Source of the DNA: a phage
DNA: 64,000 bases
Sequence record: PZ452612.1
Strand: one strand, 5' to 3'
The notes beneath the pieces were generated by a model that worked only from the letters and a program-made list of their open reading frames with translations, was not told where the DNA came from and did no database searches. How positions within the stretch are numbered: position 1 is the stretch's first letter; the number at the start of each line of letters is the position of its first letter. Shown here piece after piece: positions 1 through 64,000 of this stretch. A program made the translations under genes and the position numbers.

Positions 1-1098
1 TGCTAACCCGTTTTTAGATAATTGACGTTTATAATATCTTTCACAATATGTACACGTCGTCCCGCAGATTTCATTAGCACAATCGAAATCTGGATGTCTG
101 AACCACCTTTTTTCTAAAAAGCCATCTAACAAAGAGGTTTCAATATTTACTGTATGTGAAAACTCAGTTTCGTTTTCAAGAGTGAAAATAGTCTCTAAAG
201 GCTTCCACAGTTCTAACAAATTACCTTCAAACTTTTCAGAAGCGTATGCTTCAAGAACTTTCAAAATGTAGTCTGTGCTACCTGTACGTCCTGAAACTTT
301 GAATTGAGTGATACCAATATCATTATAAAGTTTCAAATCTTGAGGACGAACAAAACGAGTTCTCAACCAGTTAAATGGGTCTGTATCACGAGCTTTAATA
401 CAGTGCTGCATAGGATATCCGTTTAAGGATTTAGCATCATCAGCTGTAACATCAGTACTATGGAAAATATAGCAAGAGTCACGATAGCTACAATGTGTTG
501 TATACCCTTTACCAGCATTAGAACAGAACTCATTTACAAGAACTTCAAATATTATATTGTTCTTATTGCAAAACTCTGCTGCACGCTTCAGGAAAGAAAC
601 TGAACGGTTCTTATGAATTCCACAGCAGACCTTTTTGATATTATACTGGTCATGCAAGTATTTGATTTGAGTTACAGCATCGACATGTAGAATTGTTGAA
701 ACTTCAATCTCAATGTCTTTATTGACTTCACGAACAATTTCCATAACAACAGGGTTAGCGATAGTAATACGCCATACGCCTATTGACCAAAGATACTGAA
801 CATAATCCTGAATAGCTTTCTTCTTCCACCCAACTAGTTCTCTTTTTGAACCAGGATTTATCGTGTTGAGTGTATAGTTAAAGCAAATACCTAATTCGTT
901 ACAACGTTTAACGTAATCTTCTAACATCTTTTTGTCAACGTCAGGAAGCCTAAAATCAGGTCTGGCTGCTACAAAAGCCATTTCTCTTGTAGAGCCGTAT
1001 ACTTCGTTTATCAAGCTATTAGGATAAGTTTTATTGAGCTCTACGATTTTATCAAGAAGAGCTAAATCAAAATTCGTTCCAATTTTAAAAGTATTCAT
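1..1098 (-). CDS. Hypothetical Cys-rich protein, partial (C-terminus runs off the window start); contains CX3CX2C near the visible end
   Basis: Manual reverse-complement translation from ATG at 1098: MNTFKIGTNFDLALLDKIVELNK...DFDCANEICGTTCTYCERYYKRQLSKNGLA, open to position 1. Not in the ORF track because it is open-ended. No family recognised. Confidence 0.5.
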   Translation of the reverse strand, partial: MNTFKIGTNFDLALLDKIVELNKTYPNSLINEVYGSTREMAFVAARPDFRLPDVDKKMLEDYVKRCNELGICFNYTLNTINPGSKRELVGWKKKAIQDYVQYLWSIGVWRITIANPVVMEIVREVNKDIEIEVSTILHVDAVTQIKYLHDQYNIKKVCCGIHKNRSVSFLKRAAEFCNKNNIIFEVLVNEFCSNAGKGYTTHCSYRDSCYIFHSTDVTADDAKSLNGYPMQHCIKARDTDPFNWLRTRFVRPQDLKLYNDIGITQFKVSGRTGSTDYILKVLEAYASEKFEGNLLELWKPLETIFTLENETEFSHTVNIETSLLDGFLEKRWFRHPDFDCANEICGTTCTYCERYYKRQLSKNGLA

Positions 1099-1154
1099 TT
1101 TTTTGCATCTCACGTTAATTGATGCGATGGTTTTTGCAGGTCTTACTTAAATTA

Positions 1155-1541
1155 TTATAGATTCGGTTTATATGATTTAAATGTTTCGAATTCGCCTTTA
1201 TTCATAAGAGCTTTGAATTCGTCAGGACGCATAGCTTTGTCGTCGATAATCCAATCATATACTGGTTTATGTGTTAGCAAATTATGGTACTTCAAACCAA
1301 TGTTTTCCAAGTTCTGAATCAGACTTGGGAGAATGTCAATTGCTATACGACCAGGACCTACTGACTTCATACCGCGAGCAGTGTAAAGCGTTATGGTATG
1401 CCCTGCATCATACAGGGCATTAATAGCAGTCACCATTTCGACGTCTGGTTTGAAGTTCACGTAATCACGATTGTTATTCCACTCTGTTATACAATCATCG
1501 ACATCAAAACAAAGATTAAGCATGTTTTCTACACGGTGCAT
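1155..1541 (-). CDS. HAD-superfamily phosphatase-like protein
   Basis: DxD motif FDVDDCIT near the N-terminus and a later IIDDKA motif fit HAD motifs I and IV. Start placed at the internal Met whose ATG overlaps the upstream stop (TAATG coupling); the track ORF extends to 1556. Confidence 0.5.
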   Translation of the reverse strand: MHRVENMLNLCFDVDDCITEWNNNRDYVNFKPDVEMVTAINALYDAGHTITLYTARGMKSVGPGRIAIDILPSLIQNLENIGLKYHNLLTHKPVYDWIIDDKAMRPDEFKALMNKGEFETFKSYKPNL

Positions 1542-3226
1542 TAGATTCGTTCCCATTGATGAGTGATATCGCCACCGATTGGACGATAAGAAACACCAGT
1601 TTCTTTATCAGTTAGTACCCATTTACCAGGATTTTTTGTAATCAGAGTAGCCGTTACAGGTTCTGCTACGTCATAACTAATAGAGCCGTCCTGAAGTACA
1701 CGGCCCATGTTACGTAATTGCTTAGTCAGAAGTTCCATACCTTTATAATATGCGGCTACCGCTTTAAGTGGATTATTCTTGAAATAACCACCTAATGCAA
1801 TCCAGATAATTGCTACAGCCAAATGATGATACTCGTTAAACGAACTCATCTTTCCATATTTGTAAACTAATGGATTGATGTTAATAGTCACATTACAAGT
1901 TGTTTCGTCAATAGTAAACTGTCCCCAGGTCGGATTAGCGTTGAATTCATCATAACCTGAAACAGCATAAAGCACTTTAGCTTCATCATACAATTTTGGC
2001 CCGTAAATCTTGGTTTCGCCAAAATATCCACGAGGGTCGATAAACTTGACTTCGCCGTTATCAGTAATCATAGTATTACTGAAGTTCGGGTCACCGTGAA
2101 TAACAGAGTACTGTCCCTGAGAACGGGTATGATAACGAATAAGATGTTCTAAAGCTTGCTTCAGCATTGGCTTCAGACGTCCAATCTTAGTGTAGTTCAC
2201 GTGTGTGATTTTACCAAATGAATCAATCAATGGCTGAATGCTTTCACAACGATCAATAACTTTCGTATAGAACTCTTTAGTGAAATCACGGCGAACAGTT
2301 TCAGGACTTACAAAATAAGTGTCTGTGCTGAATTTCAGTGCATCTAAAATTGCATCAACAATTTGTGGACGAGCAAGACTTGATTTGGATTTAATATATT
2401 CAAATGCTGGCTTACCTTTAATACGTTCCATTTCAAAATTATTTTCATTTACCGAAACTAACTGAGGAACTGAATCTGATTTCACTTTCAAATACCATGA
2501 AATCTCATCTTTTTGAAGAGCTCGACCTTGTTCGGTTAACGCGAATTTAGTTACAGTTTCTTCGCCAATTTCAACTGCATTAAAACTACGATTAAGTTCA
2601 CGAACTTCATGAGCTTTTTCAAGTTTAGGCATATCACCTAAATCAATTAGATTCATAAGCTCTGATTTATTGAATGCACTGCCGTAAAGGAATTCTACGA
2701 AATCACGTCCTTTGCAGTATTCATGAATTTCCTCATCAGTAGAACCCATGTAGAATTCCCAGTCTTTGAACTGATAAATTCCTACAACATTACCGCCTGT
2801 TGAACCTACGTTAGTGATATTTTCACCATCGAAATTATATCGACATTCATCACCCTTAACATAGATTGCGTTAACATTCCAAGACCATGAACCAAAATCA
2901 GGAATAATATCACACCAGTTAACAATTACGTTATGGCCATCTAAATCTTTGTATAATTTAGCAAGAGCATAAGCAGAACCATACGCTTCATCAACTGTAC
3001 GAATAGTCACATTGAACCCTTCTTGCTCGCAATAAGCTCGAACAGTTTCAGCAAATTTTGAATGAACTACTACAATAATTTCATCTGCGCCAAGGTCAGA
3101 ATAAATTGTATACAAATTGCTCAGAATAGTGTCTTGTTTATAGTTAACAAGAACTTTTGGAATATGATGCGTTATTGGATACAAACGAGTTGCCAGTCCA
3201 GCACCAAGAATAACAGCTTTTTTCAT
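1541..3226 (-). CDS. Bifunctional sugar-1-phosphate nucleotidyltransferase (N-terminal) / sugar kinase (C-terminal, APH/choline-kinase-like)
   Basis: N-terminus MKKAVILGAGLATRLYP matches the GxGxR loop of NTP-transferases. C-terminal half has IHGDPNFSNTMITDNGEVKFIDPRGYFG, an HGD...N...ID catalytic loop typical of phosphotransferase-fold kinases. 561 aa. Confidence 0.6.
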   Translation of the reverse strand: MKKAVILGAGLATRLYPITHHIPKVLVNYKQDTILSNLYTIYSDLGADEIIVVVHSKFAETVRAYCEQEGFNVTIRTVDEAYGSAYALAKLYKDLDGHNVIVNWCDIIPDFGSWSWNVNAIYVKGDECRYNFDGENITNVGSTGGNVVGIYQFKDWEFYMGSTDEEIHEYCKGRDFVEFLYGSAFNKSELMNLIDLGDMPKLEKAHEVRELNRSFNAVEIGEETVTKFALTEQGRALQKDEISWYLKVKSDSVPQLVSVNENNFEMERIKGKPAFEYIKSKSSLARPQIVDAILDALKFSTDTYFVSPETVRRDFTKEFYTKVIDRCESIQPLIDSFGKITHVNYTKIGRLKPMLKQALEHLIRYHTRSQGQYSVIHGDPNFSNTMITDNGEVKFIDPRGYFGETKIYGPKLYDEAKVLYAVSGYDEFNANPTWGQFTIDETTCNVTININPLVYKYGKMSSFNEYHHLAVAIIWIALGGYFKNNPLKAVAAYYKGMELLTKQLRNMGRVLQDGSISYDVAEPVTATLITKNPGKWVLTDKETGVSYRPIGGDITHQWERI

Positions 3227-3267
3227 GTTGTGGTCCTCATTGGTAAGTAGGTGTATTGTACACTATT

Positions 3268-3411
3268 CTAGTTAAAGCATTCATACTTTGCTTGTAGTCC
3301 AATCATAATCCATCCAATTACAAGTGTTGGAATCATTACTGGAGCCGTTAAGCTCCAGTAGATAGTCATGACAAGCATCAATAGTAAAAGTCCTATTGTT
3401 ATTGCTTTCAT
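3268..3411 (-). CDS. Small hydrophobic protein (47 aa), translationally coupled to the upstream isomerase gene
   Basis: Manual translation MKAITIGLLLLMLVMTIYWSLTAPVMIPTLVIGWIMIGLQAKYECFN; its ATG overlaps the stop of 3408..4043 (ATGA). Sits where T4 has imm/imm.1, but no sequence match is claimed. Confidence 0.3.
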   Translation of the reverse strand: MKAITIGLLLLMLVMTIYWSLTAPVMIPTLVIGWIMIGLQAKYECFN

Positions 3412-4043
3412 TGTTCGCCTCGTAACATGGCACCTAGTGCACCGCCTGGATGGAACTTAAGAAAGTCATTAGAGGTAAATCCACGTTCAGACGAAAGGTT
3501 GATAGCAAACGTATCGATAAGCGCTAACAACAATGTAGTGGACATAGTCGGAGCCAGAGAATTCTCATCAACCTCTACCGCGATGCCTGTACAGAAAGAG
3601 TAATCAAAAAGGGCTTCATTTTCTTGCGGAATGTCTGGGTTACAATGCAACAGAATCTGTTTGACATTTGGACGAATCATTTTAAGATGCTTAGCCACGC
3701 CTATCATTTCTTCAGTCTTACCAGAACGACTAATATGAATCAACACATCATTAGGCGCAATGAATCCTGCATCACCGTGAGAATAATGCCCAGTGTTCAA
3801 GTACATACTCGGGATACCGAGTGAAGCAAATGTCTCAGAAGCTTTAGTTGCAATATTAGCATTCTTACCAACACCTGTAATAATTACTCGGCTTTCATAA
3901 TTACTAAGTCCAGGGCGTCGAAGAGTTTCTAGAATAGCATTATAACGAGCAGGGTTTTGACTAATTACTTTGGCCATAGCGGCCAAAGAAGAAGCTTGTT
4001 TTATGATTGCGTCAATAGCGATAGTAATAGGAGTAGTTTTCAT
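3408..4043 (-). CDS. SIS-domain sugar-phosphate isomerase (arabinose-5-phosphate isomerase / phosphoheptose isomerase-like)
   Basis: 211 aa with VIITGVGKNANIATKASETFASLGIP, a SIS phosphosugar-binding signature. Lies directly downstream of gene 43. Confidence 0.6.
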   Translation of the reverse strand: MKTTPITIAIDAIIKQASSLAAMAKVISQNPARYNAILETLRRPGLSNYESRVIITGVGKNANIATKASETFASLGIPSMYLNTGHYSHGDAGFIAPNDVLIHISRSGKTEEMIGVAKHLKMIRPNVKQILLHCNPDIPQENEALFDYSFCTGIAVEVDENSLAPTMSTTLLLALIDTFAINLSSERGFTSNDFLKFHPGGALGAMLRGEQ

Positions 4044-4083
4044 ATTTCTCTCATTTAATTAGTTTACCGTCCATGACATTATA

Positions 4084-6795
4084 TCAAAAATCGAACATAT
4101 CGAACAGAGATGCTTTCTTCTCGTAATCGAGTTTCGCTGCTGATGTGAATCCTTCAAGTGGTTTAATAAATGTCTTCTCAAGGAGAACAGTGTAGTCCAT
4201 CCAATGAAGTACGTCATCTTTAATTAAATCTGTGATTTCAGTACCAGAAGGCCATGCGATACATTTATCACCGAACGGGTTTCCTTCACGTAAAGGCAGA
4301 ACATATACTTTTTCACCTTCTACAACTTGTGGAGCATCAATATTACCTTTGATAGCTCTGTTATATGTCAGAATTCCACGAATATGGAACGGACATTTAG
4401 GACCAGGGAATCCACCTACATCATATTTAGCAATGTTATTCGCAGAAGATACCGACGCGATGCTAATATAATTCAATTGACGGAATTCTTTTTCAAACTC
4501 TTTAAAATATTCTTGTAATGATTCTTCACCTTCTTGAAGCATACGACGAATACATTCTTTAAGAGCTTTCTGTACTGCTTTAGGGGTCGAAGATTTCTGA
4601 GTCTCTAGACCCATGATTTTGAGTTTAGGCTCAGCGTAACGAGTACCTTCCATATCCCACACGTTTAATGCGTAACGTTTCTTACCAGTCCAGAATCCAC
4701 CAATACCTTTAGAACCGAGCGGAGGACCAGCGATAGCTTCTCGGTCCATGAACATTAAGTGTTGTTTATTGTTCATGTATTCACACATTTCACGGAAACC
4801 TCTATCAATAGCAGGTTCCATACGTTCACGAGCGAACTTATCTAAGAAGTCTACCCAATGGTTGGTATCACGGAATTTAGATTCACCAACCTTATCGATA
4901 ATTTTATCAGCAGATACGTAAATAGAGTCTGTATCACCATAAAGAACGAAAGCTTCACCTTCTGTACCACAAACTTCGTTCAGATATTCATTAACTTTAC
5001 GTTCAATCCACTGTAAAGCCATTTGACCAAATGTTGTGATTGCAGTAGCATTACGCAAATCGTAATAACGGAACCAAACGTTGCCAAGTGCACCATAAAG
5101 TGAGTTGATAAGCAATTTACGGTTAATTTGTGCAGTCATACCTGCAACTTCAGTACGTTGAGCTCTAAACAACATTTCATTAAGAGATTTAGCAGACAAC
5201 TTTTTAATCTTTTCTTTAATCTCGTCAGTGAAGTCGAAACGATAATCAACATCTAATGGTTCGTCAACAGAAAGATTAGGATTATGCAACGCCTCTTTAA
5301 TTATTTCACCATTACGTTGAGCCGCAAGCATATAACCTTTATGTTCTTTACGTTGATTAAAGACCTTAGTGATTTCAGTTGGAACTACACCATCACGGTC
5401 TTTATAATACATCATGCCATTAGGAGAACAACTGTACACATCTGAAGGACGTTCAGCGATTGCGTTAATATAATCATGCAGTGGAGCTACTTTAAACGTT
5501 CCTGCTATTGTTTCCGGGCTAATATTCACTTGGCGAATAATACTTGGATACAGAGATGTAAGGTCGAAACTCATTACATATTTGTATCGATTTGGAATAG
5601 GTTCCTTAACAAAAGCGCCAGGATAAGGTTGAACCGGGTGAGAACGACCTTGTGGAATCACCTTGTTCTGCTCTTTAAGGCTATTAAAAATAATAGCATC
5701 CCATGTTTTAATTGGGCTAAACACAGATTGAATCTGTATCTTAGCATAATAACCCATGTCCAAACTCAAGTTGATGAACTGACGCTTAGCATCAATTTGC
5801 AATACACGATACACGTCGATAATGTTATAAGAAATATATCGTTGGTGATTGCTTTCACGAAGCTTAGAAATAGGGCCGTCATATTTCAGTTTACCAACGT
5901 TCAATTCAAATTCTGAAATGTAATCTAGAGAATACGACGGTTGATTGGTAAAAGAGAATTTTTTGTAAAGGTCGATATAATCAAGAACAGAGATACCGAA
6001 CAATGTAATGATTTCACGAGAACCATACATGTTTTCGATAACTTTAACACGAGTTTTACGATGCGGTGATAAACGTTTCGCAGTAGATTCGCCAAAAATA
6101 TTCTTGATTCGGTTATACACATATGGAATATCAAATGACTCAACGTTCCATCCAGTCAAAATGACAGGAGTTTTCTGTTGCCAGAAGTTGAGATATTCCA
6201 TCAACAATTCTTTTTCGTTATCGAACGGCATATAAATGATTTTATCGATAATTTCAGATGGAACTTCATCACCGCCTTGTTCTTGAAGCTTAGCAGCGAT
6301 TTCAATAGACCATTCTTCTACATTACCATATGGAGAATTCAATAGATCAAATACGTAGAACCTGTCGTCAATTGAGTCATAATGGGTGATAGCATCAATC
6401 GGATGTTTTGCTTGTGATGGCTCAGGGAACCCATCCGGAGATGTTACTTCGATGTCGAAGTTAGCCACACGAATTTTTGTATGGTCGTATTTGATTTCAT
6501 AGTTATAAGTGTCAGACAAATACGCCAATTTGAAATCGTCCATGCCAAGTGCTTCAAGTCCGATATCTTCCATGCGTTTAATCCATTGGGAGGCATCACG
6601 CATATTAGCGAACAACTTACGAGTACACGGCTTACCGTAGATATCGAAATATTTCGTAGCCTGACTTTCCGGACAATGAGCAAACAGTGATGGTTTATAT
6701 TCTACTTCACGAGTACGTTCACGGCCATTAGAATCGATGTAACGTTCAAAAATTGAATCACCAATCTGTTCAACCGTTAAGTAAAATTCTTTCAT
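4084..6795 (-). CDS. 43: DNA polymerase (family B), gp43
   Basis: 903 aa, MKEFYLTVEQIGDSIFERYIDSNGRERTREVEYKPSLFAHCPESQ... Contains exo motifs (FDIEV, YNIIDVYRV) and pol motifs (DTDS, KKRYA). Matches the RB69 gp43 sequence as recalled. Confidence 0.97.
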   Translation of the reverse strand: MKEFYLTVEQIGDSIFERYIDSNGRERTREVEYKPSLFAHCPESQATKYFDIYGKPCTRKLFANMRDASQWIKRMEDIGLEALGMDDFKLAYLSDTYNYEIKYDHTKIRVANFDIEVTSPDGFPEPSQAKHPIDAITHYDSIDDRFYVFDLLNSPYGNVEEWSIEIAAKLQEQGGDEVPSEIIDKIIYMPFDNEKELLMEYLNFWQQKTPVILTGWNVESFDIPYVYNRIKNIFGESTAKRLSPHRKTRVKVIENMYGSREIITLFGISVLDYIDLYKKFSFTNQPSYSLDYISEFELNVGKLKYDGPISKLRESNHQRYISYNIIDVYRVLQIDAKRQFINLSLDMGYYAKIQIQSVFSPIKTWDAIIFNSLKEQNKVIPQGRSHPVQPYPGAFVKEPIPNRYKYVMSFDLTSLYPSIIRQVNISPETIAGTFKVAPLHDYINAIAERPSDVYSCSPNGMMYYKDRDGVVPTEITKVFNQRKEHKGYMLAAQRNGEIIKEALHNPNLSVDEPLDVDYRFDFTDEIKEKIKKLSAKSLNEMLFRAQRTEVAGMTAQINRKLLINSLYGALGNVWFRYYDLRNATAITTFGQMALQWIERKVNEYLNEVCGTEGEAFVLYGDTDSIYVSADKIIDKVGESKFRDTNHWVDFLDKFARERMEPAIDRGFREMCEYMNNKQHLMFMDREAIAGPPLGSKGIGGFWTGKKRYALNVWDMEGTRYAEPKLKIMGLETQKSSTPKAVQKALKECIRRMLQEGEESLQEYFKEFEKEFRQLNYISIASVSSANNIAKYDVGGFPGPKCPFHIRGILTYNRAIKGNIDAPQVVEGEKVYVLPLREGNPFGDKCIAWPSGTEITDLIKDDVLHWMDYTVLLEKTFIKPLEGFTSAAKLDYEKKASLFDMFDF

Positions 6796-6807
6796 TTAAT
6801 TTCCTTT

Positions 6808-6823
6808 AGACGAGTTATTGTCT
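6808..6823 (-). promoter_or_regulatory. Putative gp43 translational operator hairpin (stem AGAC/GUCU, 8-nt loop AAUAACUC) just 5' of the gene 43 Shine-Dalgarno
   Basis: mRNA reads AGACAAUAACUCGUCU AAAGGAAAUUAA AUG. The loop sequence and position match the T4-type gp43 autoregulatory operator architecture. Confidence 0.5.
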
Positions 6824-6853
6824 TTTGTTTGTTGATGAACTTATTATACTCCA

Positions 6854-6873
6854 AATGGGACCGAAGTCCCATT
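6854..6873 (-). other. Stable hairpin (AUGGGAC-UUCG-GUCCCAU) immediately after the regA stop, followed by GGAGUAUAAU
   Basis: Perfect 7-bp inverted repeat with a UUCG tetraloop seen in sequence; no long U-tract follows. Confidence 0.4.
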
Positions 6874-6876
6874 GCT

Positions 6877-7245
6877 TTAATTACCAATTGTATATTTTGC
6901 TTTCAAAGTCCAGTCATCTTTCTGTTTAAAAGAGATAACACGGAAGTTATTAGTCAGGCCAAACAGATCTTCACGAGCAGAGTCTTCAATAACAATCAAT
7001 CCCCAGTCTTCAAGCAACTGAGCAATCGAATCACGTCGCTGATAGTCTTCACCATCAATATCAACCTGACGTCCGTCCATACGCAGCATTTCTTTAAAGT
7101 GGACGATGTAATATTTACCTTGCTTTTGGAGGATATGACAAGACTGGTAAAGGACTTTATCCTTGTTATTAGCGATGCCCATACGGGTTAGAGTCTCTTT
7201 GACTTTCAGAAAATCTTCAGGGTTCTTCAATTTAATTTCAATCAT
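6877..7245 (-). CDS. regA: Translational repressor RegA
   Basis: MIEIKLKNPEDFLKVKETLTRMGIANNKDKVLYQSCHILQK... matches T4 RegA as recalled; syntenic between 62 and 43. Start taken at the internal Met. Confidence 0.85.
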   Translation of the reverse strand: MIEIKLKNPEDFLKVKETLTRMGIANNKDKVLYQSCHILQKQGKYYIVHFKEMLRMDGRQVDIDGEDYQRRDSIAQLLEDWGLIVIEDSAREDLFGLTNNFRVISFKQKDDWTLKAKYTIGN

Positions 7246-7247
7246 TT

Positions 7248-7811
7248 TTACCATTCCAATGCTAATTTTTTAAATTGTTTTTGTTCTTTTACGTTTTTAG
7301 TAACTTCTTTGAGAAATTCATCAGTGACCATGGCCTTCAGTTCTTTAAGGACTATTGGCAGCTTGTTATTTTTTTCAAGGAGCCGCTTATACTCGGTAGC
7401 ATCATTCATGTTGATTGTGTAATGTTTCATCAACAGTTTGATAACTAGTAACTCTGAAGTGTCTTCGACTAGTTTAGCCCATTTAGAGAATCGACGACCA
7501 CGCGGAATTGCCGCCATCATATAGTTGAAGTGCGCTTCATCACTTAATTCAGAACCGACTAAGTTCATCATGTAAACGGCTGGCATACATTCTGGAAACT
7601 GGGATAACGAGTTCTCAACCATAAATTTTGAGTAGTCGACCTGAGCAATTGACATAGATTTCTTTTCATTAATAGCATTAATGATTTTAAAGAATTCATT
7701 CTCAGGTTTTTCTTTAAACATATCAGCACATTTTTGAATCGCATCAGCGTCATTAGACTTCCATGCAATTTGGTGCTCGTTAAGCTGGACGTCATCATCG
7801 AATAAGTTCAT
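7248..7811 (-). CDS. 62: Clamp loader small subunit gp62
   Basis: 187 aa, same length as T4 gp62; position between 44 and regA. Confidence 0.8.
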
Positions 7812-7812
7812 A

Positions 7813-8775
7813 TTATTTCCAAGTCAGTTCACAGGTCAGTTGAAGAAGCATATACATAACATGTAATTCAATATTACTTGCTAGTCCATGAAACTTATTA
7901 TTTTCGCCTGCAATTTCGTAAAGCGAAATAATACTTTTACCAGGTGCAACTTGGTCATAACATTCTGAAACTAATTTATCTATGAACCATGAATAATCTG
8001 CAGCATATTTTGGAGCTAATGCACGAAGTTGTTTGATATCTTTGTTCTTCATTGCTTCGATAACATCAGAGACTGTGCCACGGTCATTAGTTACGATAGA
8101 CAGAATACCTGCATCAAGAACACCTTTAGACGAGTACTGGTCTAATTGGCCAATTGTACGACGAAAGTCTGGGAAGTTCTTTTTAACCAGAGCTGCAACA
8201 ACTTTCATATCAGCGATTTCGATATTTTCGTTCTTACAGATTTCAACCATACGATGAATCATTTTCTTCATCATCGAGATTTTATCTTCTTCAGTCGGAC
8301 GACCGAATTCTATAACTCGACAACGGCTACGTAATGGTTCAATAATTCCATCAATGTTGTTGGCAGTAATAATAATAGAACAGTTACTAGAGAATTCTTC
8401 CATAAACGTACGAAGGTGACGTTGTGATTCGGCGAGGCCACTACGGTCAAATTCATCAATAACAATAACTTTAGGCTTGCCTTCCATTGAGACTGAACGA
8501 GCGAATGCAGTTAACGGACCACGCACAAAATCAATCTTACAATCAGAACCGTTGACGAACATCATTTCGGCATTGATATCATTACATAATGCTTTTGCTA
8601 CGGTTGTTTTACCTGTACCAGGAGAAGGAGAGTGCAAAATAATATGAGGAAGTTTTCCTTTAGATACTAAAGACTTGAATGTTTCATGGTCATACGCAGG
8701 CAGAATACATTCGTCAATGGAAGAAGGACGATATTTCTGTTCTAGAATGTGTTCTTTGGAATTGATAGTAATCAT
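7813..8775 (-). CDS. 44: Clamp loader large subunit gp44 (AAA+ ATPase)
   Basis: 320 aa; Walker [11 protein letters not shown], Walker [12 protein letters not shown] motif. Confidence 0.9.
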
Positions 8776-8850
8776 GTAATTTTCCTCATTATCATTAAAC
8801 TGGAGGATTTCTCCTCCATAATCGTATCACATTAAACGTAAATCTTTGTC

Positions 8851-9537
8851 TTAGAAGTCGTGAGTAGAATCGGCTTCCATTGCAATAACATAACTTACTT
8901 GAGAGCTTTCAAACTTGGCTGCAACTTTATCACCAGCTCCCCACAACATTACTTTATAGTTACCTGGCTGGATTTTCATATTAGCCATATTGATTACAAA
9001 GTTAAAGTTATTAGAACCATCATAATCGGTAAGAGTCAAAGAATACTTAGGACGAGTTAGTCCGGAATCTTCAACTTTATTGTAACCGTTGATAACAATT
9101 TTACCATCTTTATTTGTAATAGCAATTGTATCAATCTGGAGACCACGTGAAACTCGAAGCAATTGTTGAAGGTCTTCAGCTTTAATTTCAGTAATCACAG
9201 AAGCCACCGGGAATTGAATTGGCTTATTAGGAAAAACAATGGTGCTCTTGTCGGCAGCAGGCCAATAAACTGTGGAACGTGTATCTGCAATTTTAATATT
9301 GCCATCGGTGTGCATTGAAATTTCAGCATCATCAGACACTAGACTCAAAATGCTTAAGAAGCTATTCAAATCATAAAGTGCTACGTCAAAATCAATTTCA
9401 TCGGAGATATTTGCTTCTGCATAAGTGGTGCCATTAACTGCACGGGTCATAATAAATTTACCTTGACTCAGCAGAATGCCGGAGTTAATAGAGGCAAAGT
9501 TTTTCAGAATAGCGATAGTATCTTTAGACAGTTTCAT
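8851..9537 (-). CDS. 45: Sliding clamp gp45
   Basis: MKLSKDTIAILKNFASINSGILL...EADSTHDF matches T4 gp45 as recalled; start at internal Met. Confidence 0.9.
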   Translation of the reverse strand: MKLSKDTIAILKNFASINSGILLSQGKFIMTRAVNGTTYAEANISDEIDFDVALYDLNSFLSILSLVSDDAEISMHTDGNIKIADTRSTVYWPAADKSTIVFPNKPIQFPVASVITEIKAEDLQQLLRVSRGLQIDTIAITNKDGKIVINGYNKVEDSGLTRPKYSLTLTDYDGSNNFNFVINMANMKIQPGNYKVMLWGAGDKVAAKFESSQVSYVIAMEADSTHDF

Positions 9538-9579
9538 TTTATTTCCTTTCAAGACAATTCAAAGTTTATAACAAATTTA

Positions 9580-9996
9580 TTATGCAGCAACCATCTGCTT
9601 TTTAATAGCTTCAGGCAGTGATTCAATATATTCTGGAATTTTAGAAGCAACAATTTCGCCAGCTGCAATTAATTGTTCATCGGCATCAACACAGTAGAAA
9701 TCTTCCAGACGCTCAGAACCATCTTTATCAAGAACGATTTTTCCACCTGCTTCAATAGAATCTTTATAGTGCTTACGCATCAGATGAATCCACATATCAG
9801 ATACATCGTTATCAATAAAACCATAAATCATAAAACGAGTTTCTTGTGGCAAAGATTGAAGCTTTTTAGCACTTGCGTCATCACAATGCAGGACCCATGC
9901 TTTACGAACACGATTATGGTTATGCGGGTTAGCGTCAGTACGGATAGAAGTAACTTTCAGATCAGCAGCAGTGAAACCTTTAGCAGTAGTAAACAT
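9580..9996 (-). CDS. rpbA: RNA polymerase-binding protein RpbA (by synteny)
   Basis: 138 aa ORF between 45 and 46, the T4 rpbA slot. Confidence 0.55.
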   Translation of the reverse strand: MFTTAKGFTAADLKVTSIRTDANPHNHNRVRKAWVLHCDDASAKKLQSLPQETRFMIYGFIDNDVSDMWIHLMRKHYKDSIEAGGKIVLDKDGSERLEDFYCVDADEQLIAAGEIVASKIPEYIESLPEAIKKQMVAA

Positions 9997-10008
9997 ATTA
10001 TTTCTCTC

Positions 10009-10209
10009 TTATTCGTAGAAGTCAGTAACTGTCCATGCGGAATTGCGATTAGACATTATTTTATTATACTCATCTTTAAAAGCAGATTTGAGCATTTGTT
10101 CAGTAACAATATGTTCTTCACCTGAAAACGTATTGGTCAAAACATATTTTTTAATTTCAGGGACAACAAGAAGATGTTGTCCGGTTGAATACTCCATGTT
10201 GTTCTCCAT
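10009..10209 (-). CDS. Hypothetical small protein
   Basis: 66 aa ORF between 46 and rpbA. Confidence 0.4.
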   Translation of the reverse strand: MENNMEYSTGQHLLVVPEIKKYVLTNTFSGEEHIVTEQMLKSAFKDEYNKIMSNRNSAWTVTDFYE

Positions 10210-10251
10210 TTAATTTGATGTGGTCATTATAACCACATCGTGTTAAAGCGT

Positions 10252-11940
10252 TTATGAAACAGTCATTACAGTAAATCGTCCAACTTTGCTCATTTGAAGA
10301 TGTTGTCCATAACGTTGAGGGTCATGGTCTCTATGAGAAATAATGAACACGTTAGTATTTTGTAAACTTCCAAGAATGGTATCTATAGCCTTAACAGCCT
10401 CAGAATCTACAGCGCCGTCAAAAACTTCGTCAAGAATAAGAGTGTTGATTTTAACACCAGAGACCTTTTCAGCAATATCTCGCCATGTAAACAACAATGC
10501 GATATCGATACGTGCCTTTTCACCTTGACTAAATGAAGCATAACTAAAATCTTCACGACCACGTGATTTTATAGATTCATTGAATTCTTCATCAATAGAA
10601 AACACGTAATCGGCTTCCATGATTTTAAGATAATGGTTAATCTGCTTGTTGAACAGAGGCACATATTTTTTAATGATAGCACCTTTAATACCAGAATCTT
10701 TTAACATATCTGTGATAATACCACGATGGTATTTTTCAAGAACGATATCCGATTTTGTTTTAATGATTTTATCAAGTTCTTTTTGAAGCAAAGCTATCTC
10801 ATCGGCATGGTCGATAAATTCCGCCGAGGCTTGTTCTATTGCAGCTTTAACTTTCTTAGCTTTATCAATAGTGGCAATCATTGCTTGTTTCTTGGTACGA
10901 ATATCAGATGCAAGGTCCTGCTTAGTCTTAACATTAGCTCTATATTCGTCCACTAGGACACTCAGATTATCTCTGTGGCAGGTAAGTTGCTCGAATGAGT
11001 GATTACATTCATGAAGCTTATCGGTAATCTTAGAGACAATAGGGTCACCCTGGTGCAACTGTGATGCGCAAGTAGGACATGTACCGCCATCATGATACAT
11101 CTTAATAACTTTGTTATATGAGTCAATTTTAGATTTAATCAAGAATGCTTCTTGTCCTATCTTGTTGAATGCCTCAGTAGGGTCTTCGTCAAGAACGATA
11201 TTAAGTAGACGCTCGTTAGCTTCTTCGATTTCTGCTTTTAATGACCGAGCTTCTTTGGCTAGGTCGTCGTACATATTCTGTAGACGCGCTACATTATCAC
11301 CAGATAATTTCTTTTGACGTTCGATGTTCTCATTATAAATCTTAATTTGTTGGATAATACCATCTTTCTTGGCATCGAGAACTTGTCCCTGGGAATTAAG
11401 TTCTCGAACTTGAGACTTATTGATTTTATCCATTTCAGCGAGTGTGCCAACTTCTAATAAGTCTTCAACAAGCTTTCTGCGAGCAGGGGTGCTAAGAGCC
11501 ATGAAAGGGGTATACCCTGCCGTCCCAAGCACAACGATTTGTTTAAAAGACGCGTATGACATTCCGATGCTACGTTCAAATTCTTCTTGGAAGTCACGAC
11601 TGCTGGCAGATTCATCAAGACGAACACCGTCAACGGAGATTTCGAAAATATTGGGCTTTTGGCCACGTTTAATGAAGTATTTTTTACCATCGAATTCCAT
11701 CCAAAGCTCAACTAAGAGCTCTTTCTTGTTCGTGCTATTAATGATTTGTCCTTTCTTAACATCACGAAATGGTTTACCGAAAAGTCCGAAAGTGATGGCT
11801 TCTAACATCGTAGATTTACCACCGCCGTTTTTACCAGTGATTAATGTCTTTTGGACTTTATCTAATTGGATATCAATAGGATTCCCACCTACCGACATGA
11901 TGTTTTGATAACGAACACGATTTAATTTAAATGATTTCAT
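10252..11940 (-). CDS. 46: Recombination endonuclease subunit gp46 (SbcC/Rad50-like ATPase)
   Basis: 562 aa; Walker A GKNGGGKST, long coiled-coil middle, C-terminal LILDEVFD signature region. Confidence 0.9.
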   Translation of the reverse strand: MKSFKLNRVRYQNIMSVGGNPIDIQLDKVQKTLITGKNGGGKSTMLEAITFGLFGKPFRDVKKGQIINSTNKKELLVELWMEFDGKKYFIKRGQKPNIFEISVDGVRLDESASSRDFQEEFERSIGMSYASFKQIVVLGTAGYTPFMALSTPARRKLVEDLLEVGTLAEMDKINKSQVRELNSQGQVLDAKKDGIIQQIKIYNENIERQKKLSGDNVARLQNMYDDLAKEARSLKAEIEEANERLLNIVLDEDPTEAFNKIGQEAFLIKSKIDSYNKVIKMYHDGGTCPTCASQLHQGDPIVSKITDKLHECNHSFEQLTCHRDNLSVLVDEYRANVKTKQDLASDIRTKKQAMIATIDKAKKVKAAIEQASAEFIDHADEIALLQKELDKIIKTKSDIVLEKYHRGIITDMLKDSGIKGAIIKKYVPLFNKQINHYLKIMEADYVFSIDEEFNESIKSRGREDFSYASFSQGEKARIDIALLFTWRDIAEKVSGVKINTLILDEVFDGAVDSEAVKAIDTILGSLQNTNVFIISHRDHDPQRYGQHLQMSKVGRFTVMTVS

Positions 11941-12185
11941 ATGTATTCTCTTCGAATGAAGTCCTCTACATATTTTAACATGTCATCTCTATCAGCAAAA
12001 TACTCATCTAGTTCTGCATACATAACAACACCCGGTGCGTACTCACAGGTAACATACATTGTTCCAAAGAAACGAGGAGTTGTCTCCTCATAATTCTCAG
12101 TCCATTCAACGATACCAATATAACCGTCACCAATACTAAATTCGTGACGATGGATTTCATAGTCAGTCTTCGTCATTATACGCAT
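11937..12185 (-). CDS. Hypothetical protein (46.1-like position)
   Basis: 82 aa ORF between 47 and 46, start overlapping. Confidence 0.45.
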   Translation of the reverse strand: MRIMTKTDYEIHRHEFSIGDGYIGIVEWTENYEETTPRFFGTMYVTCEYAPGVVMYAELDEYFADRDDMLKYVEDFIRREYI

Positions 12186-12420
12186 CCTCGATACATGCTT
12201 CAGCCATTTTAAGAATAGAGCCAGGAGTATCGTTGTCCATTATATTAAAGCTAAATTCAATAGCCCAGTCGGTACAGACATGAACGGCTTTAACTTCATT
12301 GCCTTCAACGCGTAATGGCTCAATCCAATACTTGATAGTGTTCTCGAATCCATCATCATCTTTAACGTCTATTTCAACTTCAAGCCCAAGCCCGGCATTG
12401 TTAAATTCATCTAAAGTCAT
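12163..12420 (-). CDS. Hypothetical acidic protein (46.2-like position)
   Basis: 85 aa ORF, overlaps the gp47 stop. Confidence 0.45.
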   Translation of the reverse strand: MTLDEFNNAGLGLEVEIDVKDDDGFENTIKYWIEPLRVEGNEVKAVHVCTDWAIEFSFNIMDNDTPGSILKMAEACIEDAYNDED

Positions 12421-13436
12421 TGTGTTGCCTCAATATAAAGTTCGTTAGAATATTTGACCAGCGCTTCTCTGTCTTCGTCTGAGATATCTGGAATCGCGTC
12501 AATATATTCTTTAATGATATCTTGAAGTGATTTAATCTCGATTTCCTGGTCGTCATCAGATTCAACACTGTTATCAACTTTAGAAACCATACGAAGAGAG
12601 TGAACTACTTTTTCAAGTTCAGATTCAAACTTAGTCAACTCTGAATCAATTTCTGATACTATAACACGTACGGCTAGATTAGTATAATCAGAATAATTGA
12701 TTTTGCCTTTAAACGGATAAGTGATTCTTCGATGCCATGTTGTTTCATTAGGAATAAATTCCATACGTTCAACATCAGTGTCAAATACCCAGAATCCACG
12801 CGGGTCGTTCTCATCACCTGCAGTAAGGGTCCACGGTGTTCCAATATATTTGACGTTAGCAGCTTCAGAGATTGTGTGGAAGTGGCCTGACCAGACTTGT
12901 TTATAAGTCTTTAAGAAATCAGGTTCAAGCCCATGAGACTTCATCCCTTTATAGAAATAAAAGCCGTTCAGTTCCCAGTGCCCAACACAATACGCAGCAG
13001 AAGAAGTCTTGATGTGCTCTAAGATTTCACCTGTATTTTCTTCACACATCCATGGAACGATATCAATCAGACATCCGTCAAAATCTACAGTAGTCGGATG
13101 CTCATAAATAGTAAAGTTTTCAAATTGAGTTAACAATTCAGAAACAGTGTTAGGTGTTATTGTATTCTTAAACGCCATGTCATGGTTTCCTATCGTGACA
13201 TGAACGTGAATGCCTGCTTTAGAAATCATATCAACGATTTCACGATTGAATTCCATTGTACGATGTGTTATTGCTTTACGGACGTCAAACCAATCACCGT
13301 ACTGAATCCAAGTTTTAATCCCGTGTTTCTTAGAGTATTCAATTGCTTGTCGAATACCATCACGTTGAATATCTTGAACCCATGGGTCGTCTTGTTTGAC
13401 TCCGATATGGAAGTCGCCTAAGTGCAAAATTTTCAT
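12417..13436 (-). CDS. 47: Recombination endonuclease subunit gp47 (SbcD/Mre11-like phosphoesterase)
   Basis: MKILHLGDFHIG...GNHD...GHFH metallophosphatase motifs; 339 aa as in T4 gp47. Confidence 0.9.
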   Translation of the reverse strand: MKILHLGDFHIGVKQDDPWVQDIQRDGIRQAIEYSKKHGIKTWIQYGDWFDVRKAITHRTMEFNREIVDMISKAGIHVHVTIGNHDMAFKNTITPNTVSELLTQFENFTIYEHPTTVDFDGCLIDIVPWMCEENTGEILEHIKTSSAAYCVGHWELNGFYFYKGMKSHGLEPDFLKTYKQVWSGHFHTISEAANVKYIGTPWTLTAGDENDPRGFWVFDTDVERMEFIPNETTWHRRITYPFKGKINYSDYTNLAVRVIVSEIDSELTKFESELEKVVHSLRMVSKVDNSVESDDDQEIEIKSLQDIIKEYIDAIPDISDEDREALVKYSNELYIEATQ

Positions 13437-13478
13437 ATTATTTCCTCATTAGTTAATTCATTTTATCATCCGTTTATA

Positions 13479-13507
13479 AAGCAAAAAAGGAACTCCGAAG
13501 AGTTCCT
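13479..13507 (-). terminator. Rho-independent terminator (AGGAACUC-UUCG-GAGUUCCU followed by UUUUUUGC)
   Basis: Perfect 8-bp stem, UUCG loop and a 6-U tract read on the minus strand, directly after the stop of the small ORF 13506..13679. Confidence 0.6.
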
Positions 13508-13679
13508 ATCCACATAGTACACCGTACAGAGGCTCATTTGAACTTTTAAATCGAATTGGCTTGTACGTAATAGTTCCTTCGGCTTTAGCTTTATCATAAG
13601 ACTCTTTAAAACGTCTCATTCTTTCTGCTTTGCCTTTACGGATTTTATCGAAATTTTCAGAAGTCGGGATGTTCGTCAT
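13506..13679 (-). CDS. Small basic protein (57 aa)
   Basis: Manual translation MTNIPTSENFDKIRKGKAERMRRFKESYDKAKAEGTITYKPIRFKSSNEPLYGVLCG; GAGG Shine-Dalgarno upstream; terminator follows. Confidence 0.35.
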   Translation of the reverse strand: MTNIPTSENFDKIRKGKAERMRRFKESYDKAKAEGTITYKPIRFKSSNEPLYGVLCG

Positions 13680-13718
13680 GCATAAGCACCTCTCAGAAAA
13701 TGCCTAAATCAATTTCTC

Positions 13719-13940
13719 TCATCGTTTCCACCATTTCTTAACTTGAAATGAATCGGCCCACACGAGTTGTTTTGGGTCTGCCTTTACAATAGGCGGACAA
13801 ATTTCTGTAATAGAACCGTCGTGATATTCCTTTTCAGAAATTTTAACACAAAGAGGACCTCCCAATTTAAGGGTGAACCCTGCGTTCAGCTTCAGACGTT
13901 TAAACTTTGTTTGAACTAGCGCCATTAATGATGTCCTCAA
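13719..13940 (-). CDS. Hypothetical protein
   Basis: 73 aa track ORF in the 55-47 interval. Confidence 0.3.
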   Translation of the reverse strand: MRTSLMALVQTKFKRLKLNAGFTLKLGGPLCVKISEKEYHDGSITEICPPIVKADPKQLVWADSFQVKKWWKR

Positions 13941-14223
13941 TAGCCTGACGAGTAGTAACCCACTGGATTTTAATTAACTTGTCATTGTATGGTTGTCGTA
14001 GAATATCCCGAGATTTCTTAATAGCATATTCGTAAGCTTCGAAGTTGTTTTGAATTGCTGCTTCTTGAGCATGAGCATAAAGACGGTTTAGTTCAAAACG
14101 ATTCTTTTTAAGAATCTTTTCGGATTTTTTACGTGCTTCAGCTTCATTTTTCTTTTGGATTTCTTGTAGCATTTTAGCTACTGCATCTTCTGCTTCTTTA
14201 TTTTCAATAATCTCGGTAGTCAT
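13900..14223 (-). CDS. Hypothetical protein
   Basis: 107 aa ORF, charged, coiled-coil-like. Confidence 0.4.
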   Translation of the reverse strand: MTTEIIENKEAEDAVAKMLQEIQKKNEAEARKKSEKILKKNRFELNRLYAHAQEAAIQNNFEAYEYAIKKSRDILRQPYNDKLIKIQWVTTRQAIEDIINGASSNKV

Positions 14224-14224
14224 A

Positions 14225-14440
14225 TTATCTCATTAAATTAAAATAAAAACGTCCATCCTCTTCAATACAGAACTCATACTCAACTGGAGTCCCATTTATC
14301 GAAAATGACACGTCATGTGGGTTCAAAGGGTCGATGTCAAAATTAATTTTAAATTCACGACCCAACAGTTTTACCAAATAAGGGATTGCTTCGTCAAAAG
14401 GTTCTTCTAAGTAGTTAGAGATGTCAATTGTCATCCTCAT
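14225..14440 (-). CDS. Hypothetical protein
   Basis: Track ORF 14225..14518 trimmed to an internal Met so that it does not run deep into gene 55. Confidence 0.35.
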
Positions 14441-14999
14441 ATAAAAAATCCAAACTAGGCGAATCGCTAACAACTTCCTTCTTTTCAGCCCCAGGAGCTT
14501 TATAAGCGGATTCTTCATAATGCGTCATTTTATCGTAGATGTCTTGAATAAACGTTTCATCTACTAACGCTACCATATCATCGTCATGACTGTCGTAGAC
14601 ATTATGAACGAAGTAACTATATTTCTTTGCAACTTCCTTACGTTCTTTTTTGATACGTTGGACAAAAGCATTAAAACAAGCTCGAGTTATGTATGCATGT
14701 GGGTTATTGTACTTAGTTTCGTCGAAATTATGAAGTCCCTTAATAGAGGCTTCAATCCCATCTGCAATCATCTCCTGCTTCCAAGACTGGGTATATCCTG
14801 AAAAGTTGAAACGTTTGGACAGGCCTTCGGCGATAAGCATAATTGCTAAACCGATGGTATCATTCTGACGAATAATTTTGTTTGGGTCTTTATTATTTAA
14901 GAGCTCCTTTTTCCACTCGATTATAGCGGCGAGAAGCTCTTTATTATTCACATAGTTATTTTTAGGTTTTTGTTCAGTCATAAGTACCTCTTGGCTCAA
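14424..14999 (-). CDS. 55: Late-transcription sigma factor gp55
   Basis: ...[62 protein letters not shown]... matches T4 gp55 as recalled. Confidence 0.95.
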
Positions 15000-15053
15000 T
15001 TCATAGGTCTATTATATCATAATATTTAGAGACCTATCTTAAAGCACGAGATA

Positions 15054-15323
15054 CTATCGGAGCAAACAATAAGCCTGAAACACTTTTTCCATTAAACGTT
15101 TGAACTCATGGATATCGATATAAAGCTCAGTAAGACCTGCATTATAAAGAAAATCTAAAAAGTTCTCATGTGTTTCGTTATAGTCGCCTTCGTTTAATTG
15201 AGATACATGAGTTTCCCAAAAACCAACACCTTTAACGAATGGAAAATACGTGACTTTCATGTATTCGTCAACATAAAATTCGCCCAGCTTTTCTTCAGTT
15301 ATACTGATTCGAGTTAATTTCAT
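15054..15323 (-). CDS. Hypothetical early protein
   Basis: 89 aa ORF in tightly packed, same-strand array. Confidence 0.4.
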   Translation of the reverse strand: MKLTRISITEEKLGEFYVDEYMKVTYFPFVKGVGFWETHVSQLNEGDYNETHENFLDFLYNAGLTELYIDIHEFKRLMEKVFQAYCLLR

Positions 15324-15547
15324 TCTAGTTCCTTTGCTGCTTCAAGAGCAGCATCCAGCGAATCAAATTGGTCAACGAAATCAATATTCAACGCATCGTC
15401 AACCGTAGCATATAACCACCATTGTTTGAATTCGTATTCAAGAATAAATCCAGGACCTTCAATCTGAGGAAGACCTAGGCTATTTGTACCAACTTCGTAA
15501 CCAGCTAGACGCAGGTCATTAATCAAAGTTTCTGTTAATACGCTCAT
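15320..15547 (-). CDS. Hypothetical early protein
   Basis: 75 aa ORF; 4-nt overlaps with both neighbours. Confidence 0.4.
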   Translation of the reverse strand: MSVLTETLINDLRLAGYEVGTNSLGLPQIEGPGFILEYEFKQWWLYATVDDALNIDFVDQFDSLDAALEAAKELE

Positions 15548-15915
15548 TTTGCCGCCTTAACAATTTTCAGGTCAACGAATTTTTTCTTACGTTGATTTTT
15601 CATACGACGGATAGTCTTTTCAGAGATTTCATGTTTCTGATAAGCTTTAGATTCAACACCAAATGCAGCAACGTCAAATTCAGAAAGAATATATTGTACT
15701 AGAATTTCACGAATAGAATTACGTCCAATTTTCTGGTCGTGTTTTTGCATGATTTCATAAAGACGGAATTCCCACGCATCAAGAACTTGAGGAGTAACAA
15801 TATTGCCAGATTCCAGAAGAGCAACAACTTTATCGAAAGCGAAAGAATTAACTACGTTTTTGATTTTAGTAGACATATTATTTTCCTCGGTTATTTTATT
15901 ATCCAACGAGGGCAT
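15544..15915 (-). CDS. Hypothetical early protein
   Basis: 123 aa ORF. Confidence 0.4.
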   Translation of the reverse strand: MPSLDNKITEENNMSTKIKNVVNSFAFDKVVALLESGNIVTPQVLDAWEFRLYEIMQKHDQKIGRNSIREILVQYILSEFDVAAFGVESKAYQKHEISEKTIRRMKNQRKKKFVDLKIVKAAK

Positions 15916-15942
15916 TATACTCTGCTCTCAAGAGTCTGTACA

Positions 15943-16182
15943 CTATTTTTTAAGCATGAAAAGCAAGTAATTTGTATCGCGTGGGCTGATATCGACACCC
16001 ATATCAAAGATACCTTTATATATTGGGTATTTGTTTTCGGTTGTATCGAAGCTGAAACTATTTCCATCACAACTAACAGTAATAGCATCTGTTAAAATGT
16101 CATACTCAATCCTAACAATTGAATCCCCAATTTTAACGTCGAGGTGTTTTTTGAATTTGATAAAATCTAATTCTTGGGCCAT
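15943..16182 (-). CDS. Hypothetical early protein
   Basis: 79 aa ORF; GAGG Shine-Dalgarno upstream. Confidence 0.4.
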   Translation of the reverse strand: MAQELDFIKFKKHLDVKIGDSIVRIEYDILTDAITVSCDGNSFSFDTTENKYPIYKGIFDMGVDISPRDTNYLLFMLKK

Positions 16183-16245
16183 GATATTTTCCTCATTTTA
16201 AGACGATAGGAAGTCATGTTATTATCTTCCTATCGTTGTATATTA

Positions 16246-16458
16246 TTAACCGAACTTTTTAGCGCCTTTCCAGCCTTCGTACATAACTGCGCAAGTCAAT
16301 AGCACGGCATGTTGGCATTCTTTGTATTTGTAAATCCAGAACCAGCGTAAAAAGTCTTCATCCTCAACACCGTTGAGTTTCATATTGGCAAAGAATTCGG
16401 CACGTTCTTCACGAAGTTGCCATGACACAATATTTTCAGGATTCATTTTGTGTTCCAC
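16246..16458 (-). CDS. Hypothetical early protein
   Basis: 70 aa ORF. Confidence 0.4.
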   Translation of the reverse strand: MEHKMNPENIVSWQLREERAEFFANMKLNGVEDEDFLRWFWIYKYKECQHAVLLTCAVMYEGWKGAKKFG

Positions 16459-16670
16459 GCCCCATTTTCATCGATGAACTTAATCCAGTCATTTACAGAC
16501 CATTTAGTTGTATCACCCTTTGGATTAACATTTAAAGTATATAATCCCTGCTTAAAAAGCATTCGTTTGATATTCATAATTTCCTCAACTGTAACGATAA
16601 CATTCGTTAGCTTTACGTTTGGCTTCAGTATGAGAAGTATTATAATCATACTCTTCTTTACTGTAAACAT
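16443..16670 (-). CDS. Hypothetical early protein (start uncertain)
   Basis: 75 aa track ORF overlapping 16585..16905; the true start may be an internal Met near 16577. Confidence 0.3.
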   Translation of the reverse strand: MFTVKKSMIIILLILKPNVKLTNVIVTVEEIMNIKRMLFKQGLYTLNVNPKGDTTKWSVNDWIKFIDENGAWNTK

Positions 16671-16905
16671 CTTTTTTCAACTTACGAACTTCTTTGCGGA
16701 GTTGTCGATTCATTTCGTTCTTGACTTCAGAATCAACGCCTTTCATACGCTTCCATTTATCAGAGCGGAATATGTTTTCAACCATGTCTTTGTGGCTAAC
16801 ACCGTCAGGAGCTTTACGTTTACCAAAATAGTCATAATCGCGAACTTTCAAATCTTTACGACGATACGTTTTACCCATAAGTACCTCAGAGGTTGATTGA
16901 TACAA
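16585..16905 (-). CDS. Hypothetical basic protein
   Basis: 106 aa, Lys/Arg-rich. Confidence 0.4.
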   Translation of the reverse strand: MYQSTSEVLMGKTYRRKDLKVRDYDYFGKRKAPDGVSHKDMVENIFRSDKWKRMKGVDSEVKNEMNRQLRKEVRKLKKDVYSKEEYDYNTSHTEAKRKANECYRYS

Positions 16906-17134
16906 CGCGTTTGATAAAATTCACTTCACTTACTGAAAGGTCTTTAAGACCGATTGATTCTAAACGCTGAGTAAGCGTCAACATCGGGATATAATCCCAA
17001 TGAGTTTTATTTGCTTGATAAGTACGAACGCCATTAGCAATTTCAACATGCAAATCGGAAATGGTAACGAATACCGGACGTTCGTCATTAACTTTAAGGG
17101 TTAGAACAACTTTCTTTGAATCTAAACTAATCAT
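16886..17134 (-). CDS. Hypothetical early protein
   Basis: 82 aa ORF. Confidence 0.4.
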   Translation of the reverse strand: MISLDSKKVVLTLKVNDERPVFVTISDLHVEIANGVRTYQANKTHWDYIPMLTLTQRLESIGLKDLSVSEVNFIKRVVSINL

Positions 17135-17352
17135 GACTTAATTTCCTTCGCAATTGAACAGAAGATACCACGGTCACAAAGCATTTCACCAATTTCTGGA
17201 TATTTGATTGAACGGTACCAAACATCCAGGCTTGAAACTCTGGTTATCTGTACTGCATTACCGTTGACAGAATAGTACTGGTCAACCTTAATTTCTTTAT
17301 CTTCAATTGTCATTTTATTTTCCTCTGTGGTAGATGGTGTTAATCTTAACAT
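17131..17352 (-). CDS. Hypothetical early protein
   Basis: 73 aa ORF. Confidence 0.4.
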   Translation of the reverse strand: MLRLTPSTTEENKMTIEDKEIKVDQYYSVNGNAVQITRVSSLDVWYRSIKYPEIGEMLCDRGIFCSIAKEIKS

Positions 17353-17480
17353 ATCTATCGAGGATGTAAACTGGTTTTATGAAAATATTTTTGATTTGAG
17401 AGGGGCACAAGGAGATAGTGAAGTGAAGATTCCAATGGATTATATTAGAAATGAGATAAAGAAGACCAGGCGGCACCTGG

Positions 17481-17804
17481 TCAATCTTCTATGATATCAG
17501 AGTCGTATCCTAATGAAATCAAGGACTTTTTAAACTCTGCAATATTCTTTTGTTTCTTATCATTTAAAAATATGACAGGATAACGAATATTAAGTGAAGT
17601 GAATCCTGCACGTTTAGCAAGAGATACGATTAAAGGTCGGTCATATTCAATCTTACCATTATTAGTGAGGACTTTATAAAATGTATAAGGAGCATTGAGC
17701 TCCTTTAAAAGTTTTGTAACAGTATAACATCCTGGACAACGTCCTACTTCTTCAGGGATGCCATAAATTTCAATCTTGTTCTTTAAGTTCGAGTTTTGTT
17801 CCAC
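17481..17804 (-). CDS. nrdH: Glutaredoxin-like protein NrdH (start uncertain, possibly GTG)
   Basis: KIEIYGIPEEVGRCPGCYTVTKLLKE carries a CPGC redox motif. The long hydrophobic N-terminal extension in the track ORF is probably not translated; a GTG at 17804 with an AGGA upstream is proposed. Confidence 0.55.
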   Translation of the reverse strand: MEQNSNLKNKIEIYGIPEEVGRCPGCYTVTKLLKELNAPYTFYKVLTNNGKIEYDRPLIVSLAKRAGFTSLNIRYPVIFLNDKKQKNIAEFKKSLISLGYDSDIIED

Positions 17805-18087
17805 GAGAAATAATTCCTTGGTAAGCCCAATAAGGAGGATTAACAGAATCCTCGCCAGAGTTTTCTTCAGGAAAATAAACCTGGATAACAAATCCAGATG
17901 CATCAAAGGTAAAATAAACCGTAGGCAGTTCACCTAACAATTCGGCACGAGCATTAATTTCTTCGAGATCTCGTTCACGTCCAGCCCAAAAACTAGGATT
18001 TAGATTACATTCGTAAAAATAATAGTCATTACCGAACATATCAAACCCCTTCCAACTCTCTACCACATACCGCTCAAAACTAATCAT
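17770..18087 (-). CDS. Hypothetical protein
   Basis: 105 aa ORF. Confidence 0.4.
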   Translation of the reverse strand: MISFERYVVESWKGFDMFGNDYYFYECNLNPSFWAGRERDLEEINARAELLGELPTVYFTFDASGFVIQVYFPEENSGEDSVNPPYWAYQGIISRGTKLELKEQD

Positions 18088-18089
18088 AA

Positions 18090-18305
18090 TTAAGCCTTTT
18101 TATCAAGAACAGAATTCAGTTTATTAGTAATTTTGTCCAAACGTTCATTGAATTCGCTGGAGGATAAACCCTTTTCCGGAGAAATTAAACTAATCACGAA
18201 AAATACACCAGTAAAAGGAATAAGAAAAATAGCTCCAACTGCCATAAACAAAAAGAACGTTACAGTTGTAAGAAAATCAGCTAAACCTTTACGAAATTTA
18301 TACAT
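18090..18305 (-). CDS. Small membrane protein
   Basis: 71 aa with a hydrophobic N-terminal segment (FLFMAVGAIFLIPFTGVFFVISLI). Confidence 0.45.
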   Translation of the reverse strand: MYKFRKGLADFLTTVTFFLFMAVGAIFLIPFTGVFFVISLISPEKGLSSSEFNERLDKITNKLNSVLDKKA

Positions 18306-18416
18306 ATTTACCCTTAATTAATTAACCAAGCATTGATAAGCAAACCATATTGCGAATAAAATTCTGGACCAAAATGAAAAATCATATCATTTATAGTATC
18401 CATAATGTAGTTCAAT

Positions 18417-18887
18417 TTAATCATGTTTCCACACCCCATTGGTATTCGACCAAAGTCGCTGATTATCTGATCCTCGCCACAGTTTTTTGGTCGGAAGATT
18501 TTTCTCATACTTCCCATCAATAATAACATCAACATATTTAAGCATTTCTAGTTGTTTAATATCTTCAAACTTATATCCTGTCCACAACCAAATGCTTTTA
18601 TTGGGATAAATATTTTTTACTGTTTGAACAATGCAATGAACAACATCTCTATTATCAGGATAGAGAGGGTCGCCTCCGGTTATAGTCAATCCTTCTATAT
18701 AATCATTATTCAAACATTCAATTAATTGTTCTAGTGTCTCTCCAGTGAATGGAGCACCATTTCTAGCGTTCCATGTTGATTTATTATAACACCCTTCACA
18801 TTTATGCAAACAACCTGTAACGAAAAGAACGACCCTGCAACCAGGGCCATTCACAAAATCGCAAGGATAAAATCTATCATAATTCAT
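18417..18887 (-). CDS. nrdG: Anaerobic ribonucleotide reductase activating protein NrdG (radical SAM)
   Basis: CLHKCEGCYN is a CX3CX2C radical-SAM motif; 156 aa; immediately downstream of nrdD. Confidence 0.9.
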   Translation of the reverse strand: MNYDRFYPCDFVNGPGCRVVLFVTGCLHKCEGCYNKSTWNARNGAPFTGETLEQLIECLNNDYIEGLTITGGDPLYPDNRDVVHCIVQTVKNIYPNKSIWLWTGYKFEDIKQLEMLKYVDVIIDGKYEKNLPTKKLWRGSDNQRLWSNTNGVWKHD

Positions 18888-20701
18888 TGGTGTTTAACCC
18901 TATGCATGATTTCTTTATTTTTACCGAGATTAAATCCGCGTTCGTTCGGATTTCCCAAATAACCGCATGTTCTTCTTATGGTGTTCATCTTTTTAGGATC
19001 AGTTTCTCCGCAAACTGAACAAACAAATCCGTTTTCAGTAGGAGTCATTTCATGGGTACTTCCACATGTAAAACATTTATCTACTGGCATATTAACACCA
19101 AAATAATCTAAATGTTGTGCAGCATAATCCCAGACAGCCTCAAGTCCCTTTAAATTGTTTTTCATATCTGGAAGTTCAACATAAGAAATGTGACCACCTG
19201 TCGCAATGAAATGATATGGCGCTTCACGAGAAATCTTTTCAAACGGAGTAATATTTTCTTCTACTGAAACATGGAAACTATTAGTGTACCAGCCTTTATC
19301 TGTAACATCTTTTACACTTCCATATTTTTCTGTGTCTAGTTTACAGAAACGATAACAAAGGTTTTCAGCAGGTGTAGAATACAAGCTAAAAGCAAACCCA
19401 GTTCTTTCAGTCCATTGTTTAAGAAGAGCATTCATTTTAGTTAAAATTTCTTGTCCAATATCACGTCCGACAAGAATATTCAATTCGTGGATACCAATGT
19501 ATCCTAAAGACACTGAACTTCTACCGTTTTTAAATAACTCAATTATGTCGTCATCAGGTTTAAGACGAACCCCGAATGCACCTTCTTGGTAAAGAATAGG
19601 AGCAACAGTCGCTTTAACTCCTTTTAAGGAACTAATTCTACACATCAAGGCTTCAAAACACAGATCCATACGTTCATTGAATAATTCAACAAATTTCTGT
19701 TCATTGAACTGTGTTCCAATATAAGAATCTAATGCGATACGAGGAAGATTCAGTGTTACAACACCGAGATTATTACGTCCATCAAGAATTTCATTACCAG
19801 TCGAATCTTTCCATACGCTCAAGAAACTACGGCAACCCATTGGAGAAACTGGAACTGAAGAACCAGTAATAGCTTTATTATTCTTAGCTGAAATAATATC
19901 AGGATACATTCTTTTGCTTGCGCACTCTAGAGCAAGCTGCTTAATATCATAGTTCGGATCGTCTTTATAAAGATTAACACCTTCTTCAACGAACATAACA
20001 AGCTTAGGGAAAATAGGAGTTATTCCATCACGACCAAGACCTTTAATGCGGTTTTTAAGAATTGCCTTCTGAATCATTCGTTCAGTCCAATCGGCCCCCG
20101 TACCAAATGTAATTGTTACAAAAGGCGTTTGTCCGTTTGAACTAAAGAGAGTATTTACTTCATATTCATAAGCTTGGAACGCGTCATAGACATCTTTTTC
20201 TGTTTTGGATTGAGCATAATTCAACGCATCAGCGATTTGCCATTTTTCCGCATCTTCAACATGTTTAGCGTATGTGCGTTTAACATAAGGAGAAAGAACT
20301 TTATCGACATTTGCAAATGTAGTTCCGCCATACTGATGTGAAGCAACTTGTGCAGTAATTTGTGCCATAATTGCAGTAGCAACACCAATCGATTTAGGCG
20401 TTTCAATTTGAGCATTGCCTAATTTAAATCCGTTCTCAAGCATCCCCTTTAAATCGACTAAACAACAATTAGTAAACGGAAGAGCAGGAGAATAATCAAT
20501 ATCATGCATGTGGATAATTCCACTTTCATGCGCATTCATAATAAAAGACGGGACCATATTTTTGGCAATGTGCTTAGACACAATACCAGCCATAAGGTCC
20601 CGTTGAGTTGGAAAAACACGAGAATCTTTATTAGCATTCTCGTTTAAAAGGTCTTTATTAGTTTTATGAATTAATCCTTCAATTTCTTTTTCAATTTTCA
20701 T
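18884..20701 (-). CDS. nrdD: Anaerobic ribonucleoside-triphosphate reductase NrdD
   Basis: 605 aa; C-terminal glycyl-radical motif RRTCGYLG and a C-terminal Cys cluster. Confidence 0.95.
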   Translation of the reverse strand: MKIEKEIEGLIHKTNKDLLNENANKDSRVFPTQRDLMAGIVSKHIAKNMVPSFIMNAHESGIIHMHDIDYSPALPFTNCCLVDLKGMLENGFKLGNAQIETPKSIGVATAIMAQITAQVASHQYGGTTFANVDKVLSPYVKRTYAKHVEDAEKWQIADALNYAQSKTEKDVYDAFQAYEYEVNTLFSSNGQTPFVTITFGTGADWTERMIQKAILKNRIKGLGRDGITPIFPKLVMFVEEGVNLYKDDPNYDIKQLALECASKRMYPDIISAKNNKAITGSSVPVSPMGCRSFLSVWKDSTGNEILDGRNNLGVVTLNLPRIALDSYIGTQFNEQKFVELFNERMDLCFEALMCRISSLKGVKATVAPILYQEGAFGVRLKPDDDIIELFKNGRSSVSLGYIGIHELNILVGRDIGQEILTKMNALLKQWTERTGFAFSLYSTPAENLCYRFCKLDTEKYGSVKDVTDKGWYTNSFHVSVEENITPFEKISREAPYHFIATGGHISYVELPDMKNNLKGLEAVWDYAAQHLDYFGVNMPVDKCFTCGSTHEMTPTENGFVCSVCGETDPKKMNTIRRTCGYLGNPNERGFNLGKNKEIMHRVKHQ

Positions 20702-21171
20702 TTTAAACTCTTTCTAAGCTGCTTTTTGAATGAAGCTATTAATTGTGTTTTAGTATCAGATTCATTATATTCAAATCCTCTTTGAAGCATCTCAGTCATC
20801 ATTTCCTCTTTACCTAGTCTTGAGAACTCTTTAGTTTTGTCTGGAACAAAATTAGGATGGATATTATTATCAGAATAATCTTGTTTCAAATAAGCAAGAA
20901 GAGCTTCAAGCCATTCGAGGTAATCAACGTTTTGACCTTTAAGACCAGAACGGTTGAACTTATGCTTCATTTGACCTTCTGCTGCATTGCACAGGTTACA
21001 TAGTAAACCACGAACCTTACCAGCTTTTGGCCCGTTTAATTCATGGTCGTGGTCAAGATGGTTACCTTGAACATCAGGGTCTAATTCACGGTGGCAAATA
21101 GGACACTTACCATTCTGTGCATCATAAAATTTTTGTTTTTCTTCTTTATATTTTGCGCCTGATAATAACAT
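20698..21171 (-). CDS. 49: Endonuclease VII (Holliday junction resolvase) gp49
   Basis: MLLSGAKYKEEKQKFYDAQNGKCPICHRELD...HLDHDHELNG matches T4 endo VII as recalled; 157 aa. Confidence 0.9.
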   Translation of the reverse strand: MLLSGAKYKEEKQKFYDAQNGKCPICHRELDPDVQGNHLDHDHELNGPKAGKVRGLLCNLCNAAEGQMKHKFNRSGLKGQNVDYLEWLEALLAYLKQDYSDNNIHPNFVPDKTKEFSRLGKEEMMTEMLQRGFEYNESDTKTQLIASFKKQLRKSLK

Positions 21172-21221
21172 GATAAACCCTTACCTTAAATAGATAAGGG
21201 TATTTATAATTTAGTAAACGT

Positions 21222-21389
21222 TATAAAAGTCTCGATGGAAACGCTTATACTGACGAATCATTCTTTTAGTAGGACGAGTTTCTGAAATAATTGAAGTCCT
21301 CATATTTGGATTGTTTGGGGCCCAATCATAATAAATTTCCAGGATTTTTGCCCATTTTTTCTTTCGCCATAAAATAGTTCAGTTTTCAT
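21222..21389 (-). pseudogene. Frameshifted, degenerate copy of the small basic-protein gene at 21814..21984
   Basis: Two reading frames together reproduce the paralog: MKTELFYGERKNGQKSWKF... in one frame and ...DWAPNNPNMRTSIISETRPTKRMIRQYKRF in another, versus the intact ...LLYRLLKNGKHDWYLLIKTDPNFFSGQPFTVRPTKRQLRKAKRSHRNFYREY. DNA similarity includes a shared TATAAAAGT..CGATG..TTTAGTAGGACGA stretch. Confidence 0.3.
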
Positions 21390-21398
21390 AATAAGCCC

Positions 21399-21812
21399 TT
21401 AACTTAAACGTCTTTCTAAATATTCAATGTATTCCGCGGCGGCTTGCATCAGATTACCTTCATAACCGTCATTATTTTCTTGACCGGCTAATTTAGCTAA
21501 AGCATAAGAAATACGTTCACCTTCGAATTCGCCAAGACCACCATCACAAACTACTTGGTCAATTTCTTCGAGTTCATCTATTGAATGGGATTCCCAGAAG
21601 CACCAAAGAGAAGTATCACGGTCATAGATGCAAAGTTTCTCACCTGTGTTCAACATCACTTCGATAATGCCATGGTCGCCATAACCATCTTCGGTAGTAG
21701 TACCAATTACCTTGATGATTGTTCCTTTCTTTAATTCAGGAAACTTGACTTGTAGTTCTTCATCTTCTTTAACAATCTTGAACCATTTACCGCGAGTTTC
21801 AGAAATATTCAT
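21399..21812 (-). CDS. Hypothetical protein (pin-like position)
   Basis: Track ORF 21399..21950 trimmed to the internal Met MNISETRGKWFKIV..., which abuts the upstream gene. Sits between 49 and nrdC where T4 has pin; no sequence match claimed. Confidence 0.4.
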   Translation of the reverse strand: MNISETRGKWFKIVKEDEELQVKFPELKKGTIIKVIGTTTEDGYGDHGIIEVMLNTGEKLCIYDRDTSLWCFWESHSIDELEEIDQVVCDGGLGEFEGERISYALAKLAGQENNDGYEGNLMQAAAEYIEYLERRLS

Positions 21813-21813
21813 A

Positions 21814-21984
21814 TCAATATTCTCTATAAAAGTTACGATGAGAACGTTTAGCTTTGCGAAGCTGACGTTTAGTAGGACGAACTGTAAATGGTTGTCCAGA
21901 GAAAAAATTCGGATCGGTTTTAATAAGCAAATACCAATCATGTTTGCCATTTTTTAATAAACGGTACAATAATTTAACTTGCAT
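21814..21984 (-). CDS. Small basic protein (56 aa)
   Basis: MQVKLLYRLLKNGKHDWYLLIKTDPNFFSGQPFTVRPTKRQLRKAKRSHRNFYREY; has a degenerate paralog about 600 bp downstream. Confidence 0.4.
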   Translation of the reverse strand: MQVKLLYRLLKNGKHDWYLLIKTDPNFFSGQPFTVRPTKRQLRKAKRSHRNFYREY

Positions 21985-22112
21985 AATAATCTCTTCCCAT
22001 TTCCATATCAATTAATTCATTTATTGAAGGTTCATCATAACACGTTTCTTCGTCGTTGTAAACTGTTTCGACGTCTGGCTCGACCGTCTCCCATCGAGCC
22101 GAATACCACGGT

Positions 22113-22469
22113 TTAACCGCGGAGTTTATTGATCTCTTCATAATCAACCCAGGATTCTAGCCCAGATGGCAAATCAGATTCAATTTCCCAAAGAAGCTCT
22201 TCAATGGCTTGCAGGCGATTATATTCTTCAACGGTAATGGTAACCATTGGTGCAACCGGTTCTGCCTTTTTAACAATCATATCGTTCATCAGGATGTAAA
22301 GGTCATCACGAACGACAGTGTCGTTCCAACCCCATGATTTGGCTTCATAAGCTAATGATGAAGGGAGCACATTTAAAACTTCAATAATAGTTGGAGCATC
22401 AGGACCAAGTTCATTGGCACAAACTTCGTATACATCTTGGAAATCTTTAAGATTTAATGAATATGTCAT
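22113..22469 (-). CDS. Hypothetical acidic protein
   Basis: 118 aa ORF. Confidence 0.45.
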   Translation of the reverse strand: MTYSLNLKDFQDVYEVCANELGPDAPTIIEVLNVLPSSLAYEAKSWGWNDTVVRDDLYILMNDMIVKKAEPVAPMVTITVEEYNRLQAIEELLWEIESDLPSGLESWVDYEEINKLRG

Positions 22470-22729
22470 TTAAAATATTCTCGTAGTTGGTCAAAGCCAC
22501 CGATCGAAGTTCCATCAGGAGCAAACACTTGAGGCATAGTCAATCCAACTTGTGATTCACGTCCAAGCTTAACCAGAAGCTCAGCAATTTTCTCATCATC
22601 AAAAACACCTTTTTCTGGCATAACGTTAATGAATTCGAATGGTTGTTTCTTAACAGTCAGCAATCGTTTCGCATTATCACAATAAATGCATTTATGAATA
22701 GTAGAGTCATACCCGTACACTTTAAACAT
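22466..22729 (-). CDS. nrdC: Thioredoxin/glutaredoxin NrdC
   Basis: MFKVYGYDSTIHKCIYCDNAKRLLTVKKQPFEFINVMPEKGVFDDEKIAELL... matches T4 NrdC as recalled; CIYC redox motif. Confidence 0.85.
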   Translation of the reverse strand: MFKVYGYDSTIHKCIYCDNAKRLLTVKKQPFEFINVMPEKGVFDDEKIAELLVKLGRESQVGLTMPQVFAPDGTSIGGFDQLREYFK

Positions 22730-23135
22730 TATTTTTCCTTTCATCGATTAAATATGCAACGCCAAATACAATACATGTAATAAAACCTGTGATACAGATA
22801 GAAACCAACAACACTGTACCAAAGAACCAAATCAGGTTATCTTTAGTAGTTTGTTTTATATCCATCTCACGAATTTCTATAGCTATAGTATCACCTTTAT
22901 TCAGAAGCGTATAAAACGACGGTGATACATGCCTGTCAAAAACTCGTCCTTGCTCATCTTTATAGACTGCAATAAATTCTAATTTAGAATATTTTCCTGT
23001 AGATTGACCTGAGATTAATTCCACTACCTCCACAGGAATTACTTTAGTTTCCATGTAAGTATTCTGACTGTTCCAAATGAATGGAATAATAGCAAAAACT
23101 AAAGCTGCGATAAAACAACGAAGGCTATATCTCAT
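22722..23135 (-). CDS. Membrane protein
   Basis: 137 aa with N- and C-terminal hydrophobic segments. Confidence 0.45.
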   Translation of the reverse strand: MRYSLRCFIAALVFAIIPFIWNSQNTYMETKVIPVEVVELISGQSTGKYSKLEFIAVYKDEQGRVFDRHVSPSFYTLLNKGDTIAIEIREMDIKQTTKDNLIWFFGTVLLVSICITGFITCIVFGVAYLIDERKNNV

Positions 23136-23440
23136 TATAATGTTCTCTCAAATTTGTGGAAGCATTTACGGCATTTCAATTTCAAGTTATCACTGGTCCA
23201 GTTAACCAGTTGGACTTGGATAGTTCCACATTCCGGACATGGATGTTTTGCTGCCGATTTGGCAGCATTTTCACGTCGTTCAACCATTTTCATGATTTCG
23301 TTCCATGCTGGAGGAACGAACTCTTCTTCACCGTGGATTTTATCTCGCTGAACAAATTCAATCTTTGAACTATCGTCAATAAACTTAACCAAGCGGTGAT
23401 TAGTGTTCATATCAATATCCTCTAAAAGACGTAGTTTCAT
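23135..23440 (-). CDS. Zinc-ribbon protein
   Basis: CPECG...CRKC C2C2 arrangement in a 101 aa ORF. Confidence 0.5.
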   Translation of the reverse strand: MKLRLLEDIDMNTNHRLVKFIDDSSKIEFVQRDKIHGEEEFVPPAWNEIMKMVERRENAAKSAAKHPCPECGTIQVQLVNWTSDNLKLKCRKCFHKFERTL

Positions 23441-24384
23441 TATAACACCTCAATGGCATTTCGTAAACCATCCGCTTTCGCATTCAGAGCTTTTAACGAT
23501 TTAGTCTGTTCTTTAATCTGGGCTTCGACTTCTTTCAGACGAGATTTGAGATATTCGCGTTCTTCGGCCATGATATCGACCTTTTCTGCTTTAGGTTCTT
23601 TAATAGGCTTAAACACATTAGGGTTCTTCAGTTTAATTTTAATTCGAGAACTGAATAACATTGAACCGTTATCTTCGGTTTCGTCGAACATTTCAACAAC
23701 ATCCATAGTCTGTAACATCATGCGAAGTTTATAAGACAGAGAACGAATGGTTTTGTTGCGCTTATTAATTTCTTCGGCTTTCATGGTACCGAGATTACGT
23801 GAGTAATAATAAGGAACCTGGATATCAATTGATAACGATGCGTTACCATTACCAGTTGGTTTGAATACTGCAGTAACCCAATCTTTAACATGAACTTTAT
23901 TTGTACGACCATCGCCGCCTGTGAATAATTTACGTGAATGTTTAAAAAGCATATTCACTTGGTTATTGAATTCACAAGCAAATTTATCAGCAAATTTAGT
24001 TTCAGGAATGGTGGAGAACCAATCAGCTAAATGAGTCTTTTTAACATCATTAACAATAGTGAATTCAACCAAATCGGTTTTAGATGTCACAGATTTAATA
24101 AAGCTCGGTTTCATAAAGTTTTTAATGTTATCACGAGCCACAGTAGAAGATAATAAACGAGAACGTTTGAACCATTGAAGCAACGTCCCTAATGAATGAG
24201 AATATGCATTTTGAGTATCTTTACAGATATGATTTTCTTGGCCTGTGTATGTACCAAAATCGCGAAGAATACCACTTACTACATCTCGGTGTGGAACATC
24301 AAATCCTAATGAACCAGAAGCACGTTGGGCATGAACGTTAGCGATAAGACCTGCAAAGTATTCAATGTAATGTGAACGTGTCAT
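23440..24384 (-). CDS. Hypothetical protein with C-terminal coiled coil
   Basis: 314 aa; C-terminus REYLKSRLKEVEAQIKEQTKSLKALNAKADGLRNAIEVL; preceded by the GTTTAC-N18-TATAAT module at 24413..24442. Confidence 0.5.
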   Translation of the reverse strand: MTRSHYIEYFAGLIANVHAQRASGSLGFDVPHRDVVSGILRDFGTYTGQENHICKDTQNAYSHSLGTLLQWFKRSRLLSSTVARDNIKNFMKPSFIKSVTSKTDLVEFTIVNDVKKTHLADWFSTIPETKFADKFACEFNNQVNMLFKHSRKLFTGGDGRTNKVHVKDWVTAVFKPTGNGNASLSIDIQVPYYYSRNLGTMKAEEINKRNKTIRSLSYKLRMMLQTMDVVEMFDETEDNGSMLFSSRIKIKLKNPNVFKPIKEPKAEKVDIMAEEREYLKSRLKEVEAQIKEQTKSLKALNAKADGLRNAIEVL

Positions 24385-24412
24385 AATATTTTCCTCTCGT
24401 TAAGATAGATTC

Positions 24413-24442
24413 ATTATACTCCAACCATCCTTGGTTGTAAAC
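24413..24442 (-). promoter_or_regulatory. Early-type promoter: GTTTAC -35, 18-bp spacer containing hairpin CAACCA-AGGA-TGGTTG, TATAAT -10
   Basis: Minus strand reads GTTTACAACCAAGGATGGTTGGAGTATAAT, 28 nt upstream of the ATG at 24384. Confidence 0.55.
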
Positions 24443-24446
24443 TATT

Positions 24447-25406
24447 TTATGATTTTAACGCATTCATTGCGTTAAAAAGTTTAGAATACTGCAACTGGAG
24501 ATTCGTTACAACACTTTGAGCATCACGAAGCTTAGCTTGTGCTTTGTCAAGTTCAACAGACAGTTGGTCCATAGTGGCCTTGATTTGATTGTAATGGTAA
24601 TCTTCGGCCGGAAGAAGGTCATTAGAAACATTTAGTTTTACTGCAGACAGTTTGCACACATTTGGCAAACCTTTAAACATTGATTTACCCGAAGTAGAAT
24701 AAGCACTTAGGACTTCGGCCTGTTCAATTGGGGTCCCAGTAAGCGATGCTTCAAACAATGCATTTTCCTTTTTAAGATTTTGATAATATTCGGAGTCTTT
24801 GTGCCACCATGGCGCAGGAACCTTTTTACCAATAGATACACGAGCCTGGATAGCGATATGGCCCTTATTCTTGATAAGGTCGATAATATTAAGCTCACGA
24901 GAATAAATCGCTTTAATCTGGTGGATATTATCACCTAAAACTTCCAACGCTTGGTGGAATACACGAGCGACATTATCATTCTTAGGTTTATACGTAAGAG
25001 TGAACTCATTCTCACTGATAACCATGATTTCCAACTTATCGTAAGTATATTTCAAATGTTTCATGTTAATTGCTTGAGGACGAATACGAGAAGCAATGGC
25101 CATCAGATTGTTAAGGTTATTCCGGAACTGCTTAGCGAAATATTGTCCTTCACCGCCAATACAAAAATTACGAAGTTTCTGTTTGGCCAATAAACGGCTG
25201 AACTCACCATTTTTAATGAACTCTTTAACGGGTGTGTTAGTAACGCATTCAAATTGAGTAAACTTACGAGAAGTAATCCCATAATATGAACAGATTTCCT
25301 CAATCTCTTCAGGAGTCTTTACAGGCATACGGATAGGATTAGGTCCTGGAGTATATGCGTTCGAGGTAAATTCTTTGATAAGTTCTCTACGTGTAATAAA
25401 AGCCAT
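24447..25406 (-). CDS. Hypothetical protein with C-terminal coiled coil
   Basis: 319 aa; C-terminus ...MDQLSVELDKAQAKLRDAQSVVTNLQLQYSKLFNAMNALKS; its 5' region contains the same 27-nt module. Confidence 0.5.
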   Translation of the reverse strand: MAFITRRELIKEFTSNAYTPGPNPIRMPVKTPEEIEEICSYYGITSRKFTQFECVTNTPVKEFIKNGEFSRLLAKQKLRNFCIGGEGQYFAKQFRNNLNNLMAIASRIRPQAINMKHLKYTYDKLEIMVISENEFTLTYKPKNDNVARVFHQALEVLGDNIHQIKAIYSRELNIIDLIKNKGHIAIQARVSIGKKVPAPWWHKDSEYYQNLKKENALFEASLTGTPIEQAEVLSAYSTSGKSMFKGLPNVCKLSAVKLNVSNDLLPAEDYHYNQIKATMDQLSVELDKAQAKLRDAQSVVTNLQLQYSKLFNAMNALKS

Positions 25407-25461
25407 TTTATATTCCTCATGTTGAAAAATTTATTATACTCCAACCATCCTTGGTTGTACA

Positions 25462-26457
25462 TCATTCCTTAAGAAGTTTTACTACCTGAATAAGATTAGC
25501 TCGTTCTGTTTTATTTTTACCGTTTAAGCCTGCTAATCGTGAGATTTCATCGTCAGTCTGTTGAATAGTTACATTAAGTTCGTTAATCAAAGCTTCAAAG
25601 TATTTGATTTGCTCAGCATGTTTTGATTCAAATTTCTGAACCGGAATAACGTCTTGGTTCAGTTCATCAATAAGGTCTTTAAGAGCATCTTCTTGGTTGA
25701 TATCATATTCAACTTCTTTTATTTCTTCAACGAGCTCGTCTTTATATCTAACGTCTTTTAGTCCTGGAGCTGGTCCTGAAATCTCTTCTTTAAGAGTACA
25801 AACATACCCAATACGGTATCCAACGCCGTCTCGCTTGATATCAACTTCGTCGATAAATCCACAATGTTTAAGTCCAGAGCCGATTATGTCAAAATATCCT
25901 TGACGTCGTCCTTCAAACGTTACACGAACTACTAAGACGGTTTTGCCACCGACCTTTTGAAGCTCACATTTATAAAAGTTTGTTGAACCTGAATAACATG
26001 GATGAGTTTTAAAGTTCATCTGACGATCTAGGCCCATTTGTAAACGTGCTGTTACGGCCATAAAACGTGTTTGGTTCTCGTTAAGATGAGCAACAATCCA
26101 TTTCAAAGGCATTTTACCCTGTTCACGGCCGAACAAATCAGTACGTCCTAGATTACGCAGGATGTTGTTAGAGTTAATCATCGACAGAACGTTAAGTTTA
26201 TTCAGCGCGCTGAAGATTCCATCAGCCATTGATTTTCCATAACCTTTACACGCTTTAATAAGTGCTCGCGGCAGATTAGTATAGATTTCAGACGGCATAT
26301 GAAAATCAAATTTACTAGTCAGTAATTGATGAACTTGGATAGCAATTTGCTCATAATTAAGTGCTCTGCGATCGTTATGGTCTTTAAACCATACTTTAAT
26401 CTGTGAAGCACATAAACCGTTAATTTCATGTTTTACCGCATCAGATGTAATGCTCAT
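25462..26457 (-). CDS. Hypothetical protein with C-terminal coiled coil
   Basis: 331 aa; acidic linker then coiled coil. Confidence 0.5.
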   Translation of the reverse strand: MSITSDAVKHEINGLCASQIKVWFKDHNDRRALNYEQIAIQVHQLLTSKFDFHMPSEIYTNLPRALIKACKGYGKSMADGIFSALNKLNVLSMINSNNILRNLGRTDLFGREQGKMPLKWIVAHLNENQTRFMAVTARLQMGLDRQMNFKTHPCYSGSTNFYKCELQKVGGKTVLVVRVTFEGRRQGYFDIIGSGLKHCGFIDEVDIKRDGVGYRIGYVCTLKEEISGPAPGLKDVRYKDELVEEIKEVEYDINQEDALKDLIDELNQDVIPVQKFESKHAEQIKYFEALINELNVTIQQTDDEISRLAGLNGKNKTERANLIQVVKLLKE

Positions 26458-26519
26458 AACTATTTCCTCGGATTGAATTGGAACTCAAAACCATTATAAC
26501 CCGTCCTTGGGTAAAGCGT

Positions 26520-27047
26520 TTATGCGTGAACCGACTTTAAACGTTCTTCAAATTTCCGAAGAGTACTAATACGTTCTGCTTTCTGTTTTGTATAGTTTGC
26601 AATACGTTCTGAAGTGAGAGCGTATCGTTCGTTTACTGTTTCTTTCATGAAGTCAGGGATTTCACGAGAAGCTTTAATTTCATCAAACTTATCGAGTACT
26701 GCCTGGTCTTCAGCAATTAAATTTTCGTACATCTCGATATCTTTCTTGATGAAGTCGATATCTTCCTGGGTTACTTTGGATAAACGAGATGCTTTATCCT
26801 TTTTGTACTGCTCGTTAGTTTCACGAGACCAGAATAATGTACGTTTTTTGTTAGTGTTTTTGTAGACTTCCACAATTCCAACTGAATCGATGATAACAAT
26901 CCAATTCCAGCGAGATTTGAAAATCTGACCTCCGTCCACGGTAATCTCGTTACCATAAGCAATGTCATTAAAGAACTTACTTTGTGCTTCGGATTTAAAT
27001 TTACCGTCGTTATAATTTACCAGGTTGAAAATATCTTTAGCGTTCAT
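26520..27047 (-). CDS. Hypothetical protein
   Basis: 175 aa ORF. Confidence 0.45.
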   Translation of the reverse strand: MNAKDIFNLVNYNDGKFKSEAQSKFFNDIAYGNEITVDGGQIFKSRWNWIVIIDSVGIVEVYKNTNKKRTLFWSRETNEQYKKDKASRLSKVTQEDIDFIKKDIEMYENLIAEDQAVLDKFDEIKASREIPDFMKETVNERYALTSERIANYTKQKAERISTLRKFEERLKSVHA

Positions 27048-27074
27048 GTTTTACCTCCAGTAGTTGATAGGTCT

Positions 27075-27103
27075 ATAATAACATAACCATAGACCTTGTA
27101 AAC
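27075..27103 (-). promoter_or_regulatory. Early-type promoter (GTTTAC -35, TATTAT -10) overlapping palindrome AGGTCTA...TAGACCT
   Basis: Minus strand reads GTTTACAAGGTCTATGGTTATGTTATTAT upstream of 26520..27047. Confidence 0.45.
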
Positions 27104-27105
27104 AA

Positions 27106-27393
27106 CTAAAAGAAACTTTTTTCGGTATTTTTTCCACTGAACCAAACAGACTTCGGGATTTTTTGTAATTTTTCAGATTTAAGTTTCTCTTCCTGTTCTT
27201 TCTTATATACACCCTTGTCGTACTGGAGCATCTCTATGACATTCTTTTGCAAACGATCTAAGGTAATTAAGGCTTTAGTTTTTCCTTTCAAGGAAGAGTC
27301 CTGGCGAACCTCCTCGCTATATTGCATTGTAGAACTAACCATACGATGAGCATAGAGTTCGACTGCGGCTTTAATTTTTTGCATAAAATCCAT
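27106..27393 (-). CDS. Hypothetical protein
   Basis: 95 aa ORF; the overlapping 27288..27494 ORF is treated as an alternative, less likely frame. Confidence 0.35.
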   Translation of the reverse strand: MDFMQKIKAAVELYAHRMVSSTMQYSEEVRQDSSLKGKTKALITLDRLQKNVIEMLQYDKGVYKKEQEEKLKSEKLQKIPKSVWFSGKNTEKSFF

Positions 27394-27531
27394 AACATAT
27401 CCTCTTTGATTTGTACATCATTATTTTTAAATATTTCTATGCCCTCAGTAGGTTCCTGGTGTCCTTCTTTGAGGTAAGCCATATGATTATTCATCTTTAT
27501 GGCTTTTGTTACCTCAGAACTTCCTATAAGC

Positions 27532-28533
27532 TTATTTCAGTAAAGTAACTTCCGAGATTTCTTCCCAACCATCTTTATCAGTTGAAATAAAATCTGCTAC
27601 ATAAAGAGCCGTACGTAATGATACATTGCGAAGACGAGATACGTTAGCCTTCATCCAGGACAATGCTTTATACGTTTCTGCATCCGTCAGACCACGTTTC
27701 TGCATCATGTCAGTAGATAATATTACATCTTCAACTCGAACCATAATCTCTTCATTAGAGTGTACTCCAAGGTCGAGATACACTGAACGAGATACTAAAG
27801 CTTGAAGGTGTGGAGCAAGTTTCGAACCCCGTTCTAACTCTTTATCGATATCAACGTTTGTAATGAAAACGATAGTACCTTCAAACTCAAATTCTTTATC
27901 AATACCCTTATCCTCGAGATAAGATGACGCAGTGCTCCAACAAACTTTGCGTTTATCTCCGGTATCTAATGCTGCTTTAAGAAGGTTCAGGATGTCCATA
28001 TCTGAGAATACGTCAACGTCATCGATTAAGAGAACGCTGTCTTCATCACGGTTGAGCCAAAGTTGTTCGTAAAGGCCAATACCAGAGATTTTACCATTAA
28101 TGCTTTTGTATTTGATGAAACCATTATCATTAGCATTATTAAGTGCTTTATCCAGAGAATACGTCTTACCAATACCAGCTGCACCTGAAATAATGAGTGA
28201 ACGAATTTTGCCATCGATAATGCCATTCGTCATCATGTTCATTACTTTAAAGCGTTTGTTGATACGGGTTTTCATATCTTCAGTGCTTTCAACAACTGCA
28301 ACTGGTGATGTCTCAACTCCTTCCATTACGATGTCTGATTTGAAGACCCATACTCCACGTTCAGAACCATCAATCATAACGAAAATTTTACCATCACCTA
28401 AGTGGGAACATTCAGGATTAAGCTTTGCCGGGAACCAGGTCTTTGTGGCAACATAAGAACCAGAGATTTCGTTATTACGATAGATACCTTTTTTGATTTG
28501 AACGTTGAACATTTTATTCTCCAATTTACTCAT
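27532..28533 (-). CDS. P-loop NTPase (AAA-like ATPase)
   Basis: Walker A ISGAAGIGKTYS and Walker B VLLIDDVD in the C-terminal two thirds of a 333 aa ORF. Confidence 0.55.
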   Translation of the reverse strand: MSKLENKMFNVQIKKGIYRNNEISGSYVATKTWFPAKLNPECSHLGDGKIFVMIDGSERGVWVFKSDIVMEGVETSPVAVVESTEDMKTRINKRFKVMNMMTNGIIDGKIRSLIISGAAGIGKTYSLDKALNNANDNGFIKYKSINGKISGIGLYEQLWLNRDEDSVLLIDDVDVFSDMDILNLLKAALDTGDKRKVCWSTASSYLEDKGIDKEFEFEGTIVFITNVDIDKELERGSKLAPHLQALVSRSVYLDLGVHSNEEIMVRVEDVILSTDMMQKRGLTDAETYKALSWMKANVSRLRNVSLRTALYVADFISTDKDGWEEISEVTLLK

Positions 28534-28611
28534 TTCGTTTCGATAGGTCTATAGTATCATATCCTAAAAGCATGTACACTACTTTTTAAAAATATTTTAA
28601 CCCCCTAAAGG

Positions 28612-28627
28612 GACCCGAAGGTCCCCA
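28612..28627 (-). other. Hairpin GGGACC-UUCG-GGUCCC immediately 3' of the stop of 28631..28897
   Basis: 6-bp GC-rich stem with UUCG tetraloop; followed by UUUAGGGGGUUAAAAUAUUUUU rather than a clean U-tract. Confidence 0.4.
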
Positions 28628-28630
28628 CAT

Positions 28631-28897
28631 TTACTTATCACACTTAGCAACATAATTAGGCATATCACAGAATACAGAGCGAGTAACTACTCGACCCTTT
28701 GACCATGCTTCAGTTGCTTGTCCGGCCGTGCTATTAATATAGCTTGATTTAATGTTCTCAATACCCTGAGAATGTGATGCATTTACCGAACCGTTAGAAG
28801 GCCCAGAAGACTGGTTACCACCAGCTCCTGCGCCCGTGGTAGCACCAACAGAGAATGCCATCATTACTGCGAATAAACCAATTACTAATTTTTTCAT
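28631..28897 (-). CDS. Small secreted protein (signal peptide, two Cys)
   Basis: MKKLVIGLFAVMMAFSVGATTGAGAGG... N-terminal signal-like segment; 88 aa. Confidence 0.45.
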   Translation of the reverse strand: MKKLVIGLFAVMMAFSVGATTGAGAGGNQSSGPSNGSVNASHSQGIENIKSSYINSTAGQATEAWSKGRVVTRSVFCDMPNYVAKCDK

Positions 28898-28928
28898 ATT
28901 TACCTCAAGTTAATGGTTATTTATCTAT

Positions 28929-29918
28929 TTATTTATAGTAAGAATTATGATTTTCGAGATAGACTTGCTCAAGGAAGTCATCCCAGAAACTCATATCTAC
29001 TTTTTGTTGCATACCGTTCTTAGCGGCTTGTTCTGACGCATGTTCAACTTGGTCAACGATATCTTCTAGGAATTCTTGCACAGTTTTAAACGTATGTTTA
29101 CCAAGCTTAACATCGAGAATAAATGGAGCATCCTGAAGTGGGTAAACCAGGTCGCCGGTTTTGTAAATTTCCAATAATTGAAGTCCACCACGACATGCAT
29201 GACTCAATGCTTTCCAGTCAATACCTTCGTTAGCTTCTGCCTTACGAGCACGTTCGCCATAGTTCTCTTCCAGTTTAACCAGGATGGCATTGAACTCTTT
29301 ATTGGTTAACGTATCTTGGAATTTACGGTCTAACAGATTATAGAATGTTTGCTTACCTGTTTTCTCGTTTTCGGTTTCAACCCATGAAGCAAATTCACCT
29401 ACAGGCAGAACATTCTTCATATGTGATAAACGAATTACTGCACCATTATCAAAGTATTGTCCCCATTCATTAGAACGTTTAAGGGCTTGACGAAGAACAG
29501 CCAGTCGAGAACCCTTGACACCGTATTTAGAAGCTTGCTTACGGACATACCCTAAATAAGATTTCATGTTAGTGGTATAGAAACGAGACCTGTTATCTTG
29601 AATATACTTCCATACATCAGGCAAATCAGATTTAACTACTAGACTTTGTGGAGTGTGAAGCATATCTAATGCGACGGTTTCACCATCTGCAGCTAGTTTA
29701 AAGAAATATTTGAGACTATATAACTCATGGTCCACGTCGTCTTTTGTGTTCTTAGAAGATGTGTTATTAGTGTTCTTGCTCATGTGTTCTTTAACGTTAC
29801 CGGTCAAGATATCACGAGCATGAGGGACATAAATTTCTTTAAAATCGACGTCAGATTCAGGAGTAGACGTTCCATAAAGGTGGCTACCAAAGTAGCCTTT
29901 CATAATTGTTTTCATCAT
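28929..29918 (-). CDS. Nucleotidyltransferase-fold protein (pol-beta superfamily)
   Basis: GSHLYGTSTPESDVDF near the N-terminus fits the minimal NTase signature G[SG]x9-13 DxD; 329 aa. Confidence 0.5.
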   Translation of the reverse strand: MMKTIMKGYFGSHLYGTSTPESDVDFKEIYVPHARDILTGNVKEHMSKNTNNTSSKNTKDDVDHELYSLKYFFKLAADGETVALDMLHTPQSLVVKSDLPDVWKYIQDNRSRFYTTNMKSYLGYVRKQASKYGVKGSRLAVLRQALKRSNEWGQYFDNGAVIRLSHMKNVLPVGEFASWVETENEKTGKQTFYNLLDRKFQDTLTNKEFNAILVKLEENYGERARKAEANEGIDWKALSHACRGGLQLLEIYKTGDLVYPLQDAPFILDVKLGKHTFKTVQEFLEDIVDQVEHASEQAAKNGMQQKVDMSFWDDFLEQVYLENHNSYYK

Positions 29919-30388
29919 TTAGCCTTATATTCAAGAGTAGGACAGACTTTTTCTTTACGAGCTTTAAGGTATTCGCCTATTAATGATTTCTTACGTTCAA
30001 TAGGCTCAAGTCCATTTTTAATTCGTTCTTGGTTTTGCGCAATGAGCTCAATTTCTTTATAATATTTTCTGTCGTTATATTTGTCTAACAACCAAGACGG
30101 ACCAATTACCAACCCGGTAGCAATAAAAGCCATGACTGCTACAATTAAAATGCCTACACCAATTGAGGCTGGAACTAATGTCCATAGACTGCTAAAAACA
30201 AAGAATTTAGTTAAAATTTCCTGGCCAATGATTGTGACTGCTGCTAAAATCGCAAATCCAATAATTGAAACAGCCAATACCGGGATTAACGTTTTCCAAA
30301 AATAAGCACACAACGTTTTCGGACGATTCCATGTACTATTGAACGCGGCATAAATTTTAAAGTGCCAAGAGTTTTCATTGATAATCAT
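29915..30388 (-). CDS. Integral membrane protein
   Basis: 157 aa with at least three hydrophobic helices. Confidence 0.45.
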   Translation of the reverse strand: MIINENSWHFKIYAAFNSTWNRPKTLCAYFWKTLIPVLAVSIIGFAILAAVTIIGQEILTKFFVFSSLWTLVPASIGVGILIVAVMAFIATGLVIGPSWLLDKYNDRKYYKEIELIAQNQERIKNGLEPIERKKSLIGEYLKARKEKVCPTLEYKAK

Positions 30389-30397
30389 AATAATTCC

Positions 30398-30928
30398 TTA
30401 TTTCAAAGTTGGGATAATAGAATCGAGATAAGCTTTAAGAGCAACTGCTTCATCTTTGTCTAATGTAACGATATGTTGACGAAGGTCATCAATTTGACGA
30501 ATAACTACAACATCGCCATCTTCATAAGAAGGATTAACGCCTAGGACCGTTGTATAGTCAGGGCGGTCCTGATTTGTAATAAAAGCATTACGGCATTTAG
30601 CCCATTGAAGTTTGGCCTTTTTGGCTATTTCAGATTCCATTAATTCTTTCACCTTAGTGACGAATGTTTTCCAATTATTGATAGAAAGGCATTCATCTTC
30701 TGTTTCGATATTAACCCCACTATAAAGACCGTGATAAAAACGAACTTGAAGGTCTTCATCGATGTTAATTACAGATGCATGGCCTGGCGGATTGAGTTTC
30801 AAAATCTTGTCCAGTTCCATAGGAAGAATAGTAACAGAATCATCTTCTTGTGTCAGAACGTAAGCATAACCACGTTTTTCGATACATAAATCACCAAACA
30901 ACTCGGTTGTTTCAATTACAATTTTCAT
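30398..30928 (-). CDS. Hypothetical protein
   Basis: Track ORF trimmed to the ATG at 30928 (MKIVIETTELFG...); the track start appears to be a non-ATG codon. Confidence 0.45.
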   Translation of the reverse strand: MKIVIETTELFGDLCIEKRGYAYVLTQEDDSVTILPMELDKILKLNPPGHASVINIDEDLQVRFYHGLYSGVNIETEDECLSINNWKTFVTKVKELMESEIAKKAKLQWAKCRNAFITNQDRPDYTTVLGVNPSYEDGDVVVIRQIDDLRQHIVTLDKDEAVALKAYLDSIIPTLK

Positions 30929-30929
30929 A

Positions 30930-31109
30930 TTATTCACCAATTAAAGTTTCAACAAAATTCACCAAAGCATTCTGGCACGCATCAACCTGATTTTCATAAA
31001 AGTCTCCGTTATCATTTACCGCGTGATAAGCTACATCATTCAAATCTGAATCGGCTTCACGTAGGTCACGGATAAGGTCCATCAATTTATTAGCTTGTTC
31101 ACGGGTCAT
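30930..31109 (-). CDS. Small acidic protein (59 aa)
   Basis: Manual translation MTREQANKLMDLIRDLREADSDLNDVAYHAVNDNGDFYENQVDACQNALVNFVETLIGE; ATGA overlap with the upstream small ORF. Confidence 0.3.
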   Translation of the reverse strand: MTREQANKLMDLIRDLREADSDLNDVAYHAVNDNGDFYENQVDACQNALVNFVETLIGE

Positions 31110-31216
31110 TTTACCATACTCGTTTCAATAAGATTCACTATGCCGTTTACCATGTTATAAGTAAACATCGGATAATTGTATTGTACTACAACATAAGCGA
31201 TAAGCAAAAGTTTCAT
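31106..31216 (-). CDS. Small hydrophobic peptide (36 aa)
   Basis: MKLLLIAYVVVQYNYPMFTYNMVNGIVNLIETSMVK with GGAG Shine-Dalgarno 8 nt upstream; downstream of the early promoter at 31245..31274. Confidence 0.25.
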   Translation of the reverse strand: MKLLLIAYVVVQYNYPMFTYNMVNGIVNLIETSMVK

Positions 31217-31244
31217 TTTGTTCTCCGTTTGTTTTGGTAGGACT

Positions 31245-31274
31245 ACTATAACATAGTCCTACCAAGATGTAAAC
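31245..31274 (-). promoter_or_regulatory. Early-type promoter (GTTTAC -35, 18-bp spacer, TATAGT -10) embedded in a perfect 10-bp-arm palindrome GGTAGGACTA-N8-TAGTCCTACC
   Basis: Minus strand reads GTTTACATCTTGGTAGGACTATGTTATAGTAGTCCTACC; the palindrome spans plus 31237..31264. Confidence 0.5.
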
Positions 31275-31507
31275 TACCGATTGTGTTTTAAATGTTGATA
31301 AAGTTCTTCAACTTGTTTTGGGTCTAAAACAATTAGGTCATTTTCTTGGCGAAGATAAATCCATCCCTTATCCCCAGGACCATTTTTACAAAACATTGCC
31401 ACCATATCATCATCTTCAGCGCTTTCAGGTAAAAGTTCAAGCACACCGTCTTCAGATTTTCTAGTATAATCGTAAAGCATAATATCCTCACATAATCTCG
31501 TTAACAT
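31274..31507 (-). CDS. Hypothetical protein
   Basis: 77 aa ORF. Confidence 0.4.
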   Translation of the reverse strand: MLTRLCEDIMLYDYTRKSEDGVLELLPESAEDDDMVAMFCKNGPGDKGWIYLRQENDLIVLDPKQVEELYQHLKHNR

Positions 31508-31694
31508 ACATTTGCAATTCAGTGTGGGCGTCGGCCATCTTTTTCATAGCTCTGTTAATGTCGATGTCTCCATCTTCGCACCCATGAGCATTTTCCCAAT
31601 CAGATACCGCATTAGCATACTCTTCAATCAAAAACATCAACTTAGAAATCTTTTCTTTACGTGTCATAGCGTTCTCCTATAGTAAGTAAGGACT

Positions 31695-31723
31695 ACTATA
31701 ACACAACCTGAGGAGAAGTAAAC
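31695..31723 (-). promoter_or_regulatory. Early-type promoter (GTTTAC -35, 17-bp spacer, TATAGT -10)
   Basis: Minus strand reads GTTTACTTCTCCTCAGGTTGTGTTATAGTAGTCC upstream of 31274..31507. Confidence 0.45.
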
Positions 31724-31768
31724 TGATAGATGCCAAAAAGCCCCAACCATAAGGAAGGGGCTAGTAAA

Positions 31769-32071
31769 TTAGATAGATGTAGGCTCTAATTTTATTTTCA
31801 TGAACTCGGCAAATTGTCTGGCAGTTTTTATGCCTTGTTCATGACATTCAAATGCATCATCACAGGGACTATTTTTGTAATGCTTTGCCATATACTTATA
31901 GAATTTTTCAGAATTCTCGACATTTTGAATTTCAAACAAAGTATATACGTTTTTAATCCCTGATTCCATAAAGTTATCAAAATATGGGTCGATATATGCA
32001 GTACCAACGATAGGAGTTGTTGCTGCAAAAAACCCCAGCATCGCCATGACAGCTATCGCTCTTAAGGCCAT
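31769..32071 (-). CDS. rI: Lysis inhibition regulator rI (periplasmic antiholin-type)
   Basis: MALRAIAVMAMLGFFAA...DPYFDNFMESGIKNVYTLFE...YKNSPCDDAFEC... resembles T4 rI as recalled; 100 aa with signal anchor. Confidence 0.7.
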   Translation of the reverse strand: MALRAIAVMAMLGFFAATTPIVGTAYIDPYFDNFMESGIKNVYTLFEIQNVENSEKFYKYMAKHYKNSPCDDAFECHEQGIKTARQFAEFMKIKLEPTSI

Positions 32072-32083
32072 ATAGGCCTCCTG

Positions 32084-32296
32084 TTAATTTTGGCCAGTAT
32101 TTATTTTTCGCCTTTGGACGGCCTTAACATCTGTGAGGTATTTTTCCAGCTTGCGCTTGCGTGTATAATCAGCTTTAGAACCAGTTTGACGGATATCCTC
32201 GTTTAAATGAGAAATAGAATGTCCTAATTCTCTTCGGATTTCATCCAATTGGGTTACAGTAAGATTACGAAGTTGTCTTTCGTTTAATTGCTGCAT
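32084..32296 (-). CDS. Hypothetical protein
   Basis: 70 aa ORF. Confidence 0.4.
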
Positions 32297-32323
32297 ATAT
32301 ACCTCTTGGTTAGATATTAGTAT

Positions 32324-32905
32324 TTATAACAACCCTGTCAAATCATTCCAATGCTTCCGGCATAATGACACGTATCTATCGGTATCACCAATTTCAATTT
32401 GACTGCCATCTGTAATTGGAAGTCCGTCTTCCGTGACTCTAGCTACCATTGTGGCCTTTTTACCGCAATGACAGACACCTTTAAGTTCAACAAGCTTATC
32501 GGCAATAGCCATTAATGCTTGAGAACCTTCAAATAGATTACCTTTAAAATCTGTTCGTAGTCCATATGCCATTACTGGCACATTGTATACGTCAACAATA
32601 CGACTAAGTTGATACACCTTTTCAGTAGTTAAGAACTGAGCTTCGTCAACAAATACACAGTGAATATCCTTTTGTGCTGCAGCCCATTTATAGAATTCAA
32701 AGATATCCATGTCTTTTGTAATTATATTGGCATCCTGACGAATACCAATACGAGAGACTATTTCACCTTTTGAATCACGAGTATCAATAGCCGGTTTAAG
32801 AACTAATACACCCATGCCACGTTCTTTATAGTTATGTGCGGCAGTAAGTAATGAAGAAGACTTACCAGCGTTCATAGCGGCATATGTAAAAATTAAACTA
32901 GCCAT
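32324..32905 (-). CDS. tk: Thymidine kinase
   Basis: MASLIFTYAAMNAGKSSSLL (P-loop) and a C-terminal CHCG...C zinc motif; 193 aa. Confidence 0.9.
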   Translation of the reverse strand: MASLIFTYAAMNAGKSSSLLTAAHNYKERGMGVLVLKPAIDTRDSKGEIVSRIGIRQDANIITKDMDIFEFYKWAAAQKDIHCVFVDEAQFLTTEKVYQLSRIVDVYNVPVMAYGLRTDFKGNLFEGSQALMAIADKLVELKGVCHCGKKATMVARVTEDGLPITDGSQIEIGDTDRYVSLCRKHWNDLTGLL

Positions 32906-32914
32906 AAGAGTCCC

Positions 32915-33097
32915 TTATAGTGAATTCACGTAGTCAATGAGTTCTTGTTCTTTCCTGTCAAATGATTCCAACAATGCTTGATATTCTTCATCTGTTAAAG
33001 GAGCATATTCATCGTACGCATTGGTGGCTGCTTGCTCATCCAATAGGTCATGGATAAGTTCGAATAGTTTAGCTTTCTCTTCTTTAGTTAATTTCAT
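32915..33097 (-). CDS. Hypothetical small acidic protein
   Basis: 60 aa ORF. Confidence 0.35.
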   Translation of the reverse strand: MKLTKEEKAKLFELIHDLLDEQAATNAYDEYAPLTDEEYQALLESFDRKEQELIDYVNSL

Positions 33098-33321
33098 TTA
33101 GGTTCACCTTCTTTAACGAAATCTGGGTAAGGGTAAAATCCTGAGTAAAACCCTTCACCTTTATGATTGCTACAACCTTTGTTCGAACAGTAACACCAAT
33201 AATCAAAATCACAAGCCATTTCGTCATTGCATAAAGCAAAAACTACAGGCCATTCGCATTTTTCGCATTTAGCACCTGTAAGAATTTTTGTTTGACTCAT
33301 AACCATGTCACCTTTAAGCAA
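33094..33321 (-). CDS. Small Cys-rich protein
   Basis: 75 aa with CEKCEW...C...C...CYC...C pattern, suggesting metal binding. Confidence 0.4.
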   Translation of the reverse strand: MLKGDMVMSQTKILTGAKCEKCEWPVVFALCNDEMACDFDYWCYCSNKGCSNHKGEGFYSGFYPYPDFVKEGEPK

Positions 33322-33524
33322 TATTCTTCTACATGTTGTTTACGGCCTTTCTTATCAATAAAGGTATATTCAACGAATGTTCCGATGTAGTCTTTATCTA
33401 CATCATGTGGACTATTAATTGGACATTTGGTACGACAAATGCGTTCCCATTGACGAATAATTACTGCCTTATTCTTTGGGTCATATGGATGTGGATAATG
33501 TATATTCATAATAACGGTTCCCAA
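33297..33524 (-). CDS. Hypothetical small protein
   Basis: 75 aa ORF. Confidence 0.35.
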   Translation of the reverse strand: MGTVIMNIHYPHPYDPKNKAVIIRQWERICRTKCPINSPHDVDKDYIGTFVEYTFIDKKGRKQHVEEYCLKVTWL

Positions 33525-34003
33525 TCAACAATCACAATTTCTAGTTTAGTGGAATACGTATCTAAAATCTCTTCGATGACATCCCAGTTTCCGCCACCGA
33601 TACCTGCACCAATTCTTGGCATATAAATTACAGGCTTTGTTATCTTATTCTTTCCGAATTCATTTAATTCTATTATACAATTCATTAAAGCAGAGTACTC
33701 AAAATTAGGTCCCGGCTCAAACTGCGTATAAAGATTAAAGCAATAAGCTTTATGGGTCTTAAAATATTTTTCATAAACCGAATAAGTCCCGAGTTTAGAC
33801 TCGTCTCCGAATTCGGTTTGAAGTTTATCGGCTTCCAGAATTTTTGGATAAGCCTTTGCTAATTGTCCTGCCACACCGGCGCCCATTGTATGAAAACAAT
33901 TACACCCATGAGCAATATTATTACCTTTAGAAAACAGGGCGACAATATCGCCCTTGATATAGTTTTTAATCACTTGCTGCAAGTCCTCTAGTATAAGAGT
34001 CAA
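33506..34003 (-). CDS. Macro-domain protein (ADP-ribose binding/processing fold)
   Basis: NIAHGCNCFHTMGAGVAGQLAKAYP and MPRIGAGIGGGNW resemble the two glycine-rich loops of macro domains; 165 aa. Confidence 0.55.
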   Translation of the reverse strand: MTLILEDLQQVIKNYIKGDIVALFSKGNNIAHGCNCFHTMGAGVAGQLAKAYPKILEADKLQTEFGDESKLGTYSVYEKYFKTHKAYCFNLYTQFEPGPNFEYSALMNCIIELNEFGKNKITKPVIYMPRIGAGIGGGNWDVIEEILDTYSTKLEIVIVDWEPLL

Positions 34004-34313
34004 CTAGACGGTCCACCATAGAATTGCATGCTGCCTTATCTTTAGGTTCCGCCACCGAGCATTCTAATATTTGCCATTTTTTATAGTATCTTTTAATTAA
34101 GGTAGACGCCTTGAACCTACTAGACGCCCCATCTTTTTCTCCGTCTTTATACGCGTATAACAATTTTTGTGAAAAATCTACTTTACACTCTTGACTTTTA
34201 CCACAATAATCAGACGCCGTTCTGTTTGTATACTCCGTTACATCAGTATATGTAGTATTAGCAAGAGCGTTAAATGAAACCAAGCTAACTATTAAAGCCA
34301 ACATTTTGGTCAT
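33966..34313 (-). CDS. Secreted protein (signal peptide, four Cys)
   Basis: MTKMLALIVSLVSFNALA signal-like N-terminus; 115 aa. Confidence 0.45.
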   Translation of the reverse strand: MTKMLALIVSLVSFNALANTTYTDVTEYTNRTASDYCGKSQECKVDFSQKLLYAYKDGEKDGASSRFKASTLIKRYYKKWQILECSVAEPKDKAACNSMVDRLVDSYTRGLAASD

Positions 34314-34852
34314 TCTTTTATTTCCAGTAGTTTATTTGATTTAAGGTAATTAGCCTTTTCTAGGACTTCAGAAGCATATTTACTTCCAGCACTTGTCTTC
34401 CATCCCGCATTATATGAGGATATGGCTTTTCTTATATCCCCGTTATGTATATTTAACCAATAAGAAAATTCGATATAAGCCCATCTGGCTGAATTAGACC
34501 GCTTAGATAGCATTTTCTTAATTTGGGCATCAGTCATATTATAACCAAGCTGGTTAATTCTTGCCCTCATTGTTGGTAGATAGTTTTGGAACATTCCATA
34601 CGCATGGTGACCTTTCTTATCTTTAAGATTAATACCGGCAGATGATTCTTGCCATAGTATTGCGGCCATTATGTATCCAAGTCCTTTCTTATGCATATTT
34701 TCATGCGTTTTAAATTTTCCATCCTTAGAAAACTGTTCCCCAAACTGATAAGCATAATTCAAGTTATCGAGTTGGACATTACTAAAAGTATGCTCGGAGC
34801 TATGTGCTGATAACGAAAGAGCAAATAGACCAGCGAGTAGTGCTTTTCTCAT
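34310..34852 (-). CDS. Secreted lytic transglycosylase-like protein (SLT domain)
   Basis: Signal peptide MRKALLAGLFALSLSAHS, then ILWQESSAG...YGMFQ, which resembles the SLT catalytic Glu-Ser and GLMQ motifs; 180 aa. Confidence 0.55.
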   Translation of the reverse strand: MRKALLAGLFALSLSAHSSEHTFSNVQLDNLNYAYQFGEQFSKDGKFKTHENMHKKGLGYIMAAILWQESSAGINLKDKKGHHAYGMFQNYLPTMRARINQLGYNMTDAQIKKMLSKRSNSARWAYIEFSYWLNIHNGDIRKAISSYNAGWKTSAGSKYASEVLEKANYLKSNKLLEIKE

Positions 34853-34860
34853 GTTTACCT

Positions 34861-35319
34861 CTAGATTTTAATCACTGCTTTAGAAGCTTTTCCTGGTAGT
34901 CGTTTACTGTTAATAATAGCCATTCTGCATTGAAGAGTCTTCATTTTGAATGCTGGATTTTCGCGACAAACTGTAAGTCCTAACCAAAGATTTCCATCAG
35001 TTATTTCTAAACGGCCTGGGCGATATTCGACACCTTCGACAAAATCTTCATCAACATCTGGACGGGCTGGCATTGATAAAAATTCTGCAACTTCTTTAAC
35101 ATGATTTTTTACTTTATGAAATAATTCAAAAACGTAATTCTCATCTATTTCTCTCTGGATGGCACGATCTAAGAGATGTTGAGAATACTTGATATGAAAG
35201 CCTGGTAGTCCAAGAGACTTTGCAGCATCTTTTATACTGGCATTTATTTTGCGGAACTCCGTTTCAAAGATTCGACGGAGTTTATTGCGGCGGATAAAAA
35301 CGTCTGAATTGATAGTCAT
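34861..35319 (-). CDS. regB: Endoribonuclease RegB
   Basis: MTINSDVFIRRNKLRR...YSQHLLDRAIQREIDENYVFELFHK...QCRMAIINSKRLPGKASKAVIKI matches T4 RegB as recalled; 152 aa. Confidence 0.85.
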   Translation of the reverse strand: MTINSDVFIRRNKLRRIFETEFRKINASIKDAAKSLGLPGFHIKYSQHLLDRAIQREIDENYVFELFHKVKNHVKEVAEFLSMPARPDVDEDFVEGVEYRPGRLEITDGNLWLGLTVCRENPAFKMKTLQCRMAIINSKRLPGKASKAVIKI

Positions 35320-35346
35320 TTTGATTTCTCCTCTAGTTGACAGGTC

Positions 35347-35376
35347 TATAGTAACACAACTAGAGGAGAAGTAAAC
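35347..35376 (-). promoter_or_regulatory. Early-type promoter (GTTTAC -35, TACTAT-like -10) upstream of regB
   Basis: Minus strand reads GTTTACTTCTCCTCTAGTTGTGTTACTATAGACC. Confidence 0.4.
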
Positions 35377-35717
35377 TACTCTTTGAAAGGAATTAACTTT
35401 TTAACTGCTTTAGATACTTCGTCACGAACCTGGTGGAAGTTCTTGAGCTGTTCAAGGCGTTGTTCGTAATACGCAATCTCATCTTCTTCAAGACAATCGT
35501 CAGCGTCTTCTTTCAGATATGCCTTGTACTCATTAAAGAGGGCCCATAGGCGGTTCTCAAAGTCATCAAGGCTTTGAATTTTCTTGTGCTTCGGAACAAG
35601 GCCAAAAGGATTGCTTTCAGTTATGCGTCGAGATGCTTCATAATGAGTTCCAAAGCCTGATAGGATTTGAGCCATTAGTATTTTTCCTCTGGTTGAAATA
35701 CCGCACGACAAGCCCAC
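35376..35717 (-). CDS. Hypothetical protein
   Basis: 113 aa ORF. Confidence 0.4.
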
Positions 35718-35920
35718 ATACTAGCTTCCTTTAGGCGTTCTTTAGCACAGTTCAATTGGGACAAAGCTGTCAAAGCTTCAGGAGTATTCGCAGACAACGC
35801 TTCTTCCGCCAAGGCATCGAAAATAAGCCCTAATCGAACTTCTGCATCTTTAATAGCGTTCACTTTACCGATTTTATCATCGGTATGCGGCTTGTAGCCT
35901 TTGATGTCTTCAATCGACAT
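35675..35920 (-). CDS. Hypothetical protein
   Basis: Track ORF 35675..36088 trimmed to the internal Met [18 protein letters not shown]... Confidence 0.35.
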
Positions 35921-36134
35921 AAGGAATTTCCTCATCGGTGGCAAGGTCATATTCGACCAATTGGATAGGCTCATTAATACCATATCCACGTACAGTGATA
36001 TCGGTTGTCGGATATTTTCCAGTAATATCACCCATTCTAAATGCTTCAGTGAATGATTGCTCGCCTGAGCAACTAAACCAGGCGGCAAAACATTTTAAAA
36101 CATCTTCAGACCCTTCTATAATCAATTTAGCCAT
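35910..36134 (-). CDS. Hypothetical acidic protein
   Basis: 74 aa ORF. Confidence 0.4.
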   Translation of the reverse strand: MAKLIIEGSEDVLKCFAAWFSCSGEQSFTEAFRMGDITGKYPTTDITVRGYGINEPIQLVEYDLATDEEIPYVD

Positions 36135-36496
36135 TATAGACTCTCAGTAAAGGTACGAGCGATAACGTCGCGCTGCTGTTCCGGGGTCAGAGAGTTAAAG
36201 CGAACTGCATAACCGGATACACGGATGGTCAGCTGTGGATATTTTTCCGGATGCTTAACTGCATCTTCCAGAGTTTCGCGACGCAGAACGTTAACGTTCA
36301 GATGTTGACCACCTTCAATTTTAACTTTAGGTTGATGTTCAATTTCAATTTCACGGGCATTCAAACCGTAGAAAATTTCCGGGTCTACAATAGCGTCTTC
36401 TTTAAAAGTCTTAGAGACGATAATCCGGGCTTGAGTACCGTCTTCAAAATAAATAGTGCCTTTATGTGCACCTTCAAGAATTTGATATGCTTTCAT
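36134..36496 (-). CDS. grcA: Autonomous glycyl radical cofactor GrcA/YfiD-like
   Basis: C-terminal ...[62 protein letters not shown] carries the RVSGY glycyl-radical motif and appears near-identical to enterobacterial GrcA as recalled. Confidence 0.85.
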
Positions 36497-36502
36497 ATAA
36501 CC

Positions 36503-36811
36503 TCAATTAGAAAATAAATTTATCCAAGTTTTTTCTTTAATCAAAAATGGGTCAGAACTAAACGCCATTAAACTTTGAGTGATTAATCCCTTAAATGGCC
36601 CATCAATAAATTCCATTTTGAAATGCGGAATACTAGTCATCAACCGTGCGTTAGGAGCAGTACAAAGAACCTGCTGCCCTGCGAACGGACCTTTAGTCAA
36701 ACGGTATCGTTTAGGTTTAAAATGGTAAATCTCGTAATTTTCTACAAGAGCCCTTTTATTGCATACTGGGCTGTTATAACAATATTCAAAAACTTCAATA
36801 GTGGTCATCAT
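36503..36811 (-). CDS. Hypothetical protein
   Basis: 102 aa ORF. Confidence 0.4.
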   Translation of the reverse strand: MMTTIEVFEYCYNSPVCNKRALVENYEIYHFKPKRYRLTKGPFAGQQVLCTAPNARLMTSIPHFKMEFIDGPFKGLITQSLMAFSSDPFLIKEKTWINLFSN

Positions 36812-37347
36812 TGCATTCCAATCACAAAAAATTGAGGACGAGCATTACCGCCGATGCAATATTTGCTTTTGCAGCAGTACTGTACTGTTTTAATATGGAC
36901 ATTGTAAATCTTATCCATATCAGGAGCTTTAATAGGCTCGTCAATTATATACAGAATACGAGAAAGCGTTAATCCACGGAATTTAGAACCTTCATTGCCA
37001 ATAAAACTACGAACAGAATCAGTAAATAAACGGAATCGAATATCATCGCTAGAATAACGAGAAAATTCTTTTTCAATGTTACCAGCAGAAATTTTAGCAT
37101 AAGCTGAAGTATTAGAAAGAACAATAACTGTTCCGCCATCATACAGCCAATTAGCAGCAAAGTTAGTCACAGCAATTGATTTACCGGATTGTCTGCCACC
37201 GTCTAAACGAAGTGTACAGTACTGCTTGAGTACGTCTTCAAACGGTGGGATATAACCGTTCTTACAAATTTCTTCTACTCTAGCATCAGAATGGTGTGTA
37301 AAAGCATTCATCAGGGATAGATAAGGTCCAGTTAAAAATGTTCTCAT
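36808..37347 (-). CDS. Hypothetical protein with a P-loop-like motif
   Basis: DGGRQSGKS in a 179 aa ORF. Confidence 0.4.
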   Translation of the reverse strand: MRTFLTGPYLSLMNAFTHHSDARVEEICKNGYIPPFEDVLKQYCTLRLDGGRQSGKSIAVTNFAANWLYDGGTVIVLSNTSAYAKISAGNIEKEFSRYSSDDIRFRLFTDSVRSFIGNEGSKFRGLTLSRILYIIDEPIKAPDMDKIYNVHIKTVQYCCKSKYCIGGNARPQFFVIGMQ

Positions 37348-37520
37348 TTAGTTTCTCTTTTATGTTGGGCCATTCCGTGGCACATGTTAGGTCCTTCGAC
37401 TCGCTATGTAAACCCATTACCGCACTTGGGCTCGACATTATTACAGGTTGGAAAAGGTACATCACTCAGAGGACTCGACGTTCATGAGGAGAGGTTGCGT
37501 TTCCCTTTATTAGGCAAGAA

Positions 37521-37850
37521 TTATACTCTAGGCTTTTGAGCTTGTTTGGTATTGGATTCCCATGCGGCTTTGGTAATTTTGTTAGTGGCATAACCAAAGG
37601 CATTAGATAGAACACCTTTAGAGTTGAATACATCCAATCCAATAAGTACACCGGCTGTGTTAAATTTAGGAGCAAAGTACGCATTAGTTTTAGAAAGAGC
37701 TTTTTTCAATTCAGGGTCTTGAACCAAACCATCAAAAACGCCTTTACTATTTACTTTATATGTTACTTTGGGATTTTTACCTTCTTCGATAGCAGCTTTC
37801 TGTTCCGCAGATAATGTAACTTCAGTGATAAACTCCTGATATGTTTTCAT
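37521..37850 (-). CDS. Internal (capsid-packaged) protein with N-terminal capsid-targeting sequence
   Basis: Starts MKTYQEFITEV, the conserved T4 internal-protein targeting leader; 109 aa, Lys-rich. Confidence 0.7.
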   Translation of the reverse strand: MKTYQEFITEVTLSAEQKAAIEEGKNPKVTYKVNSKGVFDGLVQDPELKKALSKTNAYFAPKFNTAGVLIGLDVFNSKGVLSNAFGYATNKITKAAWESNTKQAQKPRV

Positions 37851-37858
37851 TTTGTTCC

Positions 37859-38272
37859 TTAGTAAATTGATTTACCATAGTATTTGTACCAAGTCGGACG
37901 TTGAGCAATTTTTTCATCTAAGCGTGCTTGACTTATCGCAATGGACGCTTCGGACGGGACGTAATTATTACGAAATTCTACAGGAATGTCGGAAATATCC
38001 TGGACTGTCGTGTCCTTGATTTTGAAACCACGTTTCAAGCATTCGGCGATTAGCTCGATTTGACGTAAACGTAAAAATTCGAGTTTGTCGTAAAAGAATG
38101 TTACGTGACCTGTGCCTAAGATAAATGTTGGAGAGATTTTAAAATCCTTTACACGTTTACCGTTTTGAACATGTTTACGGACTGCACCAAATACGCGTGG
38201 TAATTCACGATACTCAGCCATAAGATGTTGGTCGGACAGTTCAGAAACAAGTGTTAAATTGATACGAGTCAT
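37859..38272 (-). CDS. denV: Endonuclease V (pyrimidine dimer DNA glycosylase) DenV
   Basis: [35 protein letters not shown]...[12 protein letters not shown] matches T4 endo V as recalled. Confidence 0.9.
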
Positions 38273-38299
38273 AATTTCCTCCAAGTAGTTGATGAATGT

Positions 38300-38329
38300 A
38301 TAGTATCAAAACTCTTGGAGGAAGTAAAC
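38300..38329 (-). promoter_or_regulatory. Early-type promoter (GTTTAC -35, TACTAT -10) upstream of denV
   Basis: Minus strand reads GTTTACTTCCTCCAAGAGTTTTGATACTAT. Confidence 0.4.
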
Positions 38330-38330
38330 A

Positions 38331-38612
38331 CTATTTTTCTGAAGCGCCTGAAATATATTTTTCAAGACGTTGTTTCATCAGCGAGCCGTTCTTAGCGATT
38401 TCTTCCGGTTTATCGCACATACGCAACAAGGCTTCAAGCTTAACGATATCACTGGTGCGCTCAAATTTGCGAGTATCTATCTTACTGGCAAGTTCAGAAA
38501 TACGTGCTAATAGACTTTCAGCTTCAACCAAAGCTGCACCTAGCTTAGTTGCAAATGTGTCAGTAGCTTCGTTAAGAATAGATTCTGATAAAAATTCACT
38601 ATATGTTTTCAT
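38331..38612 (-). CDS. Internal protein (capsid-targeting leader MKTYSEFL)
   Basis: Start at the internal Met; ATG overlaps the stop of gene e. Confidence 0.6.
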
Positions 38613-39097
38613 ATATACGCTTTCCAAGTTCCTGTTTTAAATGTTGAGATTACGCGTTTCGCTCGATTAGGTGTCTGACGGTACCATTTAGATTGGGCTA
38701 GATTTACTGCCGCTTCATCCCAACGTTTCTGTTGAAGCATACGAAGAGAATTAGTAAAACCAGCGACGCCTGCTACACCCATTTGGAAGACCATATTGAC
38801 CAATGCACATCGACGAACCGCATCTAAAGAATCATATACCGGTTTAAGTTTAGCATTACCCAAGATTCCGCGAACGGCTTTATCAACGTCTTCATTAAAT
38901 AGCTTTTCAGCCTCATCAAGGGTAATTGTACCGTTGCATTTACGTCCGATCATTCTGTCAAGTTCAGCTTTAGCTACGGCTAAAGACGGGTTCTTTGTTA
39001 CTAAATGGCCTATGCCAATCGTCCAAAAGCCTTCAGTGTCTTTGTATAAAGTCAGTCTAAGACCTTCGTCATTACGAAGCATTTCAAATATATTCAT
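38609..39097 (-). CDS. e: Endolysin (T4-type lysozyme) e
   Basis: [32 protein letters not shown]... matches T4 lysozyme as recalled, with the catalytic Glu and Asp in EMLRNDEG / YKDTEG. Confidence 0.9.
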
Positions 39098-39131
39098 AAT
39101 ACCTCCCACGTTTATAGGAGGTATTTATTAC

Positions 39132-39590
39132 TTATAGGATGGTAGTGAGCACCTTATATAATGATTTACCCATTACATATTCCCATTGAGAAGGTTTAAT
39201 TAAAGCGAATGCATCAAATTCAGGAATCTGTCGTCCGTCTGGGAATGTATGATAGGAATTACAAACACTGTTTCTGAATTGCTCGTGCTCTACAGGGATG
39301 GTATATAGGAACAGATGAATATTCTTATTGTCTGAGTAATGATGTTCACCTAGGTCTTTCAGGAAGGCAGGGTCATATTGTGTAAACCCAGTTTCTTCTT
39401 CGCATTCACGAATAGCGGCTTCAATAGGAGATTCGCCAGGTTCGACACGGCCTTTAGGAATATCCCACCGATGAGTTAATGCACCTTTAGGACGAGAACC
39501 AGTTACACGCCCCATGAATAACTCTTTATCTTCGGTAAGGAAAATAATACCGGCTGATAGCTCTTTCACTTTATTTTTCTTACTCATCAT
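39132..39590 (-). CDS. nudE: Nudix hydrolase NudE
   Basis: Nudix box GRVEPGESPIEAAIRECEEETG; 152 aa. Confidence 0.8.
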   Translation of the reverse strand: MMSKKNKVKELSAGIIFLTEDKELFMGRVTGSRPKGALTHRWDIPKGRVEPGESPIEAAIRECEEETGFTQYDPAFLKDLGEHHYSDNKNIHLFLYTIPVEHEQFRNSVCNSYHTFPDGRQIPEFDAFALIKPSQWEYVMGKSLYKVLTTIL

Positions 39591-39831
39591 CTCGGTCCCA
39601 TGATTTGGCCATTAATTCGGACATAAATTCTTCAATGCGCGTTTCTTTAGATGGACTTTCACTATTAGAGACCGCAAGTTTGTAATCTGCAATAGGACAG
39701 AACATATCAAGGTCCGTATTAAGGTCGTCTTTGATTTTTTCTTCTGACACATCTTTATCGTATGTGTACAGATAACTATCACATGATTCTGATTTAATGT
39801 AAATTGCTATACTCATCTCAAATTCCTGCAT
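39580..39831 (-). CDS. Hypothetical acidic protein
   Basis: 83 aa ORF. Confidence 0.4.
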   Translation of the reverse strand: MQEFEMSIAIYIKSESCDSYLYTYDKDVSEEKIKDDLNTDLDMFCPIADYKLAVSNSESPSKETRIEEFMSELMAKSWDRDDE

Positions 39832-40304
39832 TCGGTAATAAAACGTTCAACTTCATTATTCTTGGCCTTTATCTTGTCTTTATGTTCTTGTAAACTACTT
39901 TTAATAAGATTAATAATGATGGCGGCGGTACCGCCGCCAATGATGCCACCAACAACACTTATGATACTAGATGCTAATAAGATAGCAATAATATCAACAA
40001 AACTGAAAGAACTCACCTTAGTACTAAAAAACCATACCGACGGTGCAAATATAATCCATCCTGTTATCCATTGGCACTTATTGAAAAACTTTTCAAGATC
40101 AGCTTGAGTTGTTCGTATTACTTCATCGATAGGTTGATATCCATTAATGTATCTGTTCACAATAATACCTGCTGGCTGGTCGATTTTAAATTCTTGGCAA
40201 ATACGTTTCACTAAGTAGGATGGACATCCTGTCCAATCTACTGAATAGTATGAAATACCTTCATTGCCATCGTCTATATTAGACCAATATGTTTTGTTAA
40301 TCAT
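39813..40304 (-). CDS. Membrane protein
   Basis: 163 aa; hydrophobic segments WITGWIIFAPSVWFF and IIAILLASSIISVVGGIIGGGTAAIIINLI. Confidence 0.45.
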   Translation of the reverse strand: MINKTYWSNIDDGNEGISYYSVDWTGCPSYLVKRICQEFKIDQPAGIIVNRYINGYQPIDEVIRTTQADLEKFFNKCQWITGWIIFAPSVWFFSTKVSSFSFVDIIAILLASSIISVVGGIIGGGTAAIIINLIKSSLQEHKDKIKAKNNEVERFITECRNLR

Positions 40305-40990
40305 TACCAGCCTTCCATAGGGAATTCCAGATAAACTTGGGTATTGACACGAATTTCATTGGTAATCTTTTTAACTCGGTCTGTATTACGAGATACACGT
40401 CCGAACCAACGCCATCCATTACTAATTGCACGAGAACCAGTGTGCCATGTTTGCCAATCAAACTGAAGAAGAGTACGATCTGGAGCTTCCCATTTCTCTA
40501 GTTCGCCTTTTTCGATTTTTTCGAGGACTTCTTTGTGCCACTGGCGATAGATAAGTTCGCCATCAGGAATCTGACTGAACTCTGCAGTTCCTGTTGCAAA
40601 ATGAGTAGGACACACATCAGCGTTAACAAGACCAAGAATATGTTCAGACAAATAGCGAGGATTGTCATAGTCAGGTTGTCCTGCAGTAATAAAATGTTGA
40701 CCAACCGGAATATCCGGGCGTGGTACGTCATCATGGTGATAACCAGGAATAGCAGGATACCAACCAGGCATCAGCATATGGACTCGTGAATCAAATACTA
40801 CATCCGAGTCTTTCCAATCGTCAGGGAGATTTTGGATAAAGCTACGAGTAATTGGACCGCCGTTATCAAAAGCAAAATTCAAATCGCAATTAAAGAACAT
40901 AGGCTCGTTTTTAATCTGGTCATTTTTAATCGCATGAGCAAAACCACCTACTGCACGAGCTTGACTATTAAACACTTTAGAACTATTCAT
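40304..40990 (-). CDS. Hypothetical protein
   Basis: 228 aa ORF; no motif recognised. Confidence 0.45.
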   Translation of the reverse strand: MNSSKVFNSQARAVGGFAHAIKNDQIKNEPMFFNCDLNFAFDNGGPITRSFIQNLPDDWKDSDVVFDSRVHMLMPGWYPAIPGYHHDDVPRPDIPVGQHFITAGQPDYDNPRYLSEHILGLVNADVCPTHFATGTAEFSQIPDGELIYRQWHKEVLEKIEKGELEKWEAPDRTLLQFDWQTWHTGSRAISNGWRWFGRVSRNTDRVKKITNEIRVNTQVYLEFPMEGW

Positions 40991-40991
40991 A

Positions 40992-41297
40992 TTATTTTCC
41001 TCGACATTCTTTAATGAAATTTTCTAGATTGGTAGATTCAATAGCTTTTTTACGAGCTTCTGCGTGTTCTTCTTCAGACAATTTACATTTATAATTGACC
41101 CAGACGTTATGGTCGAAACTAGTCGTGGCATATAATAACAATGCTCCAACGAATAGCAAAAACGGCGATAAGAATACAAAACCAGGAACACCATCCATAC
41201 TGTAAGCCTTTTGTAATACTGCAACAGAAAGAGCTGCGTAAAAAAGTGATACAAATATTGTTAAAAGACCAATTCGGTTGGTTTCGCCTAATTTCAT
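40992..41297 (-). CDS. Small membrane protein
   Basis: 101 aa with two hydrophobic helices. Confidence 0.45.
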   Translation of the reverse strand: MKLGETNRIGLLTIFVSLFYAALSVAVLQKAYSMDGVPGFVFLSPFLLFVGALLLYATTSFDHNVWVNYKCKLSEEEHAEARKKAIESTNLENFIKECRGK

Positions 41298-41325
41298 AAT
41301 ATTCTCCTCATGTTTTAATAGGACT

Positions 41326-41355
41326 ACTATAACATAGTCCTATCATCATGTAAAC
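41326..41355 (-). promoter_or_regulatory. Early-type promoter (GTTTAC -35, 18-bp spacer, TATAGT -10) inside palindrome ATAGGACTA-N8-TAGTCCTAT
   Basis: Minus strand reads GTTTACATGATGATAGGACTATGTTATAGTAGTCCTAT. Confidence 0.5.
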
Positions 41356-41357
41356 TA

Positions 41358-41621
41358 TTAAATACCAGCTTCGCGTTTAACATAATCGACGTAAGCTTGG
41401 ATAGCTTTCTTGCTGGTAATTTTTACCTGGCCACGACCATTGCCTTCTTTAGAGTTTTTCTTAACAACTACATTACCATCTTTAACACCCCATACATGGA
41501 CGTAAGTACCGATGTTTCGGTCGTAGAACATTGCATGGTCATTGTTGTAAGAGAATGATTCATAGTTCTCTGTCAAAGCAAAAGATTCGGATTCTGCGAT
41601 AAATTCTTTATACGTTTTCAT
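41358..41621 (-). CDS. Internal protein (capsid-targeting leader MKTYKEFIAE)
   Basis: 87 aa; N-terminus matches the T4 internal-protein leader. Confidence 0.7.
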   Translation of the reverse strand: MKTYKEFIAESESFALTENYESFSYNNDHAMFYDRNIGTYVHVWGVKDGNVVVKKNSKEGNGRGQVKITSKKAIQAYVDYVKREAGI

Positions 41622-41653
41622 TTATTTTTCCGTTTGGTTGTTTTGATAGGACT

Positions 41654-41683
41654 ACTATAACATAGCCCTATCAAGATGTAAAC
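41654..41683 (-). promoter_or_regulatory. Early-type promoter (GTTTAC -35, 18-bp spacer, TATAGT -10) inside palindrome GATAGGACTA-N8-TAGCCCTATC
   Basis: Minus strand reads GTTTACATCTTGATAGGGCTATGTTATAGTAGTCCTATC. Confidence 0.5.
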
Positions 41684-41686
41684 TAC

Positions 41687-41974
41687 TTACAGAAGAGTTT
41701 TTGCAATAATTTTAAGCTGAGCTACAGAAATATGCTTAGCTTTAAACAGTGCGGTCTCTTCAGCCGGAGAGATAACAATAGTAGCGCCATCTTTCTTAGC
41801 AGACCATCCATCCCCTAAGTAAACAGTACCTTTTACTTCTTCGCCGTCAACCAGACTAATCATTGGTTTACCCTCACGTCCTTTATTTGCTTTAATAACT
41901 TCGGAAGTAAGGGTTGCTTCGGTCAGAGTAGAAACGTTAGCAACAGGTGATATAAATTCTTTATAGGTTTTCAT
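41687..41974 (-). CDS. Internal protein (capsid-targeting leader MKTYKEFISP)
   Basis: 95 aa; leader as above. Confidence 0.65.
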   Translation of the reverse strand: MKTYKEFISPVANVSTLTEATLTSEVIKANKGREGKPMISLVDGEEVKGTVYLGDGWSAKKDGATIVISPAEETALFKAKHISVAQLKIIAKTLL

Positions 41975-42051
41975 TTTATTTCCTTGAGGTTGTTTATTTG
42001 ATAGGATGATAGTATCACACCATCATACTTATGTAAACTGTTTTGTGAAAA

Positions 42052-42737
<686 letters not shown>

Positions 42738-42741
42738 TTTA

Positions 42742-43476
42742 TTACCTTAAGATTGTTTCAATTTTAGAATAAAGCTCTTCTAAAGAGCCGTCGTTTGTAA
42801 TAACTAAATCGCCTTCTTCAATAGGCAACCCAGCTTCTGTAATATGTTTATCAGTGGATTCCGTACCAGAGCGAACCACATGAATAACTGTAGCACCCAT
42901 CGCTCTAGCGGTTTCCATTTCATGGACTTGGCGTGTATCGGTTACAACATAGTAATCGAAATCACTTCCAATATAATCCATATAGTTTAATGCAAAAAGT
43001 TTAACCCAATACATACGGTCAAATAAATTAACGACAACATCCGTACCGAGGGCTTGCATAAGACGGCGGATTGACCATGTGTCGTTGATATTATTTATAG
43101 CTTCACGCAGGGCTTCATACGGTTTAATATCTAGATATGAATACCCACCTTCTAAGGATGATAATACTTTAACATTATTAATTGGTAAATATTGACTTTG
43201 TAAATAAATTAGCGCTTCTTCCAATAATTCAATAACATCCAACTTATTGAGATTTAATGGTGTTTCACGGTCATATCCGACACCTTCAAAGTATTCGTAT
43301 TTCAACTCTGTGAATACATTAGGGTTTTCGGCATGTTTACGTCCCCAGGCTATTGCTAGAGCGTCTTTAATCGGATATGCCAATTGGTATTTTACGGATT
43401 TAAAGTTTGAATTGATGTAATCAGCAGTGGTGTCTTTACCACTACGTTTGACGCCACTTAAAAAGATTAGCTCCAT
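42742..43476 (-). CDS. 1: Deoxynucleoside monophosphate kinase gp1
   Basis: MELIFLSGVKRSGKDTTADYI P-loop N-terminus as in T4 gp1; 244 aa. Confidence 0.9.
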   Translation of the reverse strand: MELIFLSGVKRSGKDTTADYINSNFKSVKYQLAYPIKDALAIAWGRKHAENPNVFTELKYEYFEGVGYDRETPLNLNKLDVIELLEEALIYLQSQYLPINNVKVLSSLEGGYSYLDIKPYEALREAINNINDTWSIRRLMQALGTDVVVNLFDRMYWVKLFALNYMDYIGSDFDYYVVTDTRQVHEMETARAMGATVIHVVRSGTESTDKHITEAGLPIEEGDLVITNDGSLEELYSKIETILR

Positions 43477-43529
43477 AGGTTTTCCTCATATAATTTATGA
43501 GTGATTATAACATACGGAGCTAGAAGCGA

Positions 43530-44120
43530 TTAACGCAAGGAAGGGTGTCTAGAAATGGATTTAGATTCGACTGCTTGACGTGGTTGTTGAGATACAATGA
43601 CTTCACCATCCTTTTCTATCGTCATATACGCATAGTGAATAGTTGCTACGCACGTAACGGCAGGGTCAGAATCTTCAGTGTAACTAAATTCAATTTCGCT
43701 CAGATCGGAAATCCATGGTTTATAGAAATTTGCCGTCAAAACTACTTCTGTCTTATTGTTATTTAAAATGTGCAAAGTAACAAACTCAGGACCATCGGAG
43801 TGGGCAGTATTATGTCCGGTTATATAGTTATTAGTGCTGAGCATCCATTTATACATGTTCATCCAGGACGTCATGTCTTCATCAACTATAAATCGTACAA
43901 TAAAAGGGTCGTATTCAAATGTGGTGCCTGCACGCATTGCACGTCCTAACCCCATTGTGCCTGTCACAGTTTCAACAACAGGAATTCTCACACCTGGCAA
44001 CGGTGCCGTTTGAGCATTGAGCACAAAACCCGAAGTTCGTGTACTATCTGGGATATCCACAACAAAGTTTGTTATATTTGTTTGGTTAAAAATCTGTCTC
44101 GTTGGACGAGTCATAAGCAC
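43530..44120 (-). CDS. 3: Tail completion / sheath stabiliser gp3 (by synteny)
   Basis: 196 aa ORF between gp1 and gp2. Confidence 0.55.
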   Translation of the reverse strand: MLMTRPTRQIFNQTNITNFVVDIPDSTRTSGFVLNAQTAPLPGVRIPVVETVTGTMGLGRAMRAGTTFEYDPFIVRFIVDEDMTSWMNMYKWMLSTNNYITGHNTAHSDGPEFVTLHILNNNKTEVVLTANFYKPWISDLSEIEFSYTEDSDPAVTCVATIHYAYMTIEKDGEVIVSQQPRQAVESKSISRHPSLR

Positions 44121-44216
44121 CTCAAAAACGCTTTAATAAAAATGCAGTATAATGGTTTTAGGTCTCTTCCATTAATCTGGTTCAACAGAATATCAGAAGA
44201 ACGGAAGAGAATAGAA

Positions 44217-45038
44217 TTAAGATTTCCAAACAGTATTCGCAGAGAAACGTTTTCCTTTTGACATAAATTGCTGAGTAGGTAACATGATTATGTTAGCCCA
44301 GTCTTTAGGAGCTATTTCTGTTATTGTTCCTCTAATGTGGCCTGGCAGGTATGCTTTAATCATTTTGTCCGCACCTTGAAATCCTTTCACCTTGCTCCAG
44401 TCTATCTTCAACTTTGTGTTATTAGTAATAGTAGTTGTGCTAGCATATTGCTTCAGCAATTCTTCAAGAAACTGTTGTCGTGCTTTAGGTGGGATATAGT
44501 GCAAGTTTAACCCATACATCAAATTATGTTTACCTAATCCTAAATAAATAATCAAAGGATATCTGTCCCAATACGGCAGAGTATCTTTATGTTTAGCATC
44601 ATACACGTAAGTATAAATTTTGCCTGGCGTAGGCTTGACTACTTTATGACCTTTTACACTTTTCTTAATTGTTTCAACAAACCACTTAGATGATTTGTTG
44701 TTTACTGCTGCGCCTTCATTTCTAATCTTTTCTCGTATTGAACTGCGAAACGAGTTTATCATCAGAAGTTGACGTTCTTGCTTATTGAGTTTATTTTTAG
44801 GTTTAGATTCAAGCGTTTCAATTTTCTGTGCAGTCTTAATAGATGATGCATATCTAGACATTGCAGATGTAAACGACGAGTATTTTATTCCTTTTGATTC
44901 TGCAAATGCTTTTGCAGTGATTCCTTTCTCTTTAGCTTTCTTGTATTCTAATCCTATCTCAATCCATTTTCTTTCATTCATAGACTGAGCAATCTTAGGG
45001 GCTTGTACGCCTTCAGATATAATTTGGAATATGCTCAT
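44217..45038 (-). CDS. 2: DNA end-protector protein gp2
   Basis: 273 aa ORF, basic, in the T4 gene 2 position and size. Confidence 0.8.
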
Positions 45039-45040
45039 AA

Positions 45041-45490
45041 TTACCCCTTGTATCCGAGTTTTCTAAGACCATCTTCGGTTAGAACTCGAAATTTTATATT
45101 TCTCTTTTCAGCAACAGCTGAGGCAGCTTTCCATTTGTCACAGTTCACAGACCAGGTATATATTTCATTCATATAACGTTTCTTTGCTGCGGTAGTAAGA
45201 TTTGCGGGCTTAATAGGTGGTTGAGTTTCTTTCTTTGGTTTTATTTCTACAAAGAACTCTTGACCTGATGCATCTTTCATCCATATGTCCATATAGTATC
45301 GACGTTTCTTACCTTCAGCATTACAAAAATATGGAATTACTGCTGTTTCACTACCCCATGCAATAATTTCTGGATTTTTATCCAACCATTCGAAAAAGAA
45401 TTTTTCCCAGTTTGAACGATACGTTATTTTGGTATGGTCTCCACGGTATTTTTTTAAATTTTTTGGGACCCATTTACCAGAGTAGGCCAT
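45041..45490 (-). CDS. 4: Head completion protein gp4
   Basis: Start at the internal Met [18 protein letters not shown]...; the 48-codon N-terminal extension in the track ORF covers the promoter region. Confidence 0.8.
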
Positions 45491-45502
45491 GTTGTCCTCC
45501 TT

Positions 45503-45510
45503 ATAAATAG
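45503..45510 (+). promoter_or_regulatory. Late promoter TATAAATA for gene 53
   Basis: Exact TATAAATA on the plus strand 41 nt upstream of the gene 53 ATG. Confidence 0.6.
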
Positions 45511-45516
45511 TATTAT

Positions 45517-45524
45517 TATTTATA
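45517..45524 (-). promoter_or_regulatory. Late promoter TATAAATA for genes 4-2-3
   Basis: Exact TATAAATA on the minus strand 27 nt upstream of the gp4 ATG. Confidence 0.55.
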
Positions 45525-45551
45525 CCAATTTCATATTGGAAGGAGACTATC

Positions 45552-46127
45552 TTGTTATTTACATTCTTCGACCCAATAGGATATAGTGCTAAAACAGTTG
45601 ATAAGAATGCACCTACTATTCCTATGACAGACATATTTCGTAACTATAAAGAGTACTTTAAGCGTGTGGCTGCCAATTATAGATTACGTTCTTATTATAT
45701 TAAAGGCTCTCCGCGTCCTGAAGAACTAGCGAATATCATTTATGGCAACCCTCAATTATACTGGGTCCTTTTGATGTGCAACGATAACTACGACCCGTAT
45801 TATGGTTGGATTACATCTCAGGAAGCAGCGTATCAAGCTTCTATTCAGAAATATGCTAATGCTGGCGGCGACCAAGTTCTTTATCATATTAATGAAAATC
45901 GTGAGAAATTTTACAATTTGGTTTCATATCCGGACGAGCCTTTAGTGTGGTATGATAAAGGTGATGAAGCTCGTAAGTATCCGCAATATAAAGGACCTTT
46001 AGCTGCAGTAGATACTTATGAAGCTGCAGTATTAGATAATGAAAAACTTCGTAAAATAAAAATTGTTGCAAAAGAAGATATAAACTCGTTTATCACAGAT
46101 TTGATTCGTGAGATGGAGATTGCATAA
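45552..46127 (+). CDS. 53: Baseplate wedge protein gp53
   Basis: 191 aa ORF directly upstream of and overlapping gene 5. Confidence 0.85.
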   Translation: MLFTFFDPIGYSAKTVDKNAPTIPMTDIFRNYKEYFKRVAANYRLRSYYIKGSPRPEELANIIYGNPQLYWVLLMCNDNYDPYYGWITSQEAAYQASIQKYANAGGDQVLYHINENREKFYNLVSYPDEPLVWYDKGDEARKYPQYKGPLAAVDTYEAAVLDNEKLRKIKIVAKEDINSFITDLIREMEIA

Positions 46128-47860
46128 TGGAAATGATTAGCAGTAGCCTTAATTGGTTCGTGGGTGTTGTCGAGGACAGAATGGACCCATTAAAACAAGG
46201 GCGAGTTCGAGTTCGAGTCGTTGGTCTTCATCCAGCACAGAGAGCACAAGGTGATGTACAAGGTATTCCTACAGAAAAACTTCCATGGATGACTGTTATT
46301 CAACCTATTACGTCTGCATCAATGTCAGGTATTGGTGGTTCTGTTACAGGTCCTGTTGAAGGAACTCGAGTATATGGTCATTTCTTAGACAAATGGAAAA
46401 CAAACGGGATTGTACTTGGTACATACGGCGGAATCGTACGTGAAAAGCCTAATAGACTTGAAGGTTTTTCAGACCCGACAGGCCAGTATCCGCGACGTTT
46501 AGGTAATGATACGAACGTATTAAACCAAGGTGGTGAAGCTGGTTATTATTCAAACTCTAACGTAATTCAAGATAACAACTTGGATTATGGTATAAACCCG
46601 GATGATACAGATTTAGCAAATATTCCGGAAGATGATGACCCTAATTTTACAATAACAGAAATGTTACGTCGTGACGAAGGTCTTCGTGATAAAGTGTATT
46701 GGGACCATCTCGGATATCCTACCGTAGGTATTGGACACCTTATAGTAATGGAAAAAACCCGAGATATGTCTAGAATTAATAAATTGTTATCCGATCAAGT
46801 AGGGCGTGAAGTAACAGGAAATCCTGGGACTATTACATTAGAAGAAGCAACAGCGTTATTTGAGAAAGACCTTGCTAAGATGCAGAAAGACATTCGTTCT
46901 AATTCTAAAGTAGGTCCTGTTTATGCTAAAATGAACAGATCTCGCCAAATGGCATTAGAAAACATGTGCTTCCAAATGGGCGTTGGTGGTGTAGCAAAAT
47001 TCAATACTATGCTTAAAGCAATGGCCGAAGGCGATTGGAAAACTGCATACAAATCTGGACGCGATTCATTATGGTTCCAACAGACTAAAGGGCGTGCTTC
47101 ACGTGTAACAACAATTATTTTAACCGGTAACATGGAATCATACGGTGTTCCTGTTAAAACACCGCCTTCACCAGGAGTTGGTGCTGATTTAGTTACTAGA
47201 AATACCGATCCGGAAGACCCTGCTGGTCCTCCTGTTCCATTAGATTCACGTATCCTTTTTAAAGAACCTGAATCAAGTTATCGTGGTGAGTATCCATACG
47301 TTCATGCTATGGAAACAGAAAGTGGTCATATCCAAGAGTTTGACGATACTCCAGGTAATGAACGTTATCGCTTAGTTCATCCAACAGGGTCATATGAGGA
47401 AGTTTCTCCGTCTGGGCGTCGTACTCGTAAAACTGTAGAAGACCTTTTTGACATCACTAATGGTGATGGGAACTTCTTGATTTCTGGCGATAAGCTTGTT
47501 AACGTTGGTGCTAATGAAATATATTATAACATGGCAGACCGCCTCCATCAAATAGACGGCAATGACACAATCTTTATTCGTGGTAACCAATCTAAAACTG
47601 TTGAAGGCGATGGAACTCTTTACGTTAAGGGTAATATCAAAATAGTTGTTGACGGAAATGCAGATATTCTTGTTAAAGGTGATGCTAAAACTCAGGTCGA
47701 AGGGAATCATGATTACACCGTCAACGGAAACGTTAAATGGACTGTTAATGGTAATGTTGATATGACTGTTGCCGGTGATTGGGCAGAAAGAATGTCTACA
47801 ATGAGCTCAGTAGCTTCAGGACAATACACTGTTGACGGATCTCGTATTGATATTGGGTAA
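46127..47860 (+). CDS. 5: Baseplate hub and tail lysozyme gp5
   Basis: N-terminal OB-fold region, a central lysozyme domain (ITEMLRRDEGLRDKVYWDHLGYPTVGIGHL) and C-terminal VxGxxxxxV beta-helix repeats; 577 aa. Confidence 0.95.
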   Translation: MEMISSSLNWFVGVVEDRMDPLKQGRVRVRVVGLHPAQRAQGDVQGIPTEKLPWMTVIQPITSASMSGIGGSVTGPVEGTRVYGHFLDKWKTNGIVLGTYGGIVREKPNRLEGFSDPTGQYPRRLGNDTNVLNQGGEAGYYSNSNVIQDNNLDYGINPDDTDLANIPEDDDPNFTITEMLRRDEGLRDKVYWDHLGYPTVGIGHLIVMEKTRDMSRINKLLSDQVGREVTGNPGTITLEEATALFEKDLAKMQKDIRSNSKVGPVYAKMNRSRQMALENMCFQMGVGGVAKFNTMLKAMAEGDWKTAYKSGRDSLWFQQTKGRASRVTTIILTGNMESYGVPVKTPPSPGVGADLVTRNTDPEDPAGPPVPLDSRILFKEPESSYRGEYPYVHAMETESGHIQEFDDTPGNERYRLVHPTGSYEEVSPSGRRTRKTVEDLFDITNGDGNFLISGDKLVNVGANEIYYNMADRLHQIDGNDTIFIRGNQSKTVEGDGTLYVKGNIKIVVDGNADILVKGDAKTQVEGNHDYTVNGNVKWTVNGNVDMTVAGDWAERMSTMSSVASGQYTVDGSRIDIG

Positions 47861-47863
47861 TAT

Positions 47864-48379
47864 ATGGCACAAATACTTCCTTTAAATACCGACTTAGGAG
47901 AAGACATGGAAGGGGCGTCTATTGACGTCCTTTTTACTCCACAGTTAGAAACAACCGAAACTTTAGTGTCAATAAATATAACAGATTATGAACCGACACA
48001 AGGCATTACGGTAGACGGCAATCGTTTATATGGAACATATGAAAGTGTGTTTAGCTTTTCTTCGGATGCATTGAAATACCGATTAAATGATGATTTTGAA
48101 ACAGCATCTTCATGGGATGATTTACCAAAAGATGAATCCACACAGTTATATTTGTGGAGAGCTCCTCAGAATCTTCGTAAAGTGTTTAGTTATACGGTTG
48201 AAATGATTTATAACTACCAAGAAGAAAGTTCATCAGGCGGTTCTAGAAGTGACTCTGGTACAGAACCTCCACCGGCTCCAGTACAAAAAACTCTTACTAA
48301 GGTTTATACAAAAACTATAGTAGGAAATTGGAGCAAATGGGCTCATCAATTACGAAACTATGTTTATGTGAGGCCGTGA
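47864..48379 (+). CDS. 5.1: Hypothetical protein gp5.1 (by position)
   Basis: 171 aa ORF between 5 and 5.4. Confidence 0.5.
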
Positions 48380-48381
48380 AA

Positions 48382-48675
48382 ATGTCTGGCTTAAGTTACG
48401 ACAAGTGCGTTACAACAGGTCATGAAGCATGGCCTCCTACTGTAATAAATGCTTCCCAATCTAAAGTATTCACCGGCGGTATTCCTGTTCTTGTAGCAGG
48501 AGACCAAATAACACCTCATACAGAAATTAAAAAACCATACGAGACTCATGGAGGTGTTACTGAACCTCGTACATCTAAAGTATACGTCACCGGTAAAAAG
48601 GCCGTTCAAATGGCTGACCCAATTTCATGCGGGGATACTGTTTCTCAGGCCTCGTCAAAAGTCTTTATAAAATAG
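48382..48675 (+). CDS. 5.4: PAAR-repeat spike-tip protein gp5.4
   Basis: Internal start [14 protein letters not shown]...; 97 aa with conserved Cys/His, size and position as T4 gp5.4. Confidence 0.6.
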
Positions 48676-48683
48676 GAATTAAA

Positions 48684-50657
48684 ATGGCAAACACTCCTGT
48701 AAATTATCAATTAACCCGAACAGCGAATGCTATTCCCGAGATTTTTATCGGGGGCACATTTGCCGAAATCAAACAGAACATTATCGAATGGCTCCATGGA
48801 CAGAATGAATTTCTTGACTATGATTTTGAAGGTTCACGCTTAAACGTATTGTGCGACCTTTTAGCATATAACACTCTTTACATCCAACAGTTCAGTAATA
48901 GTGCAGTGTATGAAAGTTTTATGCGCACTGCAAACTTGCGTAGCTCTGTTGTACAAGCGGCTCAAGATAACGGATATCTGCCTTCATCTAAATCAGCAGC
49001 ACAAACAGAAATTATGCTCACATGTACGGATGCGTTAAATAGAAACTATATCACCATTCCACGTGGCACTCGTTTCTTAGCATATGCTAAAGATACTTCT
49101 GTTAACCCATATAACTTTGTTTCTACTGAAGATGTCATTGTAGTTAAAGACAAAAATAACCAATATTTCCCACGTCTTAGATTAGCTCAGGGACGTATTG
49201 TTCGTACTGAATTAACATTTGATAAATTAAAACCTATCATTATTCGTGATAAGAACATTGACCGTAATTTAGTTAAGTTGTACGTTGATGGAGCAGAATG
49301 GATTAACTGGACTCGTAAGTCGATGGTTCACGCTGGTTCTACGTCAACAATCTATTATATGCGTGAAACAGTTGATGGGAACACCGAATTTTATTTTGGT
49401 GAAGGCGAAATCTCTATTAACACATCAGAAGGTGCGTTAACATCCAACTATATTGGTGGCCTTAAACCTGTTCAGGGTTCTAAAATCGTAATTGAGTATA
49501 TTTCTACTAATGGCGCAGATGCTAACGGTGCTGTAGGATTTTCTTATGCTGATACATTAGCTAATATCACGGTAATCGATATTAATGAGAACCCTAGCAA
49601 TAACCCAGACTTTGTCGGGGCCGATGGCGGCGGCGACCCTGAAGATATTGAACGTATTCGAGAATTAGGCACAATTAAACGCGAAACTCAACAACGTTGT
49701 GTAACCGCTTCCGACTATGACACATTCGTCTCTGAGCGGTTTGGTTCTATTATTCAAGCAGTTCAAACATTCACAGATTCGTCTAAACCTGGGTATGCAT
49801 ACATTGCTGCTAAGCCTAAATCTGGATTGTATTTGACTTCTGTCCAACGTGATGATATCAAAAACTATTTGAATGATTATAACTTAGGGACTATTACACC
49901 TGTTGTTATTTCGCCTGATTATTTGTTTATCAAAATGAATATCAAAGTTACGTACGCGTTGAATAAACTCCAAGAATCAGAACAATATCTTGAAGGGCAA
50001 ATTATTAATAAAATTGACCGATATTATATTGAAGATGTAGAAATTTTTAACTCATCGTTTGCAAAATCTAAAATGCTAACTTATGTCGATGATGCAGATA
50101 TTTCTATTATTGGTTCTTCAGCTACTATTCAAATGGTTCGCGAAGTACAGAACTTTTATAAAACGCCTGAGGCCGGTATTAAATACAATAATCAGATTAA
50201 AGATAGATCGATGGAATCTAATATATTCTCGTTTGATTCGCACAGACCTAATCCAGAAAATGCAAACGAAACTATTAAATACGGTGTTCGCATAGTATCT
50301 TCTGACCGTAATGACCGTGGCATAGGTCAAGTTATTATTGGTCCATTTGCAGATGGCGATGTTGTTGAAAACGAAAATATACAACCTTATACAGGTAATG
50401 ATTTTAATAAACTTACTGTTACTGACGGACGAAACAAATACTATTCAATTGGTGAGGTGAATTATCCTGCCGATTCGATTTATTGGAACATTGCTAAAAT
50501 TGACCTCACTTCAGACCGTTTTGAAGTTCAGACAATTGAACTTTATTCCGACCCTGCAGATGATATTATTTTTACAAAGGATGGTTCTTTAATCGTATTC
50601 GAAAATGACTTACGTCCTCAGTACTTAACTATAGATTTGGAGCCTATTTCACAATGA
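48684..50657 (+). CDS. 6: Baseplate wedge protein gp6
   Basis: MANTPVNYQLTRTANAIPEIFIGGTFAEIKQNIIEWL... matches T4 gp6 as recalled. Confidence 0.9.
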   Translation: MANTPVNYQLTRTANAIPEIFIGGTFAEIKQNIIEWLHGQNEFLDYDFEGSRLNVLCDLLAYNTLYIQQFSNSAVYESFMRTANLRSSVVQAAQDNGYLPSSKSAAQTEIMLTCTDALNRNYITIPRGTRFLAYAKDTSVNPYNFVSTEDVIVVKDKNNQYFPRLRLAQGRIVRTELTFDKLKPIIIRDKNIDRNLVKLYVDGAEWINWTRKSMVHAGSTSTIYYMRETVDGNTEFYFGEGEISINTSEGALTSNYIGGLKPVQGSKIVIEYISTNGADANGAVGFSYADTLANITVIDINENPSNNPDFVGADGGGDPEDIERIRELGTIKRETQQRCVTASDYDTFVSERFGSIIQAVQTFTDSSKPGYAYIAAKPKSGLYLTSVQRDDIKNYLNDYNLGTITPVVISPDYLFIKMNIKVTYALNKLQESEQYLEGQIINKIDRYYIEDVEIFNSSFAKSKMLTYVDDADISIIGSSATIQMVREVQNFYKTPEAGIKYNNQIKDRSMESNIFSFDSHRPNPENANETIKYGVRIVSSDRNDRGIGQVIIGPFADGDVVENENIQPYTGNDFNKLTVTDGRNKYYSIGEVNYPADSIYWNIAKIDLTSDRFEVQTIELYSDPADDIIFTKDGSLIVFENDLRPQYLTIDLEPISQ

Positions 50658-53600
50658 CAGTAAAAGCGCCAGCAGTCACAAGTCTCAGAATATCCAAGTT
50701 GTCCGCTAACCAAGTTCAAATACGCTGGGATGACGTTGGTGCTAATTTCTACTATTTCGTAGAAATCGCTGAGACTAAAACGGCAGACGGGGAAATAATT
50801 CCCCCTGCCAGCTACAGATGGATAAATTTAGGATATACCCCTAATAACAACTGGTTCGAAAGTAGCTTAGACCCATTAACTTCTTATATTATTCGTGTAT
50901 CAACTGCCGCTGAAGGCTTCGAGAGATCTGATTGGGTATATACCGAAATATTTGAATCATTTCAGACTAACGCGTATACATTTCAACATATGATTGAAAT
51001 GCAATTGGCTAACACTTTTATTAGAGAAAAATTTACAAATAACAACATGGCTTATGTCGATTTTAATAACGACACTATAATGGCAGCTCTAATGAATGAA
51101 TCGTTCCAATTTAGCCCTGCTTATGCAGATATTTCATCTATTAAAAATTTCATTATTGGCGAAAATGAGTATCATGAAATTCAAGGTTCGATTCAACAGG
51201 TGTGTCATGATATAAACCGTGTTTATTTGATGGAATCCGAAGGAATTCTTTATTTGTTTGAACGGTATCAGCCTGTGGTTAAAGTCTCTAATGATAAGGG
51301 ACAAACCTGGAAATCGGTTAAATTGTTTAATGACCGTGTAGGGTACCCTGTATCAAGAACAGTGTATTACCAGACAGATTACACCACGTATGTTCTTGGG
51401 TATGATAAATTATTTTACGGCCGTAAATCAACTGACGTTCGTTGGTCTGCTGATGATGTGAGATTTAGTTCTCAAGATATAACATTTGCTAAAATTGGTG
51501 ACCAGTTAAATTTAGGATTTGATGTAGAAATATTTGGTAACTACGCATCATTACCTGCTAACGTGTCACGTATTGCAGAAGCTATCGTTTGCAATGACGA
51601 TTATGTGTACGTCGCTGCTCGAGATAAAGTTCGTTTTATTAAAACTAGTAATGCCCCTATCGATTCAGACCCGTTATCTCCGACGTATTCCGAACGTTTG
51701 TTTGAACAAGAAACATTTAACATCACAGGTAACCCTAAGGCAGTTTGTTATAAAATGGATTCTGTCGGCGGTAAAATATTTGCACTGATTATCGGTGAAG
51801 TTGTTAATCTTAATGACGACCCGAGGACCACTCCTATTGTTGATTCTGCTGATAAGGGTATTTACGTTCTAGACCATGATGCTGGCACATTTAAACGTGT
51901 GTTTGGTAATACTGAAGAAGAACGCCGTCGTATTGAACCTGGGTACACCAGTATGTCTACTGATGGTGTTGAGTTATCTATTTCATCTAGTAATTTTAAA
52001 TTTCTAGAATCGGATATTGTTGATGACCCAAAAACGCAAATCAAGTACGGTTTAATCGGTGCTGTTAAATATGAGTATCCTCGCGAATGGTTGGCTGATA
52101 AACATTATCATATGATGGCATTTATTTCAACTGAAGACTCTCAATGGGAATCGTTCACTCCTCAACCGATGGAATACTATGCTGAGCCATTCTTTAGTTA
52201 TTCTAGAAAGTCTGGTACTCGTTGTTGGATTAATAACTCAGACAAGGCCGTTGTAATTTATTCTGATTTACTTTACACTAAGGTTATTGAGAATCATCCA
52301 CTTAGTTCTTCAGACCGTGAAGTTCATGAATATTGGAAGGACGGTGACTGTACAATAGTGATGCCTAACGTGGATTTCACCGGATTTAAAAAATATGCAT
52401 CCGGCATGATTTTCTATAAATCATCAGGTGAGATTATTTCTTATTATGATTTTAGTTATCGTGTTAGAGATAATGTTTCTATAATTTGGAAGCCTACTAA
52501 TATATTCTTAACAGCATCATTACAAAACCAAGAAAAAGATACCACATGGACTCCTGTAGAAGAGAATGGTATTGCAGACCCAGATTTACGTCCATTGCTC
52601 ACTACAATGATGCCGGAGTCTTATCTTTTAGATAATACAAACTTTGAAGCGTTCTGCGAGGCTTATATTCAGTATCTTTCTGACGGTTATGGGACCCATT
52701 ATAACAACCTTTTGAATCTTATTAAAAATCAATATCCGCGCGAAGAACATGCGTGGGAATACTTATGGTCTGAGATTTATAAACGAAACATTTACTTAAA
52801 CGCCGAAAAACGCGATTTAGTGTCTCGTTTCTTTGAATCAAGAAGTTATGACTTCTATTCAACTAAAGGAACTGAAGCATCATATAAATTCTTGTTTAAA
52901 GTGCTTTATAACGAAGATGTTGAAATTGAAATTGAATCTAGTTCCGGGACCGAATATGATATCATCATTGAATCTGATTCGTTGACAGAAGATTTGGTCG
53001 GACAAACCATATACACCGCTACAGGACGTTGTAATGTGACGTATATCGAGAGAAGTTACTCTAAAGGTAAATTACAATGGACTGTAACAATTCACAACCT
53101 CTTAGGTCGTTTAATCCAAGGACAGGAAGTTAAAGCTGAAAGACTCCCTGGTTTTGAAGGTGAAATTGTTCGTGGTATTAAAGGTAAAGAGCTTTCTCAG
53201 AACAACATCGATTACATAAATCGTGGTAGAGCATACTACGTAATGAAGATTAAATCTAAACTTCCGTCATCTCGTTGGAAATCAGACGTATTACGTTTTG
53301 TTCATCCGGTTGGATTTGGATTTATCGCAATTACCCTTCTCACAATGTTTATTAACACCGGATTAACACTTAAACATGTTGAAACCATTATTAATAAATA
53401 CAAAAACTATAAGTGGGATTCTGGATTACCGACTAAATATGCAGACCGAGTGGCTAAATTAGACCCACAAGGAAATGTTGAGTTTGACCCTATTACAGGT
53501 AAAGCGATATATGAAATAGGCCCTATGGCTGGTCAAGATTATCCATTGCCTGAAGATTATAACGCTGAAAACAATAACTCCATATTTCAAGGTCAACTTC

Positions 53601-53752
53601 CATCGGAACGACGTAAACTGATGAGCCCATTATTTGATGCGTCCGGAACAACATTCTCTAGATTTAGAGATTTGGTTGAACAACGGTTAATCGATAATGT
53701 AGGAAATCCAAGAGACCCCGTGAATCCACCACAGGTTAAATTAGATGAATGA
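50654..53752 (+). CDS. 7: Baseplate wedge protein gp7
   Basis: 1032 aa, same length as T4 gp7; syntenic. Confidence 0.9.
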   Translation: MTVKAPAVTSLRISKLSANQVQIRWDDVGANFYYFVEIAETKTADGEIIPPASYRWINLGYTPNNNWFESSLDPLTSYIIRVSTAAEGFERSDWVYTEIFESFQTNAYTFQHMIEMQLANTFIREKFTNNNMAYVDFNNDTIMAALMNESFQFSPAYADISSIKNFIIGENEYHEIQGSIQQVCHDINRVYLMESEGILYLFERYQPVVKVSNDKGQTWKSVKLFNDRVGYPVSRTVYYQTDYTTYVLGYDKLFYGRKSTDVRWSADDVRFSSQDITFAKIGDQLNLGFDVEIFGNYASLPANVSRIAEAIVCNDDYVYVAARDKVRFIKTSNAPIDSDPLSPTYSERLFEQETFNITGNPKAVCYKMDSVGGKIFALIIGEVVNLNDDPRTTPIVDSADKGIYVLDHDAGTFKRVFGNTEEERRRIEPGYTSMSTDGVELSISSSNFKFLESDIVDDPKTQIKYGLIGAVKYEYPREWLADKHYHMMAFISTEDSQWESFTPQPMEYYAEPFFSYSRKSGTRCWINNSDKAVVIYSDLLYTKVIENHPLSSSDREVHEYWKDGDCTIVMPNVDFTGFKKYASGMIFYKSSGEIISYYDFSYRVRDNVSIIWKPTNIFLTASLQNQEKDTTWTPVEENGIADPDLRPLLTTMMPESYLLDNTNFEAFCEAYIQYLSDGYGTHYNNLLNLIKNQYPREEHAWEYLWSEIYKRNIYLNAEKRDLVSRFFESRSYDFYSTKGTEASYKFLFKVLYNEDVEIEIESSSGTEYDIIIESDSLTEDLVGQTIYTATGRCNVTYIERSYSKGKLQWTVTIHNLLGRLIQGQEVKAERLPGFEGEIVRGIKGKELSQNNIDYINRGRAYYVMKIKSKLPSSRWKSDVLRFVHPVGFGFIAITLLTMFINTGLTLKHVETIINKYKNYKWDSGLPTKYADRVAKLDPQGNVEFDPITGKAIYEIGPMAGQDYPLPEDYNAENNNSIFQGQLPSERRKLMSPLFDASGTTFSRFRDLVEQRLIDNVGNPRDPVNPPQVKLDE

Positions 53753-54749
53753 TTCAAGTGTTATCTATCGTGCAATAGTTACATCAAAATTTAGAACAGA
53801 GAAAATGCTGAATTTTTATAATTCAGTTGGGGATGGAGATGATAAGAACTCCATTTATATTACGTTTGGACGTTCAGAGCCTTGGGCGTCAAATGAAAAT
53901 GAGGTGGGCTTCGCCCCACCTTATCCTACAGATTCTGTTCTTGGTGTTACTGATATGTGGACCCATATGATGGGTACCGTTAAAGTTTTACCTTCAATGT
54001 TAGATTCTGTTATTCCTAGACGTGATTGGGGAGATGTGCGATATCCAGACCCTTACACGTTTAGAATTAACGATATAGTCGCATGTAATACTGCTCCGTA
54101 CAACGCGACAGAAGTTGGAGCTGGTTGGTTAATTTACCGTTGTTTAGATGTCCCTGACGTAGGGCTCTGTTCAATAGAATCTTTAGATAATAAAGATGAA
54201 TGTCTTAAATTAGGTGGTAAATGGACTCCGTCTGTTCGTTCTATGTCTCCTCCTGAAGGCAGAGGCGATGCTAATGGGGTCATCGAAACAGGTGATGGAT
54301 ATATTTGGGAATATCTTTATGAGATTCCTGCTGATGTGTCAATTAACCGTTGCACTAACGAATATCTTGTAGTTCCATGGCCGGAAGAAATTAAAGAAGA
54401 CCCCACCCGTTGGGGATATGAAAATAACTTAACTTGGCAACAAGATGACTACGGTTTGATTTACCGTGTTAAAGCTAATACGATGCGGTTTAAAGCATAT
54501 TTTGATTCTGTTTATTTCCCTGAGGCAGCTTTGCCTGGTAACAAGGGTTTTAGACAGATATCAATTATCGCAAACCCGTTAGAAGCTAAGAAAAATCCAA
54601 ATGACCCTAATGTTAAAGCAGAAAAGGATTATTACGACCCTAGAGACCTGCAACGTCATTCCGGTGAAATGATTTATATGGAAAACCGACCACCTGTTAT
54701 TATGGCAATGGACCAAACAGAAGAAATTAACATTTTGTTTATGTTTTAA
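53745..54749 (+). CDS. 8: Baseplate wedge protein gp8
   Basis: 334 aa, as T4 gp8; syntenic. Confidence 0.9.
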   Translation: MNDSSVIYRAIVTSKFRTEKMLNFYNSVGDGDDKNSIYITFGRSEPWASNENEVGFAPPYPTDSVLGVTDMWTHMMGTVKVLPSMLDSVIPRRDWGDVRYPDPYTFRINDIVACNTAPYNATEVGAGWLIYRCLDVPDVGLCSIESLDNKDECLKLGGKWTPSVRSMSPPEGRGDANGVIETGDGYIWEYLYEIPADVSINRCTNEYLVVPWPEEIKEDPTRWGYENNLTWQQDDYGLIYRVKANTMRFKAYFDSVYFPEAALPGNKGFRQISIIANPLEAKKNPNDPNVKAEKDYYDPRDLQRHSGEMIYMENRPPVIMAMDQTEEINILFMF

Positions 54750-54752
54750 TTA

Positions 54753-54777
54753 GGGAGCCTTCGGGCTCCCATTTTTG
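54753..54777 (+). terminator. Rho-independent terminator (GGGAGCC-UUCG-GGCUCCC followed by AUUUUUG) after gene 8
   Basis: Perfect 7-bp GC-rich stem, UUCG loop and U-tract, 3 nt after the gp8 stop. Confidence 0.65.
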
Positions 54778-54781
54778 TATC

Positions 54782-54789
54782 TATAAATA
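54782..54789 (+). promoter_or_regulatory. Late promoter TATAAATA for gene 9
   Basis: Exact TATAAATA 32 nt upstream of the gp9 ATG, just after the terminator. Confidence 0.6.
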
Positions 54790-54821
54790 GAATATAATAT
54801 CGGACAACAAAAGGCAGAATT

Positions 54822-55694
54822 ATGGCATTTTTTAAGCAAACTCCTAAACAATTAATCGATACCGGCGAAATTGGTAATGCCTCAACAGGTGATATCTTAT
54901 TCGACGGTGGTAATAAAATAAATGACGATATCAACGCTATTTACAATGCATTTGGCGATCAACGTAAAATGGCCGTAGCAGATGGAACCGGACCTACAGG
55001 TCAAACTATTCATGCCACAGGTTATTATCAAAAAGGAAAGGCAGCCGATTATCAAACTCCTATTAAACCCGGCACCATGCATGATATTGATGCTTCTGAT
55101 GGCGGTGTGATTGTTATTATTGACCGTCCTGAATTAGGTGACTCTGTAGAATTCATAAACTCTAATGGGTCTATTTCTGTTAACAATCCTTTAAGTATCC
55201 AAGTAACTGATGGTTCGATTAAAGGTGTTCTTAATAATCTTGTTATTTCCACCCCTTATACCCATGTTGTTCTTCGTTGTGTTGAACTTAATGGGCCAAC
55301 TTCAGTATGGAATTATTCTACTGATAGCATGTTTGGGCAGAAAGAATCTCCTGTCGATGGGACTTGGAGTCTTACAGGAAACACAGTTTCTATTCCTCTG
55401 TTTTATCGCACGGATTATAACATGGCCAAATTGCTTGTTACATGCCAATCCGCCGACGGTAGAAAAATAAAAACATGCGAAATAAATATTCTAATAGATA
55501 CAATTAACTCAGAAGTTCTTTCTACCGAATTTGCAGTAATGCGAGTTGGTAATGTAGATGAAACCGACGAGATTGCTAATATTAGCTTTAGTATTATTAA
55601 CAACTTTGCTACTATGACGATTACATCCGATATTATTGGATTACGTTCGGCAGTTAAAATTATCTCAACTCAGAAAATTGGGGTCGCTCAATAA
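54822..55694 (+). CDS. 9: Baseplate wedge / long tail fiber socket protein gp9
   Basis: ...QLIDTGEIGNASTGDILFDGGNKINDDINAIYNAFGDQRKMAV... matches T4 gp9 as recalled. Confidence 0.9.
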   Translation: MAFFKQTPKQLIDTGEIGNASTGDILFDGGNKINDDINAIYNAFGDQRKMAVADGTGPTGQTIHATGYYQKGKAADYQTPIKPGTMHDIDASDGGVIVIIDRPELGDSVEFINSNGSISVNNPLSIQVTDGSIKGVLNNLVISTPYTHVVLRCVELNGPTSVWNYSTDSMFGQKESPVDGTWSLTGNTVSIPLFYRTDYNMAKLLVTCQSADGRKIKTCEINILIDTINSEVLSTEFAVMRVGNVDETDEIANISFSIINNFATMTITSDIIGLRSAVKIISTQKIGVAQ

Positions 55695-57499
55695 TGAAAC
55701 AAAATATTAAAATTGGTAACGTCGTTGATGACGGACAAGGCGATTACCTTCGTCGAGGTGGTGAAAAAATAAATGAGAACTTTGACGAAATCTATTATGA
55801 ATTAGGTGATGGTGAAGTTCCTTATGCAGCTGGTGCATGGAAGACTTATGATGCGGCTGATGGTCTTAATCTTAAGGCTGCTTGGGGTAAATCTTATGCA
55901 ATTAATACTACTTCTGGGCGAGTTTCGGTAAATCTTCCTAAAGGGACAATTGCAGACTATAATAAAGTTATTCGTGCTCGTGACGTATTTGCAACTTGGA
56001 ACATTAACCCTGTTACTTTAATTCCGGCAAACGGAGACACGATTAAAGGTTCTTCATCTCCGGTAGAAATTAACGTTCAGTTCTCTGATTTAGAATTAGT
56101 TTATTGTGCTCCTGGACGTTGGGAATACATCAAGAACAAACAAATTGATAAAATAGTTAGCTCTGACATTAGTAATGTTGCTCGTAGAGAATATCTTGTT
56201 GAAACCCAAGGTCAGACCGATTTCATGGATGTTTTTAACGGGACCTCTTATAACGTTAACAACATTCGCGTAAAACATCGTGGCAACGAATTGTATTATG
56301 GTGATGTATTCAGTGATAATAGTGATTTTGGTTCTCCGGGCGCTAATCCTGGTGAACTGGTTGCACTCGATGGATTTAATATTAGATTACGCCAACCATG
56401 TAATGTTGGGGACACTGTACAAATTGAGACATTCCTAGACGGTGTTTCTCAGTGGCGTAGTTCATATACTCGTCGCCAAGTTCGCATTTTAGATAGTAAA
56501 TTGACTGCTAAAAAGTCTATTGACGGAAGTATTTACGTCACTGATTTGAGTACGTTCAGGTCTATTCCATTTACAGCATTTGGTATTAATCCTACGGAAC
56601 CACCTAACCCGAATTCATTAGAAGTTCGCTTCAATGGTATTCTCCAAGAATTAGCTGGTACTGTTGGAACTCCTATTTTCCGTTGTGAAGGTGTGGATGC
56701 TGATTCTGAAGAGTCATGCGCTAATCTCGGTGGGACATGGACTCAATCGTATACAGATTATGCGATTGAATATACTGATAATATCCCTAGCGCAATTCTG
56801 TTTGACCGTCAATTTGAAGACCAAGACATTATTACCATAACATGGTTTAATAACGATTTAGGAACTCTTCTTGAAATGGAAGAAATTCTTGATGTCGCTG
56901 ATGAGAAATATGTTTCTCAAGGGTCTAACATTGAAATTACTGGTGACGTTGCATTAACCGATTTCGATAAAATTGGATGGCCTAATGTAGAACCTGTTCC
57001 TAAGTATGAACGTGAATTCTCGACTATCTCAGCAATATTTGACACAATTTATCCTGTTGGGACTATTTACGAAAATGCTGTTAACCCTAATAATCCGGCC
57101 ACTTATTTAGGTTTTGGTTCATGGAAAATTTGGGGGCAAGGCAAAGTATTAGCAGGTTGGAATGACGACGCGTCGGATCCTAATTTTGCATTAAATAATA
57201 ATGACCTTGACGTCAATGGTAACCCTACTCATACCGCAGGTGGTACCGTTGGTGTAACAACCATCACATTAGAAAATGCTGATTTACCGGCTACACAAAC
57301 CGATGAAAAGGTTCTTATTTCTGATGATAATGGTACAGTAATTATAGGCGGCTGCCAATATGACCCGGATGAAGAAGGTCCTATTTACACTAAATATCGT
57401 GAAGACCATGCAAAGACTAATGGATCTCATGTTCCAGCGCGTTCTATAACTAATATTCAGCCATCTATAACTGTATACCGTTGGGTAAGGATTGCATAA
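55694..57499 (+). CDS. 10: Baseplate wedge / tail pin protein gp10
   Basis: 601 aa, syntenic, size as T4 gp10. Confidence 0.9.
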
Positions 57500-58158
57500 T
57501 GACTGTACTTAATACAAAGGCGGGAGTTATTTCCCGTCATGCTGATTTTTTGAATTACAGAAAAAATCCAGATCAAATTGATGTTTTAAACAACCAAGCT
57601 GTAGGTTCCGTGACTATTTCTCAGTTAGCTCGCGGTTTTTATGATGCTAACGTAGAATCTGCAATAAATGATGTCCATAATATGGCACGAGCTGATATTG
57701 GTACTGTTGTCACAAACACTTCAGGCGTATCGCCTGAAGGTACAGCACAAGTTGATTATTGGACTTTTTCTGGTGATGTTCTCGACGATACTTTGGCCCC
57801 TGGAACGCCGGTCGTTATTAACGTATTTGGACTTGCTGTTAAAGCAACAATCGGTATGACTGATAACGAATTAACGGCACAAGTTCGTATAGCTTTACAA
57901 GAAGCCATTGCTAATCAAATCGCTATTTCTTCTTATAAAGACCATCCGTCCGAAGGTAATAAACTTCAGGTGACATATTTAGATAACCAACGTCATGTGT
58001 TGCCAACATATGCTTCGTTTGGTGTAACAATTTCGCAAGAAATTTTGTCTGAAGCAAAATCCGGATACGGAACATGGAATTTACTGGGTGCCCAAACGGT
58101 TACTCTTGATAACCATAATACTCCTACCGTTTTCTACCACTTTGTGAGAGCCTCATGA
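57499..58158 (+). CDS. 11: Baseplate wedge / short tail fiber attachment protein gp11
   Basis: Start at the [21 protein letters not shown]...; matches T4 gp11 as recalled. The track ORF begins at an upstream non-ATG codon. Confidence 0.9.
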
Positions 58159-59738
58159 GTAATAACAATACATACCAACACGTTTCAAACGAATCCATTT
58201 ACGTTGAATTCGACCCTACGGGGTCGAATTTTCCAGATACAGTCACTAATGTCCAAGCCGCATTAGCTGCTATTTCTCCTTCAGGTGTTAATGGTGTACC
58301 GGAAGCAACAACTACTACACCAGGAATTATTCAAATAGCTACTCCACAAGAAGTTATTGATGGACTAGATAATAGTAAAGCTGTTACTCCGGCATCACTG
58401 AATGCTCGTCTACAATATCCTAATGCAACCGAAACTCAATATGGCTTAACTCGTTATGCTACTGAAGATGAAGCAGTAACAGGAACTATTGACGATGCAT
58501 CAATTACTCCGCTTAAATTGAATCAAAAAATAGACAATGTATTCCAGACAAAAGTGTCAACAGAAGCATCAAATGGTGTAATTAAAATTTCGACTTCTGC
58601 TGCGGCATTAGCCGGTTCTGACGATACGACGGCAATGACTCCGTTAAAAACGCAACAATTGGCAATTAAACTTATTTCGCAAATTGCTCCAAATAATAGT
58701 GACGCCACTGAATCTATTACCGGTGTTGTTCGTTTGGCTACAGTTGCTCAAGCGCAACAAGGCACCCTGCGTGAAGGCTATGCAATTTCACCTTATACCT
58801 TTATGAATTCAGTAGCATCAGAAACTAATAAAGGTGTCGTTAAACTAGGGACACAGACTGAAGTAAATAGTAACAACTCTTCAGTTGTAGTGACCGGCGC
58901 AACATTAAACGGGCGTGGGGCTACAACTTCTTTACGTGGAGTTGTTCGTTTAACTACACAAGCTGGTAGCCAATCAGGTGGTGATGGTTCTTCTGCCCTT
59001 GCTTGGAATGCTGATGTTATCCACCAACGAGGCGGACAAACTATTAATGGCACGCTTCGCATTAATAATACGTTGACTGTTGGTTCTGGTGGCGCTAATA
59101 TAACGGGTAATGTCAATATGACCGGTGGTTATATTCAAGGCAATCGTATTGTGACTCAAAATGAATTAGACCGAATTCTCCCAGTTGGCGCTATTACAAT
59201 GTGGGCTGCAGATAGTTTACCGAGTTCTGACTGGCGCTTCTGTCACGGTGGGACCGTTTCTGCTTCAGAATGTCCGGTATATGCTTCCAGAATTGGGACA
59301 CGATATGGCGGTAGTTCTTCTAACCCAGGCTTGCCTGATATGCGTGGATTATTTGTTCGCGGCTCAGGTCGTGGCTCTCACTTAACAAATCCAAATGTTA
59401 ATGGTAATGACCAGTTTGGTAAGCCTAGATTAGGTGTAGGTTGTACCGGTGGATATGTCGGTGAAGTGCAAAAACAACAGATGTCATATCATAAGCATGC
59501 TGGCGGTTTTGGTGAACATGATGATTCTGGAGCATTCGGTAATACCCGTAGATCAAATTTTGTTGGTACACGTAAAGGACTTGACTGGGATAACCGTTCA
59601 TACTTCACCAATGACGGATATGAAATTGACCCGGCATCACAACGAAATTCCAAATATACATTAAATCGTCCTGAATTAATTGGAAATGAAACACGTCCAT
59701 GGAACATTTCTTTAAACTATATCATTAAGGTAAAATAA
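58155..59738 (+). CDS. 12: Short tail fiber protein gp12
   Basis: 527 aa, same length as T4 gp12; repetitive Thr/Gly-rich fibre region and a C-terminal His/Cys-containing head domain. Confidence 0.9.
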
Positions 59739-61186
59739 TGGCTGATATAACTCTGGTAGATTTACCATATGTTGACGGCCCGCCAGACGCGGGTCAGAGT
59801 CGTATTGAATGGATTAAAAACGATGAAGAAATAACAGGTGCTGACACAAAATACGGTTCTGAAGGTGTAATGAACCGTCCTATTGTTGAAGTTCAACGTA
59901 ACGTAGAAGCGTTAGATGTTAATATTAAAACTATAGCATCTTCTTTGAATACGGCCAATGAAGATATCAAAGCTATTCAAGGTATTTTAGATGTTTCTGG
60001 GGATGTTGATGCTCTTGCACAGATAGGCCAGAACACCCAAGATATTGATGTCATTAAAGTCACAGTTCAAACCCATGCTAGTGAATTGAATGATTTGAAT
60101 GAACATATTGATGCGAATACTGATGATATTGGTGTTTATAATCAGGAAAAAGATTCAGTTTATAGAACGGTTCGTAACGACCTGCTTTGGATTAAAAATG
60201 AATTAGGACAATATACTGGTCAAGATATTAATGGGGTTCCTACTCCAGGAAATGATAGCACTGGTATGAAACGCCGTATTATGACTAATAGCTCCGTAAT
60301 TGTTGACCACGGTGTTCGATTAACTGATCTAGAAACTAAATTTGCTGATTCTGACGTCGGCTCTTTAACTACTGAAGTCGAACACTTGCGCGAAGAAATG
60401 GGACCTCGCACTTCTTTCACTACTCCAGTGTTTAGTCGTCTTTCCAGTATTGATTTAACTTTGTCGCGTCAAAATGCTGACTTGGATGGCATTAAACAGT
60501 CTATTGGGTATCCTAATACGACTTCTATTATTACTACCACTAATGCAAATAGTTCAGCAATAAACGACATTAATCTTGAGCTCAATCAATCAGGTGGTAT
60601 TAAACCTCGTTTGACTACAGTAGAAACTGCCATTGGCGCTGATGATTTGCCTACTACAATCCAAGGACGTATTAAACTCAATACTGATGCTATCGGAGCA
60701 TTGAACACTGTTGTCGGCTCTGATTCTTCGTCAGGACTGCGTTTTAATGTGTCATGGTTAAATAACGTAGTTGGTGTTGACGCTTCAGGCGGAAAACCGG
60801 AACCAGACGGCTCTTTGCTTTATCGTACTCGAGAGCTTGAAGGAACTATCAGTGGGATGAGTAATGACATTCAGAACATTCAAACTGATGTTGGGACTAC
60901 TTCCACAGGAATTAAGGGTTCTGTAAACACATTAAATACTCTTATAAATGGCACCAACCCAAATGGTTCGACTGTTGAAGAACGCGGTATATTGCCTACA
61001 GTTAAAAGTCATGATACGACAATTAATGGTTTAACTTCTAGAATTGCTACTCTTGAAACTGACTTGGCCGCTGCAGAAGCTGAAATCCAAACTCTTAAGG
61101 ACGCTGGATATATTGAAGATGCTCCTTCAGACGGTAAATTCTATGTTCGCAAAGATGGTGCATGGGTTGAACTTCCTACAGCTTAA
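59738..61186 (+). CDS. wac: Fibritin (whisker antigen control) wac
   Basis: Long coiled-coil protein ending in a foldon-like GYIEDAPSDGKFYVRKDGAWVELPTA. Confidence 0.9.
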   Translation: MADITLVDLPYVDGPPDAGQSRIEWIKNDEEITGADTKYGSEGVMNRPIVEVQRNVEALDVNIKTIASSLNTANEDIKAIQGILDVSGDVDALAQIGQNTQDIDVIKVTVQTHASELNDLNEHIDANTDDIGVYNQEKDSVYRTVRNDLLWIKNELGQYTGQDINGVPTPGNDSTGMKRRIMTNSSVIVDHGVRLTDLETKFADSDVGSLTTEVEHLREEMGPRTSFTTPVFSRLSSIDLTLSRQNADLDGIKQSIGYPNTTSIITTTNANSSAINDINLELNQSGGIKPRLTTVETAIGADDLPTTIQGRIKLNTDAIGALNTVVGSDSSSGLRFNVSWLNNVVGVDASGGKPEPDGSLLYRTRELEGTISGMSNDIQNIQTDVGTTSTGIKGSVNTLNTLINGTNPNGSTVEERGILPTVKSHDTTINGLTSRIATLETDLAAAEAEIQTLKDAGYIEDAPSDGKFYVRKDGAWVELPTA

Positions 61187-61192
61187 TGAAAA

Positions 61193-61206
61193 GGGCCTTC
61201 GGGCCC
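61193..61206 (+). other. Stable hairpin GGGCC-UUCG-GGCCC between wac and gene 13
   Basis: Perfect 5-bp GC stem with UUCG tetraloop, 12 nt before the gene 13 ATG; no U-tract follows. Confidence 0.45.
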
Positions 61207-61218
61207 TAAAGGATTTAT

Positions 61219-62145
61219 ATGTCAGGTTATAATGCACAAAACCCTAAAGAATTAAAGGATGTAATATTACGTCGTTTAGGCGCTCCTATTGTAAATGTTG
61301 AATTAACTACGGACCAAATTTATGATTGTATTTCACGAGCGTTAGAACTTTATGGCGAATACCATTTTGACGGGTTGAATAAAGGTTTCCATGTATTTTT
61401 TGTTGATGACGAAGAAAAATACCGTCACGGCGTATTTGATATGCGTGGTTCTAATGTATTTGCCGTAACAAGAATTATAAGAACAAATGTTGGCTCTATT
61501 ACTTCAATGGATGGTAATGCAACTTATCCATGGTTCACCGATTTCCTTTTAGGAATGGCTGGTGTTTCAGGTGGTATGGGTAGTAATTGTGGTAAATTCT
61601 ACGGTCCGAACGCTTTTGGCGCTGACCTCGGGTATTATTCTCAATTAGTATCTTATATGGGTATGCTTCAAGATATGATTGCTCCTCTTCCAGATTTTTG
61701 GTTTAACTCTGCAAACGAGCAATTAAAAGTAATGGGTAACTTTAGACAAAAAGATGTCATTATCGTTGAATCGTATGTTCGCTCTTATATCGAGACCCAT
61801 AAGATGGTAGGAAATACAGTAGGGTACGGACAGGTCGGTCCTCGTGATTCATGGTCTATTTCTGAACGTTATGATAATCCAGACCATAATTTGGTCGGAC
61901 GTCGAGTTGGTGAAGATCCTGCAACTAAACAAGGCGCATATAACAACCGCTGGGTTAAAGATTATGCAACTGCATTAGCTAAAGAGCTTAATGGACAAAT
62001 TCTTGCTAAACATCAAGGTATGATGTTACCGGGTGGCGTCACTGTTGATGGTGTTCGATTAATTGAAGAAGCTCGTTTAGAGAAAGAAGCTTTACGAGAA
62101 GAGTTATATTTACTGGACCCTCCTGCAGGTATTTTGGTAGGTTAA
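61219..62145 (+). CDS. 13: Neck protein gp13
   Basis: 308 aa, syntenic after wac. Confidence 0.85.
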
Positions 62146-62146
62146 T

Positions 62147-62911
62147 ATGGCAACTTATGATAAAAATCTTTTCGCCAAACTAGAAAATCGTGGTGGGTAT
62201 TCTAAAACTAATGAAACCGAGATTTTAAACAAATATGTGAATTTTAATAATTACGAGAATAGTCAGACATTAGCTGATGTTCTAGTGGCAGAAAGCATAC
62301 AGATGCGCGGTATTGAATGTTTTTATGTTCCACGTGAATATGTTGCCGTGGACCTTATCTTTGGTGAGGACCTTAAAAATAAATTTACTAAAGCATGGAA
62401 ATTTGCTGCATATCTGAACTCTTTTGAAGGTTATGAAGGAGCGAAATCGTTCTTCAGCAACTTCGGAATGCAAGTTCAAGACGAAGTTACATTATCTATT
62501 AACCCAGGTCTTTTCAAACACCAGGTCAACAATCAGGAGCCCAAGGAAGGTGATTTAATATACTTCCCAATGGACAACAGTTTGTTTGAGATTAACTGGG
62601 TTGAACCATATGACCCATTCTATCAAGTAGGTAAAAATGCGATTCGTAAAATTACTGCAGGCAAGTTTATTTACTCTGGCGAAGAAATCAATCCGGTGCT
62701 TCAGAAAAATGAAGGTATCAATATACCTGAATTTAGTGACTTGGAACTTAACCCTGTTAGAAATCTTGACGGTATCCATGACATTAATATCGATGAATAT
62801 TCTGAAGTTGAGCAAATCAATTCAGAGGCAAGTGAATACGTTGAGCCGTATGTAGTAGTTAACAACCGTGGTAGACAAAATTCACCATTTGACGATGGGT
62901 TTATGAATTAA
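62147..62911 (+). CDS. 14: Neck protein gp14
   Basis: 254 aa, syntenic. Confidence 0.85.
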
Positions 62912-62963
62912 TAAATAGATAAGATAAAGCAAACACCGGTCGAAAGGCCGGTTAGGAGAAATG

Positions 62964-63785
62964 ATGTTTGGTTATTTTTACAACTCGTCGTTCAGGCGAT
63001 ATATCACAATGATGGGCGATTTGTTTTCAAATATCCAAGTTAACCGTCAATTGTCTACAGGCAATAAATTAATTAGAGTTCCTATCACGTATGCATCTAA
63101 AGAGCACTTTATGATGAAACTTAATAAATGGACCTCTATAAACTCACAAGAAGATGTGGCTAAAGTCGAAACTATCCTACCACGTATAAATCTCCAAATG
63201 GTAGATTTCGTTTATAACCCGACGTTTAAAACGAATATATTGAATAACTCTCTTTTGAGTAAATCGACTAAGGATATTGTAGACCAATACAACCCATCAC
63301 CAATTAAAATGATTTTTGAACTGAGCATCTTTACTCGTTATGAAGATGATATGTTCCAAATCGTTGAGCAAATTATTCCATATTTTCAGCCACATTTTAA
63401 TACGACTATGATTGAGCAATATGGGCAGGATATTCCATTTGAAAGGGATATTAAGGTCGTATGGATGGCTGCGGCAATGGATGAACAAATAGATGGTGAT
63501 AATTTATCCCGTAGACGTTTAGAGTGGTCATTAACATTTGAAGTAAATGGATGGATGTATCCTCCGGTAGGCGCAGCAGAAGGTCTTATTAAAACGACTT
63601 ATCTTGATTTTCATGCTAATGAACGAGACCTTCAAACAGCCGAAAGCGTTTTTGAATCAGTTGATACAGAAATTAAACCGAGAGACGTTGAAGTACAAGA
63701 TTGGAATGGTGAAGTTGAACAAACTTATACTCATGATATTCCAATTCCGACTCCACCAACCCCTCCTGGTCCTAGAAAACAATAA
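62964..63785 (+). CDS. 15: Tail sheath stabiliser / tail terminator gp15
   Basis: MFGYFYNSSFRRYITMMGDLFSNIQVNRQ... matches T4 gp15 as recalled. Confidence 0.9.
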   Translation: MFGYFYNSSFRRYITMMGDLFSNIQVNRQLSTGNKLIRVPITYASKEHFMMKLNKWTSINSQEDVAKVETILPRINLQMVDFVYNPTFKTNILNNSLLSKSTKDIVDQYNPSPIKMIFELSIFTRYEDDMFQIVEQIIPYFQPHFNTTMIEQYGQDIPFERDIKVVWMAAAMDEQIDGDNLSRRRLEWSLTFEVNGWMYPPVGAAEGLIKTTYLDFHANERDLQTAESVFESVDTEIKPRDVEVQDWNGEVEQTYTHDIPIPTPPTPPGPRKQ

Positions 63786-63794
63786 GAGGTAAAT

Positions 63795-64000
63795 ATGGAA
63801 GGTCTAGATATTAATAAGCTTTTAGATATCTCTGACCTCCCTGGAATATCTGGGGAGGAAGTAGAGGTATATGCTCCTTTACAATTGGTGGAAGTTCAAA
63901 GTAATCCTCAAAACCGCACCCCGGATTTGGAAGATGACTATAGCGTTGTTCGTAAGAATATGCACTTCCAACAACAAATGTTAATGGACGCTGCCAAGAT
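63795..64000 (+). CDS. 16: Terminase small subunit gp16 (partial, runs off the window end)
   Basis: [49 protein letters not shown]... matches the T4 gp16 N-terminus as recalled. Confidence 0.85.

What the first reader, a model, noticed from the sequence alone, without database searches (positions are those of the whole stretch)
34310..34852. Secreted SLT-domain transglycosylase separate from the endolysin and gp5 lysozyme
A signal-peptide-bearing protein with an ES...YGMFQ lytic-transglycosylase-like core is encoded in the early region, separate from e and gp5. It may remodel peptidoglycan from the periplasm during infection or contribute to lysis timing.
Basis: partly seen in the sequence, partly recalled or inferred. 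Interest (0 to 1): 0.35.

Follow-up and report, generated by a model that had tools for sequence, protein, structure and literature searches.

The report
T4 vs.1: early exported lytic transglycosylase
This gene is the counterpart of phage T4's vs.1, a small enzyme-like protein that is probably exported early in infection into the space between the host's two membranes to cut cell-wall sugar chains; the prediction holds up but was first published in 2000, and what the enzyme does for the phage is still unknown.

Summary
The ORF at 34310..34852 (minus strand, 180 aa) is real. It is the ortholog of T4 vs.1 (83% identity) in a Mosigvirus genome.

**What checks out**
- It has an N-terminal Sec-type signal peptide (MRKALLAGLFALSLSAHS|SEH).
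- It has all four family-1 lytic-transglycosylase motifs: E69-S70, G86-M-F-Q89, Y147-N-A-G150 and Y159..V163.
- The AlphaFold2 model (pLDDT 88.6) matches only lysozyme-superfamily structures.
- A 90-sequence family profile hits the solved transglycosylase EtgA (E=5.7e-6).
- Glu69 is invariant in 90 of 90 relatives. The position of the muramidase second Asp is Ala, as in Slt70.
- Endolysin e (38609..39097) and gp5 (46127..47860) are separate GH24 genes.

**Not new**
- The SLT similarity of vs.1 was published in 2000 and 2006, and some GenBank records already carry the name.

**Published data on the T4 ortholog**
- The RNA is early and the protein is detected.
- The gene is non-essential.
- Transposon mutants of vs.1 and of the overlapping downstream gene vs are both about tenfold under-represented.

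**Open**
- Catalysis, localisation and biological role are untested.
- Vs itself looks like an exported four-cysteine protein, which is odd for a valyl-tRNA synthetase modifier.

The parts
34310..34852 (-). vs.1 coding sequence (180 aa precursor; predicted mature protein is residues 19-180, 18.7 kDa, pI 9.6, no Cys)
   Evidence: ORF list. 83% identical to T4 Vs.1, and in the same regB-vs.1-vs-tk.4 gene order. PHROG 600 at E=3.7e-67. Protein properties.
34799..34852 (-). Codons 1-18: predicted Sec (signal peptidase I) signal peptide, MRKALLAGLFALSLSAHS, with the cut predicted after S18
   Evidence: Charged residues, hydrophobic core (maximum KD 2.65) and an A-x-S site. The same kind of segment, with AxA-type sites, is present in all 26 close relatives and in 87 of 90 distant representatives. 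Heuristic only; no SignalP was run.
34634..34654 (-). Motif I, W67-Q-E69-S70-S-A-G73. The catalytic Glu69 codon is 34646..34648 (GAA).
   Evidence: E69 is present in 90/90, S70 is S or T in 90/90, and G73 in 89/90. E69 aligns with the catalytic Glu of EtgA and of Slt70. It lies at the C-terminal end of helix 59-70 in the AF2 model.
34583..34600 (-). Motif II, Y85-G86-M-F-Q89-N90 (the 'GLMQ' motif), on the predicted beta-hairpin. A84, just before it, occupies the position of the muramidase second Asp.
   Evidence: G86 in 87/90; Q89 is Q in 53 and H in 28 of 90. Position 84 is S in 50, D in 19 and A in 18 of 90. The meaning of EtgA D60 and the Ala at that position in Slt70 come from PMC10880428.
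34403..34417 (-). Motif III, S146-Y147-N148-A-G150 (the 'AYNAG' motif)
   Evidence: Y147 in 90/90, G150 in 90/90, N148 in 77/90. Aligned to AYNAG of EtgA and Slt70.
34364..34378 (-). Motif IV, Y159-A-S-E-V163
   Evidence: Y159 in 90/90; position 163 is I or V in 88/90. Aligned to EtgA 'YAMKIY'. That Tyr is described as a conserved active-site residue in PMC10880428.
34858..34861 (-). Shine-Dalgarno GAGG, 5 nt before the vs.1 ATG. It overlaps the regB stop codon and does not contain a GGAG RegB site.
   Evidence: Read directly from the sequence.
34861..35319 (-). regB (endoribonuclease), the gene immediately upstream in the same transcription unit
   Evidence: Pfam REGB_T4 at E=2.1e-69; PHROG 1323.
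35348..35376 (-). Early-promoter-like site upstream of regB: GTTTAC (35376..35371), a 17-nt spacer, then TACTAT (35353..35348)
   Evidence: Sequence. It aligns with T4's GTTTAC...TGTGGTATAAT. T4 vs.1, vs and their neighbours are classed as early RNA. Promoter function was not measured here, and the site scores below the cut-off of the generic sigma-70 scan.
33966..34313 (-). vs (115 aa). Its ATG overlaps the vs.1 stop codon (ATGA), so the two are probably translationally coupled. It is a candidate periplasmic partner of Vs.1.
   Evidence: ORF coordinates. PHROG 1256, 'valyl tRNA synthetase modifier'. A signal-like N-terminus and 4 invariant Cys are conserved across genera. A vs-like gene lies immediately downstream of vs.1 in 8 of the 13 phage genomes inspected, each from a different lineage.
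38609..39097 (-). Comparator, not part of the feature: endolysin e (GH24)
   Evidence: Pfam Phage_lysozyme at E=7.5e-14. No similarity to Vs.1.
46127..47860 (+). Comparator, not part of the feature: gp5 tail lysozyme (GH24 domain)
   Evidence: Pfam Gp5_OB, Phage_lysozyme and Gp5_C.

Best explanation
The ORF encodes the Mosigvirus ortholog of T4 Vs.1, a small soluble family-1 (SLT/GH23-type) lytic transglycosylase.

**Proposed mechanism**
- The gene is transcribed early from the regB promoter.
- The protein is exported by Sec and cut after Ser18, releasing a mature protein of about 18.7 kDa into the periplasm.
- There, Glu69 acts as the single acid/base catalyst to cleave MurNAc-beta-1,4-GlcNAc bonds of the host sacculus. 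The products most likely carry 1,6-anhydroMurNAc ends.

**Proposed role**
- It is an accessory enzyme. It is neither the lysis enzyme (e) nor the entry enzyme (gp5).
- It loosens or shortens glycan strands during the latent period and so gives a modest gain in infection fitness.
- It may act together with the exported product of the overlapping downstream gene vs.

**Status of each step**
- Shown in silico: orthology, signal-peptide features, conserved catalytic motifs and the fold.
- Shown by others for T4: early RNA, detected protein, dispensability and a mild insertion cost.
- Inferred: export and cleavage, transglycosylase rather than hydrolase chemistry, the biological role and any Vs partnership.
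For: **Orthology**
- 83% identity to T4 Vs.1, with the regB-vs.1-vs-tk.4 gene order conserved.

**Membership of the SLT family**
- Pfam SLT matches this protein at E=0.0013, 25 of 26 close relatives at E<=0.01 (best 1.3e-7) and 59 of 90 distant representatives (best 2.2e-10).
- The 90-sequence profile hits the solved EscI-EtgA structure 8urn at E=5.7e-6 across all four motifs.
- hhalign to E. coli Slt70 residues 482-584 gives E=2e-4.

**Fold**
- The AF2 model has pLDDT 88.6 and pTM 0.82.
- Foldseek-PDB ranks 1-36 are all lysozyme-superfamily enzymes: GH23 chitinase, MltD, Slt, phi6 lysin, LtgA, Cj0843 and i-type lysozymes. Probabilities are near 1.0 for the top 20 and fall to 0.47-0.95 for ranks 21-36.
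- BFVD neighbours beyond the Vs.1 family itself are mostly LT_GEWL or SLT proteins.

**Active site**
- E69, Y147, G150 and Y159 are invariant in 90 of 90 relatives.
- E69 is the only invariant acidic residue.
- A84 replaces the muramidase Asp, as Ala does in Slt70.

**Export**
- The signal peptide is conserved in 87 of 90 relatives.
- 45 of 90 relatives carry a co-varying Cys pair, one just after the cleavage site and one near the C-terminus. This makes sense only in an oxidising compartment.

**Expression and fitness in T4**
- Early RNA and detected protein.
- Non-essential, with 46 of 52 TA sites hit.
- Mean insertion counts are 22.6 for vs.1 and 26.6 for vs, against 179-767 for the neighbours regB, vs.3, vs.4, tk.4 and tk.3. 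In minimal medium vs.1 shows log2FC -0.87 (p=0.0055).

**Not the lysis or entry enzyme**
- Insertions in e and gp5 are almost absent even though vs.1 is intact.
Against: - No enzymatic, localisation or mutant data exist for this protein. I found no biochemical study of T4 Vs.1 in the searchable literature.
- This sequence alone scores below Pfam's gathering cut-off (18.8 against 21.3 bits). It finds nothing in PDB by phmmer, and the 26-sequence profile also fails.
- Foldseek-PDB E-values are weak (0.016 or worse) and TM scores are only about 0.5.
- Signal-peptide cleavage was judged by rule of thumb only.
- EtgA, the best-matching solved relative, is itself unresolved between muramidase and transglycosylase (PMC10880428).
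- The T4 fitness signal for vs.1 is not significant after correction (adjusted p = 0.155). It could also reflect loss of translational coupling to vs rather than loss of Vs.1.
Confidence: 0.72

Rival explanations
1. It is an exported muramidase, a hydrolytic goose-type or 'hybrid' lysozyme like the one proposed for EtgA, and not a lytic transglycosylase. It would have the same fold and location but produce hydrolysed reducing MurNAc ends.
For: - SLT enzymes and goose-type lysozymes share family GH23.
- The family profile weakly hits cod g-type lysozyme 3gxk (E=0.059).
- The top Foldseek hit is a GH23 hydrolase, the Ralstonia chitinase.
- 19 of 90 relatives carry Asp at the position of the lysozyme second Asp.
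- The chemistry of EtgA itself is unresolved.
Against: - In this protein and in the T4-like group that position is Ala, as in the bona fide transglycosylase Slt70.
- Glu69 is the only invariant acid in the family.
- The E-S, GxxQ, YNAG and Y motif set is the family-1 transglycosylase signature (own knowledge: Blackburn and Clarke classification).
Confidence: 0.15
2. It is a lysis-phase factor: a second, Sec-delivered endolysin or a pre-weakening enzyme whose main effect is to set or sharpen lysis timing, analogous to signal-peptide or SAR endolysins.
For: - An exported muralytic enzyme in principle bypasses the holin.
- The gene lies 2-4 kb from rI and e.
Against: - It is expressed early, not with the late lysis genes.
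- Its hydrophobic core is only about 13 residues and is followed by an AxS cleavage site, unlike an uncleaved SAR anchor.
- In Felixounavirus and Kuttervirus genomes the homolog sits in early regions, next to rIIB/pseT and gp46 respectively, and not in lysis cassettes.
- T4 e insertions are nearly lost although vs.1 is intact, so Vs.1 cannot lyse cells alone.
- No lysis-timing data exist either way.
Confidence: 0.15
3. It is catalytically weak or inactive and acts mainly by binding peptidoglycan or a partner, for example by scaffolding or regulating Vs or host wall enzymes.
For: - Cells tolerate the protein from early infection without lysing.
- EtgA is poorly active and unstable without its partner EscI.
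- It is tightly linked to vs.
- vs.1 and vs insertions are under-represented to a similar degree.
Against: - Absolute conservation of the catalytic Glu and the substrate-groove Tyr, Asn and Gly residues across clusters that are at most 50% identical points to selection for catalysis.
Confidence: 0.08
4. It is a virion-associated entry enzyme, like T7 gp16, PRD1 P7 or phi6 P5.
For: Foldseek neighbours include phi6 lysin, internal virion proteins and tape-measure transglycosylase domains.
Against: - A cleavable signal peptide sends the protein out of the cytoplasm, where virions assemble.
- It is in the early expression class.
- gp5 already provides the tail lysozyme and is indispensable.
- vs.1 is dispensable.
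Confidence: 0.02

Closest known systems
Bacteriophage T4 Vs.1 (UniProt P13311; 'Vs.1 conserved hypothetical protein' / 'transglycosylase SLT domain-containing protein')
   Same: - Ortholog: 83% identity over 178 of 180 residues.
- Same length and the same signal peptide and motifs.
- Same regB-vs.1-vs-tk.4 gene order, and the same overlap with vs.
   Different: Only sequence drift (Mosigvirus against Tequatrovirus). The -10 element of the upstream promoter is TACTAT instead of TATAAT.
Specialised small lytic transglycosylases of secretion machines (EtgA of the EPEC T3SS; by own knowledge also IpgF, IagB, VirB1 and P19)
   Same: - Best sequence match among solved structures (8urn, E=5.7e-6).
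- About 150-180 aa, consisting of a Sec signal peptide and a single lysozyme-like domain.
- Same catalytic Glu, the Gln of motif II, the Asn of YNAG and the motif IV Tyr.
- Many distant Vs.1 relatives have a Cys pair, and EtgA and its closest relatives share a conserved disulfide.
   Different: - No secretion machine or known docking partner is present.
- It is encoded by a virulent phage and expressed early.
- Ala replaces EtgA's Asp60.
- A family-specific N-terminal segment (residues 20-58, with invariant Gln27) lies outside the Pfam SLT match.
E. coli Slt70 C-terminal catalytic domain (Pfam SLT PF01464, GH23 family 1A)
   Same: - ES, GLMQ-like and AYNAG motifs align (hhalign E=2e-4).
- Ala occupies the position of the lysozyme second Asp.
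- Both are soluble periplasmic proteins made with a signal peptide.
   Different: - Slt70 is 645 aa, with large U and L superhelical domains that make it an exo-enzyme. Vs.1 is the bare catalytic domain.
- Identity is only about 20%.
Phage muralytic enzymes with known roles: T4 e and gp5 (GH24), lambda R transglycosylase, T7 gp16 and phi6 P5 virion transglycosylases, SAR endolysins
   Same: All cleave, or are predicted to cleave, the glycan backbone of the host wall. All have the lysozyme-superfamily fold.
   Different: - Different family from e and gp5, with no sequence similarity.
- Not late and not in a lysis cassette.
- Not in the virion.
- Exported by a cleavable signal peptide rather than released by a holin or a SAR anchor.

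Membership tests
T4 Vs.1 orthologous group (PHROG 600) | High full-length sequence identity to T4 Vs.1 | tested here: met
   83.1% identity over residues 1-178 to T4. PHROG 600 at E=3.7e-67, covering 1-178 of the protein and 1-176 of the 178-position profile.
T4 Vs.1 orthologous group (PHROG 600) | Conserved position between regB and vs | tested here: met
   The order regB-vs.1-vs-tk.4(macro) is found in the window, T4, VR25, P545, C6 and KP179.
Family-1 lytic transglycosylase (SLT domain, PF01464, GH23) | Match to the Pfam SLT model at the curated threshold | tested here: inconclusive
   This protein scores 18.8 bits (E=0.0013), below the gathering score of 21.3. Relatives do match at E<=0.01: 25 of 26 close ones (best 1.3e-7) and 59 of 90 distant ones (best 2.2e-10).
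Family-1 lytic transglycosylase (SLT domain, PF01464, GH23) | Catalytic Glu followed by Ser/Thr (motif I) at the C-terminal end of a helix | tested here: met
   E69 in 90/90; S70 is S or T in 90/90. Helix 59-70 in the AF2 model. Aligned to the catalytic Glu of EtgA and Slt70.
Family-1 lytic transglycosylase (SLT domain, PF01464, GH23) | Motifs II (G-L-M-Q), III (A-Y-N-x-G) and IV (conserved Tyr) | tested here: met
   G86-M-F-Q89, S-Y147-N-A-G150 and Y159 are all present. G86 in 87/90, and Y147, G150 and Y159 in 90/90. They align with the same motifs in EtgA and Slt70.
Family-1 lytic transglycosylase (SLT domain, PF01464, GH23) | Lysozyme-like alpha-helical fold | tested here: met
   AF2 model with pLDDT 88.6. 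Foldseek-PDB ranks 1-36 are all lysozyme-superfamily enzymes, with probabilities near 1.0 for the top 20 and 0.47-0.95 for ranks 21-36. E-values are modest (0.016-1.8) and TM scores are 0.4-0.5.
Family-1 lytic transglycosylase (SLT domain, PF01464, GH23) | No second catalytic Asp (single-acid mechanism) | tested here: met
   The position equivalent to EtgA D60 and hen lysozyme D52 is A84, as Ala is in Slt70. E69 is the only invariant acid in the family.
Family-1 lytic transglycosylase (SLT domain, PF01464, GH23) | Non-hydrolytic cleavage that gives 1,6-anhydroMurNAc products | not testable with these tools
   Needs purified enzyme, sacculi and muropeptide LC-MS.
Sec-exported soluble periplasmic protein (signal peptidase I substrate) | Tripartite signal peptide with small residues at -3 and -1, and no lipobox | tested here: met
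   R2/K3, a 13-residue hydrophobic core, A16-H-S18 before the cut, and no Cys. The feature is conserved in all 26 close relatives and in 87 of 90 distant ones; only 8 of 90 have a lipobox-like motif. This is a hand-rule assessment; SignalP was not available.
SAR (signal-anchor-release) endolysin | Uncleaved, weakly hydrophobic N-terminal transmembrane domain of about 20 residues; a late gene in a lysis cassette with a pinholin | tested here: not met
   The hydrophobic core is only about 13 residues and is followed by an AxS site. The gene is in an early unit with regB. No holin is adjacent.
Specialised (machine-associated) lytic transglycosylases (EtgA/VirB1 type) | Small exported single-domain transglycosylase that is targeted or activated by a partner protein of a trans-envelope machine | tested here: inconclusive
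   Size, signal peptide and best PDB match fit this type. No machine is present. The only candidate partner is the exported-looking Vs, encoded by the overlapping downstream gene, and no interaction test was possible.

The most novel reading that the evidence does not exclude
Vs.1 and the product of the overlapping downstream gene vs form a two-protein periplasmic wall-remodelling module. In this reading Vs is a Sec-exported, disulfide-bonded partner, activator or restrainer of the transglycosylase.

It would follow that the long-standing label of Vs as a 'valyl-tRNA synthetase modifier', and the recently reported requirement for vs in minimal medium, reflect an envelope function at least in part. 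That function would matter most when the wall of slow-growing cells is more cross-linked.

The evidence does not exclude this:
- All nine Vs homologs inspected keep a signal-like N-terminus with an AxA-type site, and all keep four conserved Cys.
- vs directly follows vs.1 in 8 of the 13 phage genomes inspected, each from a different lineage, including one that lacks regB.
- vs.1 and vs transposon mutants of T4 are under-represented to a similar degree.

Against it stand the classical work reporting that the vs product modifies the cytoplasmic valyl-tRNA synthetase (own knowledge) and the possibility that vs.1 insertions simply reduce vs translation.
Probability: 0.15. Interest if true: 0.65.

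Novelty: already known. Interest (0 to 1): 0.27.

Why it matters
As a prediction this adds nothing new. T4 vs.1 has been linked to lysozyme/SLT domains since 2000 and 2006, and several GenBank records already call it an SLT-domain protein.

The interest lies in the unanswered biology. An early-expressed transglycosylase that looks Sec-exported is conserved in more than 2000 sequenced phage genomes, spanning Straboviridae, Ackermannviridae and Felixounavirus. It fits neither of the two textbook roles of phage wall enzymes, entry and lysis.

Knowing why large virulent myoviruses cut the host wall from the periplasm during the latent period would fill a gap in the T4 infection cycle. The answer might also explain the shared fitness cost of vs.1 and vs mutants.

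Tried and rejected
**Searches that found nothing**
1. Single-sequence phmmer against PDB gave no hit. The 26-sequence profile gave only noise, with metacaspase at the top. Only the 90-sequence profile reached EtgA.
2. NCBIfam gave no family.
With the close alignment it returned only a 167-kb T4-like phage contig binned as 'bacterium' and one weak fragment. There is therefore no evidence of close cellular relatives.
4. A cluster look-up of ten distant representatives found unnamed metagenomic sequences only.
5. Literature searches for experimental work on Vs.1 were empty apart from genome-comparison papers.

**Leads that did not hold**
6. The Vs structure came out at low-to-moderate confidence (pLDDT 72.5 from 3 sequences), and Foldseek gave nothing usable (best E=0.85). 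The rank-2 and rank-3 hit, a DUF1311 protein (probability 0.09, TM 0.2), is noise and not evidence. By own knowledge that family includes a lysozyme inhibitor, but Pfam found nothing for Vs.
7. The terminator-like hairpin after vs (33936..33954) is conserved in T4. However, it lies inside the tk.4 coding sequence and T4's T-tract is poor, so I do not claim it as a terminator.
8. P0141, a 2679-aa hit with 16 matched stretches, is a Glu/Ser/Gln-rich repetitive protein without the motifs. It is spurious.

**Readings rejected**
9. The SAR-endolysin, virion-enzyme and back-up-endolysin readings were rejected on signal-peptide anatomy, expression class, genomic context and the T4 e and gp5 insertion data.
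Full report
**1. What is there**

The window is a T4-like phage genome. Positions 33900-35400 are 100% identical to E. coli O157 typing phages 3, 6 and 13 (genus Mosigvirus, Straboviridae).

The finding's coordinates match an ATG-initiated ORF of 180 codons on the minus strand, 34310..34852. A GAGG Shine-Dalgarno lies 5 nt upstream and overlaps the stop codon of the preceding gene.

On the minus strand the local order is as follows:
- an early-promoter-like site (GTTTAC, 17 nt, TACTAT; 35376..35348);
- regB (34861..35319; Pfam REGB_T4, E=2e-69);
- this ORF;
- vs (33966..34313), whose ATG overlaps this ORF's stop as ATGA;
- tk.4, a macro-domain gene (annotated 33506..33973).

This is the regB-vs.1-vs-tk.4 arrangement of T4. 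The protein is 83% identical to T4 Vs.1, so the ORF is the vs.1 ortholog.

**2. Checking the observation**

- an N-terminal MRKALLAGLFALSLSAHS|SEH segment with two basic residues, a 13-residue hydrophobic core and Ala at -3 and Ser at -1;
- E69-S70;
- Y85-G-M-F-Q89.

In addition there are S-Y147-N-A-G150 and Y159-x3-V163. Together these complete the four motifs of family-1 lytic transglycosylases (motif definitions from my own knowledge of the Blackburn and Clarke classification).

The ORF is not a chance reading frame. tblastn finds relatives in 2053 phage records, from Escherichia, Klebsiella, Salmonella, Acinetobacter, Aeromonas, Vibrio, Erwinia and other phages. These include Ackermannviridae (Cba120) and Felixounavirus. 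An exhaustive profile search of 1.84 billion cluster representatives finds 465 clusters at E<=0.001, almost all 160-200 aa long.

Endolysin e (38609..39097, minus strand) and the gp5 tail lysozyme (46127..47860, plus strand) are both in the window. Both are GH24 'Phage_lysozyme' proteins, and e is unrelated in sequence to this ORF (E=0.96).

**3. Is it an SLT-type enzyme?**

The evidence from this one sequence alone is marginal:
- Pfam SLT gives E=0.0013 and 18.8 bits, under the 21.3-bit gathering score.
- NCBIfam gives nothing.
- phmmer against PDB gives nothing.
- PHROG 600, which it matches, is labelled 'unknown function'.

The family-level evidence is much stronger:
- 25 of 26 close relatives and 59 of 90 distant representatives hit Pfam SLT at E<=0.01 (best 1.3e-7 and 2.2e-10).
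- A profile of the 90 sequences hits the crystal structure of the T3SS transglycosylase EtgA (8urn, E=5.7e-6). The alignment runs through the catalytic Glu, the G-x-x-Q strand, the YNAG motif and the final Tyr.
- hhalign places the profile on residues 482-584 of E. coli Slt70, which contain its ES, GLMQ and AYNAG motifs (E=2e-4, probability 47%).

AlphaFold2 with 26 sequences gives a confident all-helical model with a small beta-hairpin (pLDDT 88.6, pTM 0.82). Glu69 sits at the end of helix 59-70 and GMFQ lies on the hairpin.

Foldseek against PDB returns no match with E<=0.001. However, ranks 1-36 are without exception lysozyme-superfamily enzymes: Ralstonia GH23 chitinase, MltD, P. aeruginosa Slt, phi6 lysin, i-type lysozymes, Cj0843 and LtgA. 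E-values run from 0.016 to 1.8 and TM scores from 0.4 to 0.5; probabilities are near 1.0 for the top 20 and 0.47-0.95 for the rest. Against predicted viral structures, the neighbours beyond the Vs.1 family itself are mostly LT_GEWL or SLT proteins.

Across 90 representatives that are at most 50% identical to one another:
- E69, Y147, G150, Y159 and the family-specific Q27 are invariant.
- S70 is Ser or Thr in all.
- E69 is the only invariant acidic residue.

The residue aligned with EtgA Asp60 (hen lysozyme Asp52) marks muramidases. Here it is Ala84, as it is in Slt70. I therefore file the protein as a family-1, SLT/GH23-type enzyme and predict transglycosylase rather than hydrolase chemistry. 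That last step is inference. The authors of the EtgA structure state that even EtgA's chemistry is unsettled (PMC10880428).

**4. Is it exported?**

No signal-peptide predictor was available, so this rests on anatomy and conservation.
- All 26 close relatives have the same n-h-c layout with AxA-type sites, although the sequence itself drifts.
- 87 of 90 distant representatives have a hydrophobic N-terminal segment, and only 8 have a lipobox-like motif.
- In 45 of 90 representatives a Cys just after the predicted cleavage site co-occurs with a Cys about seven residues from the C-terminus (47 and 45 occurrences, both present in 45). This pattern is expected for a disulfide in the periplasm. The T4-like members have lost both Cys.
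- The hydrophobic core is too short (about 13 residues), and is followed by too good a cleavage site, to be a signal-anchor-release domain.

**5. Expression and phenotype (published T4 data)**

In T4, vs.1 (P13311) is classed as early RNA and middle protein, so the protein is made (Wolfram-Schauerte et al. 2022, PMC9697503, supplementary tables). The promoter-like site upstream of regB in the window aligns with T4's GTTTAC...TGTGGTATAAT.

A 2025 transposon-sequencing preprint (HIDEN-SEQ, doi 10.1101/2025.11.20.689424) reports the following for T4:
- vs.1 is 'Non-essential', with 46 of 52 TA sites hit.
- In the LB against M9-glucose competition table, mean insertion counts in the LB control are 22.6 for vs.1 and 26.6 for vs.
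- The neighbours score 179 (regB), 652 (vs.3), 265 (vs.4), 290 (tk.4) and 767 (tk.3).
- In minimal medium vs falls by log2FC -2.19 (adjusted p about 0). This is the authors' headline hit, confirmed with a knockout.
- vs.1 falls by log2FC -0.87 (p=0.0055, adjusted p=0.155).

So vs.1 and vs mutants share a roughly tenfold under-representation that regB mutants do not show. This fits a common function. It fits equally well with vs.1 insertions disturbing translation of the overlapping vs gene.

Insertions in e (mean 2.5) and gp5 (0.0) are almost absent although vs.1 is intact. Vs.1 therefore cannot stand in for either enzyme.

**6. Most likely mechanism and its rivals**

The best-supported reading is an accessory, Sec-exported, soluble periplasmic lytic transglycosylase. 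It is made from the early regB transcription unit and nicks glycan strands during the latent period.

I rate the enzyme-and-location statement at about 0.7. The biological role is much less certain. My preferred guess is remodelling or loosening of the sacculus, which would matter most in slow-growing cells, possibly together with Vs.

The rivals are:
- hydrolytic muramidase chemistry (0.15);
- a lysis-timing or back-up endolysin role (0.15). This overlaps with the main reading in enzymology but is disfavoured by expression class, genomic context in other phage families and the requirement for e;
- a non-catalytic binding or regulatory protein (0.08), disfavoured by invariant catalytic residues;
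- a virion entry enzyme (0.02).

**7. The neighbour vs**

Vs is annotated as a valyl-tRNA synthetase modifier (PHROG 1256).

In every homolog I examined it has a signal-peptide-like N-terminus with an AxA-type site and four conserved cysteines. The homologs were from the window, T4, ESCO47, VR25, P545, C6, KP179, Acj61 and the unannotated Thanatos-1 ORF.

A vs-like gene sits immediately after vs.1, overlapping it or within 2 nt, in 8 of the 13 phage genomes inspected, each from a different lineage. One of these is Acinetobacter phage Acj61, where regB is not adjacent. It is absent after vs.1 in phiAS4, CC2, leE, Cba120 and UAB_Phi87.

An exported, disulfide-bonded protein is hard to reconcile with a factor that binds a cytoplasmic synthetase. 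I could not resolve this. The Vs model is of moderate quality and has no informative structural neighbour.

**8. Comparison with what is known, and novelty**

The ORF is a member of the T4 Vs.1 family. The similarity of vs.1 to lysozyme/SLT domains has been published twice:
- Kawabata et al. 2000, as cited in Nolan et al. 2006;
- Nolan et al. 2006 (PMC1524935), who report Pfam SLT at E=0.012-0.74 in all six genomes compared and suggest 'some role in cell lysis'.

Several GenBank records already name the protein an SLT-domain protein. The finding is therefore already known as a prediction.

I found no biochemical or cell-biological study of the protein. Its combination of early expression and apparent Sec export sets it apart from the two textbook classes of phage wall enzymes. 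In size and architecture it most resembles the specialised transglycosylases of secretion systems.

**Verdict**

It is not novel, and it is of modest interest as it stands. The link between vs.1 and vs is the more intriguing open question.

Noticed in passing
window 33966..34313 (-), gene vs: The 'valyl-tRNA synthetase modifier' Vs has a signal-peptide-like N-terminus (MTKMLALIVSLVSFNALA|NTTY) and four invariant Cys. Both features are conserved in T4, ESCO47, VR25, P545, C6, KP179, Acj61 and an unannotated ORF of Shewanella phage Thanatos-1. Its start overlaps the vs.1 stop (ATGA). It looks like an exported, disulfide-bonded periplasmic protein, which is at odds with binding a cytoplasmic synthetase. 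In T4 it is the gene most depleted in minimal medium.
   Followed up: partly
window 33506..33973 (-), gene tk.4 (the longest ORF runs to 34003): This is a macro-domain protein (Pfam Macro E=2.2e-6; PHROG 335 'phosphatase'). Its T4 ortholog Tk.4 was recently named AdfM, an anti-DarTG2 factor, in the HIDEN-SEQ preprint.
   Followed up: partly
L001 (NC_041863) features gp239, gp245 and gp246; also database names of P0010 and P0044 and hits H54, H59 and H62: There is annotation drift. Vs.1 homologs in several phages, including Ackermannviridae, are named 'RegB', 'endoribonuclease' or 'site-specific RNA endonuclease', apparently copied from the neighbouring gene.
   Followed up: no
window 35328..35331 (regB SD) and 34858..34861 (vs.1 SD): regB's own ribosome-binding site contains GGAG, which by own knowledge is the RegB cleavage motif. 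The vs.1 site is GAGG, without GGAG. This suggests vs.1 translation might escape RegB inactivation.
   Followed up: no
window 33936..33954 (-): A GC-rich hairpin (AGGGCGATATTGTCGCCCT, followed by a T-rich tail) lies just after the vs stop. It is identical in T4, but it sits inside the 5' end of the tk.4 coding sequence. It may be an attenuating terminator or merely a result of coding conservation.
   Followed up: partly
alignment A2 (distant Vs.1 relatives), columns aligned to window residues ~18 and ~173: Half of the distant family members (45 of 90) carry a co-varying Cys pair linking the start and end of the mature protein. The T4-like clade, including this window, has lost both.
   Followed up: partly
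Vs.1 residues 20-58 (window about 34679..34795): A family-specific N-terminal segment (FSxxQxxNLxYAYxFGEQ, with Gln27 invariant in 90 of 90) lies outside the Pfam SLT match (residues 61-154). It is modelled with high confidence as a helix plus short strands. Its role is unknown.
   Followed up: no
window 36134..36496 (-), gene vs.6: This is a GrcA-like autonomous glycyl-radical cofactor gene, in the same early cluster four genes upstream of regB. Its annotation is known.
   Followed up: no
L007 (CAVJPU010000002.1, 167,038 bp, titled 'bacterium isolate ... cleanbin'): The only close 'genome' hit for Vs.1 is a 167-kb contig of T4-like size, deposited as a bacterial MAG bin. It is probably a complete phage genome that was mis-binned.
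   Followed up: no

Follow-up and report, generated by a model that had tools for sequence, protein, structure and literature searches.

The locus examined here raises two questions: what is done by a phage protein that ends in a host-like glycyl radical domain, and how that domain came to be there. It lies in a stretch of 64,000 nt of phage DNA (sequence record PZ452612.1), referred to below as the window. An earlier note on this DNA had described the ORF as a homologue of the autonomous glycyl radical cofactor of enterobacteria (GrcA/YfiD), relatively recently captured from a host, that could repair either oxygen-cleaved pyruvate formate-lyase (PFL) or the phage's own glycyl radical ribonucleotide reductase, NrdD. 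The ORF runs on the minus strand from ATG to TAA, encodes 120 amino acids, and has exactly the coordinates given at that time.

36134..36496, minus strand: vs.6 / grcA coding sequence, 120 amino acids plus TAA, autonomous glycyl radical cofactor of Mosigvirus
36501..36504, minus strand: Shine-Dalgarno sequence GAGG, 4 nt before the ATG, as read from the sequence

The ORF is sandwiched between two small minus-strand ORFs, and its GAGG overlaps the stop codon of the upstream vs.7, showing that vs.6 is tightly packed in a leftward operon. A scan around the gene returned promoter-like and terminator-like sites in numbers not above those of shuffled controls.

The source phage is an RB69-like Mosigvirus and the ORF is vs.6, the name that the gene bears in RB69. 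All 363 nt of it are 100% identical to Escherichia coli O157 typing phages 3, 6, and 13 (Mosigvirus, RB69-like), in whose records the ORF is already annotated as “grcA, autonomous glycyl radical cofactor”; the RefSeq entry of this very phage likewise calls the gene grcA, and an exact-sequence look-up of the 120-aa protein returned “Autonomous glycyl radical cofactor, Mosigvirus.” The protein matched the PHROG 1209 profile over its full length (residues 1-120 over a 121-position profile; E = 9e-63) and, with its regB-denV position, has the features of the phage vs.6 family. It also matched Pfam Gly_radical (E = 2e-18) and, having its own start, stop, and Shine-Dalgarno sequence, is a small (~14-kDa) stand-alone protein, as GrcA is. 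The NCBIfam GrcA equivalog model TIGR04365 aligned with residues 18-120 at 159.1 bits, below its cut-off of 170, because the N-terminal half is divergent. Pfam Gly_radical, the YfiD structure (6OWR), and the alignment with E. coli GrcA agree in identifying a GrcA/YfiD homologue, as had been proposed. The naming of the family elsewhere is uneven: PHROGs v4 labels this full-length phage GrcA family (PHROG 1209) “unknown function” despite the characterization of the T4 protein in 2001, and GenBank phage records often call the gene “hypothetical protein,” “pyruvate formate-lyase,” “acetyltransferase-like,” or even “ribonucleotide reductase subunit.” With the gene known, and its biochemical role established, as early as 2001, and with grcA already annotated in this phage, the earlier observation is correct but not new, and the finding as first stated adds nothing; the modest added value of the present analysis is evolutionary.

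For comparison with the host protein, the reference was the grcA gene of a completely sequenced E. coli (L001:1347-1730). Residues 61-120 of the phage protein are identical to YfiD residues 68-127 at 60 of 60 positions, so that the near-identity of the C-terminal ~60 residues, RVSGYAVRF included, to enterobacterial GrcA, which had been proposed earlier, was borne out by alignment. Alignments to YfiD and to PFL residues 696-759 place the radical motif and its glycine as follows.

36197..36223, minus strand: RVSGYAVRF motif, residues 92-100
36212..36214, minus strand: codon of the radical Gly95, which aligns with YfiD Gly102 and PFL Gly734

The nuclear magnetic resonance structure of E. coli YfiD (6OWR) was matched with E = 2e-42 and PFL (1H16) residues 696-759 with E = 3e-26, and the domain is of the PFL type, with RVSGY and the glycine both present. 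In the phage copies from which the domain was extracted, the 13-residue radical motif was kept in 81 of 81; the radical glycine has therefore never been lost among these, and its loss in related phages, which the earlier note had named as evidence against its reading, was not seen. T4 vs.6 (L163:2058-2420) has His (CAT) at residue 73, where E. coli GrcA and the seven other phage copies compared site by site have Arg; this R73H change falls within the otherwise host-identical domain of the protein that has been characterized biochemically.

Residues 61-127 of YfiD are structured and have the fold of PFL 693-759, and residues 1-60 are disordered and important for the binding of cleaved PFL (cPFL) and for radical installation (PMC8683613). 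As the work of Wagner et al. (2001; pmid 11444864) is summarized in two reviews (PMC8683613, PMC13450708), the PFL-activating enzyme (PFL-AE) puts a radical on YfiD or on T4 Y06I, and oxygen-cleaved PFL is restored; according to the same reviews, spare parts have been validated for PFL only. The repair of oxygen-cleaved PFL, one of the two roles suggested earlier, has thus been shown in biochemical experiments with the T4 orthologue (93% identical) and by orthology would hold for the protein studied here. We conclude that Mosigvirus vs.6 is very probably the orthologue of T4 vs.6, a 14-kDa “spare part” for PFL, with a radical domain that has been overwritten by E. coli DNA.

By this mechanism, which published work has shown for the T4 and E. 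coli proteins, oxygen cleaves active PFL at its radical Gly734, and the small protein, whose C-terminal domain has the fold of PFL 693-759, would bind the cleaved enzyme. The host activase PflA (PFL-AE) would then install the radical on the glycine of the small protein (Gly95 here), and the domain would supply the missing glycyl radical loop, whereupon the conversion of pyruvate to acetyl-CoA and formate would resume. The presumed benefit to the phage is that fermentative ATP and acetyl-CoA would be kept up after the shut-off of host gene expression in low-oxygen habitats, such as the gut, and that formate, the reductant of class III ribonucleotide reductases, would stay supplied to a phage that encodes such a reductase (NrdD/NrdG). 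The searchable literature yielded no phage-biology or evolutionary study of phage grcA, including any on its benefit in vivo or on a conversion tract, which is not proof that none exists.

The same architecture could also suit a modulator or sink that titrates host PflA or occupies PFL and thereby redirects host carbon flux, in that a host-identical recognition domain is joined to a phage-specific N-terminal half, the region important for the binding and activation of YfiD. However, the T4 orthologue, in the published work as reviewed, reconstitutes activity and does not inhibit it, and a functional replacement would have to match the host spare part exactly, as the phage domain does. We consider such a role very unlikely and retain the repair of PFL as the probable function.

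The statement that the phage also encodes NrdD held, and its activase NrdG was found in the same 64,000-nt stretch.

18884..20701, minus strand: NrdD, class III (glycyl radical, formate-dependent) ribonucleotide reductase; Pfam NRDD 1e-170, Gly_radical 1e-25; motif RRTCGYLG
18417..18887, minus strand: NrdG, radical-SAM activase of NrdD; PHROG 626, anaerobic ribonucleotide reductase small subunit, 4e-72

The presence of nrdD and nrdG in the same stretch as vs.6 would fit a second role, in which the small protein, activated by NrdG, serves as a spare radical domain for the phage NrdD and replaces the C-terminal piece lost on oxygen cleavage. T5 likewise has both a GrcA-like gene (T5.056) and nrdD, the grcA-like gene of three jumbo-phage contigs (L107, L108, and L124) lies within an nrdD-nrdG cluster, and similar spare parts can be conceived for further glycyl radical enzymes (PMC8683613). 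Nevertheless, BLASTP at E = 10 detected no similarity between the 120-aa protein and the phage's own NrdD, and the protein carries RVSGY, not the RRTCGY beside a Zn-ribbon that marks the radical domain of NrdD. Its structured domain is that of the PFL-specific host GrcA (60/60 identical residues, with 48/60 identical to PFL), even the nrdD-adjacent copies keep the PFL-type sequence, and the rescue of PFL is the sole spare-part activity to have been validated. The clustering of grcA with nrdD, moreover, has equally good explanations in formate supply or in membership of a common low-oxygen regulon. The suggestion that the protein repairs the phage NrdD therefore found no support, and we judge it highly improbable.

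A link between GrcA and NrdD through formate is plausible. Formate is the reductant of most characterized class III ribonucleotide reductases (Mulliez et al. 1995, as cited in PMC4493059), and PFL is the formate source of the cell, so that a live PFL would feed the anaerobic deoxynucleoside triphosphate synthesis of the phage, besides ATP.

The jumbo-phage clusters are arranged in two ways. L107:1-2781 and L108:1-2657 (IMG/VR jumbo contigs of 357 and 346 kb) contain, in this order, nrdD, small ORFs, the grcA-like gene, an ORF of the DUF4326/unknown type, and the gene for an nrdG-type radical-SAM activase, and in L124:1-1722 (IMG/VR jumbo contig of 235 kb) the order is nrdD, nrdG, grcA-like. 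The NrdD motif of L107 and L108 is RRVSGYL instead of the usual RRxCGY.

As to the origin of the gene, its sequence falls into three parts.

36317..36496, minus strand: N-terminal half, codons 1-60, phage-lineage type, matching the disordered region of YfiD
36146..36316, minus strand: E. coli-derived conversion tract, codons 61-117, structured radical domain, 168/171 nt identical to K-12 grcA
36137..36145, minus strand: last three codons GAG AGT CTA (E-S-L), phage-type, 3' edge of the host-like tract

The N-terminal half is 88% identical in amino acids to that of T4 and 50-67% identical to those of RB16, RB43, KP15, CC31, and a 357-kb jumbo phage, and has 27-28% amino acid identity to any host GrcA. 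It aligns with YfiD residues 1-60 at 28% identity (shared positions Q-I, D, AR.IV.K, ED, RE, and P.V), which confirms the divergence of the N terminus from E. coli GrcA (28% over residues 1-60) that had been noticed before, and its GC content (0.36) and GC3 (0.25) are typical of the phage.

In codons 61-117, by comparison, DNA identity to E. coli grcA is 98.2%, and it reaches 100% in some T4-type phages. The last 61 codons, stop codon included, show six differences from E. coli grcA in 183 nt, all of them synonymous, and the best match to these 183 nt in 5426 complete E. coli genomes was 96.7%. Identity to E. coli grcA over this segment is 96.7% for this phage and 97.8% for T4, and the E. coli segment itself is 98.4% identical to that of another Escherichia species, 92.3% to Citrobacter, 84.2% to Klebsiella, and 83.6% to Salmonella; from these values, the phage segment nests within the genus Escherichia. 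At the 5' side, 6 of 12 nt differ from E. coli in the four codons directly preceding the C-terminal segment, and further 5' the similarity collapses. At the 3' side, the last three codons differ from the E. coli codons GAA AGC CTG and equal those of RB16 and KP15.

Near-identity of this kind might be sought, without recombination, in strong purifying selection and codon bias acting on an anciently acquired gene. Selection on the radical domain is indeed extreme, RB16 and Cronobacter phage leN differing from the E. coli domain by 28 synonymous and 0 nonsynonymous codon differences, and the codon usage of grcA is biased. However, RB16, RB43, KP15, and CC31 encode these 60 amino acids, with few or no changes, in DNA just 79-84% identical to that of E. 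coli, showing that purifying selection alone does not give near-identity; in RB16, leN, and KP15, the same amino acid sequence goes with 80-84% DNA identity, so that synonymous sites are not fixed by selection. Further arguments against selection alone are the sharp edges of the tract at codons 60/61 and 117/118, the T4-type tracts that are 100% identical to E. coli alleles, and the bimodal distribution of identities over 752 phage records described below. This explanation is already contradicted, and we give it next to no chance. The 60-codon domains of RB16 (L096) and leN (L166) encode exactly the amino acids of E. coli GrcA, which is unusually strict purifying selection for a phage accessory gene.

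The replacement of the domain by recombination was addressed with an informative-site test in which E. coli and one phage relative were taken as “parents” and the N-terminal half was compared with the C-terminal 183 nt by Fisher's test. With KP15 as the phage parent, the ratio of E. coli to phage matches was 24:47 in the N-terminal half and 30:6 in the C-terminal 183 nt (p = 1e-6), and with CC31 it was 9:58 and 33:2, respectively (p = 3e-16); the same test on T4 gave p values down to 7e-20. All six differences from E. coli (6/6), among them the three that lie inside the tract of codons 61-117, carry the KP15 base, and 4/6 carry the RB16 base; the chance of six such base matches is ~1e-3 by a rough back-of-envelope estimate. 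These leftover phage-type bases delimit the E. coli-like tract to codons 61-117, with phage-type sequence on both sides. On the evidence of the alignments, vs.6 is a mosaic, in which a host-derived gene conversion patch lies within an old resident phage gene.

Homologous recombination in E. coli-infecting Tequatrovirus/Mosigvirus has replaced codons 61-117 by E. coli grcA DNA; the N-terminal half and the three terminal codons, both of phage type, stayed in place. The host was the donor and the phage the recipient, since the relationships of E. coli grcA are those of the host phylogeny and the phage copies that were not converted are distant from it. The reverse transfer, into E. coli, was considered and rejected: E. 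coli grcA is 98.4% identical to that of another Escherichia species and 92.3% identical to that of Citrobacter and just 80-84% identical to the unconverted phage copies.

The locus speaks to the age of the gene. Its regB-denV position is common to T4, CC31, PG7, and two more distant T4-like contigs (L114 and L116), from which it follows that the resident gene is old and that just its core was overwritten. It had been suggested that the gene was captured recently from a host, and if this applied to the whole gene, E. coli would have been the donor and the N terminus would have diverged fast since. In favor of such a history, the C-terminal DNA is closer to E. coli grcA (96.7% identity) than to that of any other genus sampled. 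It is nevertheless contradicted by the N-terminal half, which is 28% identical to that of E. coli versus 50-67% identical to those of T4-like phages of other genera and of the jumbo phage; by the presence of the gene in the same regB-denV block of CC31, PG7, and more distant T4-like phages; by the phage-type last three codons; and by the combination of ~70% amino acid replacement in one half with 2% synonymous change in the other, which is incompatible with a single history. The chance that the whole gene was captured recently is very slight. What stood of the earlier claim is that codons 61-117 are E. coli-like in DNA; the N-terminal half, the last three codons, and the locus are old phage sequence, and the mosaic described above is the reading that we retain.

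The surroundings of vs.6 show some peculiarities of their own. Between positions 34310 and 38284, vs.6 is the gene most conserved relative to T4 (L163), at 92% nucleotide identity, with vs.1, regB, vs.5, vs.7, vs.8, and denV at 70-87%, and the N-terminal half, which is not converted, is still 89% identical to that of T4. This high conservation, N-terminal half included, may reflect exchange of the gene between phages. Downstream of vs.6, at 35675..36134 on the minus strand, lie two overlapping minus-strand ORFs of unknown function; the ORF that is conserved beside vs.6 in RB16, RB43, KP15, CC31, and PG7 is 35675..36088, not the 74-aa ORF 35910..36134. CC31 and PG7 have a homologue of the 74-aa ORF upstream of vs.6, pointing to a small local rearrangement among genera.

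How widespread is the host-like tract? A search of all phage records with the K-12 tract gave 752 matches, 252 of which were at least 99% identical (one listed record being 100% identical over all 171 nt) and 391 were 95-99% identical. A mere 2 records fell at 90-95%, a further 104 at 80-90% (the examples listed being Klebsiella phages such as JD18), and 3 at 60-80%. The distribution is clearly bimodal, with 643 of the 752 records at 95% identity or more. The tract of one T4-type contig, L086, was 100% identical to grcA of six E. coli strains, H126-H131, among the matches listed, and was at least 99% identical in 5156 of 5432 matching records. Mosigvirus-type copies retain different numbers of phage-type bases within the tract, namely, three in this phage, one in L083, and none in L084; in the eight sequences read in detail, this variation is a hint of repeated conversion or of shuffling between phages.

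A second tract may have a different donor. In Klebsiella phage vB_Kpn_AM_K3 (Jiaodavirus, L165:301-663) and in L109, the DNA of the radical domain has a GC content of 0.56, far above the phage background, encodes the Klebsiella/Salmonella-type LLDAVEH and not LEDAVKH, and reaches 88% identity to the closest enterobacterial grcA sampled. This domain may be a second, independent host-derived tract.

One could extend these observations to a more general scheme, in which the vs.6 radical domain of E. coli-infecting Tequatrovirus and Mosigvirus phages has been overwritten repeatedly and not once, within the ~170 nt of high homology, by the grcA of the current Escherichia host, perhaps with a Klebsiella-type donor in Jiaodavirus, and in which formate for NrdD is the selective value. 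We put this forward tentatively, with the chances somewhat against it. If it were true, recurrent overwriting would keep the spare part an exact match to the PFL and PflA surfaces of the host while the phage-specific N-terminal half is preserved, and the supply of formate to NrdD would account for the co-occurrence of GrcA-like genes with nrdD and for their position inside the nrdD-nrdG clusters of jumbo phages.

Sequences resembling GrcA are not confined to relatives of this phage. A sensitive DNA search found them in 1510 phage records, including T4-like phages of Escherichia, Shigella, Klebsiella, Enterobacter, Citrobacter, Cronobacter, Yersinia, and Aeromonas, as well as T5-like phages, a Vibrio phage, and Erwinia jumbo phages. 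Some records encountered in the analysis call for caution. L033, “Vagococcus sp. WN89Y,” has an enterobacterial-type grcA whose product is 91% identical to that of E. coli and is probably a case of contamination or mislabelling, and a grcA of chromosomal type is present in L025, a “Klebsiella sp. WOUb02 plasmid” of 276 kb. Among IMG/VR viral contigs, L111 has a grcA with a host-type N terminus and 91% DNA identity to Yersinia, and L152-L161 have full-length or partial pflB; these contigs are probably prophage-flanking host DNA or misclassified.

Taken together, these results make vs.6 a clean and statistically strong case in which the functional core of a gene of a virulent phage has been replaced by host DNA via homologous recombination, in contrast to its relatives in phages of other genera, which keep the same amino acids by selection alone. 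The gene would be a convenient natural marker both for host-to-T4 recombination and for the recent host history of T4-like phages. It also carries a caution, namely, that a phage gene may be highly identical to a host gene without having been captured recently as a whole.

Among known systems, the closest is T4 vs.6 (GRCA_BPT4, UniProt P13316, formerly Y06I), which also has 120 amino acids, is 93% identical in amino acids and 92% in DNA, is likewise located between vs.5 and vs.7 of the regB-denV block, and shows the same mosaic of a phage-type N terminus and an E. coli-like radical domain. The two proteins differ at eight residues, seven in the N-terminal half plus R73H in T4, and the tract of this phage keeps three phage-ancestral synonymous bases that T4 does not have. 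E. coli GrcA/YfiD (P68066; 6OWR) is of the same size class and homologous over its full length, with the same radical glycine, the same PFL-mimicking domain, and a C-terminal segment identical to that of the phage gene at 177/183 nt, but the phage N-terminal half is 7 residues shorter and just 28% identical, and vs.6 sits in a phage early-type operon and not beside ung, as E. coli grcA does. The radical domain of PflB (residues 700-759) is identical at 48/60 positions and has the same 13-residue loop, with Gly95 on Gly734, but there it belongs to a 760-aa enzyme, whereas the phage protein is a stand-alone protein of 14 kDa. Finally, the GrcA-like genes of other phages (PHROG 1209: RB16, RB43, KP15, CC31/PG7, T5 T5.056, RaK2-like jumbo phages, and Aeromonas phages) share the architecture of vs.6, with the same phage-type N terminus (...VSKT) and the invariant radical motif, but the DNA of their radical domain is just 65-85% identical to E. 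coli grcA, indicating that there the domain has not been overwritten by E. coli DNA.

Follow-up and report, generated by a model that had tools for sequence, protein, structure and literature searches.

Four internal-protein genes with a T4-type capsid-targeting leader in Escherichia coli O157 typing phage 6

Introduction

The internal proteins (IPs) of T4-like phages are a long-known class of small proteins that are packed into the head and enter the host together with the DNA. Polymorphic T-even internal proteins (ip4-ip13) were reportedly described in 1994 by Repoila and co-workers, who are also said to have put forward the hypothesis that they are injected against host defences. The same hypothesis is found in Rao & Black (2010). 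In T4, Ip1, Ip2 and Ip3 inhibit three different GmrSD variants, one apiece (Silas, 2025; PMC12373910), and the authors of that study propose that all genes of the two ip loci do likewise; ip4 to ip10 of T4-like phages did not reproducibly inhibit any GmrSD variant that was tried (PMC12373910, supplementary Fig. 9). A T4-type capsid-targeting sequence (CTS) is recognized by Tyr or Phe at position 4 and Phe at position 7, in T4 IPIII, Y4 and F7 matter for targeting, and 10 leader residues are enough to package foreign proteins in T4 (PMC9026906). PeSL-like sequences, which combine an early promoter with a stem-loop, have already been tied to the two IP loci (Arbiol, 2010; PMC2839356). The class itself and its leader are established, as are its loci, cassette-like variability and role in anti-restriction; the present set, from a genome that is already public, is of little weight as a discovery.

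The window analysed here (64 kb) matches E. coli O157 typing phage 6 at 100% identity; this phage is an RB69-like Mosigvirus and encodes an arabinose pathway of the RB69 type. Four of its genes constitute the IP set of this phage and lie at the two canonical ip loci of T-even phages, e/denV and 57B/ipI; comparison of the gene order with those of T4 and RB69 shows that these loci correspond to the e-ipIII-ipII-denV and 57B-ipI positions of T4. With a probability of roughly 0.75, we consider that these are injected proteins bearing a CTS, that one is IPI and the other three likely inhibitors of defence, and that their genes behave as exchangeable cassettes.

Results and discussion

Leaders and cleavage sites

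All four genes reported in the initial annotation to begin with MKTY(Q/S/K)EF are confirmed as minus-strand open reading frames, with coordinates exactly as given there. Such starts would be expected 0.0014 times from composition in 64 kb and are observed four times; a six-frame scan of the 64 kb for MKT[YF].EF and for a looser pattern gave these four only, with no fifth leader-bearing frame. The N-termini include MKTYQEFITE in ip109, MKTYKEFIAE in ip87 and MKTYKEFISP in the IPI orthologue, and Y4 and F7 are present in all four leaders. The leader DNA forms a family of 30-nt repeats (D1) that are 73-90% identical among the four genes and run into the ribosome-binding region ahead of the ATG. 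Codons within the leaders differ synonymously at T3 (ACA/ACA/ACG/ACC), E6 (GAG/GAA) and I8 (ATC/ATA), and thus the peptide itself is conserved.

A prohead-protease motif, L/I-x-E, follows in every case: after E10 and E23 in ip109 (ITE10), after E10 and E15 in ip93 (LSE10), after E10 and E18 in ip87 (IAE10) and after LTE19 in the IPI orthologue, where it is placed exactly as in T4 IPI. The leader, the L/I-x-E site and the ip-locus position are all found, as expected of internal-protein genes with the capsid-targeting sequence of T4. Downstream of the leader the bodies (first 10 residues removed) do diverge completely, as had been claimed, with no mutual BLASTP match below E = 0.1. They likewise have no BLASTP match at E < 0.1 to T4 IPII/IPIII, RB69 124c/125c/149c/156c or ime09 Ip4, and the 64-kb window contains no IPII or IPIII homologue. 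The same genome encodes the gp21 protease as well as scaffold, portal and capsid proteins, with the head maturation protease and scaffolding genes annotated in the record at 114360-116272, outside the window.

The IPI orthologue

The gene at 41687-41974 (minus strand) encodes 95 residues and is, by homology, a true IPI orthologue, labelled 'internal virion protein / nuclease inhibitor' in RefSeq. Residues 20-95 match positions 1-76 of the Pfam profile PF11634 (IPI_T4) with an E value of 1.3e-50 and a score of 169.7 bits, compared with a gathering cut-off of 25. The protein is 88% identical to T4 IpI and 100% identical to RB69 IpI. Its propeptide comprises 19 residues (MKTYKEFISPVANVSTLTE), leaving a mature IPI* of 76 amino acids, of which 72 are identical to the solved IPI* structure (PDB 2JUB). 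One of the four is IPI itself, a known GmrSD inhibitor; the identical RB69 IpI has been reported to inhibit CT596-type GmrSD and to protect RB69 against restriction by it (PMC6024577).

ip93, ip109 and ip87

The product of the 93-residue gene ip93 (38331-38612, minus strand) belongs to the Ip5 family as judged from full-length homology that includes the propeptide. The ATG at 38612 was used, as in RefSeq; the mechanical open reading frame runs to a TTG at 38627. The protein matches phrog_3499 ('internal head protein', also its RefSeq label) at 1.2e-46 and has homologues in 497 phage records. It is 47.6-51.2% identical to T2/PP01 Ip5 over residues 1-84 (tblastn, E 1e-14 to 2e-17). The E15 site aligns with ITE|S of T2 Ip5 and is alone conserved across the Ip5 family. 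In contrast to the classical T4 IPs, mature ip93 has a pI of 6.3 and is not basic. Since the stop codon of lysozyme gene e (38609-39097, minus strand) overlaps the ip93 start (ATGA), the two are probably expressed together.

The 109-residue gene ip109 (37521-37850, minus strand) is the orthologue of RB69ORF123c (97% identical) and corresponds to phrog_3966, whose function is annotated 'unknown'; almost all of its 91 phage records read 'hypothetical'. Dhakavirus WG01 has a 35%-identical homologue beside denV in which the leader is kept (MKTYQQFITE).

The 87-residue gene ip87 (41358-41621, minus strand) is annotated only as 'hypothetical' in all 36 phage records and falls into phrog_13302, of unknown function. 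Its body belongs to a family of ∼67-73 residues that occurs without a leader in other T4-like phages (IME341, pzk-kv8 and Aes508), in the early-gene regions of Dhakavirus, Marfavirus and Tulanevirus phages, and a cut at E18 would free almost exactly this leaderless domain. Used as the query of an exhaustive HMMER search, the ip87 body gave four matches, two of them new, including a leaderless 72-residue protein; a weak match to a repetitive 1331-residue protein was regarded as spurious. The possibility that ip87 is a diverged IPI was rejected (hhalign probability 0.08%). The leaderless early-region homologues are evidence that the ip87 body may be a soluble intracellular effector and not a head-specific part, and their occurrence in distant T4-like phages is a modest new point.

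Structure prediction and wider sequence searches gave little further information. AlphaFold2 models of ip87 and ip109 (mean pLDDT 51.6 and 46.9, from 3-sequence alignments each) are too poor for a functional hint, and homologue searches of 5.8 billion proteins yielded just 2, 2 and 5 clusters. Sequence searches of the PDB with ip109, ip93 and ip87, and with the ip87 family profile, returned chance-level matches only; Pfam and NCBIfam gave no match beyond IPI_T4 on the IPI orthologue.

Promoters, stem-loops and cassette exchange

An early-type promoter (GTTTAC ... GATACTAT) with a weak stem-loop (-9.7 kcal/mol, z -1.4) is located upstream of ipI at 41990-42045 (minus strand), in the layout found upstream of T4 ipI, ipII and ipIII. 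PeSL-type promoter/stem-loops, containing 47-nt direct repeats (D2), flank ip87 on both sides. The first, in the ipI-ip87 gap (41633-41688, minus strand), consists of GTTTAC and a 13-bp stem with TATAGT within the hairpin (-18.0 kcal/mol, z -4.8) and is 91% identical to the repeat copy at 41311-41357; the second, downstream of ip87 (41305-41360, minus strand), has a predicted fold of -18.4 kcal/mol (z -5.2). In the e/denV locus, an early-type promoter (GTTTAC ... GATACTAT) upstream of denV (38285-38335, minus strand) probably also drives ip109, which starts 8 nt past the denV stop and lacks a separate promoter. A late-promoter-like 7/8 match (AATAAATA) lies upstream of e; no exact late promoter (TATAAATA) occurs within 200 nt upstream of the four ip genes, and the same holds for T4 ipI, ipII and ipIII.

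When compared with typing phage 3, the genome shows an 8.2-kb deletion whose junction is the second PeSL-type copy; the two alignments to phage 3 share 54 nt at 41292-41345. This deletion was mediated by recombination between two PeSL-type repeat copies, a further modest new point. The same slots are filled by different leader-bearing genes in RB69, NicPhage, ime09 and WG01, and exchange has been horizontal: ip93 and its counterpart in Tequatrovirus ime09 are 100% identical in protein and 97.5% in DNA, compared with 61-82% for the flanking genes. The ip genes thus behave as cassettes bounded by conserved leader DNA and early-promoter/PeSL-type repeats, through which they would be swapped, lost and gained by homologous recombination, also across phage genera.

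Proposed function and alternatives

By analogy with T4, we infer that the four proteins are packaged, cleaved and injected; a literature search found no Mosigvirus virion proteome. The CTS made at each N-terminus would bind the gp22 scaffold core of the prohead, and the prohead protease gp21 would cut past the Glu of L/I-x-E to remove a propeptide of 10-23 residues. The small mature protein would then remain in the head with the DNA and be injected before gene expression. Mature IPI would block the CT596-type GmrSD type IV restriction enzyme, while ip93, ip109 and ip87 would most likely be injected inhibitors of other defences; their targets are speculative, with other GmrSD subtypes as lead candidates. 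That the set comprises anti-defence effectors agrees with the current literature (PMC3012670, PMC12373910) and with IPI being a known inhibitor; the idea is not new.

The further proposal of the initial annotation, that these effectors are tuned to the DNA modification of this phage, is not upheld. IPI differs from T4 IPI* at just 4/76 mature residues, the arabinose-type phage shares its identical ip93 with ime09, whose genus is reported to glucosylate its DNA (PMC13390438), and the three tested cases show specificity for the host GmrSD subtype (PMC12373910).

The alternative that survives best, although we think it distinctly less probable than the reading above, is that ip93, ip109 and ip87 are injected effectors with targets other than type IV (GmrSD) enzymes, such as other defence systems or host takeover, as for the packaged ADP-ribosyltransferase Alt. 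Such targets would fit the lack of reproducible GmrSD inhibition by ip4 to ip10, a set in which the numbering would imply an Ip5, the family to which ip93 belongs. BrxU, an enzyme of the GmrSD family, restricts Mosigvirus NicPhage, whose IPI, ip87 and ip93 are near-identical to those of typing phage 6 (PMC13390438), and therefore this trio does not overcome BrxU in that assay. The wide occurrence of the leaderless ip87 domain in Aeromonas and Klebsiella T4-like phages is suggestive in the same direction. However, the three T4 IPs with a solved function all act on GmrSD enzymes, just ∼15 classes of a large GmrSD diversity have been assayed and E. coli O157:H7 carries CLS_001- and CLS_005-class GmrSD genes beside hsdRMS.

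A mainly structural or DNA-associated role in the head core (charge neutralization, head morphogenesis), with no anti-defence function, is improbable. Mature ip109, ip87 and IPI are basic (pI 9.7, 8.9 and 9.0), as are T4 IPII and IPIII, and T4 IPIII mutants show aberrations in head assembly (PMC9026906), but the non-basic pI of ip93, the leaderless early-region relatives of ip87 and the defined defence targets of IPI, IPII and IPIII argue against it, and gene sets that vary among nearly identical phages are ill-suited to a structural need. Least probable is that the shared 5' end of some genes is mainly a DNA-level recombination and translation-initiation module and the proteins are unpackaged: the extent of D1 upstream of the ATG and RB69ORF127c, in which a compensated frameshift destroys the leader peptide and keeps the leader DNA, would suit such a module, but that frameshift may itself be an error of sequencing, of a kind reported for RB69 genes 46/47, the synonymous changes around an invariant peptide point to protein-level selection, the diverged WG01 homologue of ip109 retains its leader and the T4 leader suffices to package foreign proteins (PMC9026906).

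A bolder extension of the preferred reading, which we regard as tentative and rather unlikely, is leader capture: in Mosigviruses a small, cytoplasmic, leaderless early protein would have gained an 18-residue CTS propeptide and moved to the ipI locus, and an effector made after injection would thereby have become pre-loaded, with the ip87 family, ip109 and ip93 as new injected inhibitors of nucleases acting on arabinosylated-cytosine DNA. If so, the CLS_001 and CLS_005 GmrSD enzymes of O157:H7 are candidate targets and the leaderless ip87 relatives a widespread unrecognized anti-defence family.

In practical terms, ip109 and ip87 can be re-annotated as candidate internal proteins in their 91 and 36 phage records. 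The ip87 family provides a natural pair, the same domain with and without a leader, in which pre-loading and early expression can be compared, and the IP set of the O157 typing phages is a defined shortlist against the GmrSD genes of O157:H7.

Comparison with known systems

The repeats resemble the PeSL cassettes of T4-type phages (PMC2839356, PMC4122927) in that early promoter and stem-loop repeats surround a small accessory gene and two-copy recombination gave a deletion. The sigma70-consensus and GGGG/CCCC stems of the RB49/phi1 PeSL are absent; the typing phage 6 copies instead have the T4 early-promoter type (GTTTAC -35) and an AT-rich stem of 12-13 bp that contains the -10 box.

The IPI orthologue resembles T4 IPI in its length, in a 19-residue propeptide ending (I/L)TE|ATL and in its position beside 57B. 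It differs in four mature substitutions (I/V, A/V, H/Q, N/T), whose effect on GmrSD specificity has been raised as a question (PMC6024577), and in a more canonical leader (MKTYKEF, compared with MKTFKEF); the cytosines of T4 are glucosylated, whereas those of typing phage 6 are arabinosylated. The set shares with T4 IPII/IPIII the leader (theirs being MKTYQEFIAE), the e/denV locus and the early-promoter/stem-loop architecture upstream, but the four bodies are dissimilar to these inhibitors of GmrSD-ECOR21/BrxU and GmrSD-ECOR17. The leader and E15 cleavage motif of ip93 align with those of T2/PP01 Ip5; T2 ip5 adjoins 57B, whereas ip93 is at e/denV and its translation is coupled to that of e. 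Finally, ip109 and ip87, while matching no named Ip, share with T-even ip4-ip13 the leader, the L/I-x-E site, the small size and the ip-locus position.

The internal-protein genes and their leader

The window shares 100% identity with Escherichia coli O157 typing phage 6 (KP869104 / NC_041864; Straboviridae, Tevenvirinae, Mosigvirus), which has a genome of 160,570 bp, and RB69 is ∼96–98% identical over most of the region around the genes. The four ORFs listed in the initial annotation are all present on the minus strand and match exactly: ip109 (37521-37850), ip93 (38331-38612), ip87 (41358-41621) and ipI (41687-41974). As had been claimed, all four proteins open with a common leader, MKTY(Q/S/K)EF, compared with 0.0014 matches expected from composition in 64 kb; a six-frame scan of the same 64 kb found no fifth ORF with this leader. 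The leader DNA forms a 30-nt repeat family (D1). Synonymous codon differences occur at T3, E6 and I8, and the conserved unit is therefore the leader peptide. The bodies that follow do diverge completely, with no similarity in any pair after removal of the leader.

Leader residues and processing sites

The first 10 residues of T4 IPIII suffice for head targeting, with residues 4 and 7 the most important, residues 8 and 10 matter in processing, and gp21 cleaves after the Glu of L/I-x-E (PMC9026906). Tyr4 and Phe7 are present in all four proteins described here. The site (I/L)-x-E10 is found in three of them, IPI having LTE19 instead; those three also have a second site, which is IEE23 in ip109, LTE18 in ip87 and LNE15 in ip93. 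Across the Ip5 family E15 is the only conserved site (ITE15 in T2 Ip5) and E10 is absent from the family variant P0008; RB69ORF123c, the orthologue of ip109, likewise keeps IEE23 and lacks E10. This pattern suggests that the real propeptides may span 15–23 residues, in or near the published range of 10–19, with cleavage itself inferred. No Mosigvirus virion proteome was found in the literature searched.

Compared with 38331-38612, RB69ORF127c (5994-6275 of the RB69 stretch) has an odd leader, MKTYMNFYQNLSLNE, in which codons 5–12 are out of frame owing to a 1-nt deletion followed ∼24 nt on by a 1-nt insertion. The frameshift may be genuine and compensated, in which case it destroys the capsid-targeting sequence, or it may reflect a sequencing error in AY303349; such errors have been reported for RB69 genes 46/47.

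Identity of the four proteins

The product of 41687-41974 is the IPI orthologue. It matches the Pfam family IPI_T4 over the whole mature domain (1.3e-50), is 88% identical to T4 IpI and 100% identical to RB69 IpI, and residues 20–95 agree with the solved IPI* structure (2JUB) at 72 of 76 positions. The propeptide ends at residue 19 in both this protein (LTE↓ATL) and T4 IpI (ITE↓ATL). RB69 IpI, described as 'four residues different' from T4 IpI, is reported to stop GmrSD restriction of RB69 (PMC6024577).

By sequence similarity, ip93 is a member of the Ip5 family, with ∼48–51% identity to Ip5 of T2 and PP01 and a match to phrog_3499 ('internal head protein'). Matching records number 497 in all, and many genomes of Tequatrovirus and Mosigvirus have an identical or near-identical copy adjoining e. 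ip109 is 97% identical to RB69ORF123c and falls in phrog_3966 (unknown function; 91 records, nearly all 'hypothetical'); a homologue with 35% identity in Dhakavirus WG01 retains the leader and adjoins denV. ip87 falls in phrog_13302 (unknown function; 36 records, all 'hypothetical'). The bodies of ip109, ip93 and ip87 have no relatives in Pfam, NCBIfam or the PDB, their homologue sets are tiny, and AlphaFold models of ip87 and ip109 are of low confidence. Profile comparison of the ip87 family with IPI rules out ip87 as a diverged IPI.

Leaderless members of the ip87 body family (∼67–73 residues) also occur in distant T4-like phages, within hyperplastic regions of early genes. The homologues, all hypothetical proteins, lie in Dhakavirus IME341 between gene 52 and motA (AWD91942; 2495-2716 of its stretch; 66% identity), in the early-gene region of Klebsiella Marfavirus pzk-kv8 (1507-1710) and between rIIA and gp39 in Aeromonas Tulanevirus Aes508 (1489-1704). 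They share the motif H-x-M-x-(Y/F) ... Y-(V/I)-H-V-W-G ... K-K, and the predicted cut of ip87 at LTE18 would leave almost exactly the leaderless domain. ip87 looks like a pre-existing cytoplasmic accessory protein to which a leader was joined, or from which it was stripped. The leaderless relatives argue for the bodies being soluble effectors over head parts.

Function, targets and DNA modification

The leader would dock each protein onto the scaffold core, gp21 would then cut off the propeptide, and the mature 7–11 kDa protein would remain with the DNA in the head and be injected before any phage gene expression. This course of docking, gp21 cleavage, retention and injection is the textbook account and the best-supported one. 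Prohead protease gp21, scaffold, portal and capsid are all encoded in the same genome, just beyond the window. The target of IPI would be a CT596-type GmrSD, a type IV restriction enzyme. T4 Ip1, Ip2 and Ip3 each block one distinct GmrSD variant without cross-protection, and GmrSD variants have been proposed as the targets of all genes in both ip loci (Silas et al., 2025; PMC12373910). The anti-defence role suggested in the initial annotation is thus right in kind, though already the published view.

Its additional clause, that the proteins are tuned to the DNA modification of this phage, is not supported: IPI is nearly the same in glucosylating T4, and ip93 is shared with Tequatrovirus ime09. 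An RB69-type sugar-pathway cluster (1-4043, minus strand) lies just upstream of the DNA polymerase gene 43 and encodes a KpsF-like SIS-domain protein (3408-4043), a 561-residue NTP-transferase (1541-3226) and a 'phosphoheptose isomerase' (1155-1541), all on the minus strand; the first two are RB69-type arabinose-pathway genes. No alpha-glucosyltransferase gene is present between genes 47 and 55. The cluster fits arabinosylated cytosine DNA, and Mosigvirus DNA contains arabinosylated 5-hydroxycytosine (PMC13326640; PMC13390438). The ip93 copy of ime09 is identical in protein and 97.5% identical in DNA, whereas among the flanking genes identity falls to 81.6% for e, 72.1% for denV and 61.0% for nudE. 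Judged from these identities, the ip93 cassette was swapped recently between genera with different modifications. The known specificity of internal proteins is for the host nuclease subtype.

ip4 to ip10 of T4-like phages gave no reproducible inhibition among the GmrSD classes tried (PMC12373910). Mosigvirus NicPhage, which encodes IPI and ip93 with a single substitution each and ip87 at 95% identity, is restricted by the GmrSD-family enzyme BrxU (PMC13390438); in the assay concerned, these three proteins thus fail to counter BrxU. In E. coli O157:H7 FRIK2069, GmrSD genes of classes CLS_001 and CLS_005, with the locus tags A8V30_28740/32140 and A8V30_28770/28775, flank hsdRMS and are candidates for the targets.

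Flanking repeats and an 8.2-kb deletion

ip87 lies between 47-nt direct repeats that are 91% identical, each containing an early promoter with its −10 box within a hairpin of 12–13 bp, which folds at −18 kcal/mol with a z of about −5. By these features they are PeSL-type (early promoter/stem-loop) elements, which have already been connected with internal-protein loci by Arbiol et al. (PMC2839356). Further GTTTAC...stem-loop copies or variants occur on the minus strand at 31274, 31723, 35376 and 27103, the core at 31274 being nearly identical, which suggests that the family is dispersed across the early-gene region.

Typing phage 6 lacks ∼8.2 kb that are present in its near-identical sibling, typing phage 3 (∼2024-10139 of that stretch), comprising trna.x ORFs, tRNA-Met, tRNA-Arg, and homologues of e.3-e.8 and RB69ORF134c-137c. 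At the junction the phage 3 alignments overlap by 54 nt (window 41292-41345), and the crossover falls within two PeSL copies with the core GATAGGACTATGTTATAGTAGTCCTAT. The deletion accounts for the lack of tRNA genes in the window and for a genome of 160,570 bp compared with 168,733 bp in typing phage 3, and it brings the two ip loci to within 3.5 kb of one another. Mosigvirus NRG-P0074 has a different join at this site. A 228-residue ORF at 40304-40990 (minus strand) is a homologue of RB69ORF132c, annotated in NRG-P0074 as a 2OG-Fe(II) oxygenase; it has no Pfam match and no counterpart in T4.

Comparison with other T-even loci

Internal-protein sets vary among close relatives. In RB69 seven ORFs bear the leader (123c, 124c, 125c, 127c, 149c, ipI and 156c, the last of the Ip7 family), and the ip109 slot is occupied by a 125c-type gene in NicPhage and by Ip4 in ime09. 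These variable sets, the leaderless version of ip87, its flanking repeats and the 8.2-kb deletion are modestly new.

All four genes sit within the two classical T-even internal-protein loci. The first has the order e (lysozyme), ip93, denV, ip109, vs.8, where T4 has e, ipIII, ipII, denV; the e stop codon and the ip93 ATG overlap (ATGA), and ip109, for which no promoter of its own was found, begins 8 nt downstream of the denV stop codon. The second has the order 57A, 57B, ipI, ip87, where T4 has 57B, ipI. Both ipI and ip87 are preceded by a promoter of the T4 early type (−35 GTTTAC; −10 GATACTAT or TATAGT) inside a stem-loop, the same architecture as is found upstream of ipI, ipII and ipIII in T4.
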